The notes: a model not told the origin generated them from the letters alone. DNA of 64,000 nucleotides from the human T2T-CHM13v2.0 reference genome, Homo sapiens (GCF_009914755.1 NC_060926.1), one strand, 5' to 3'. Numbered from the stretch's first letter, positions 1-64,000 are shown. Program-made: numbers and translations.

Positions 1-2759
1 CTTTCTTTTCCATGGTTCAGATGCCCTTAAACTGTGAAGTCTATTTTAGAGAATCAGCACAACTACCTTTCTAGGGCACGTGAAGAAACACCTCTTACAT
101 GTCTGTCATGTCCTAGAAGCATTTACTCATTAGAGCTATATCTTCTCAAAGCAGTGAGAAGCCTTAGGCCCCACGTATTCCAAACCCAGGAACTTGAGGC
201 ATGGTAAGTCCAGGGACTTGGTCACAGTTGCACACGAGCGGTCTGACCAGGTTGGCACAGGATGGCGTACGGCCTCCTCTTGGAGATGAGCATCTTGGAG
301 GCTGCAGGCACTTTTCTGGGGCCGACAATTTAGGCTAAGAGGGCCTAGGGCAGGGGCCTGCGGAGGGGAAGCGGGCTGTCTAGGACTGGCTCTGAGGAGG
401 AAAAGAGAGTGAGAGGGATGCTCAGGATTCCTTATAAGCCATTAAAAACAAATAGGCATTCAAGTTCAGTGCAGGGTGAAAGAGCACAATTGATGGAGCA
501 CATCCGCCCACTGTGGCCTCTGCTGAGATACAGAGAGTTAGAACCTCCGGCATCTGCTAGGAGCCCCCGGCCTGTGTTGAGGCAAATGACTCGCCAGTTG
601 GGTTTGCTGGGGCTCTCAGCGAGGAGCAGAAAGGAGACAGTTGTCCAAAGAGAGGACATTAGCAAAATCAGTGCCCCAAACCAAGTTGAATCATAGCTGT
701 AAATACTCAGAGGAATTAACCTGTCACCTTGGTCTGAAGTTCAGCTGTGAGGGAGGGGACCCAGGGTTAGCAGAAGCCATCTGAGCAGAAGCTGCTCTGA
801 GCAGTGTGACCTTAAGCAATGCAAGGATCTTCAAAGAGTGACCAAGCCACAGACCTAACAGGAAACTCATGGGCAGGACACAGGGCCCTCCAGCCCCACC
901 TGCGTGCCATGCTGATAGTGATCACAGTCCAGGCTGGGAGCTTAAGACCAACACCCAGATTTCTGTGTGAGACTTTTGAAAATTTTTATCTCCTTCTGGC
1001 ATATAACTCGCGGGTGCACAGACACACCGGGAGAACACCATACCTCATTTACGTGATTGCTACAATTTGATGTGTGTGTTTAATAATTAATAGTGAACAT
1101 GTTAACTGACTTTCAAATAGTGGCTTGGGAGTCTTGGGGTTCCTCAGAGGTGACTCAGGGACCATCCTGGATGGTGGAATGGAAAATTGGAGAACATGGG
1201 AGCTGGGCTCCTGGATCTTCCCTTTCACCTCACTGCTCCCACCCCCTCCACATACCACAACTAGAGCCACACTGCTTTTATCCATATTGTATGTTGAGGA
1301 CTCACATAACATTTTATTTAACAGAACAGAATACTTCCGAGGAGGTCATGGTTTAGATACAATGAATATAATTCTTTCTAGCCAGTTTAAACAGAAATCA
1401 TTACAGAATTATTTGGAGAGATGAAGAAACGGACTCTAGGCTCCTCTTCCAGGGATGTCTTCCAAAGTCATATGAAAAACCTAGGCTGCCAAATAGAGCT
1501 GTTGATCTTGCCACAACCAGAAAGAAATCTGTGCAACCAGGAAGCTCTTGCTGCAGCTGCCAGCTCCAGAAACAGATAGGCTGAAGTCTAAGTTGACTGA
1601 GAGCCATCTAATATGGAATTGTTGATTGAGAAGGCCAATTGTGCACCTAACTGAGACTGCCAGGAGCAGCAGCTTTGAGTGGCAGTCTTAACAGGAGGTG
1701 AGGCGGGGCACTGCCATTCAAACATTGGTAGAAATGGCACTGCAGGCGCCACCTTCTGATCTAAGCCTTTTGCTTTAGATGTTCTCCAAGTGAACACTAT
1801 TAAGATGAGAGATGAGACAATAGCAGAGCACAGAGGTCAGTAAGTCAATGCCTTAGGCCTAGAGTTTTTTCTCCAGAAGAACATTTGGCTCTGGTTACTT
1901 GCACGTGGGCCTGACGAGAAACCATCTTGGTCATAGGGTGACCTTGGAAAGAAACAGACTAAGGCCACTTATATTGGGTTTTATACCACTTATAACCAGA
2001 CTTAATATGGACAAATATAAACTCCAAAACATGCCTTAGAAACAATGCCCTCTATAACGAAACTGACTTTAGAATAATTATCTCAAACGGCCTGTGAAAA
2101 TGAATGAATGAATGAATGGCTTTTTAGAAATATGTGTAGTAAAAGAATTAGCTTTAAAACTTTCAAGATTCTGTTACATTGTTTATTTCTACTCAGTGAT
2201 CATGTGCACTGTGTACAGAATGAAATTAAAAGATGAATGAAGGTGTTACTAAGATATGATCCATAACTGGCTTGCATTTTTTAACAAATATACATGAAAT
2301 TAAGCATTTATATGAGAGCTGTCCTCTTGGAAGTAAGCATGTAAGCAGATCACACACTTTCTATAATGATTTTCTTGAATCAAACCACTTTTAAAATTCA
2401 TCTTTAGAAACTCACAAACCAAGGCACAAAATAGCCAATACCCTTACATTTTCATTCTTTAGTCATGTGTTTTTGAAATTACCAAAGTCACTTGAGCTAA
2501 GGCTGATGAGTAATGGTGATAACCAAGTTGATTTTTTTAAAAATCAAAAGGAAGTTGTGATGTTAAAGTTACATTTGTTTTCTGCAGTGAGTTGCAAACC
2601 AGTTACTGACTTTTCAAGTTGTTTCTCTTGATTTTCAGTGTTATCATATTATTACATTCAAATTGTGAAACTTAGAAAAAGTATGGCCAAGAGGGAATTC
2701 AAGTTCATATTAAGCAAAGAGAGAAAAAGAGAGCACTTGGCTGCTTTAACTTTACATTT

Positions 2760-4660
2760 TAAAATGTTTATTATGAAACATTTGAAACATATGGAGAAGT
2801 AGAAGGAAATATGCAACAAATATTCATATATCTACAATCCAGACTCAAAGATTGTTAACATTTTCCCATATTTAATTTATTCCTGTCTTTTTTTCATACT
2901 GGATGTTTTTGTTGTAGGTTTGTTGCATCATGATGACATTACTCTTGAATACTTCCGCATGCATCTCCAGTAAATAGATGCTTATCTTCAAAATCACGAT
3001 TGCCAACATTTAACAAAATTAACAATCATTTTCTAACACTAAAATTGTCTATTTTGGGCCATCTTCAGGTGGATTCCTAAGTTCTTTTGACTCCACTGTA
3101 GTATTTTTGATCATTTCCTAATTTTGTTGTTGTGATTTTCTGATATGGGAAGGTGTTCCAGGCTTGTTCTTTTCTTAGTCCCGGACAAAGCCATTTCTCT
3201 AAGGAGCCATGGTTCCTTTCAGTGAGAAATTGTTTTCGGAGACCACAATTTGGGTCTAACAGTTGCACACTCTTAACTGAGTTCATCAATGTTTCTAGGC
3301 TTTCTGAGTAGATATAATAAGGAAATACATATACATCCATAAAATGAATTATAAATTAATACTGAAAATCCAATTTAAATTTAGGACCGCAGGTTTTACT
3401 TAGCCTCATCAACTTTACATTGGAATCACTGCCACGCAGAAAATTCCAGTTCCCAGTGGCATCAACATAATTGTTAATTTGCTTTATCCCTCAATGTACA
3501 TATATCCAAAAGGCATATATTGCAGAAGAATTATAATACCAACACATCCTTTAATATTTTGTTTCCTAAAAATAGTTGAAAACATTTTTGTACTATTTTA
3601 TCCCTTGAGAATATTTCACTAGAATATAGAGTCATCATTGTATTCTAAAGTTATTTGAAATTATTCCTCTTATTGTGGTTTTGTCAGTTAAACATATTTA
3701 TTTGTTTTGTTCTGATTTTTAGGAATTGATTTTTAAAATTTTATTTTGTTTTATAATAGGGCAAAACATTTTTCAAAATGATGTTGGTTTATCCTTCTAT
3801 ATTTTTATATAAGTAAATATTCATGCATATTTATTTCTTGTCACCTCTCACAGATAAATAGTAGAGATAAATAGTAGATATTATATACAATTTCTCCCCT
3901 TGATTTTACCACTTGATAATATATTCTAGAGATCACTCCATAATTGTACATGGAACTATTTCTGATAAATACTTTTTTTATACAGATACATGGTATACCA
4001 TTGTGTGGCTGTACTATAGTTTATTCAATCAGTCCCAAATATTTCCAGTCTTCTGCTCTTAGAATTTATGTTACAAAGAAGTCTTATGCATGCATATTTC
4101 ATGCTTTTTCCTTAGAATATTTTTGGGATATTAGACATAGGATTGCTGGGTCAGAGGGTAATACATATGTAATTTTGCTCCATATTGCCTAATTCATCTT
4201 CATAGGGGTTGTAACATTTTGTATTCTTATCATCAATGTCTTGGAGTGCTTGTGCCTTAGCTTTGGCCCATTTCTCTACAGAGATTTTGATCTCTTTCAT
4301 TATCATTGTGGGAAGGTTTTTACATGGTAGACATATTAAGACTTTGTGATGTAAATTGCAATTGTTTTCCAGTTTTTTTTCTTTGCTTTTAGATTTTAAA
4401 AGAATTAATCCATTCTTTCAATACAGATATGGACTCATTTTTCACTTTAAATCTTCAATCCATTTGGAATTTACTATGGTGTTTAGTCTGAGAAATGGAT
4501 CCATTGCATTGTTTTCATATGTCTGTGTATTTATCACAACACCACTTCTTAAAAAGTTCATTTTTTTACCCACTAACATAAGATGCCCATTTAATGTCTA
4601 TTCAATTTCCATATCCTATTAGACCTAGTTCTGGACCATCTATTCTGTTCCATTGGTCAA
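2760..4660 (-). mobile_element. Old L1M fragments
   Basis: T-rich degenerate sequence resembling L1 3' regions; boundaries approximate. Confidence 0.5.
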
Positions 4661-4664
4661 TGTG

Positions 4665-7195
4665 TTTTAAATTGACACATAATGATTGTACATATTTGTG
4701 GGGTACACTGTATGTTTTGATACATGTGTACATTATTAAAACTGAAATCAGGGTATTTAGCATATCCATCACTTCATACATTTATTGTCTTTGTGATCAG
4801 GACATTTAAAACCCTCTGTTCTAGCTATTTTTAAATCTATAATACCATCTTGTTAACCATAGGCACCCTATGTGCAATGAAACACCAAAATTTACCCCTC
4901 CTAACTGTACTTTTGTACCTATAGGCCAATTTCTCCCTATCCTTCTGCTTCCTAGCCTCTGGTAACCACTATCCTAACTCTCTACTTCTATGTGTTCAAC
5001 TTCTTTAGATTCCATGTATGAGTGAGATAATGCAGTATTTATCTTTCGGTGCCTGGCTTATTTCACTTAACATAATGTCCTCCAGGTTTATACATGTGGC
5101 AAATGACAGGATTTCTTTTTGTTAATTGGATAAATAGTATTTTATTGTGTATACATACTCCATTTCCTTTATGCATTCATTCACTGATAGACACTTAGGT
5201 TGATTCCATATCTTGGCTATTGCAAATAGTGTTGCAATAAACATGAGAGTGCAGATATCTCTTTAACATACTGATTTCATTTTGTTGGGGGGATATATAC
5301 TCAGCAGTGGGATTTCTGAATTATATGGTAGTTCTGTTTTTTAATTATTTAAGGAATCTTAATACTATTTTCCATAATGGCTGTACTAATTTACATTCCT
5401 ACCAACAGTATATAAGAGTTTCCCTTTCTCCCTGTTTGTACCAGCATTTGTTATTTTTTTATCTTTTTGATAATTGCCATTTTAATTGAGGTGAGTTTTT
5501 ATCTCTTTGTAGTTTTGACCTGCATTTTCCTAATAATTAGTGATATTGAACATTTTTTTCATATACCTGTTGACCATTTGTATGTTATCTTTTGAGACAT
5601 AGCTATCCAGATATTTTCTCCACTTTAACAGTATTAATTCTAATCCATGAACATGGAATACCTTTGCAATAATTTGTGTGGTCTTCAATTTTTTAAATCA
5701 ATGTTTTATAGTTTTAAGTGTGGAGATTTTTTGCCTCCTTGGTTAAATCATTACTAAGTATTTTATTTCTTTCGTAGCTATTGTAAATGGGATCGTTTTC
5801 TTGATTCCTTTATCAGACAGTTTGCTATTGGGGTATAAAAATGTTATGGATTTTTGTATGTTGATTTCATATCCTGCAACTCTACTGAATTTATTAGTTC
5901 TCACCATTTTTTAGTGAATTCTTTGGCGTTTTCTATACATATTATCATGCTGTCTAATAAACAGGGATAATTTCATTTCTTTCTTTCCAATTTTGATGCC
6001 TTTTACTTATTTCTCTTGCTTGTTTACACTGGCTAGGACTTACAGTACTATATTGAATAGAAGTGGTGAAAGTGGGCATCCTTATCTTATTCCAGATCTT
6101 AGAGAAAAATTTTTCAATTTTTTCCCATCCAGTATGATATTAGTTGTGGGTTTTTATATATGGCTTTTATTGCATTGATGTGGGTTTTATATATGGCTTT
6201 TATTGTATTGTCACACCTACACCTTCTGTTCCCAATTTGTTGAGAGCTTTACCATGAAGGAATGTTGAATTTTGTCAAATGCTTTTTTGGCATCTATTGG
6301 AATGATCATACAGTTTTTGTCCTTCATTCTGTTAATGTGATACATCATGTTTATTGATTTCCATATGTTGAAACATCCTCACATTCCTGGATTAAATCCC
6401 ACTTGATAATGGTGAAAAAACTTTTTAATGTGCTGTTGAACTCAGATTGCTAGTATTTTGTTGAGGGATTTTGCATTTATATATATCAGGAATATTGGCC
6501 TGTAGTTTTCTTTTTTCATTGTGTCCTTGTCTGATTTTGGTATCATCGTAATGCTTGCCTTGTAGAATGCGTTTGAATGTATTCCCTTCTCTTCAATTTT
6601 TAAATAATAGTTTTAGTAGAATTGGTGTTAGTTATTCTTTAAATGTTTCATAGAATTTAGTAATGAAGCTATCAGCTCCTGGGCTTTTCTTTGATGGGAG
6701 ACTTTTTACTGATTTAATATTATTACTTGTTATTGATTCTTCAGGTTTTCTGTTTCTTCATGGTAGGTTATATGTGTCCAGAAATGTATCCATTTTTTCT
6801 AGTTTATCCAATTTGTTGGCATATAATTGTTCACAATAGCCTCTTACAATCCTTTGTATTTCTATGGTATCGGTTATAGCATTTCCTTTTTTGTCTCTGA
6901 TTTTATTTATTCTAGTTTTCTCTACTTTTTTTCTTAGTTAATCTGACTAAATAGATGTAACAGACATTTCCAGAACATTCCATTCAACAGCTGCATAATA
7001 TAGATTCTTCTCAACATGGGACATTCTCTAGGATAGAACATATATTTATATTAGGCCACAAAACAAGTCTTAAAAAATTTAAGAAGATTAAAATCATATC
7101 AAATATCTTTTCTGAGCACAATGGTATACAATTAGAAATCAATACAAGAGAATTTTCAAAAACTTTACAAACACATGGAAACTAAACAACATGTT
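4665..7195 (-). mobile_element. L1MA-type element with 5' inversion (6950-7195 on +) and an internal deletion near 5620
   Basis: L1MA 3'UTR at 4665, antisense ORF2 to about 6950, then a sense endonuclease fragment. Confidence 0.8.
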
Positions 7196-7499
7196 TAGTG
7201 TTTTTTTTAAACATAAGTGTGTGTTTATTTTTGTTCAAAACCTTTTCTGCAACTTTGGAGGTGACCATATAGTTTTAGACCATATAGACCATTCATATTC
7301 CATAGAGAATGTTAATGTTTTCATAATATCAAACCAACTTTGCAGTTATGCAATCCTAATGAATTTTAAAAATATGTATTTTATGTGCTAATATTTTATT
7401 TAGAACTTTGTATATATACTTCTAAGTAAGATTTGTCTGTAGTTGTGTGTATGTGTGCAAAACCTTTGCCATAGCATCCCATTATTAAATATTAGTAGA

Positions 7500-8200
7500 C
7501 AGTGAAAAATCCTTACATATTTAAGAAAATCCTTTACTATGAAAGGCCATGATTAACAAATAACAAAATGGAACTTGGAGATAACAGAGATAAGCCAAAG
7601 GAAAAACATATTTAAAGAACAAACTTTAATATTTTCAGAGAGACAAGAAAAGATATTACATCAGAGCATAATAAAGATGAGTTGGAAATTAGAAATGAAT
7701 TAGCTAAAGTGGAAAAGACAATATCAGGGTTGGAGGATAATGAAGTGTTACCCAGAATGTAAAACAAGGAGCTAAATAAATGAAAATAGAGAAAAAATAG
7801 AAGAATTTGCAAATTAGTCTAATAACATTTTTGGAAATAAGAAAGCATCTCAAAATAGAATGATATGAAGCTCCAGATTGAAAGAGCCCACCAATTAATT
7901 ACTCAGCAAAATGGAGACAGAACTGCCTTAACATTTTGGAAGAAAATATTATGTATTGCCTAAATTTCTCTACTGAGTCAAACAATTATTCAAATATGAG
8001 GGTAAAATAGATATTTTCAGACAAGTAAGGCCTCAAGATATTTCCTGCCATGTCCCTTTGTCTGAGATCTCCTGGAAGAAGCGGTCCTCCATAAAGGGAA
8101 CATATAGTACTTTGGGCTTCAGGGAAATGGAATCCAGCTAAGGAAAATGGTGGAAGGCATCTCCAGATCTCCAGACTGATGATAAATGGAAATCCAATGC
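7500..8200 (+). mobile_element. Old L1 (ORF1-region) fragment
   Basis: A-rich degenerate sequence with L1 ORF1-like motifs (ctccagattgaaagagcccacc). Confidence 0.45.
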
Positions 8201-8498
8201 TGGAAATTGTGCATTTGCCATATTTAAGCAGAAGAGCAAGTTCTAGGTAGATGGTCTTTAGGAAGGAGATTTCCTAATGTGTTGAATGCATTGAAAATGC
8301 ATTAATGTGAGAATGCATTAATTTTCCACTAGAAATACATTTCTAGTGGAGAATTTAAAAAAATATTAATGAAAGATATAAAGAAATTTAACTAAATGAA
8401 TACAAATAATTTTTTGTACTATTCAAGGACTGATAATGAATAATAATAGAATTTAATTTGGAAAATGCAAGAAGGGGATCATTGAAAATTTGATAGGA

Positions 8499-9040
8499 TC
8501 AGTGTAAATTTCTTTTGTTACTAAATGAGTGCTGGAATTTGAATATTTTGGAAAGTAAGTTGGGTGACAGGAGGTAATTGCCAAGGGAGTGGGTTGCTTT
8601 CAATTGGGAATATAGAGGCATAGCAATTATTAGCAATGACAAGTCTAGGTTATGATTACAGGAATAAATAGTGAAGTAAGGATGGAATACAAGAGCTTTA
8701 GAGGAGAGGAAGTCAAAGAACTGAGAGACGGGGACGTTAAACGGATCATCTATATCAATGCTAATACCAAGAATCAAAGCAGGAAGAGTTCTGAAGAGTA
8801 AGAGTAAGCCCAGAACTAAACTCTTCAGGGAATAAAGCAGAGTGTCCCAGGGCTTTGTGGATGACTGCAACAAGTAGGGATACTGGGTGGGATAGCCCAA
8901 GGACATGATATTTGAAGCTGGGGGTTCTTAGGGAGGAGGGAGGTACAGTGGCTGGAAACCAATGGTACCTGGAGTCTGGGAGGGAAAACAACCACCATGT
9001 AAGTGAGCTGCTAGAGAAACTATGTCCTGAGGGGAGACTC
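8499..9040 (-). mobile_element. LINE-2 ORF2 endonuclease relic
   Basis: ORF 8499-8906(-) contains LILGISIDIDDP...SQFFDFLSS...HNLDL, resembling the APE-type GDFN.../H-TLDL motifs of L2. Confidence 0.65.
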
Positions 9041-9349
9041 AAGCAGCAGGTTGTGGGGGACAGATGATTGAAAGTCTAGAGAAGAGCGTGAAAATATTAG
9101 AGCTCATCGCCTTCACCATCTACACGTAAGGTTTAAAAAAAATTAATGAAAATTCAGTGAATTATCTCGAGAAGCCATCCTTCAGTCCTCAGGTTGGCTA
9201 AGAGCTCCTCTCCTGTGTTCTGCTGTGTATCTTTGTCTAGCATTACAGTATAAGAAGTGACCTTTAGAGATTCTGCTCCCTCAACTCAACTGTTAACCCT
9301 TGAAGGACAAAAATCATCTCATATTCATCTGTAAGATGACAGTTCCCAG

Positions 9350-9470
9350 TGAGAAAAGAAAAAGAGTTCAGAGCAGCATGAGCCATGTGAGGTATGCAAA
9401 GTTTATCAGGCCCAGAGAGACATAAGTATGAGACTAAAGTCATGGCCTCTCTCCACCCATGCCTGGTGGC
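9350..9470 (+). mobile_element. Truncated 5' LTR-A (LTR47/MER72-like, tentative)
   Basis: Starts with TG; homologous to the start of 16656-17092, then breaks off. Confidence 0.65.
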
Positions 9471-11214
9471 ATCTTCCTGCCCCCAAGCATGACTAATTCA
9501 AGCCAATTAGGCCTTCCCGCTTTATGGTTGGAGGTCAGGCTCGCATCCATGGCATAGACAAGATCTAGGGAACTCAAAGGTTACCGACAGCAGGGGAAAG
9601 GCAGCGCGTAGGTAAATGCGGACAGTTCCCACTCCCAGGCCCCCTGTTAACATGGGTGAAAAGCTGCATTGGCACCCACGGGTTGCACCCTGCTGAGGTC
9701 ACTAGGACTTGGGAATATAAGGATGGAAGAAAGAAAAGGGGATGCTTCTTTCTCTCCCTCACATACCCCAGGTATTTGCTGGGAAGATAAAGAAACTAAG
9801 GATGCCTTTTTCCCTTCTTTCTAGATGGGTAACCAATCATCTTCAGCGTGTGTTTCTCTCAAATGCCTCCTGAATCACTGGGATTCCTTTGAGGAAAAAA
9901 GAAAAAGCCTTCTTTCCCCTTTTGCCTCCTCTGTCCTCTCTTCACAGATGGGTAATTGTGTCCCCATACCACAGGACACTCCCCTTGGGTGCACCCCCCA
10001 AACAGGGAAAACTTAATTACCCCAAACCTTAAGCTGCTTGGCTTAAAACCGAGCTCAGGGGAAGGGAACCCAGAAGTCTGACATGCCGGCAAAAGGATAA
10101 AAGTTTTTACCAGTCGGATTTCTGGCTTCCCTCTCCCTGTACAAATGATTGAATGGATGATAAAATCACTGTTTATATCCTCTGTGAAGTTTGGATTAAT
10201 GGAAAAAAGAATTTATGAGGCCAGTCTTAAGCTGTAACCAATCTGGTGTGCTTGGCGTGACTTTCTATATGGTTCTGCATGAAGAGGAGTACCTTAGGAT
10301 AGAATATGGGCCTAGGACCCCATAAGCCTACTGTTCAAGCCAGCCAGGCAAATGGTCAGCAACCAGCTTCGGGTCTCCATCTTGTTTTATGTTCTTGGGA
10401 GTTTGACATTGTAACCATGTGGCAATACTTTGTTTTGGTCTCTGCCATTTTATAACGGCAGCCTGGGTTCAATTCTGGCTTAGGGAATGAGTACTTTCTG
10501 GTTAATATCGTGTGACTTTTACCATTTGCTGATTTTCTTCCCCTCTGTGAACAACTTCTAGCTTCCTTTCTTAAATCTTCCTTTCTCAGAGTCACCTTTA
10601 AAGATTCCAGATTTTGTAAAAACTGCTTACCACTACTTTGAAAATACCTCATACACTCACAGTTAAGTCATAACCTTAGTTGAGGCTTGTTGGTTTCATC
10701 TGTGAGGTTACTTTCCATAAAGTTCAAAAGCCAGAAATATTGGCCGCGTGGCCTGGCTAAAGTCGGTTAACAGGGGACTTAAAAAGACTTTCTTAAAGAG
10801 TGCTCAGCTTAATTAAAAGTGGATATCCAAGGTATTGGTATATTTAAAAGGCCTTTTTTTTTTCCTTGGATCTTGTTTTTCTGGAAAAAGGCTTTTTCTC
10901 AGTCAACTGAATTATTTTTTTCCATTTAGTCTTGCCATTCTCGGTGCACGCATGAGAGGCCCTAAGATAACTTGTGAGAGCATGGGACTCCTTGGGAAAA
11001 ACAGAGAAGGTGCTAGAGACCCCATTTTGGGAAGAAAGCTCTGTTTTCCTTATGGAACCCCGAAATTAAAAACAGATAGGTCCCTCCCAAAATCTGTTTT
11101 TGTTTTCCAGCTATGCCTGTTTCTTGGGCCCTGAAAACTGCATGCTTTCCTAGCCCTGCTTCTTGAAGGACTCCACCCTGAGGCCAATGACCCAATTAGG
11201 AGATAGGCAAATGA

Positions 11215-11607
<393 letters not shown>

Positions 11608-11971
11608 TAATTCATTGACCTAAAGAAAAATAAACACTTAGATCAAATATTTTTCAAGGAGAAATAAAAGCTGTAATGCCTTTTAGTTCATGTGACTTTA
11701 ATCTTTGAAACATAAAAACAGTTTTAAAGATAATTGGTAAAGTGCAAATGTCTTCATATGTAAATATATGGTCTAAATTATGTGGGTCAGATACTAGGTT
11801 TGCTAAATGTTTTAAGGTTATAAACTACTTTTTTAGCTTTTGAGAACCATTTGATTTGTATACTTTACAATTTGGGAAGGCTTGTGGACATATGGAATTG
11901 CCCACCCCTTTAACTATGCTGGAAAGAGTAAGACCTTATCTGTGAATAGAACATAATTAAAATAACTTACC

Positions 11972-12973
11972 AGAGGCCAGTCTGAGGGCTCCAGTGCCCA
12001 AGTAGAGGCAGCAGGTGGCTCCCAAGGCCTGGGCCAGCCGGCCTTCTTCAGTCTGAAGGCCACGCCCTTCTTCCTGCTGCTGTCCAGTTGTCTTTTGACT
12101 GCCACATATGGACCCCCAAAGATCTCCAAAGGAAACTTTCCTCATTACAGGAGGAGGTGGCTATTTTGGTTTCCACCTGGGCCATGCTCTGAACCAAAAG
12201 GGAGTCCACGTAATTCTATTTGACATCAGCAGTCCTGCTCAAACCATTCCAGAAGGAATCAAGTTTGTACATGGAGACATCCGCCACCTCTCTGACATAG
12301 AGAAAGCCTTGACACAGATGTCACATGTGTGTTCCATATTGCCTCTTATGGTTTGTCAGGGAAGGAGCAACTAAATCAAAACCTGATCAAAGAGGTCAGC
12401 ATTGGGAGTACAGACAACATCCTCCAGGTTTGCCAGAGGAGGGGGGTGCCAGAGAAGAAGGTGCTGGAGGCGAAGAGCACACCCCTGGACAGAGGTGATG
12501 GTGTCTTAAGAACCTGTTCTCTGAGGCCGGCTGGCATCTATGGGCCTGGAGAACAAAGACACCTTCCCAGAATAGTCAGCTATATTGAGAAAGACACGTT
12601 CAAGTTTGTCTGTGGAGATCCTAGAAGCCTGGTTGAGTCTGTCCATGTGGATAACTTGGTGCAGGCTCACATTCTGGCCTCAGAGGCCCTGAGAGCTGAC
12701 AAGGGACATATTGCCTCTGGACAGCCCTACTTTGTCTCAGATGGCTGACCAGTGAACAATTTTGAGTTCTTCTGGCCTCTGGTTGAGGATCTGGATTACA
12801 TGCTCCCATCCACCCACCAGCCGTTGACCATGGTCTACTGCTTTGCTTTCCTAAAACAGATGGCTCGCTTCATTTTGGGTTGACTCTACAACTTCCAGCC
12901 CCTCCTCACCCACACTGAAGGTTACAAAACTGGTGTCACCCATTATTTTAGCTTAGGGAAAGCCAAGAAAGAG
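11972..12973 (+). pseudogene. SDR42E1P5: Processed, 3'-truncated SDR42E1 pseudogene (extended SDR / 3-beta-HSD-like) inside an ERV
   Basis: ATG 12108 MDPQRSPKETFLITGGGGYFGFHLG (Rossmann TGxxGxxG); frameshift near 12310; ...LRPAGIYGPGEQRHLPRIV...VHVDNLVQAH...; TGA at 12746 and 12881; intronless; ends at ...GKAKKE. The parent gene is confident; the P-number is from memory. Confidence 0.9.
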
Positions 12974-14594
12974 ATAACCAAATTTATTTGTCAATCATGT
13001 TCTTGACTGTAACTACACTGGACATTTTGTCATTCATAGACAATTGTTGTCTTGCTTTGATTCTTTTCAAAAGATGGTTTGTAATCAGCTATAGAACTTT
13101 GACAGGTGCTCTAAAATGCAGGTTTCTGAGAACTTTGGAGATTATAATATTGGAATAGAGGGAAATGTACAGGATTCATGAAGAGCTGAAATGTTCATGA
13201 ATATCAAGCAGAACAAGAGTTAATGGAATAGACTGAGCTAATAGAAAACTGAAGTAATCTTTTTAACTTTTGGCTTAAAACGTTGCTGATCCTTGTTTTC
13301 CAGAGGCAAGGAAACTTATTTTGAGTTATCTACAGTCTTTAATAATTGAGTAAGCTATACTCTTCTGAACAAAATTTGGAGCGTATTTGTTTCTCTCTCT
13401 GCCTGGCTTCTCCTGAATTTGGAAACTATTTGTAAGTATTCTTACCTTGCGGCAATACAGTTATTTGCATCAGTGTAATAAAAGTCCATTTTCTTTTGCA
13501 ACAGGACACAATTGGAGAAACTGGTTGTTTACCAAGGCTTTGACTGGAAGGATATGCTTCCACTTAAGGAATCTGGCTTGACTTGAAGAGCCAATAAAAG
13601 CCCCCTAGGAAAACTGGCCTCATTCCTTGTCTACACCATCCCTGCACAGGATTCCTAACCTGTGATGACTAAAGAATGTCATTTTCTAACGGGCCCTATG
13701 TTTTTGGGACTTAAAGAAGAGAGAAATTCACAAAACTCATAGGTGTTTGAGGGTACAAACCCACGGCTAGGCTGGGCTTTAAAAGGTCTTATCTGAGATT
13801 TCTTGTGGAACAGAATTCCCTCAAAGCCAATTTAAAAGCCTATGTGAAAAATAATTATTCTTGCTGCACTTTATGCAAATAATCAGGCCAAGTATAAGAC
13901 TAAAATCTATTTTGCAAACAACTCAGTCCTATCGTGATTTGTTTTTGATAAAAATGAGGACTGGAGAGAGAAAAATTATGTTTCAAAACATATATGCTTG
14001 TCATTAAATTCTAATCTCATCAATTGTTTTTAAGATTTTGCCTACATTTTAGACTAACCTTGCTTATTCCTGTGAAACAACCAGTGATCTCTGGCTACAG
14101 ATCAGAAGAAACAAAAGGGATGGGTAAAGTAAAAATCTGGATCAATGTTTTAATTCTGAGCAATTATCTTGCAAATCCTGCCAGGTGAACCCAGAGGGTT
14201 CTTTTTTTTTTGGGAAAATAAGACCAAGGGAGCTAACCAAAGCAAAGCACCATGCATCCAAATCTTAGCAGGCATAGCTGTAGCCATCAGTTATCTGGGC
14301 ATATTGGCAGCCTTGGGATTTTTGAGCTGTCCTTCCCCCCTTGTTTCATTTTTATATATGTCTGCTAATAACCCAAATTGTTTATTCTCATTTAGAGGCC
14401 ATTAAACTTCAAATGATGATGCAAATGAATCCATGCATGAATATGCTATTCTTCCAGGGACCCTTAAACCATACTTAGGAGGAGCCCTAATTCAGCTTTC
14501 CCAAAACAGCACACCCTGTCAGCAGGAAGCAGTTAAGAACAGTCATTATCCACTTTCTCTAATAGCAGTTGGGGTCTCCTCCTGGAGGGGGTAA

Positions 14595-15051
14595 TGAAAG
14601 GAGTTAGCCAGCTTGCCTTAGGCAGACAGTAAGAGAAGGGTCCCCAGAGAACCGGCGACCCACCCCACAAGCACTTACATCAGTTGTTTTGTGCAGATAA
14701 GGGAACTTGCACAGGAGGCTTACCTAAACATGCCTACAGTGGAAAATCCCATCCCTTAAAACATGTGCAGTAAGGAAAATAAATCAATATGGAGCAAGTC
14801 AGTCTAAGTGCCCGCATGTTCATTGGAAGGACGGGGTGGAGCTACCAGGAATTCACACCTTATGCCCTGGTATTCAACTGTGAAGGGGGCAGCCGGAAAC
14901 CTGCTTTTCAGGGTCCCTGTCTGCTGAGAGCCTTCCTTTCACTTAATAAATTCTACTCCACTCACTCTTTGATGTCTGAGTGCATATTTCTTCCTCGTTA
15001 TGAGACAAAAACCTAGACCTAGCTGAGCTAAGGAGCAAAAATCCTGCATCA
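14595..15051 (+). mobile_element. Complete LTR-B (MER61/MER83-like ERV1 LTR, tentative)
   Basis: TG...CA termini; preceded by polypurine tract ggagggggtaa; internal AATAAA near 14945. Confidence 0.75.
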
Positions 15052-16655
15052 TTGGTGTGGATATATTATTAATATGTGCTCCAAAATCATGTGAAATTTG
15101 TAAAATTCTGATATGTCTTTATATACATTGTCAGATATAATTATGATTGTTATTTTAAAATGTTGTCTGCCACAGAAATAACCAAATTTCCTTGTCACAT
15201 GCATCTTTAGCCATGGCTAAAGACTTAGAGTACTAAGTCCTTTGTCATCCACAGACATTTGTTGTCTTACTTTGATTCTTCTCAAAAAACGGTTTATAAT
15301 CAGCTATAGTCCAAAATTTGCTTTTTCTCCAAGGAGATTCTTGAAAGTGTACCTTGACAAGTACTCTTGAATACAGGTTTCTGATTACTTTAGATATTAT
15401 ATGATTGGACTGTGTAAAAACACTCAGAACTCTAATAAACTGATGCATTCACGAAGATTGCTAGCCCAACCTCAAGCACAAGAAAAGTTAATGACATGGG
15501 ACTGAAGTGATAGAGGACTGAAATGATTTTTAAGATGTTTTGTTTGAAGCATTGCTGATTCTTTTTATATTTTGTTTGCCAGAGTCATGAAAAAAATTCT
15601 TTTCAGCTATTTGTAGATTATAGCCATTGGGTAAAATAGATCTTTGTGAGTAAAATTGAAGCATTTGCCTTTCTCTCCACCTGATTTCTCCAAAATTTGG
15701 AAACTATATGTGAGCATTTTTATTTTATTGGCAATGTAGTTATTTGCATAAGTTTAATAAGAATCTGTTTTCTGTAACAGGACACAATTGGAGACACTGA
15801 TTATTTTACCAAGGCTTTGACTGGAATGGCATATTTTCAGATATAACCAGACTGCTTTGAAGAATTGAAATTGACTTTATAGAACCAATCAAAAGCCTCT
15901 TGAAAAGGATGGCATAGTAACTTATGTACATGGTTCCTTTTTAAGGTTTCTAATTTTGCAGTAAGTAAAGAATACCATTTTCTGACAGCTCTAGGGTCCT
16001 CAAGACATGTTGGAACCTCAAGAAGAGAGGAATTTACCCAATTTGTACAGGTATCACAGGTACATCCTGGTGGCAAATTCTTGGCTTGGCTTCCTAACCT
16101 CGAGGCTTTTAAAAGTGTAATCCAAAATGCCCTGTGAAAGTTCCAGCAAAGCCAACTTAAAACAGCCTATAGGTCTAATCATGATTCTTATTGCACTTTA
16201 TGCAAATAATCAGACCAAGTATAATACTATATCTTATTTTACAAGTAAATTGATCCTAGTAAGATTTATCTTTGGTAGAAATGGGAAACTGGAGAGAGTA
16301 AAATTATGTTTCCAAGGAAGATTATAGCATACCTGTTATTAGATCGCAGCCCTGACCATTAATTGTTTTTGAGTTTTTATTATTTTCCTAAAATTTGGAT
16401 TGAATCCCCAGTGAAATAGGTTTCACCACGTATCTCTCATTGCTGTACTTCTTCCAAGACAAACAAAAGCATAAAACTTCAAAAACTAGAGATAATTCAA
16501 CAAGCAATGGAAGTTATATAAATCACTTGACTGGGATCTATCTAGGAATGGGCCTTCCTTGGGATGCCAAGGGATGAAGGATGCCTATTCTAACCTAAGC
16601 AGAGTTTGATCATCAGTGCTTCCATGGGAAGATTTTTGATCTAAGTGGGGAGAAA

Positions 16656-17092
16656 AGAGAGAAGAAAAATAGCTCAGAGTAGTGTGAGCTATCTGAGGTA
16701 TGCAAAATTTATTAGGCCCAGAGAGATATGAGTACGTGACTTCAGTCATGCTCCCCACCTCTCACCCCCCCACTGTACTCATGCCTAGGGCAATTGTTTA
16801 AAGTCATTTTGTTTCTGACTAGCTACCTCATTCATTATCTTCAGGTTCTCGAACATCATGAGACAGACAACATGGATAGCCAATCAATAGCTTGTCTTAT
16901 TTTAATGTAATTCTTGCTAAACAACTTAGAAACTGCCTCTTATTTTCCTTTAAAAATCTACTTGTAACTGCTGCTGGTCAGAGAATATATTCAGAACAAC
17001 TTGAATCTATGGTCCCACAATGTGATCCTCAAGCTCTGCCCAAATAAAGTCTTTACTTATATTAATTATGACACAGCTTGTTTTTAGGTCGA
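16656..17092 (+). mobile_element. 3' LTR-A
   Basis: Preceded by PPT aagtggggaga; AATAAA near 17043; followed by the CCAG TSD. Confidence 0.7.
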
Positions 17093-17367
17093 CCAGCAAA
17101 AGATCTTGCAGGTAGAAGATGGATAGTATATGTTTCTTGGATTAAATTCATGACTATACACTATAATTATTTCTCTCTCAAAAATATGAATAGTTGGAAG
17201 TCAAAAAAGTGTTTTATTTCTCCTTGAACCATATTTCTGAGAAAATAATAGGTATGCACAACATAATTTGAAACATAAATTCACCAAGTGGACTCATTTC
17301 CATTTCATCCAGGAATTTATCTCAAGTGAAATAGAACTCATTTGGCCAATGGTAACATGGTAATATA

Positions 17368-17920
17368 TTTTTCCATCATCTATTGCTGTCTAACAAACTA
17401 CCCCAAAATTTATTGACTTAAACCTAACATAGTGACTTAAACTTAACAACGTATTATTTTTCACAATGCTGCAATCTGGGTTGGGCTCAGCTGAGCTGTT
17501 GTTCTTCTCCATGTCACATCTGCTGTAGGTATTCACTCACAGGCTTGAAGCCGGGTGGGTTAGAACAGCTGGGGCCTGGCCTAGCATCTCTTTCTCTCCT
17601 GTTCTCACAATCTGCCTAGCTTAGGCTTCTTTACAGTAAGGTGATCTCAGGATATTTGGGCTTGTTACCTGGTGTCTGGCTCCCAAAAGAGGAATCGGAA
17701 GCTGAAGATCTTTTAAAAACTGGTCTGCAACTGGCAACAGTGTCACTTCCACTGTGTTCTTTTCATCAAAAGTGAACCATAAAGCCAGGCTAGATTCAAG
17801 GACAGAGAAAACACATTTTATCTCTTGATGTGAGAAACAAAATGCACATGGAAGTAAATGGGAAAAGGTGAGGAGTTGGTGGAAGAATTGATGGCAGCCA
17901 TTTTTAGAGACTAGCTCCAC
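17368..17920 (-). mobile_element. MLT1-type MaLR LTR
   Basis: tctattgctgtctaacaaactacccc start and gcagccattttt...ccaca end, typical of antisense MLT1. Confidence 0.65.
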
Positions 17921-18010
17921 AATGTCTACAGCAAGACTTTCCATCTCCTGTAAGCCCTGTTCAAACTCTATTAAAGTGATCAAATTCACTTTAGGAGGCA
18001 ACTAAATAGC

Positions 18011-18410
18011 TGAAATAGTTTGTATATTAGTTCCTGCACAAATCTCACGTTAAATTGTAATTTCCAGTGTTGGAGGTGGGGCGTGGTGGGAGGTGATCTG
18101 ACCATGGGGTCAGGTTTCTCATGATGGTTTGGCACCATCCCTTTGGTGTTGTCCACACGATAGCGAGTGAGATCTGGTAGTTTAAAAGTGTGTTGCATCC
18201 ACCCGTTTCTCACACCTGCTTTCACCATGTGATGTGACTGCTCCCCTTTTGCCTTCTGCCATGATTGGAAGCTTCCTAAGGCTTCCCCAGGAAAAGATGC
18301 CGCTCTGCTTTCTGTGTGGCCTGCAGAACCATGAGCCAATTAAACCACTTTTCTTAGAAATTACCTGGTCTCGGATATTTCTTTATAGCAATGCAAGCAT
18401 GGCTTATACA
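18011..18410 (+). mobile_element. MST-type MaLR solo LTR
   Basis: TG...CA; caaatctcacgttaaattgtaa...ggaggtgggg; 5-bp TSD atagc/ataac. Confidence 0.85.
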
Positions 18411-19329
18411 ATAACTTTAGATTCAGTTTTGAGGTCTGCATCAAGATCTCTGAAACTTCACAAGGACAGCTTCCACACCCCAATTCACTTGAATATAGTT
18501 CCATTCAATGGTTATTGAACACTTACCAAAAACAACACCTTATTATTAGCCTTTTTCATTCATTCAACCTCATTTCTCCAAAACTTCCCGGGTCTCCTGC
18601 CCTTGTTCTTACTACTGGGCCTGTTGCCACATGACATTGTAAACCTGAAGCATCACATGCCTGGAGTGTCTGTTTCACTGCTCCTTGTTACCACTGTTGG
18701 AATAGGCTTGGAACAAACCCTCACATCCTCTTGGAATCCTAGGTAGACTCATGACCAGTGGTGGATACATTTTTGGGGCTCCTTCCTGTCTGCAGTTACT
18801 AATTCTTCTTGTATCCTCCTACCCTCACCTCAGGTAAACACTTATTTTGCTTTCATACCAAAGTAAATTTAGTTTTCATTTGTATTTCATGTTATTCTCT
18901 ACATATGTGTAGAAGCAGCCTGGAGCTTTGATGTGCTCAGCTGTGCCAGCTTTACCTTTATTAGAATACTAGACTCTTGACGGAGGATGTTATCTAGACT
19001 TCACCAAGATGGTTTCTAGACAAAACTCATTACAACTATTGTGGTCTCAGAGTTTTTGAAGTATTAAATGGTTTCAGTTGCTCTATCAAAGGAACAATGG
19101 AGTTTTCAATTATATGTTATATTCTGAGACTATCTCTCAATAGGAACATAAAAACTCAAGTAACTTTAGACTTTAAATGTATTTTCCTTTATGTATTAAT
19201 AAATTATTGCTTTATAAAATTGGTGTTGGAGACATAATTTTTCTTTTTCAAAATTAGAAAGTTAATCACAAAATAGGCTTTAGTGTTTATCTCAAAGGTC
19301 ACACTTTTAGAGATTAGTTTTACAAGAAG

Positions 19330-19510
19330 AAAACCAAAACCCACAGTTGAGAAATTGAGTTGAAAGTTAATATTCTTTACAGGAAATTCCTGTAAAGGAA
19401 ACCAGCTTACTCACTCTTTCAACTAAACCCAACCACAAACTTTATCTCATCAAGGAGGTTGGTCAGAGAAGAGTTTGAGATGCTTCTTCTTCAGAGCACT
19501 TCCTACTGAA
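19330..19510 (+). promoter_or_regulatory. Putative IL18RAP promoter: palindromic GAS/NF-kB element, RUNX, GATA and ETS motifs
   Basis: ctttacaggaa-a-ttcctgtaaag at 19375-19397; AACCACA 19431-19437; TTATCT 19442-19447; CACTTCCT 19497-19504. Motif matches only. Confidence 0.5.
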
Positions 19511-19514
19511 AGAG
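19440..19514 (+). other. IL18RAP: Possible first non-coding exon of IL18RAP (start approximate)
   Basis: Donor-like agag|gtagtt at 19514, upstream of the 19654 acceptor; lies just after the motif-rich promoter segment. Confidence 0.4.
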
Positions 19515-19654
19515 GTAGTTTATTTGATTTTCCTCTGTATGACCATCCATTTCACAATGTCCATGGTCATTTACAAAATAAGGTTTTCCTTTTTCCTCCA
19601 GTTATAATCCTTTATTTTTGAGCTGGTGTAACGTGGCTATTGTGTCTTCTCCAG

Positions 19655-19805
19655 GTATCTCTCTGGATAGGAAGAAATATAGTAGAACCCTTTGAAAATG
19701 GATATTTTCACATATTTTCGTTCAGATACAAAAGCTGGCAGTTACTGAAATAAGGACTTGAAGTTCCTTCCTCTTTTTTTTATGTCTTAAGAGCAGGAAA
19801 TAAAG
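19655..19805 (+). other. IL18RAP: IL18RAP 5'UTR exon
   Basis: Acceptor tcttctccag| at 19654 and donor aag|gtaaga at 19805; matches my recollection of the IL18RAP mRNA leader. Confidence 0.75.
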
Positions 19806-20425
19806 GTAAGAGAGCAGTACTTCTTTTTTTTCACTAGATTTCCTAACCAGAAAACATAAGTTGGGAGAATAGCTTAAATAATTTAAAAAATGAGTTGCTA
19901 ATACAATTACTTTTCAAGAAATATTTTAGAATAACAAAATGGGTTATTTACTAACAAAATTTACATCTCCATATATACGGAGTCTTCACTTAAAAAAACT
20001 GATGGTTATAAAATAAACCCGTTTAAAGTGCTTTGAGCATTTTACAGGAAGGGCTAAGAGCAGAGAGATTCAAGATATTTGCCAAATTTGAATGCCCATT
20101 TAAACTTAACTGTAACATCTTTGATGGCAGGTACTACAGCTTCATTTTCTGTTATCCCTAGACAATGGGGTCTAAAGCCACCATGGAGCATCTGAGAATC
20201 ATAATGATATTAGTTAAATTAAATACTGTCACTATTACACGAGACCAAATCTCTGTCTGCAGGTGTTCTCTGTGTAAAGTAGTTTAAGTCTGCCTTTGAT
20301 GGTGACATTTCTCTCCCTGGGTCTCAGATCCCTGTTGACACTGCTTTCTCCAGCACTTTCCTCTCTCTCCCCCGTTTCTCACCAAAAAGTTTTGTGGGTA
20401 AAGTTTAGTTCATTATTTCTGCCAG

Positions 20426-20662
20426 AGACAGCTGAAGGTGTAGCCTTGACCAACTGAAAGGGAAATCTTCATCCTCTGAAAAAACATATGTGATTCTCAA
20501 AAAACGCATCTGGAAAATTGATAAAGAAGCGATTCTGTAGATTCTCCCAGCGCTGTTGGGCTCTCAATTCCTTCTGTGAAGGACAACATATGGTGATGGG
20601 GAAATCAGAAGCTTTGAGACCCTCTACACCTGGATATGAATCCCCCTTCTAATACTTACCAG
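20426..20662 (+). other. IL18RAP: IL18RAP 5'UTR exon
   Basis: Acceptor atttctgccag| and donor cag|gtatgt; matches the recalled leader that splices to 24043. Confidence 0.75.
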
Positions 20663-21113
20663 GTATGTGATTATCATTGAGAATGGGCACTGCCATTCCA
20701 AGCAATGTGAGCCTTGGTTGTCCATCTGTAATATGAGAAAGACAGCACCCCGCTTCACTTTACAGAAAGTAAATGAGTGCCACATTATTTTATTCCCATA
20801 AGCAGAGTCTGAAGCTTGCTTTGGCTTAAGTTGCCCAGTGCTCAATAAATGATGTACTCTGCATTTTGGTGGCTCCTTCCGATTCGGTGAAGCATTTTAG
20901 TGACGGCAGCATGGAAGACATCACTTAGACATTAGATGGCCTTCAAAAGGTAGATATTAACAAGCAAGCCACACAGTGTGGGTGTGTTGTCCCACATAAA
21001 TGAGACTTCCAGAATGGTCTTGGGCTCATGTTGGTCAGTTGCCTACAATGCTGGCAACAGCTACTGTAACTCAGCACTAACCCACCTCCCCAAGCTCTAT
21101 GCTTATCCCTGAG

Positions 21114-21295
21114 CAGGGTTTCCCAAAAGTGTCTCCCAGATGAGCGTGGTGGCTCTGACACTTGTTTATAATGTAGGTTCCATTGTTCTTCTCCTTGAGA
21201 ATCTGATTTAATAAGTCCTCAGGAAGCCCAAAAATCTGCATTTGTAATAAGGGTTTCGGGTGATTCTTATAATCAAGATGATTTGAGAAACACTG
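21114..21295. mobile_element. MER5-like hAT-Charlie non-autonomous DNA transposon
   Basis: TIRs cagggtttcccaaa / tttgagaaacactg; 8-bp TSD tccctgag / tcccagag. Confidence 0.8.
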
Positions 21296-24142
21296 TCCCA
21301 GAGTGATAGCTGCAGCCTGCAATCAGCCCCAGGCAGCTGGAGGTCTGAGGCCAGTTGGTGGGTGGGTGCATCAGTAGGCAGTATCTGTCATCTCAAGGTT
21401 GGCGGACATTCCTGAGTGCTGGAGACTGCTGGGCATCGTGGTAACTAATTTGCTATAGGCTTGGACATTTAGACATAAATTGCGGGATGGTAGAGCTGGG
21501 AGGATCTTAGCAACCATCTGATCTTATGATTTACAAGTCAGGGAGCTTTTTTAAAAATTACAAATATCCCGACTTAAACATCAGAAATTCTGATTCCCTC
21601 ATTCTAAGGTGGAGGAACTACTGATACAGTCCAGACATTTTATTTTGCAGGTAAGAAAGCTGAGGTCCAAAAAGAGCCTAAGTGACTTAATTGGAGCCAC
21701 ACAGTATGTGAATCACCATAATAGATTGCTATGTGTTTGTTCTGATGGCTCTGGAAGTGTTTATCATTTTTTCAGAACACAGAATTTATTACTAATTGTT
21801 CATTTGGCACTCTCCTAGGATCAGGATATATGATTTCTGAAATGGGATATCTGCTCTTCAGGAGCTCCCAATCTAGTGGGAGGACAAGGTGTAAGGAACA
21901 ACTGATCTACTGCAGCATGGTTAAATCCTGAACAAGTCATTACTGAGCTCCTGTTATCAGCTAGGCACTATTCCTGCAGAGAGGCTGCAGGACTCAGAAA
22001 GACAAACTCAGTTCCTGCTGGGATGGAACTTATATTCTAGTTGGGGAGAAGTTTTAGGAGTAAGATATTTTCAGACAATAATATGTGCTAAGACAAAAGT
22101 CATTTAAAATGAGTAGCAAGAGAGATGGTTGATGGCAAGAAGGGAGAGGGCGCTTCTTTATCCAGGTGGTCAGGGAACGACTCTCTGAGGAAGAAATCAG
22201 GGAAGACATGAGAGAGCCAAACGCTACAGCATTTTGTCCATGGTGCTCTGGAATCTGTGCTTCATCACATGGGTGGTGGGAGCCGGTGACGTTTTGGGCA
22301 TGGAAATGAAATGCCCAGGCTTGCTGCTTAGGAAGATGTGTCTGGTGGTGGAGTTGGAGGACTGTTCTTTCGGAGACTTTGTGGACAAGGGAAAGGCAAG
22401 TGGGGAGACCACATCTTTAAAGGCCATTGCTGATCCTGCCTTGTTCCTTGGTTGCAGTCCTTGTAAGAAGAGCTGTCAGTTGTCAGCAATGGGGATAATG
22501 CAGTGACCTTAACACCTATCCGTGGCATTCTGCAAGGCGCATTGCACAGAACCCCCTTTCTTTCTTCCATGAACACGCCTTGCTCTCAGCAGACAGCCAG
22601 GTCAGCATCAGCAGCCAGGTGGTAGCATCCTGTACTTTCCTGTACTTTCTGGCTCCACCTGGACAAAGTGGTCTGGGCAGACTTTCCTTTTCACCTGCAT
22701 GGTTCTACCTGCCTCTTGTCCAAGATTAATCTCCCCATGGTATCAGGGACCCCACTTCTTCTGGCTTCCTGGGAGAAAGCAGTCCATGCACCCTCTCCTC
22801 ACTCTCACTTGTATTTGTCCTCACTGACCTGCTGACGCATTCCCCTCGCAGTGGAATCCTACCCAAGGCCCTCTCATCTCCAGAAATGAGCAAACACTTC
22901 CTCCTGTCTTCCTGCATCATGCAGACTCTAGCAGGCGTGGTTCTTCCCCGCTTCCCACATTCCCTCTACTCCTCTCTCTCCACCCTGAAGCTCTCCGTTA
23001 TCTCACCCCAGCTGCACATGCTGAGCTTTTGGTGGCCAAACCAAGACTCTTTGGTGGACACTTTTCAGTCCTTCTCATGCCCAACTCCTCTGCAGCTTCT
23101 GAAACTGATGTCTAGTCTCTCCTCCAAGCTTTCTCTGTCTGGATTGCCAAGGTGGTCTCTCTGCTCTGCTCCTTGCATTCCTTTTAGGTTTGTCATTCTT
23201 TATTTTCCATTAGCCCTGGCCTACTTTTAAAGGTTGAGGTTCCTCAGGGAAGTTCATCTGCCCTCCCTTATGGGGCAACAGAAACAATCCAGGCTTGTTA
23301 CAGATGCCCCAGGCTCCCTCCAGCTGCTGAAACTGAGACCCTGCTCTGAGCCATATGCCTCCCCACCCCTCTGCCCTGGGAATGCTCCAGCTGGATCCCC
23401 AAGATATTTCAAGTAAGTGGTTTGAAAGGTCCCATGACTGCCTTATCAAGAGAGGGGACTCAAGTCCTTTGGACACAGCCCAGATCTGATTCTCTGGAGG
23501 GGACCTGCTCCCCCTTTCATATTTGAGAGTTGATAGTGGTGCCATCCAGTGACAATTTTCCCTCTTGCATGTGGGGCAGGGAGAGGTAGGTGGCCTCTAT
23601 TCTCTAATAGAATAGACTAGTATATGCAAACATTCTCAAATTTTATAAATAGGAGCTATATCTCTAGCTTTCCTAACCGTGAAAAATCTGACAGTTTTAT
23701 TCAACTTGGGTCATTTTTTCAGGAAAAGTTAAACATAACTCTTTTCAAATTACTCATGGAAATACACATGCTAGGTGAGCACATCAAAGAAAAAAGATTA
23801 ATGAGGGGAAAAATGGCATTAAAAGAACACACTGCATAGAGCCTAGGGATATTGGGAGCTTGAGATGATTTGTAAGAAATGACACAAGTGAAAAGGTTGC
23901 TACACACCATTGGAAATACTCACGTAAGTTATAGGCAAGTGAAGGCCGGTTTGGGTAGGACCTGCCCTTTCAAAGCTTCCTGTGTGAGATGCACTTTGTT
24001 CACTGGTTCTGACTTCTTCATTTCCCATTTCTTGATTTACAGAAATGAAGGGGATACTCAGGGCAGAGTTCTGAATCTCAAAACACTCTACTCTGGCAAA
24101 GGAATGAAGTTATTGGAGTGATGACAGGAACACGGGAGAACA

Positions 24143-53157
<29,015 letters not shown>

Positions 53158-53540
53158 AATGAGCCCTGGAGCCCCCTCCAGTCCAGTCCCTGGGATAGAG
53201 ATGTTGCTGGACAGAACTCACAGCTCTGTGTGTGTGTGTTCAGGCTGATAGGAAATTCAAAGAGTCTCCTGCCAGCACCAAGCAAGCTTGATGGACAATG
53301 GAGTGGGATTGAGACTGTGGTTTAGAGCCTTTGATTTCCTGGACTGGACTGACGGCGAGTGAATTCTCTAGACCTTGGGTACTTTCAGTACACAACACCC
53401 CTAAGATTTCCCAGTGGTCCGAGCAGAATCAGAAAATACAGCTACTTCTGCCTTATGGCTAGGGAACTGTCATGTCTACCATGTATTGTACATATGACTT
53501 TATGTATACTTGCAATCAAATAAATATTATTTTATTAGAA
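53158..53540 (+). other. IL18RAP: IL18RAP 3'UTR (end approximate)
   Basis: Runs from the stop codon to about 15-20 nt past AATAAA; contains a short (TG)n near 53227. Confidence 0.8.
53519..53524 (+). terminator. Polyadenylation signal AATAAA of IL18RAP
   Basis: AATAAA about 360 nt after the stop, followed by a T-rich tract. Confidence 0.8.
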
Positions 53541-53548
53541 ATGAGTGA

Positions 53549-53848
<300 letters not shown>

Positions 53849-56800
53849 TAGAAACAAGTGATTGAAACTCTGCCCGAAGAATTTCTGTAAAGAAGACAAT
53901 TCTTACTCCATGGTCAGCCAACAACTCTGGAGCACAGAAAGTGAGCATAAAAGGTAAAGACTAACGGGACCCAGAATAGACAGGGCTAGGGTTGGTTTCT
54001 ACTGTGTCCTCATGCGAAGTGCCCACACTGGGTGGATGAACTAGAAGAAGAATCCCTTTTTTTGGGGGCGGGGGGAGATGCAGTCTGTGCCAGGATATGG
54101 GCTTGGAAAGAAGAGTAGAGTTAATTTCAGCTCCTCCTTGTGATGTCGGCCAGAGATCTTTGTGTTAGGTATAAAAGTGTAAATCCTTACCCTGGGCCCC
54201 TGGAAGTACAGACCAACTGGACCAAAATGATCAGGCCAATGAAGAGACAAGGAATGCACTTGCAGTGACATACAAAGCAGAGAGACACTGGCCAGAGTCA
54301 GCAGTGCAGCTAAGAGTCTGGGGAATAAGGATATACACTGGTTAAACAGCAGCAAGAATGGAATGTGAACAGAGCTGTAGCCTGAACCTTCTGCTGAGGC
54401 TGGCGATCCTATGGGCTTCCGATCTGGGCGTCTCCCTTTAAGTTCTCCTAAGTAATAAGGTGATGGGCTGCAGGGCCATGAAACTGTTTCTGATAGACGA
54501 GGCCAATTTCCTCCTCATAAGTGTGTTTCCTTTACCAGAGTTTAACCTGCAGTTAAAATAGTGTTCCACTCACGTATAAACATCAAGCTCTTATACTCTG
54601 TCTTTTCTGAAGGAATAAAATGATTTATCATCTGAGCAATAAATAAAAGCAATGTCTGGACTCATTCACATGCAGTGTGTCACACCCACCAGTCTGGATG
54701 TGATCCAAGTTCAGAGTGGCTAAAAGTCATTGTCGTCTTGGGGCCTGCGTGAAACACTCTTCTGCTCTTTATTCACAGAGGCACCCACATCATAAAAACC
54801 ACTGTGGCTTTGGCACCAAGCAACATCCTTGTTGGAAATTTCAGTGATAAAGTTAACAATGAGTTAAAGGGTATAAATTATTCTTGGAGGAAGTTTCTTG
54901 TGGGAAGGATCATTGCAGGGTCTCAGTGAAGAGGAGCCCATATTGTCACTGTGCCATTGTGCTTTGGTGATGGCCAGGATCCCTGGCCTTCCTGCCCGCC
55001 ACTCTCTGAGATTTAAGACTCAGACTTCTTTTGGCCACTTTGTTCAGTTTATCCTAAGATAGATAATGCTAGAACCAAGCTATTCAGATGTCCAGCGTTT
55101 TGACCTTAGCTTCGTGGAAAATCAAATAGAGCTTCAGGTTAGCACATACACAAAAGGAGAAATAGCCAGCTGTAATATTTACAGAATACACTCTTTCCAG
55201 GCTGCTAGGTACACTGAACATAACAAGGTAGCATTCGGGACAGGGGGCTATTTATATTTCTTATATGTCAATTAACCACAACAAAGCAGACAACCAAAAC
55301 AAATTTTCTATGTATAGGAGACTGATTGCAATAGAACAATTGGACTCAGTGGAATATAATTAGAAAAGAGTATTATTTCCCTGTCACATCTTCTGAGGTG
55401 TCCATATGTTCTAGTTCCTGGTTGCACCTATTGTCCAAGTATAATTATTATAGTACTCTCTTTCACTCTGAAAAAGTGTCCTACCTTGGATGATGGTCAC
55501 TCTACCTCTAACACTCATCATAGAGAACTCCTTACTGACCCTTCTATGATAGCCCGAGCAGTTCTCATAGCTTTCCTGGTCCTTTTCGGGTTTTAATACC
55601 TACATTTAACATCTATATCATTTCTAGGTTAAAATTCTAGGTAAGATGGAGTGAACAACACCATCCTGTCTCTTCCTCCTAGTGCAGCCATAAAGTCTGG
55701 ATAAAAATGCATCAAAAATCAATTTGAGTATTCTGAAAAGTAAATAGAAGCAGACGGATTGGGGAAGACAATAATTCAAAGTCTCATAATTTGTCTCCAG
55801 TCTCTTCTGACTTAGACTCAGTACAGTCTGAAACCCAGAAGTAGACATCAGTGATAACAGAAAGAGCTTCAGAAGAAGCACTCTAGTTCTGGCTTGAAGA
55901 CTGAGAAAGAGTTTCCTAGCCCTTCCATATTTTCCCTTTCATTTTCTTTCATTGCCCACTCTCTAAGCAATCCTGTGGTAGCACCAGTGACACCACCAAA
56001 AGCAGTGGTATTAGCGGCCCTCGAGAGCCTAAATCTCCAGGAAAGGGAATTGTCCACCTTGATATGAGGACCTGTAGTCCCAGTAGGGTGTGGCAAGCCT
56101 CTGTTGATGTTTTATTCTTTCTTTATCCTCTTACCTTTTCGTGAGGTGGATGTAAGCAGTTGTAGGAAGTGCACTGCAGAGTGAAGTAAATAAAGCCTCA
56201 ATGCTTTGGCCAGAGAACTGCACAGAGGAGGAGAGTACAGGCAGAAAGGAGCTCAGGAAACTGAATCCATAAAATTGTTTATAAACCTTTGGACCCATTC
56301 CCAAGCTGTGCATGTATGAATCTGATCCTAAAGGGAATACCATAAACTTTCAGAACTGAGCTATAGGAGAGATCACTTTCTGAGTTCCAGACTGGCTGCT
56401 GAAAGGTATAAATATGAAGTAGGTCCAAATAGAACTGAAAGGCAGTGAAACAAAACTGAAATTGAAACCACAGGCTTAGTTTGGAGCCTTAATCCCACTG
56501 GGCTAATTGCCTGTTGAAGCAGAAATAACATAATACATAAGATTTCAACAAGATCTAGAATCGTATAACATAATGTTTAAAACATCCAGGCTGTAATTTG
56601 TTAAAAGCAAAATTATGACATTTTCTGGTAGGATTTTCAATATAGGTAGATGTAATGCAACATAAAGGAGGGCAGGTAAGGGGCCCAGATGACGGTAAGG
56701 TGTCTATTTCCCACTTGAAGTGGCACACTATTGATTCTAAGTAGAATGTGAAAGTTGTGTGTAATATTTTATTCCATTGAGTAACCGTTAACACAAACAA

Positions 56801-57825
56801 ACAAAACATCAAATATTGTTAAAACATGATGGACATAGAAATACTATTCAGCCTGTAAAAAGAAGGAATTTCTGCAATAGGTCTCAGTATGGACAGACCT
56901 TGAGGAAGAATGCTATGTGAAATAAGCTGGACACGGAAAGACAAATACTGCATAATTTCATTTATGTGAGGTATCTAAAATAGTCAAATGCATAAAATCA
57001 AAGACTAAAATGGTGGCTGGAGGCTGGGGAAAATAGGAAGTGATTGATAAATAGGCATAAAATATCAGATACGTGAAATGGAAAAGCACATAATGTACAA
57101 CATTATGCCTATAGTCAACAATAATGTATTGTACACATAAAATTGATTAAGAGGATAGGCCCCATGTTGAGCATTCTTTCCACAATAAAAATGTTTTGAT
57201 GGAATAATCAAAATGTTTAAATAATCCAAAAGAAGGGAAGAGAAAAACAGAGGAACAAAAACTAAGATAAATAGAAATCAAATAACAAAATGGTAGACAT
57301 AAATCCAAACATCATAATAATTACATTAAGTGTAAAATGTCTAAACACAATAATTAAAAGACAGAGATTATTAGAATAAACTTTTATAAATTTATTTAAA
57401 ACCATCTTCAGTAAGCCTTTTATCAGATTTGACTTGATCAGAACCAGATTCAGCTAATTTGCTGTCTTTAAAATTAGTGAAATCTTGATCATTGTCCTGC
57501 ATTCTCAGCACATTGTCTTTTGCAAGCTTATCTGAACAAGAAATTTAACCCCCTTACAATAAAAATGCTTTGAGTATAATGGTGTAGGTAGGTTAATAAG
57601 ATATAATTACATGAACATTAATTAAAAGAAAGCTAGAGTGCCTATATATATATTATTTATTTATATATTCTTTAGAAATGAATAATATATTAATAAATAT
57701 ATTATATATTTTATATGATGAACATGTTAATGTAAATTACTATTTATTATATATTATACATAGTATATGAAAAATATATTTATATATTACTTGTTTCTAA
57801 ATAAATAAATATATATTTATGCACA

Positions 57826-58118
57826 TTTTTTGGGGACAGGGTCTCCCTCCGTCACCCAGGCTGGAGCACAGTGGTGTATCATGGCTCACTGCAGCCTCGA
57901 CCTCACAGGCTCAAGCAATCTTTTCATCTCAGCCCCCCAAGTAACTGGGACCACAGATGTGTGCCACCACATCCGGCTAATTTTTTTCACATTTTTTTTG
58001 TAGAGATGGAGTTTCACCATCTTGCCCAGGCTGGTCTTGAACTCCTGAGCTCAAGTGATCTGCCTGCCTTTGCCTCCCTAAGTGCTGGGATTGTAGGTAT
58101 GAGCCACCATGTCAGGCC
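57826..58118 (-). mobile_element. AluJ with expanded AT-rich tail (57647-57825)
   Basis: Antisense Alu; TSD ct(a/g)gagt(g/a)cctata at 57633 and 58119. Confidence 0.88.
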
Positions 58119-58398
58119 CTGGAGTACCTATAATACATCAGCTAAAGGAGACTTTGGAGCAAAGAAAATTACCAGAGAGAAAAACAGATATTACATTATG
58201 ATAAAAGGACAAATTTACCAACAGGACATAACAGTCTTAATTAAATGTGTATGCACCTAACAGCAGTGCTTCAAAATACATGAAGCAAAACTGACAGAAC
58301 TAAAAGAAGAAATAGACAAATCCACGACTGTAGTTGGAGACTTGAATATTATTCTCAAGTATTGATAAAATGGTAAACAGAAATTTATCAAGAATATA

Positions 58399-58697
58399 GG
58401 CTGCGCGTGGTGGCTCATGCCTGTAATCCCAGCACTTTGGGAGGCCGAGTTGGGCGGATCACGAGGTCAGGAGCTTGAGATCAGCCTGCCCAGCACGGTG
58501 AAACCCCGTCTCTACTAAAAATACAAAAAATTAGCCAGGCATGGTGGCGCGTGCTTGTAATCCCAGCTACTCAGGAGGCTGAGGCAGGAGAATCTCCTGA
58601 ACCCAGGAAGCAGAGGTTGCAGTGAGCCAGATCGTGCCATTGCACTCCAGCCTGGGTGACAGAGTGAGACTCCGTCTCAGAAAAAAAAAGAAGAAGA
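58399..58697 (+). mobile_element. AluS (Sg/Sc-like)
   Basis: Sense Alu with ggatcacgaggtc; aagaatatag repeated on both sides. Confidence 0.92.
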
Positions 58698-60475
58698 ATA
58701 TAGAACAACACTACTTAATTGTTGTTTTCTAGATCTACTTGACATTTATAGAATGTTCCACCCAATGATTGCAGAATACACAATCTTTTGATGTACACAC
58801 CGACCATGTGCTAAGATATACCGTATCCTAGATTGTAAAACAAACAATAACAAGAATTTAGAAATTGAAATTGTACAAAGTTATATTCTGTATTTATAAT
58901 GGATTTATAATGAATTCAGACTAGAGATTATTAAGAGAAAGATGGTGGGAAAAATCTCAAAACATTTGGAAATTAAGTGACACATTTCTCAATAATCTAT
59001 GGATAAAAATGGAAGTCTCAAAGCAAATGAAATGATATTTTCAAATGAATGGAAATGAAAATGCAACATATCAAAATTTGCAAGATGAGACTAAAGCCAT
59101 GCTTAAGGGCAAGTATATAATATTAAATACTTATGTTAAAAGAGGAAAATATATAAATTAATAATCTAAACTTCCACCTTAGGAAGCCAAAAAAAAATAA
59201 TAAATTTGAGAGCAGAAACCACTGCCATTGAATAACATAAAACAATAAAGAAAATCAATAGTACAGGAACCTGGTTCTTCGAGAGCATCAATAAAACTGA
59301 AAAACTCCTAGCAAGACTGACCAAAAAAAAAAGAAGAAGAAGGAAGACACAAATTACCAGTATTAGTAGTGAGATAAGAGATATCAATACAGATCCTGCA
59401 CATCTTAAACGAATAAGGAAATGTTATGGATACTGTATAAATACATATTTGACAACCTAAATGAAATGGATAAATGCTCAAAAACCACAAGCTAAAAATA
59501 CTTATCCAATATTAAATAAATAACCTAATTGGTCATAACTGTTAAAAAAATTAATTCCTATTATTAAATTTCCAAAAATAAAATCTTCAGACCCCGATGG
59601 TTTCACTGCCTAATTCTATCAAACATTTAAAGGAAAAAAAAAATGTGAATCCTACACAATTTTTTTCAGAAAACAGAAGAAGGAACATTTCCTAAGTTAT
59701 GCAAATTATTATGAGTCCAGAATTTTTCTAATACCAAAACCAAACAAAAAAAATTATAAGACAACTATAGACCAACATTCTTCATGAACATTGACACAAA
59801 AATACTCAAGAAAATATTAGCAAATTGAACCTAGTAATATATAAATAGAATAATGCATCACAACCAAGTGGAGCTTATCATGGGTATTCAGGGCAGGCTT
59901 CATATTTTAAAATATTTCAGTGTAATTCTTTATATTAACAGTGTAAGGAAGAACAAAGACATGATCATATGAACCAATTCCAAAAATATATTTGACAAAA
60001 TTCACCATCGTCTCGTCATAAAACCTCTCAGCAAACTAGGCATAGAAGGGAATTTTCTCATCATGATAAGGGGCTCTAAAAACAACAACAAACAAACTAT
60101 AGATGAAAAAATCATACTAAATGGTGAAAGACTGTATGTATGTTTTCTCTATAAGATGGGAAGCAAGGCAAGGATACTTACTCGCAGAATACTATACAAC
60201 CTTGTATGAAAGTTTTCACCAGTGCAATAAGACGAGGAAAAGAAATAACATGCATGCAGTTTGGAAAGAAAGAAACAATCTCTCCTTTTTTTCTAAAAAG
60301 TAATTTTCTATGTAGAATATCCAAGAAAGCTATAAAAATATTCCTAGAACTGATAAGTGAGTTTAGCAAGTTCTTAGGATACATGATTAACAACGTAAAA
60401 ATCAAATGTATTTCTATCTCTATTAAGAAACAATTGAAAACCAGATGTTACAGACATTACCATTTATAATAGGTC

Positions 60476-60623
60476 AAAAAAGAAAGAGGAAAGGAAGGAA
60501 AGAAGGAAGGATAGGGAAGGAAAGGAAGAAAGAGAAAGAAATAAGAGAGAAAGAAAGAGAGAAAAAAGAAAGAAAGGAAGGAAAGAGAAAGGAAGAAAGA
60601 GAAAGAAAGAAAGAAAGAAAGAG

Positions 60624-60666
<43 letters not shown>

Positions 60667-60690
60667 GAGGGAGGGAGGGAGGGAGGGAGA
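60476..60690. repeat. Polypurine (GAAA)n/(GGAA)n/(GGGA)n tract
   Basis: Directly visible; almost pure A/G for about 210 bp. Confidence 0.95.
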
Positions 60691-61995
60691 TTCATGTATA
60701 AATGAACAGAATGTGTGGATGTTCCATAAGCTAAAAACTATGAAATACTTATGAGCAAAATTAAAGAACAATTAAATAAAGAGAGAAGCATAGCATGTTT
60801 GGTGATACAAAGATTCAACATATTGTCAAATCAACAATCCCCTTTACATTGATTAAGAGGTTTAACGCAATTCCAACTGATATTCCAGCAGAATTTTTTG
60901 TAGATTATAGGCAAACTAATTCTAAAATATATGTGGGAAAGCGAATAAACTAGAAAAACCAAAGCTATTTGGAAAAGAAAATAAAGTTGGAGGAGTCATG
61001 CTAGACGATTTTATGAATCAATAAAAAGTTACAGCAACCAAAATGGTGTGATATTAACAAAGCAATAGATCAATGGAACTGAGTAGAAAGTCTAGAAATA
61101 CATCCACACAAATATGGCCTATTGATTTTGACAAATTTTCAAAGGCAATTCAATAAAGAATAGAGTTTTAAACAAATGGTTTTGCATCAATTGGACATAC
61201 ATATGCAATAAGATGAAGCTCACAGCTTATACAAAATTAACTTGTAATAGGCCATAGATCTCAATGTAAAGCCTAAATCTATAAAACTGTTAGAAGAAAA
61301 CATGACCTAGGATTAGAAAAAGAGTTCTTAGATGTAACACCAAAAGCATGATCCGTAGAGAAAAAAAAAGTTGGAGTTTAACAAAGTTAAAACCACTTTT
61401 TCCGAGAAAACCACTGCTAAAAGGATGAAAAAAAAAAACAAGCTTTAAATTGACAAAAATTATTTCAAAATCACAAGTCCAATAAAGGACTTGTGCTGAG
61501 AGTTTATAAAGATTTCTCTAAACTCAATAATAACAAGTAGCTACCAATTAAAAAAGGAGCAAAAACTTGAATAGACATTTTGCTAAAGAGGACAGACAGA
61601 TGGCAAACAGGCACATAAAAAGATGTGCAACAGCACCATCCACTGGGAAAATGGAAATTAAAGCCACAAGGAGAAAACACACACACACACACACCATGGG
61701 GCACATAGAGAAAAAGAAAAGAAACCTAACAACACGAAATGGTGATGATGTAGAGAAACTAGAACTCTCATATACTACTGGTGAGAGTGCAAAATAGTGC
61801 AGCCACCCTACAAAACAATTTAACAAGTCCTTATAATGTGACTTCCTTACTAGATGCCCAAAACATCCTACTTGTAGATATTTACCCCAGAGAAATAAAA
61901 ACTTACGTTCACACAAAATCCAATACACAAATGTTTATTGTGGCTCTACTCATAATAACTAATACCTAGAAAAACTCAAGGACTTTCAACCAGTA

Positions 61996-62808
61996 TGTGT
62001 CAGCTAAAGTCCAATCAAAAGACAGAAATCATGTAGTAATTTAAAAAGGGATATTATGATATAAATGATTATTTGGCTGTGATGAGAGACTGATTATAAG
62101 GACATGAATAGAACTCCAAAGAGTATCTCAGGGCTGAGAGATAGTAGAAAGACAAAGTTGCAAGTGGTCCCCTCCCCAAGACTGGGGTTCAGACATCACT
62201 AGAAGCAGTGTGGTGTAGCCCACTGAATGGCAAGGAAGGTCTCTTACGTGCCTGGGTCAGAGCTAGTTCACAGTTGCTGGGAAAGCTGGAAGCAAACCTG
62301 TCAGGTGCAGTCAAGCCATGGCTGGTGGGCAGACATGCAGCATGGCCAGGCCATGACTGCTTTAGGATGCAGGCGAGCTGTAGTTGATATGCGGGTACAC
62401 AGGGCATTCAGAATGCCACTGTGGGCATGCGGCCTGGAGTGCACAGTGTCCACATCAGGAAGATATTGGGAGGTGGTCACCTGGCCTAAGCTAGTACTGC
62501 GAGGTCACTGAGCAACGGCTTCCTCTGGATATAGCTAGTGCAGAGCACCAACAGATGTCTACACACACACACTGCTGCCTGATGGTGCAGCACAAGTGAG
62601 AAAAAAAAACAGAACACAGCAGCTGGAACCAGACGGACCCTCCTGTAATGCTTGTCCAACTCCCTGTACCAAAGAGGTGAATACTATGCTCACTGTATAG
62701 GATGAATGCTTCAAAAATTCAATCCATTACACACAGCAGGTACTGAATGGTGAATTCAGAGCTGTGAGGTAATACATTGATAACTGGTGATAAATTGATA
62801 ACTGGTAT
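61996..62808. mobile_element. Probable ERVL-type LTR (LTR41-like, tentative) inserted in L1
   Basis: GC-richer block starting tgtgtcag...agtccaatcaaaagacagaaa that interrupts L1 3' sequence. Confidence 0.45.
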
Positions 62809-64000
62809 AGGGTGAATTAATTAACAAATAGTTGTACAAGCAAACCATGAAATACTTCTCAGCAATACAAAGGAATTCACCACTGAGACATGCACCAGCT
62901 TGGATAAATCTCAATGCAGTATGCTGGGTAGAAAAAGCTTATCTCTAAAGGTTACATGATTCCATTTCTATGACATTTTCAAAAAGTCAAAACAGTGACA
63001 GAACAGATTATTGGTTTCCAGGAGTTAGGGATGGAGGAGGGCGGGTCTCAAAGAAAGAGCATGTAACCTGATTGTCTTGGTGATTATGTGAATTTACATC
63101 CGTATTTAAATGCACACAACTGTAAATCAAACAAGCTAATTTTATTGTATGTTAATTTAAAAATAAAAATGTAAACCCATTCTCCCTAACCCTACCAAGA
63201 TGTCCACTGCTCCTGGTGCACCTGATGAAGGTGATACCTTCTCTGTCTCCACCTCGTCTTCTGCCCCATGCAGTAAAGCCCCTAATGGTCCATTCTTCCA
63301 ATGTGACTCTAACCTGGTTATTCTGCACAGCATTCACCTGGTTCATGGGGAATTGGATGCCCACTTTCCCCACCATTGCTCCCAGGCTTCCCTCTCTTTC
63401 CTTGCTCTCCAACTGCATTTGTTCCAGCTGATCTGCCATTGTCAATGATATCCTGCCGAGGATCAGGCACCAGTCTGATTTTTGAAACCCAAAGAAAAGA
63501 TTATAAACTCTTTCAAGACTTTTTTTACTTGTCTACATTCCAATTACATAGATTCTGTGGGGATGAGAACTCAGCTCTGTACAGCTTTAGCAGGGGTGAA
63601 ATGTCAGTCTTCCCCGCTGGCAGAAAGCCTCGCATCTATGAGTTGTGACCTTGGAGCTCTCTAATTGGGGGGCTGTAGGGTCTTTTACATAGGTCTCTGG
63701 GGATGCGAGTGCTGGACCAGTTTGGCTACCCTTAGCAAGTCCTGCAGGGGTTTTGTCTAACATCTCTGTTTGAACTGAGAGTGCACTTGCCACTCTAAGT
63801 CCTTAAATTTGTTACCTTTGCCAAAATTCAAGGTCAACTGAAAAACGCCCCATTTAACCTCTGATTGTACCACCCCCAGGTAAGTTTCTGTGCCCTTTAA
63901 AAAGCCAACTATATACAGGAAAGTCTCTGACCAGAACTTGGCACAGTTAAATATCACTTACTGGCTTTTCTTACCTTTGTATTCTGGTTCATTTCACGTC

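What the first reader, a model, noticed from the sequence alone, without database searches (positions are those of the whole stretch)
11972..12990. SDR42E1 copy looks captured by an endogenous retrovirus (transduction), not inserted by L1
Seen: an intronless SDR42E1 copy (about 135 nt of leader plus CDS) sits sense-oriented inside ERV internal sequence. It stops mid-CDS at ...aagaaagag, has no poly(A) and no TSD, and runs straight into ataaccaaattt. The paralogous internal segment of the same composite reads ccacagaaataaccaaattt (15170-15189), so the junction shows a short aga(g) microhomology. The viral sequence that precedes that point in the paralog (15052-15170) is missing here, so the cellular sequence appears to replace viral sequence. 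Established: substitution of internal viral sequence by spliced cellular mRNA through RT template switching is the retroviral transduction signature (v-onc capture; FAM8A1 pseudogenes in a HERV), whereas L1 retrocopies carry poly(A) and TSDs. Inference: a non-autonomous ERV1 captured SDR42E1 and may have spread it, which could explain multiple dispersed SDR42E1 pseudogenes.
Basis: partly seen in the sequence, partly recalled or inferred. Interest (0 to 1): 0.85.

Follow-up and report, generated by a model that had tools for sequence, protein, structure and literature searches.

The report
SDR42E1 cDNA copy replacing ERV interior
A spliced, tail-less copy of the SDR42E1 gene sits exactly where about 1 kb of an old non-coding endogenous retrovirus should be; it may be a rare fossil of gene capture by a retrovirus, but an ordinary L1-made pseudogene followed by a deletion fits almost as well, and it never spread.

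Summary
w11974-12976 is an intronless SDR42E1 copy with a 134-nt leader and CDS nt 1-1002 of 1182, lacking a 128-nt GT..AG stretch. It has no poly(A) and no target-site duplication. It lies in sense inside a non-coding LTR element of a family with hundreds of copies, about 457-bp TG..CA LTRs, a polypurine tract and a tRNA-Pro-type primer site.

All 13 other copies tested that hold both flanks carry about 945-1050 nt of family sequence between the two joins. The window has none of it, so this is a replacement, not a simple insertion. Insert and carrier are equally old (branch 0.075 each).

The mechanism stays open. A double template switch during reverse transcription (LTR-mediated retroposition) gets about 0.45. 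An L1-made retrocopy followed by a roughly 2.6-kb deletion gets about 0.40. A perfect L1 nick site (TT|AAAA) lies 15 nt upstream of the 5' join, and microhomology at both joins is less secure than it looks.

No second copy exists in this genome. The four chr9 pseudogenes are segmental duplicates of one older, independent retrocopy.

If it is a capture, it is a new member of a known, rare kind. SDR42E1 is absent from the one published human list I could read.

The parts
9350..9481 (+). First ~130 nt of a different LTR type ('LTR-A'). Probably the remnant of the 5' LTR of an older, related outer element.
   Evidence: 80% identical to w16657-16759. 39 other genome places match only w9343-9474.
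9486..11220 (+). Internal sequence of the carrier ERV, 5' part. The 5' LTR, primer-binding site and ~957 nt that full copies hold upstream are absent.
   Evidence: 80-82% identity to positions 1817-3580 of the chr2:162.9M copy and to the chr11 and chr12 copies. No retroviral Pfam domain.
11221..11517 (-). Alu insertion with a ~15-nt target-site duplication (CAAATGAAAAA(A)TCT) and a T-run. It is secondary.
   Evidence: Family copies run straight across this point, with overlapping subject coordinates.
11518..11973 (+). Internal sequence of the carrier ERV up to the 5' join. It ends ..aattaaaataacttaccag and contains TT|AAAA 15 nt before the join.
   Evidence: 38 of 39 other full-length matches end at w11966-11974; 942 first-look candidates, 40 scored..
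11974..12082 (+). SDR42E1 exon-1-derived leader. w12025-12083 matches chr16:88075102-88075159. w11974-12024 matches the 55 nt upstream of that only weakly.
   Evidence: 74.6% over 59 nt, E 2.4e-5, ending at the parent's GT donor. For the upstream part, 51 of 5000 shuffles reach the score.
12083..12175 (+). SDR42E1 exon 2 with the ATG at w12108.
12176..12973 (+). SDR42E1 last exon up to CDS nt 1002 of 1182. A 128-nt GT..AG-bounded stretch (CDS 348-475) is missing at w12450/12451. The frame is broken.
   Evidence: Pfam 3Beta_HSD.
12970..12973 (+). AGAG at the 3' join. It is shared by the parent and by 8 of 28 family copies.
12974..14594 (+). Internal sequence of the carrier ERV, 3' part, ending in the polypurine tract ggagggggtaa (w14584-14594).
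   Evidence: 38 other places start at w12969-12987; 1490 first-look candidates, 40 scored..
14595..15051 (+). 3' LTR of the carrier ERV (TGAAAGG...CATCA, 457 bp).
   Evidence: Matches both LTRs of the chr2, chr11 and chr12 copies. The ends are read.
15052..16650 (+). Homology to other members starts within 4 nt of the carrier's LTR end.
   Evidence: 74% identity to L069/L070 from w15050/15055 to w17065/17093. Their upstream continuation is absent from the window.
16650..17093 (+). Complete LTR of the outer element ('LTR-A').
   Evidence: Most of the 39 other matches span w16657-17093; 535 first-look candidates, 40 scored.

Best explanation
SDR42E1P5 is a fossil of LTR-mediated retroposition, i.e. 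retroviral-type transduction.

Proposed course of events (all inferred):
1. About 35-45 My ago an SDR42E1 mRNA, an isoform lacking a 128-nt GT..AG stretch, was packaged together with the RNA of a non-coding, helper-dependent class-I-like ERV.
2. During minus-strand synthesis, reverse transcriptase left the ERV RNA at the point now at w12974 and continued on the mRNA at CDS nt 1002.
3. It copied the mRNA to or near its 5' end and returned to the ERV RNA about 945-1050 nt upstream of where it had left.
4. The chimeric DNA integrated once, into an older related provirus.

Later events: an Alu landed in it, and a deletion removed its 5' LTR, primer site and ~957 nt of leader.

Shown: the anatomy, the replacement, the single copy and the equal age. 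Inferred: the co-packaging and both template switches.
For: 1. The copy is spliced. It carries its leader, lacks the last 180 nt of CDS and the whole 3' UTR, and has no poly(A) or TSD.
2. Both flanks are one co-linear element in the same sense as the cDNA. Full copies of the family have LTR pairs (82% and 83% identical), a TGGGGGCTTGTCCAGAAT-type primer site right after the 5' LTR, a polypurine tract and TG..CA ends.
3. It is a replacement. All 13 other copies tested that hold both flanks carry the ~945-nt stretch (two only in part); the window has none of it. Tan et al. describe exactly this for LTR-mediated copies (PMC5131818, passages).
4. Ages match. The insert's own branch is 0.075 (three-taxon, chr9 copy as outgroup, ~255 non-CpG sites). 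The carrier flank's branch is 0.075 (star tree, 15 copies, ~1300 sites). LTR-LTR distances of two other copies are 0.141 and 0.167.
5. Possible microhomology at both joins: AGAG at the 3' join and CCAG(G) at the 5' join. A random join gives >=4 nt in 1.8% of 200,000 trials.
6. The carrier's 3' LTR end abuts the outer element cleanly, as an integrated provirus would.
Against: 1. TT|AAAA, the L1 endonuclease consensus (recalled from memory), lies so that a 15-nt TSD would end exactly at the 5' join. Only 1.6-4.1% of positions in this family's interior have such a site 7-20 nt upstream.
2. AGAG is shared only if the source read gagata (8 of 28 copies). 14 of 28 read gaaata, which leaves no microhomology.
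3. CCAG(G) at the 5' join needs a 1-nt gap. It rests on a weak alignment of w11974-12024 to the parent: 51 of 5000 shuffles reach the score, and a higher chance score exists elsewhere in the same 6.4-kb locus.
4. The chimeric element has no 5' LTR, so no TSD of the provirus can be checked. The locus has plainly lost kilobases by deletion.
5. There are no secondary copies.
6. Equal age does not exclude an L1 insertion soon after integration. By my rough estimate (no call gave it), the standard error of the insert's branch is about 0.017.
Confidence: 0.45

Rival explanations
1. Ordinary L1-mediated processed pseudogene plus a later deletion. A full-length SDR42E1 mRNA was inserted by target-primed reverse transcription at a TT|AAAA site in the resident ERV, with a 15-nt TSD (AAAATAACTTACCAG). 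One later deletion of roughly 2.6 kb removed the copy's last 180 nt of CDS, its 3' UTR, the poly(A), the second TSD copy and ~945 nt of ERV.
For: A consensus nick site sits at a typical TSD distance from the 5' join; chance is 1.6-4.1%. The copy is 5'-complete, as many L1 retrocopies are. This locus shows another kilobase-scale loss: the 5' LTR, primer site and ~957 nt of the carrier, plus the 5' part of the outer element. Other family copies carry kilobase deletions, e.g. L010. An Alu with intact TSD 450 nt away shows L1 machinery acted on this element. L1 made thousands of human retrocopies against three LTR-flanked ones (PMC5131818 section 6).
Against: It needs two events, and a deletion with one end in the cDNA and the other in the ERV. 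The insert is as old as the carrier, so insertion would have had to follow integration quickly. No remnant of poly(A) or of the second TSD is left. The ~2.6 kb size uses a 3' UTR length of ~1.5 kb that I recall and did not measure.
Confidence: 0.4
2. Repair of a double-strand break in the resident ERV by endonuclease-independent reverse transcription. A resected DNA end primed on the mRNA at internal microhomology (AGAG), the RT ran to the 5' end, and the cDNA was joined to the other end. About 945 nt of target were lost.
For: It predicts all visible features: 3' truncation, no poly(A), no TSD, target deletion and a 5'-complete copy.
Against: Such events are rare. Orientation relative to the ERV would be random, and the TT|AAAA at -15 would be a coincidence. 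As above, AGAG is uncertain.
Confidence: 0.08

Closest known systems
FAM8A1 retrocopies inside HERVK14 (Jamain et al. 2001, known to me only as cited by Tan et al. 2016, PMC5131818; Suppl. Table 8 rows seen)
   Same: An intronless host cDNA flanked on both sides by one discontinuous ERV in the human genome, without L1 hallmarks.
   Different: FAM8A1 has two copies (chr6, chr11), i.e. the chimera was copied again, with 12-nt microsimilarity. It sits in a beta-like HERV-K relative. SDR42E1P5 is single, older (about 11-12% against 8-9% divergence from the parent), in a non-coding Pro-primed element, and its microhomologies are at most 4-5 nt.
Retrocopy of ENSG00000176788 in a 'MER4' element on chr13 (Tan et al. 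2016, Suppl. Table 8)
   Same: A single copy in an old class-I ERV of the non-autonomous 'MER4' kind. It has little or no microsimilarity (0 and a 44-nt filler) and similar uncertainty.
   Different: It is not the same family. I located the place through Pfam BASP1; that ENSG00000176788 is BASP1 is recalled, not checked. Its flank shares only 67-76% identity over 74-201 nt with the carrier family, in the opposite orientation.
Oncogene transduction by acutely transforming retroviruses (recalled; the template-switch model is cited in PMC5131818)
   Same: Spliced cellular sequence replaces internal viral sequence, in sense, between retained cis elements.
   Different: There is no sign of selection for the captured ORF, which is truncated and broken. 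There was no spread, and the vector is a non-coding endogenous element.
L1-made processed pseudogenes
   Same: An intronless copy of an mRNA with its 5' leader, and a consensus nick site at TSD distance upstream.
   Different: No poly(A), no TSD, truncated at the 3' end rather than the 5' end, and ~945 nt of target are missing.

Membership tests
LTR-mediated retrocopy (criteria of Tan et al. 2016) | Intronless copy of a host mRNA | tested here: met
   The 563-bp intron is absent, and the exon 1-2 join lies at the parent's GT and AG sites.
LTR-mediated retrocopy (criteria of Tan et al. 2016) | Both flanks belong to one LTR element, which is discontinuous by more than 20 bp (replacement) | tested here: met
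   Co-linear flanks. About 945-1050 nt are missing that 13 of 13 other copies hold.
LTR-mediated retrocopy (criteria of Tan et al. 2016) | No L1 hallmark (poly(A), TSD) | tested here: inconclusive
   No poly(A) and no TSD. But a TT|AAAA site lies 15 nt upstream of the 5' join.
LTR-mediated retrocopy (criteria of Tan et al. 2016) | Microsimilarity at the switch points | tested here: inconclusive
   3' join: AGAG only if the source read gagata (8 of 28 copies). 5' join: CCAG(G) only with a 1-nt gap and a weak leader alignment.
LTR-mediated retrocopy (criteria of Tan et al. 2016) | Whole locus (ERV plus cDNA) absent from outgroups and appearing together | not testable with these tools
   No primate genome other than this one is held. 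Equal branch lengths of insert and carrier are the only proxy.
Transduced retrovirus that replicated | Further copies with the same joins at other integration sites | tested here: not met
   10 of 10 candidates were scored: parent, self and four chr9 places with other ends. No junction-spanning match.
Class I (gamma-like) endogenous retrovirus | LTR pair with TG..CA ends, primer-binding site after the 5' LTR, polypurine tract before the 3' LTR | tested here: met
   Shown for full family copies. The window copy keeps only the polypurine tract and the 3' LTR. Reading the site as tRNA-Pro type rests on recall of the canonical 18-mer.
Class I (gamma-like) endogenous retrovirus | gag, pol and env coding remnants | tested here: not met
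   0 of 72 stop-to-stop frames (w8500-17500, Alu frames left out) match a retroviral Pfam family at E<=0.1. Hence a non-coding, helper-dependent family. Its Repbase/Dfam name could not be determined.
L1-made processed pseudogene | 3' poly(A) and flanking TSD | tested here: not met
   They would have to have been deleted.

The most novel reading that the evidence does not exclude
SDR42E1P5 records a genuine capture of a host mRNA by a non-coding, helper-dependent Pro-primed ERV in an anthropoid ancestor. It would be a third independent human case beside FAM8A1 and the chr13 copy listed by Tan et al., and the first in a vector with no genes of its own. The switch back to the viral RNA would have been forced at or near the capped 5' end of the mRNA. 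The carrier family may itself be a product of such jumps. In 4 of 28 loci, what looks like that subfamily's terminal repeat is homologous to a stretch lying ~900 nt inside the 5' part of the other copies.
Probability: 0.45. Interest if true: 0.45.

Novelty: new member of a known kind. Interest (0 to 1): 0.33.

Why it matters
Host-gene capture by endogenous retroviruses is well documented in flies, plants and mice. In humans it rests on very few loci: three retrocopies from two parent genes in Tan et al. 2016. A further, older case in a gene-less vector would show that helper-dependent ERVs also co-packaged and recombined with cellular mRNAs in primate germ lines. If it instead proves to be an L1 copy plus a deletion, it is a useful warning. 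The usual criteria (same ERV on both sides, a gap in the ERV, no poly(A)/TSD) cannot by themselves tell the two apart. Nothing suggests a function: the ORF is truncated and broken.

Tried and rejected
1. First reading of the chr9 copies as intron-bearing duplicates (after): rejected. They are processed across the exon join and are split by a ~6.5-kb insertion with an overlapping 8-nt match.
2. First guess of the 3' LTR start at w14517 (tgtcagc): rejected for w14595 (TGAAAGG after the polypurine tract).
3. w12970 as a viral splice acceptor (suggested by L010): rejected. L010 is an internal deletion joining 35 nt upstream.
4. Looking for SDR42E1 exon 1 at chr16:88079001-88088000: nothing. It was found at 88075102-88075159. 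The genome's first look did not find the leader elsewhere.
5. Naming the family: literature tables (PMC5753468, PMC4724089; passages) gave no way to match a sequence to a name. HUERS-P, MER52 and MER4 are recalled leads only.
6. The same family around the chr13 copy: no.
7. TPRT with internal priming on the A-rich AAGAAAGAG: considered on the sequence and dropped, because the join keeps GAG after the A-run.
8. A chimera made by L1 RT from an ERV transcript: dropped, because the 3' LTR runs through U5 to its CA end.
I worked from the 3.4-kb loci and a few smaller fetches.

Full report
THE COPY

w11974-12976 is a processed copy of SDR42E1, and RefSeq already lists it as SDR42E1P5 (12025..12976). 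Against the chr16 parent it matches exon 2, the first part of the last exon, and w12450-12976, at 87-90% identity. The 563-bp intron is gone.

The true exon-2 start is w12083, after the parent's cag acceptor. Exon 1 was found at chr16:88075102-88075159, matching w12025-12083 at 74.6% (E 2.4e-5) and ending at a GT donor.

The 51 nt between the 5' join and w12025 align, with CpG-decay-type differences, to the 55 nt upstream of that exon. This alignment is weak: 51 of 5000 shuffles reach the score, and a higher chance score exists elsewhere in that 6.4-kb locus.

A 128-nt stretch is missing at w12450/12451. It is bounded by GT..AG and also by a CAG repeat, so it could be a spliced 'exitron' or a small deletion.

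With GT-AG splicing the parent ORF is 393 aa. The copy ends at CDS nt 1002 of 1182. Pfam sees 3Beta_HSD (E 3e-27) and Epimerase in the copy.

THE CARRIER

The flanks belong to one repeated family. 38 places in this genome start matching at w12969-12987 (1490 first-look candidates, 40 scored). 38 of 39 other full-length matches stop at w11966-11974 (942 candidates, 40 scored).

Three full copies were read from overlapping loci (chr2:162.9M, chr11:28.3M, chr12:29.0M). They show the following:
- LTRs matching the window's 457-bp one, with pair identities of 82% and 83% in the two copies for which both LTRs were read.
- LTR ends TGAAAGG...CATCA.
- A primer site of tRNA-Pro type two bases after the 5' LTR (TGGGGGCTTGTCCAGAAT in the chr11 copy; the assignment is by recall of the canonical site).
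- A purine tract before the 3' LTR.

None of 72 stop-to-stop frames of w8500-17500 (Alu frames left out) matches a retroviral Pfam family. The family is therefore non-coding and must have been helper-dependent. I could not name it.

THE REPLACEMENT

14 of the 28 loci hold both flanks, 756-1302 nt apart. The 945-nt stretch between the joins in the chr2 copy is found in all 13 others, two of them only in part. It is found nowhere in the 64-kb window. The 1003-nt cDNA thus stands in place of about 945-1050 nt of ERV, in sense.

THE JOINS

5' join:
- Family: ..aaaataacttaccag|gttttaca..
- Window: ..aaaataacttaccag|aggccagtc..
- Parent..gctccagg|aggcaggtc..
CCAG(G) is shared only if a 1-nt gap is allowed.

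3' join:
- Parent: ..aagaaagag|ctaggtt
- Window: ..aagaaagag|ataaccaaa
- Family..ccacagagata|acc in 8 of 28 copies..ccacagaaata|acc in 14 of 28, and otherwise in 6
AGAG is therefore shared only under the minority reading.

A random join gives 4 nt or more in 1.8% of 200,000 trials. Because of these uncertainties I do not multiply the two.

AGE

All distances are non-CpG K2P.
- Copy against parent: 0.097 over 844 sites.
- The copy's own branch, with a chr9 copy as outgroup: 0.075 over about 255 sites.
- The carrier flank's branch under a star tree of 15 copies: 0.075.
- LTR pairs of two other copies: 0.141 and 0.167.
The insert is as old as its carrier. Roughly 35-45 My is my own conversion with an assumed rate.

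SPREAD

All 10 first-look candidates for the SDR42E1 part were scored. They are the parent, this copy and four chr9 places. The chr9 copies have these properties:
- They are processed and 78% identical to the parent.
- They keep the 128 nt and have other ends.
- They are split by a ~6.5-kb insertion.
- They have no flank of this family.
- They are 98.6-99.8% alike over 3.3 kb including flanks.
They represent one older retrocopy multiplied by segmental duplication. The chimera is unique.

THE SURROUNDINGS

The carrier lacks its 5' LTR, primer site and ~957 nt. It starts at w9486 beside the first ~130 nt of another LTR type, whose full copy is at w16650-17093.

w15052-16650 is the 3' interior of that older family. 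Other members align from w15050/15055 onward, and their upstream continuation is absent from the window.

The simplest history is that the carrier integrated into the older provirus, and a later deletion removed the left part of both. An Alu with a ~15-nt TSD sits at w11221-11517.

MECHANISM

Capture by template switching fits the replacement, the sense orientation, the missing 3' end and tail, the equal age and the published pattern (PMC5131818: passages, section 6).

Against it, TT|AAAA lies so that a 15-nt TSD would end exactly at the 5' join. Only 1.6-4.1% of positions in this family's interior have that property. The locus has also lost kilobases elsewhere.

A full-length L1 retrocopy followed by one deletion of about 2.6 kb therefore remains nearly as likely. 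That size uses a recalled 3' UTR length. Break repair by endonuclease-independent reverse transcription (recalled from the literature) is a minor third possibility.

My odds are 0.45 for capture, 0.40 for L1 plus deletion and 0.08 for break repair. They are rough and depend on priors I could not measure.

LITERATURE

- Searches for SDR42E1 with 'retrovir' found 3 papers, none relevant by listing.
- Searches for SDR42E1P1-P5/HSPC105 found 20 papers, 15 of them listed, none on its origin by listing.
- Tan et al. list three human LTR-flanked retrocopies: two of ENSG00000137414 in HERVK14 and one of ENSG00000176788 in MER4. SDR42E1 has 0 occurrences in the one supplementary file that could be read.
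- That paper's PDFs, figures and methods documents could not be read, so I cannot exclude that the locus is mentioned there.

Noticed in passing
w9486; L010, L013, L023, L026, L029, L053 and the chr2/chr11/chr12 copies: The base where the window's carrier begins (AGCATGAC..) is also the right edge of a ~155-nt gap. The three full copies show this gap relative to six other loci, with AGCAT at both edges. These are either two independent breaks at one base or a hot spot.
   Followed up: partly
L013, L023, L026, L029 (chr3, chr7, chr13, chr9 copies of the family): In 4 of 28 loci the interior ends at the w14299 equivalent. It is followed by a stretch homologous to what lies ~900 nt inside the 5' part of the other copies (the w9486-9846 equivalent and what precedes it). 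The family may be an old recombinant carrying an LTR-like piece internally.
   Followed up: partly
chr9 loci L033-L041: There are four near-identical copies (98.6-99.8% including flanks) of an older processed SDR42E1 copy. It is split by a ~6.5-kb insertion with an 8-nt overlap of the two halves. These are presumably SDR42E1P1-P4 in pericentromeric duplications.
   Followed up: partly
w12450/12451; chr16:88063535-88063662: The 128 nt missing from the copy are bounded by a canonical GT..AG inside the parent's coding exon (CDS 348-475; not a multiple of 3). The source mRNA may have been an exitron-spliced isoform. A CAG repeat at both edges allows a plain deletion instead.
   Followed up: no
w11221-11517: An antisense Alu with a ~15-nt target-site duplication sits inside the carrier ERV.
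   Followed up: yes
L072 (chr13:22094713-22098279): A broken BASP1-like copy (Pfam PF05466; 2 TGA and 3 TAA inside). I take it for the MER4-flanked retrocopy of Tan et al. Its flank shares 67-76% identity over 74-201 nt with the carrier family, in the opposite orientation.
   Followed up: partly
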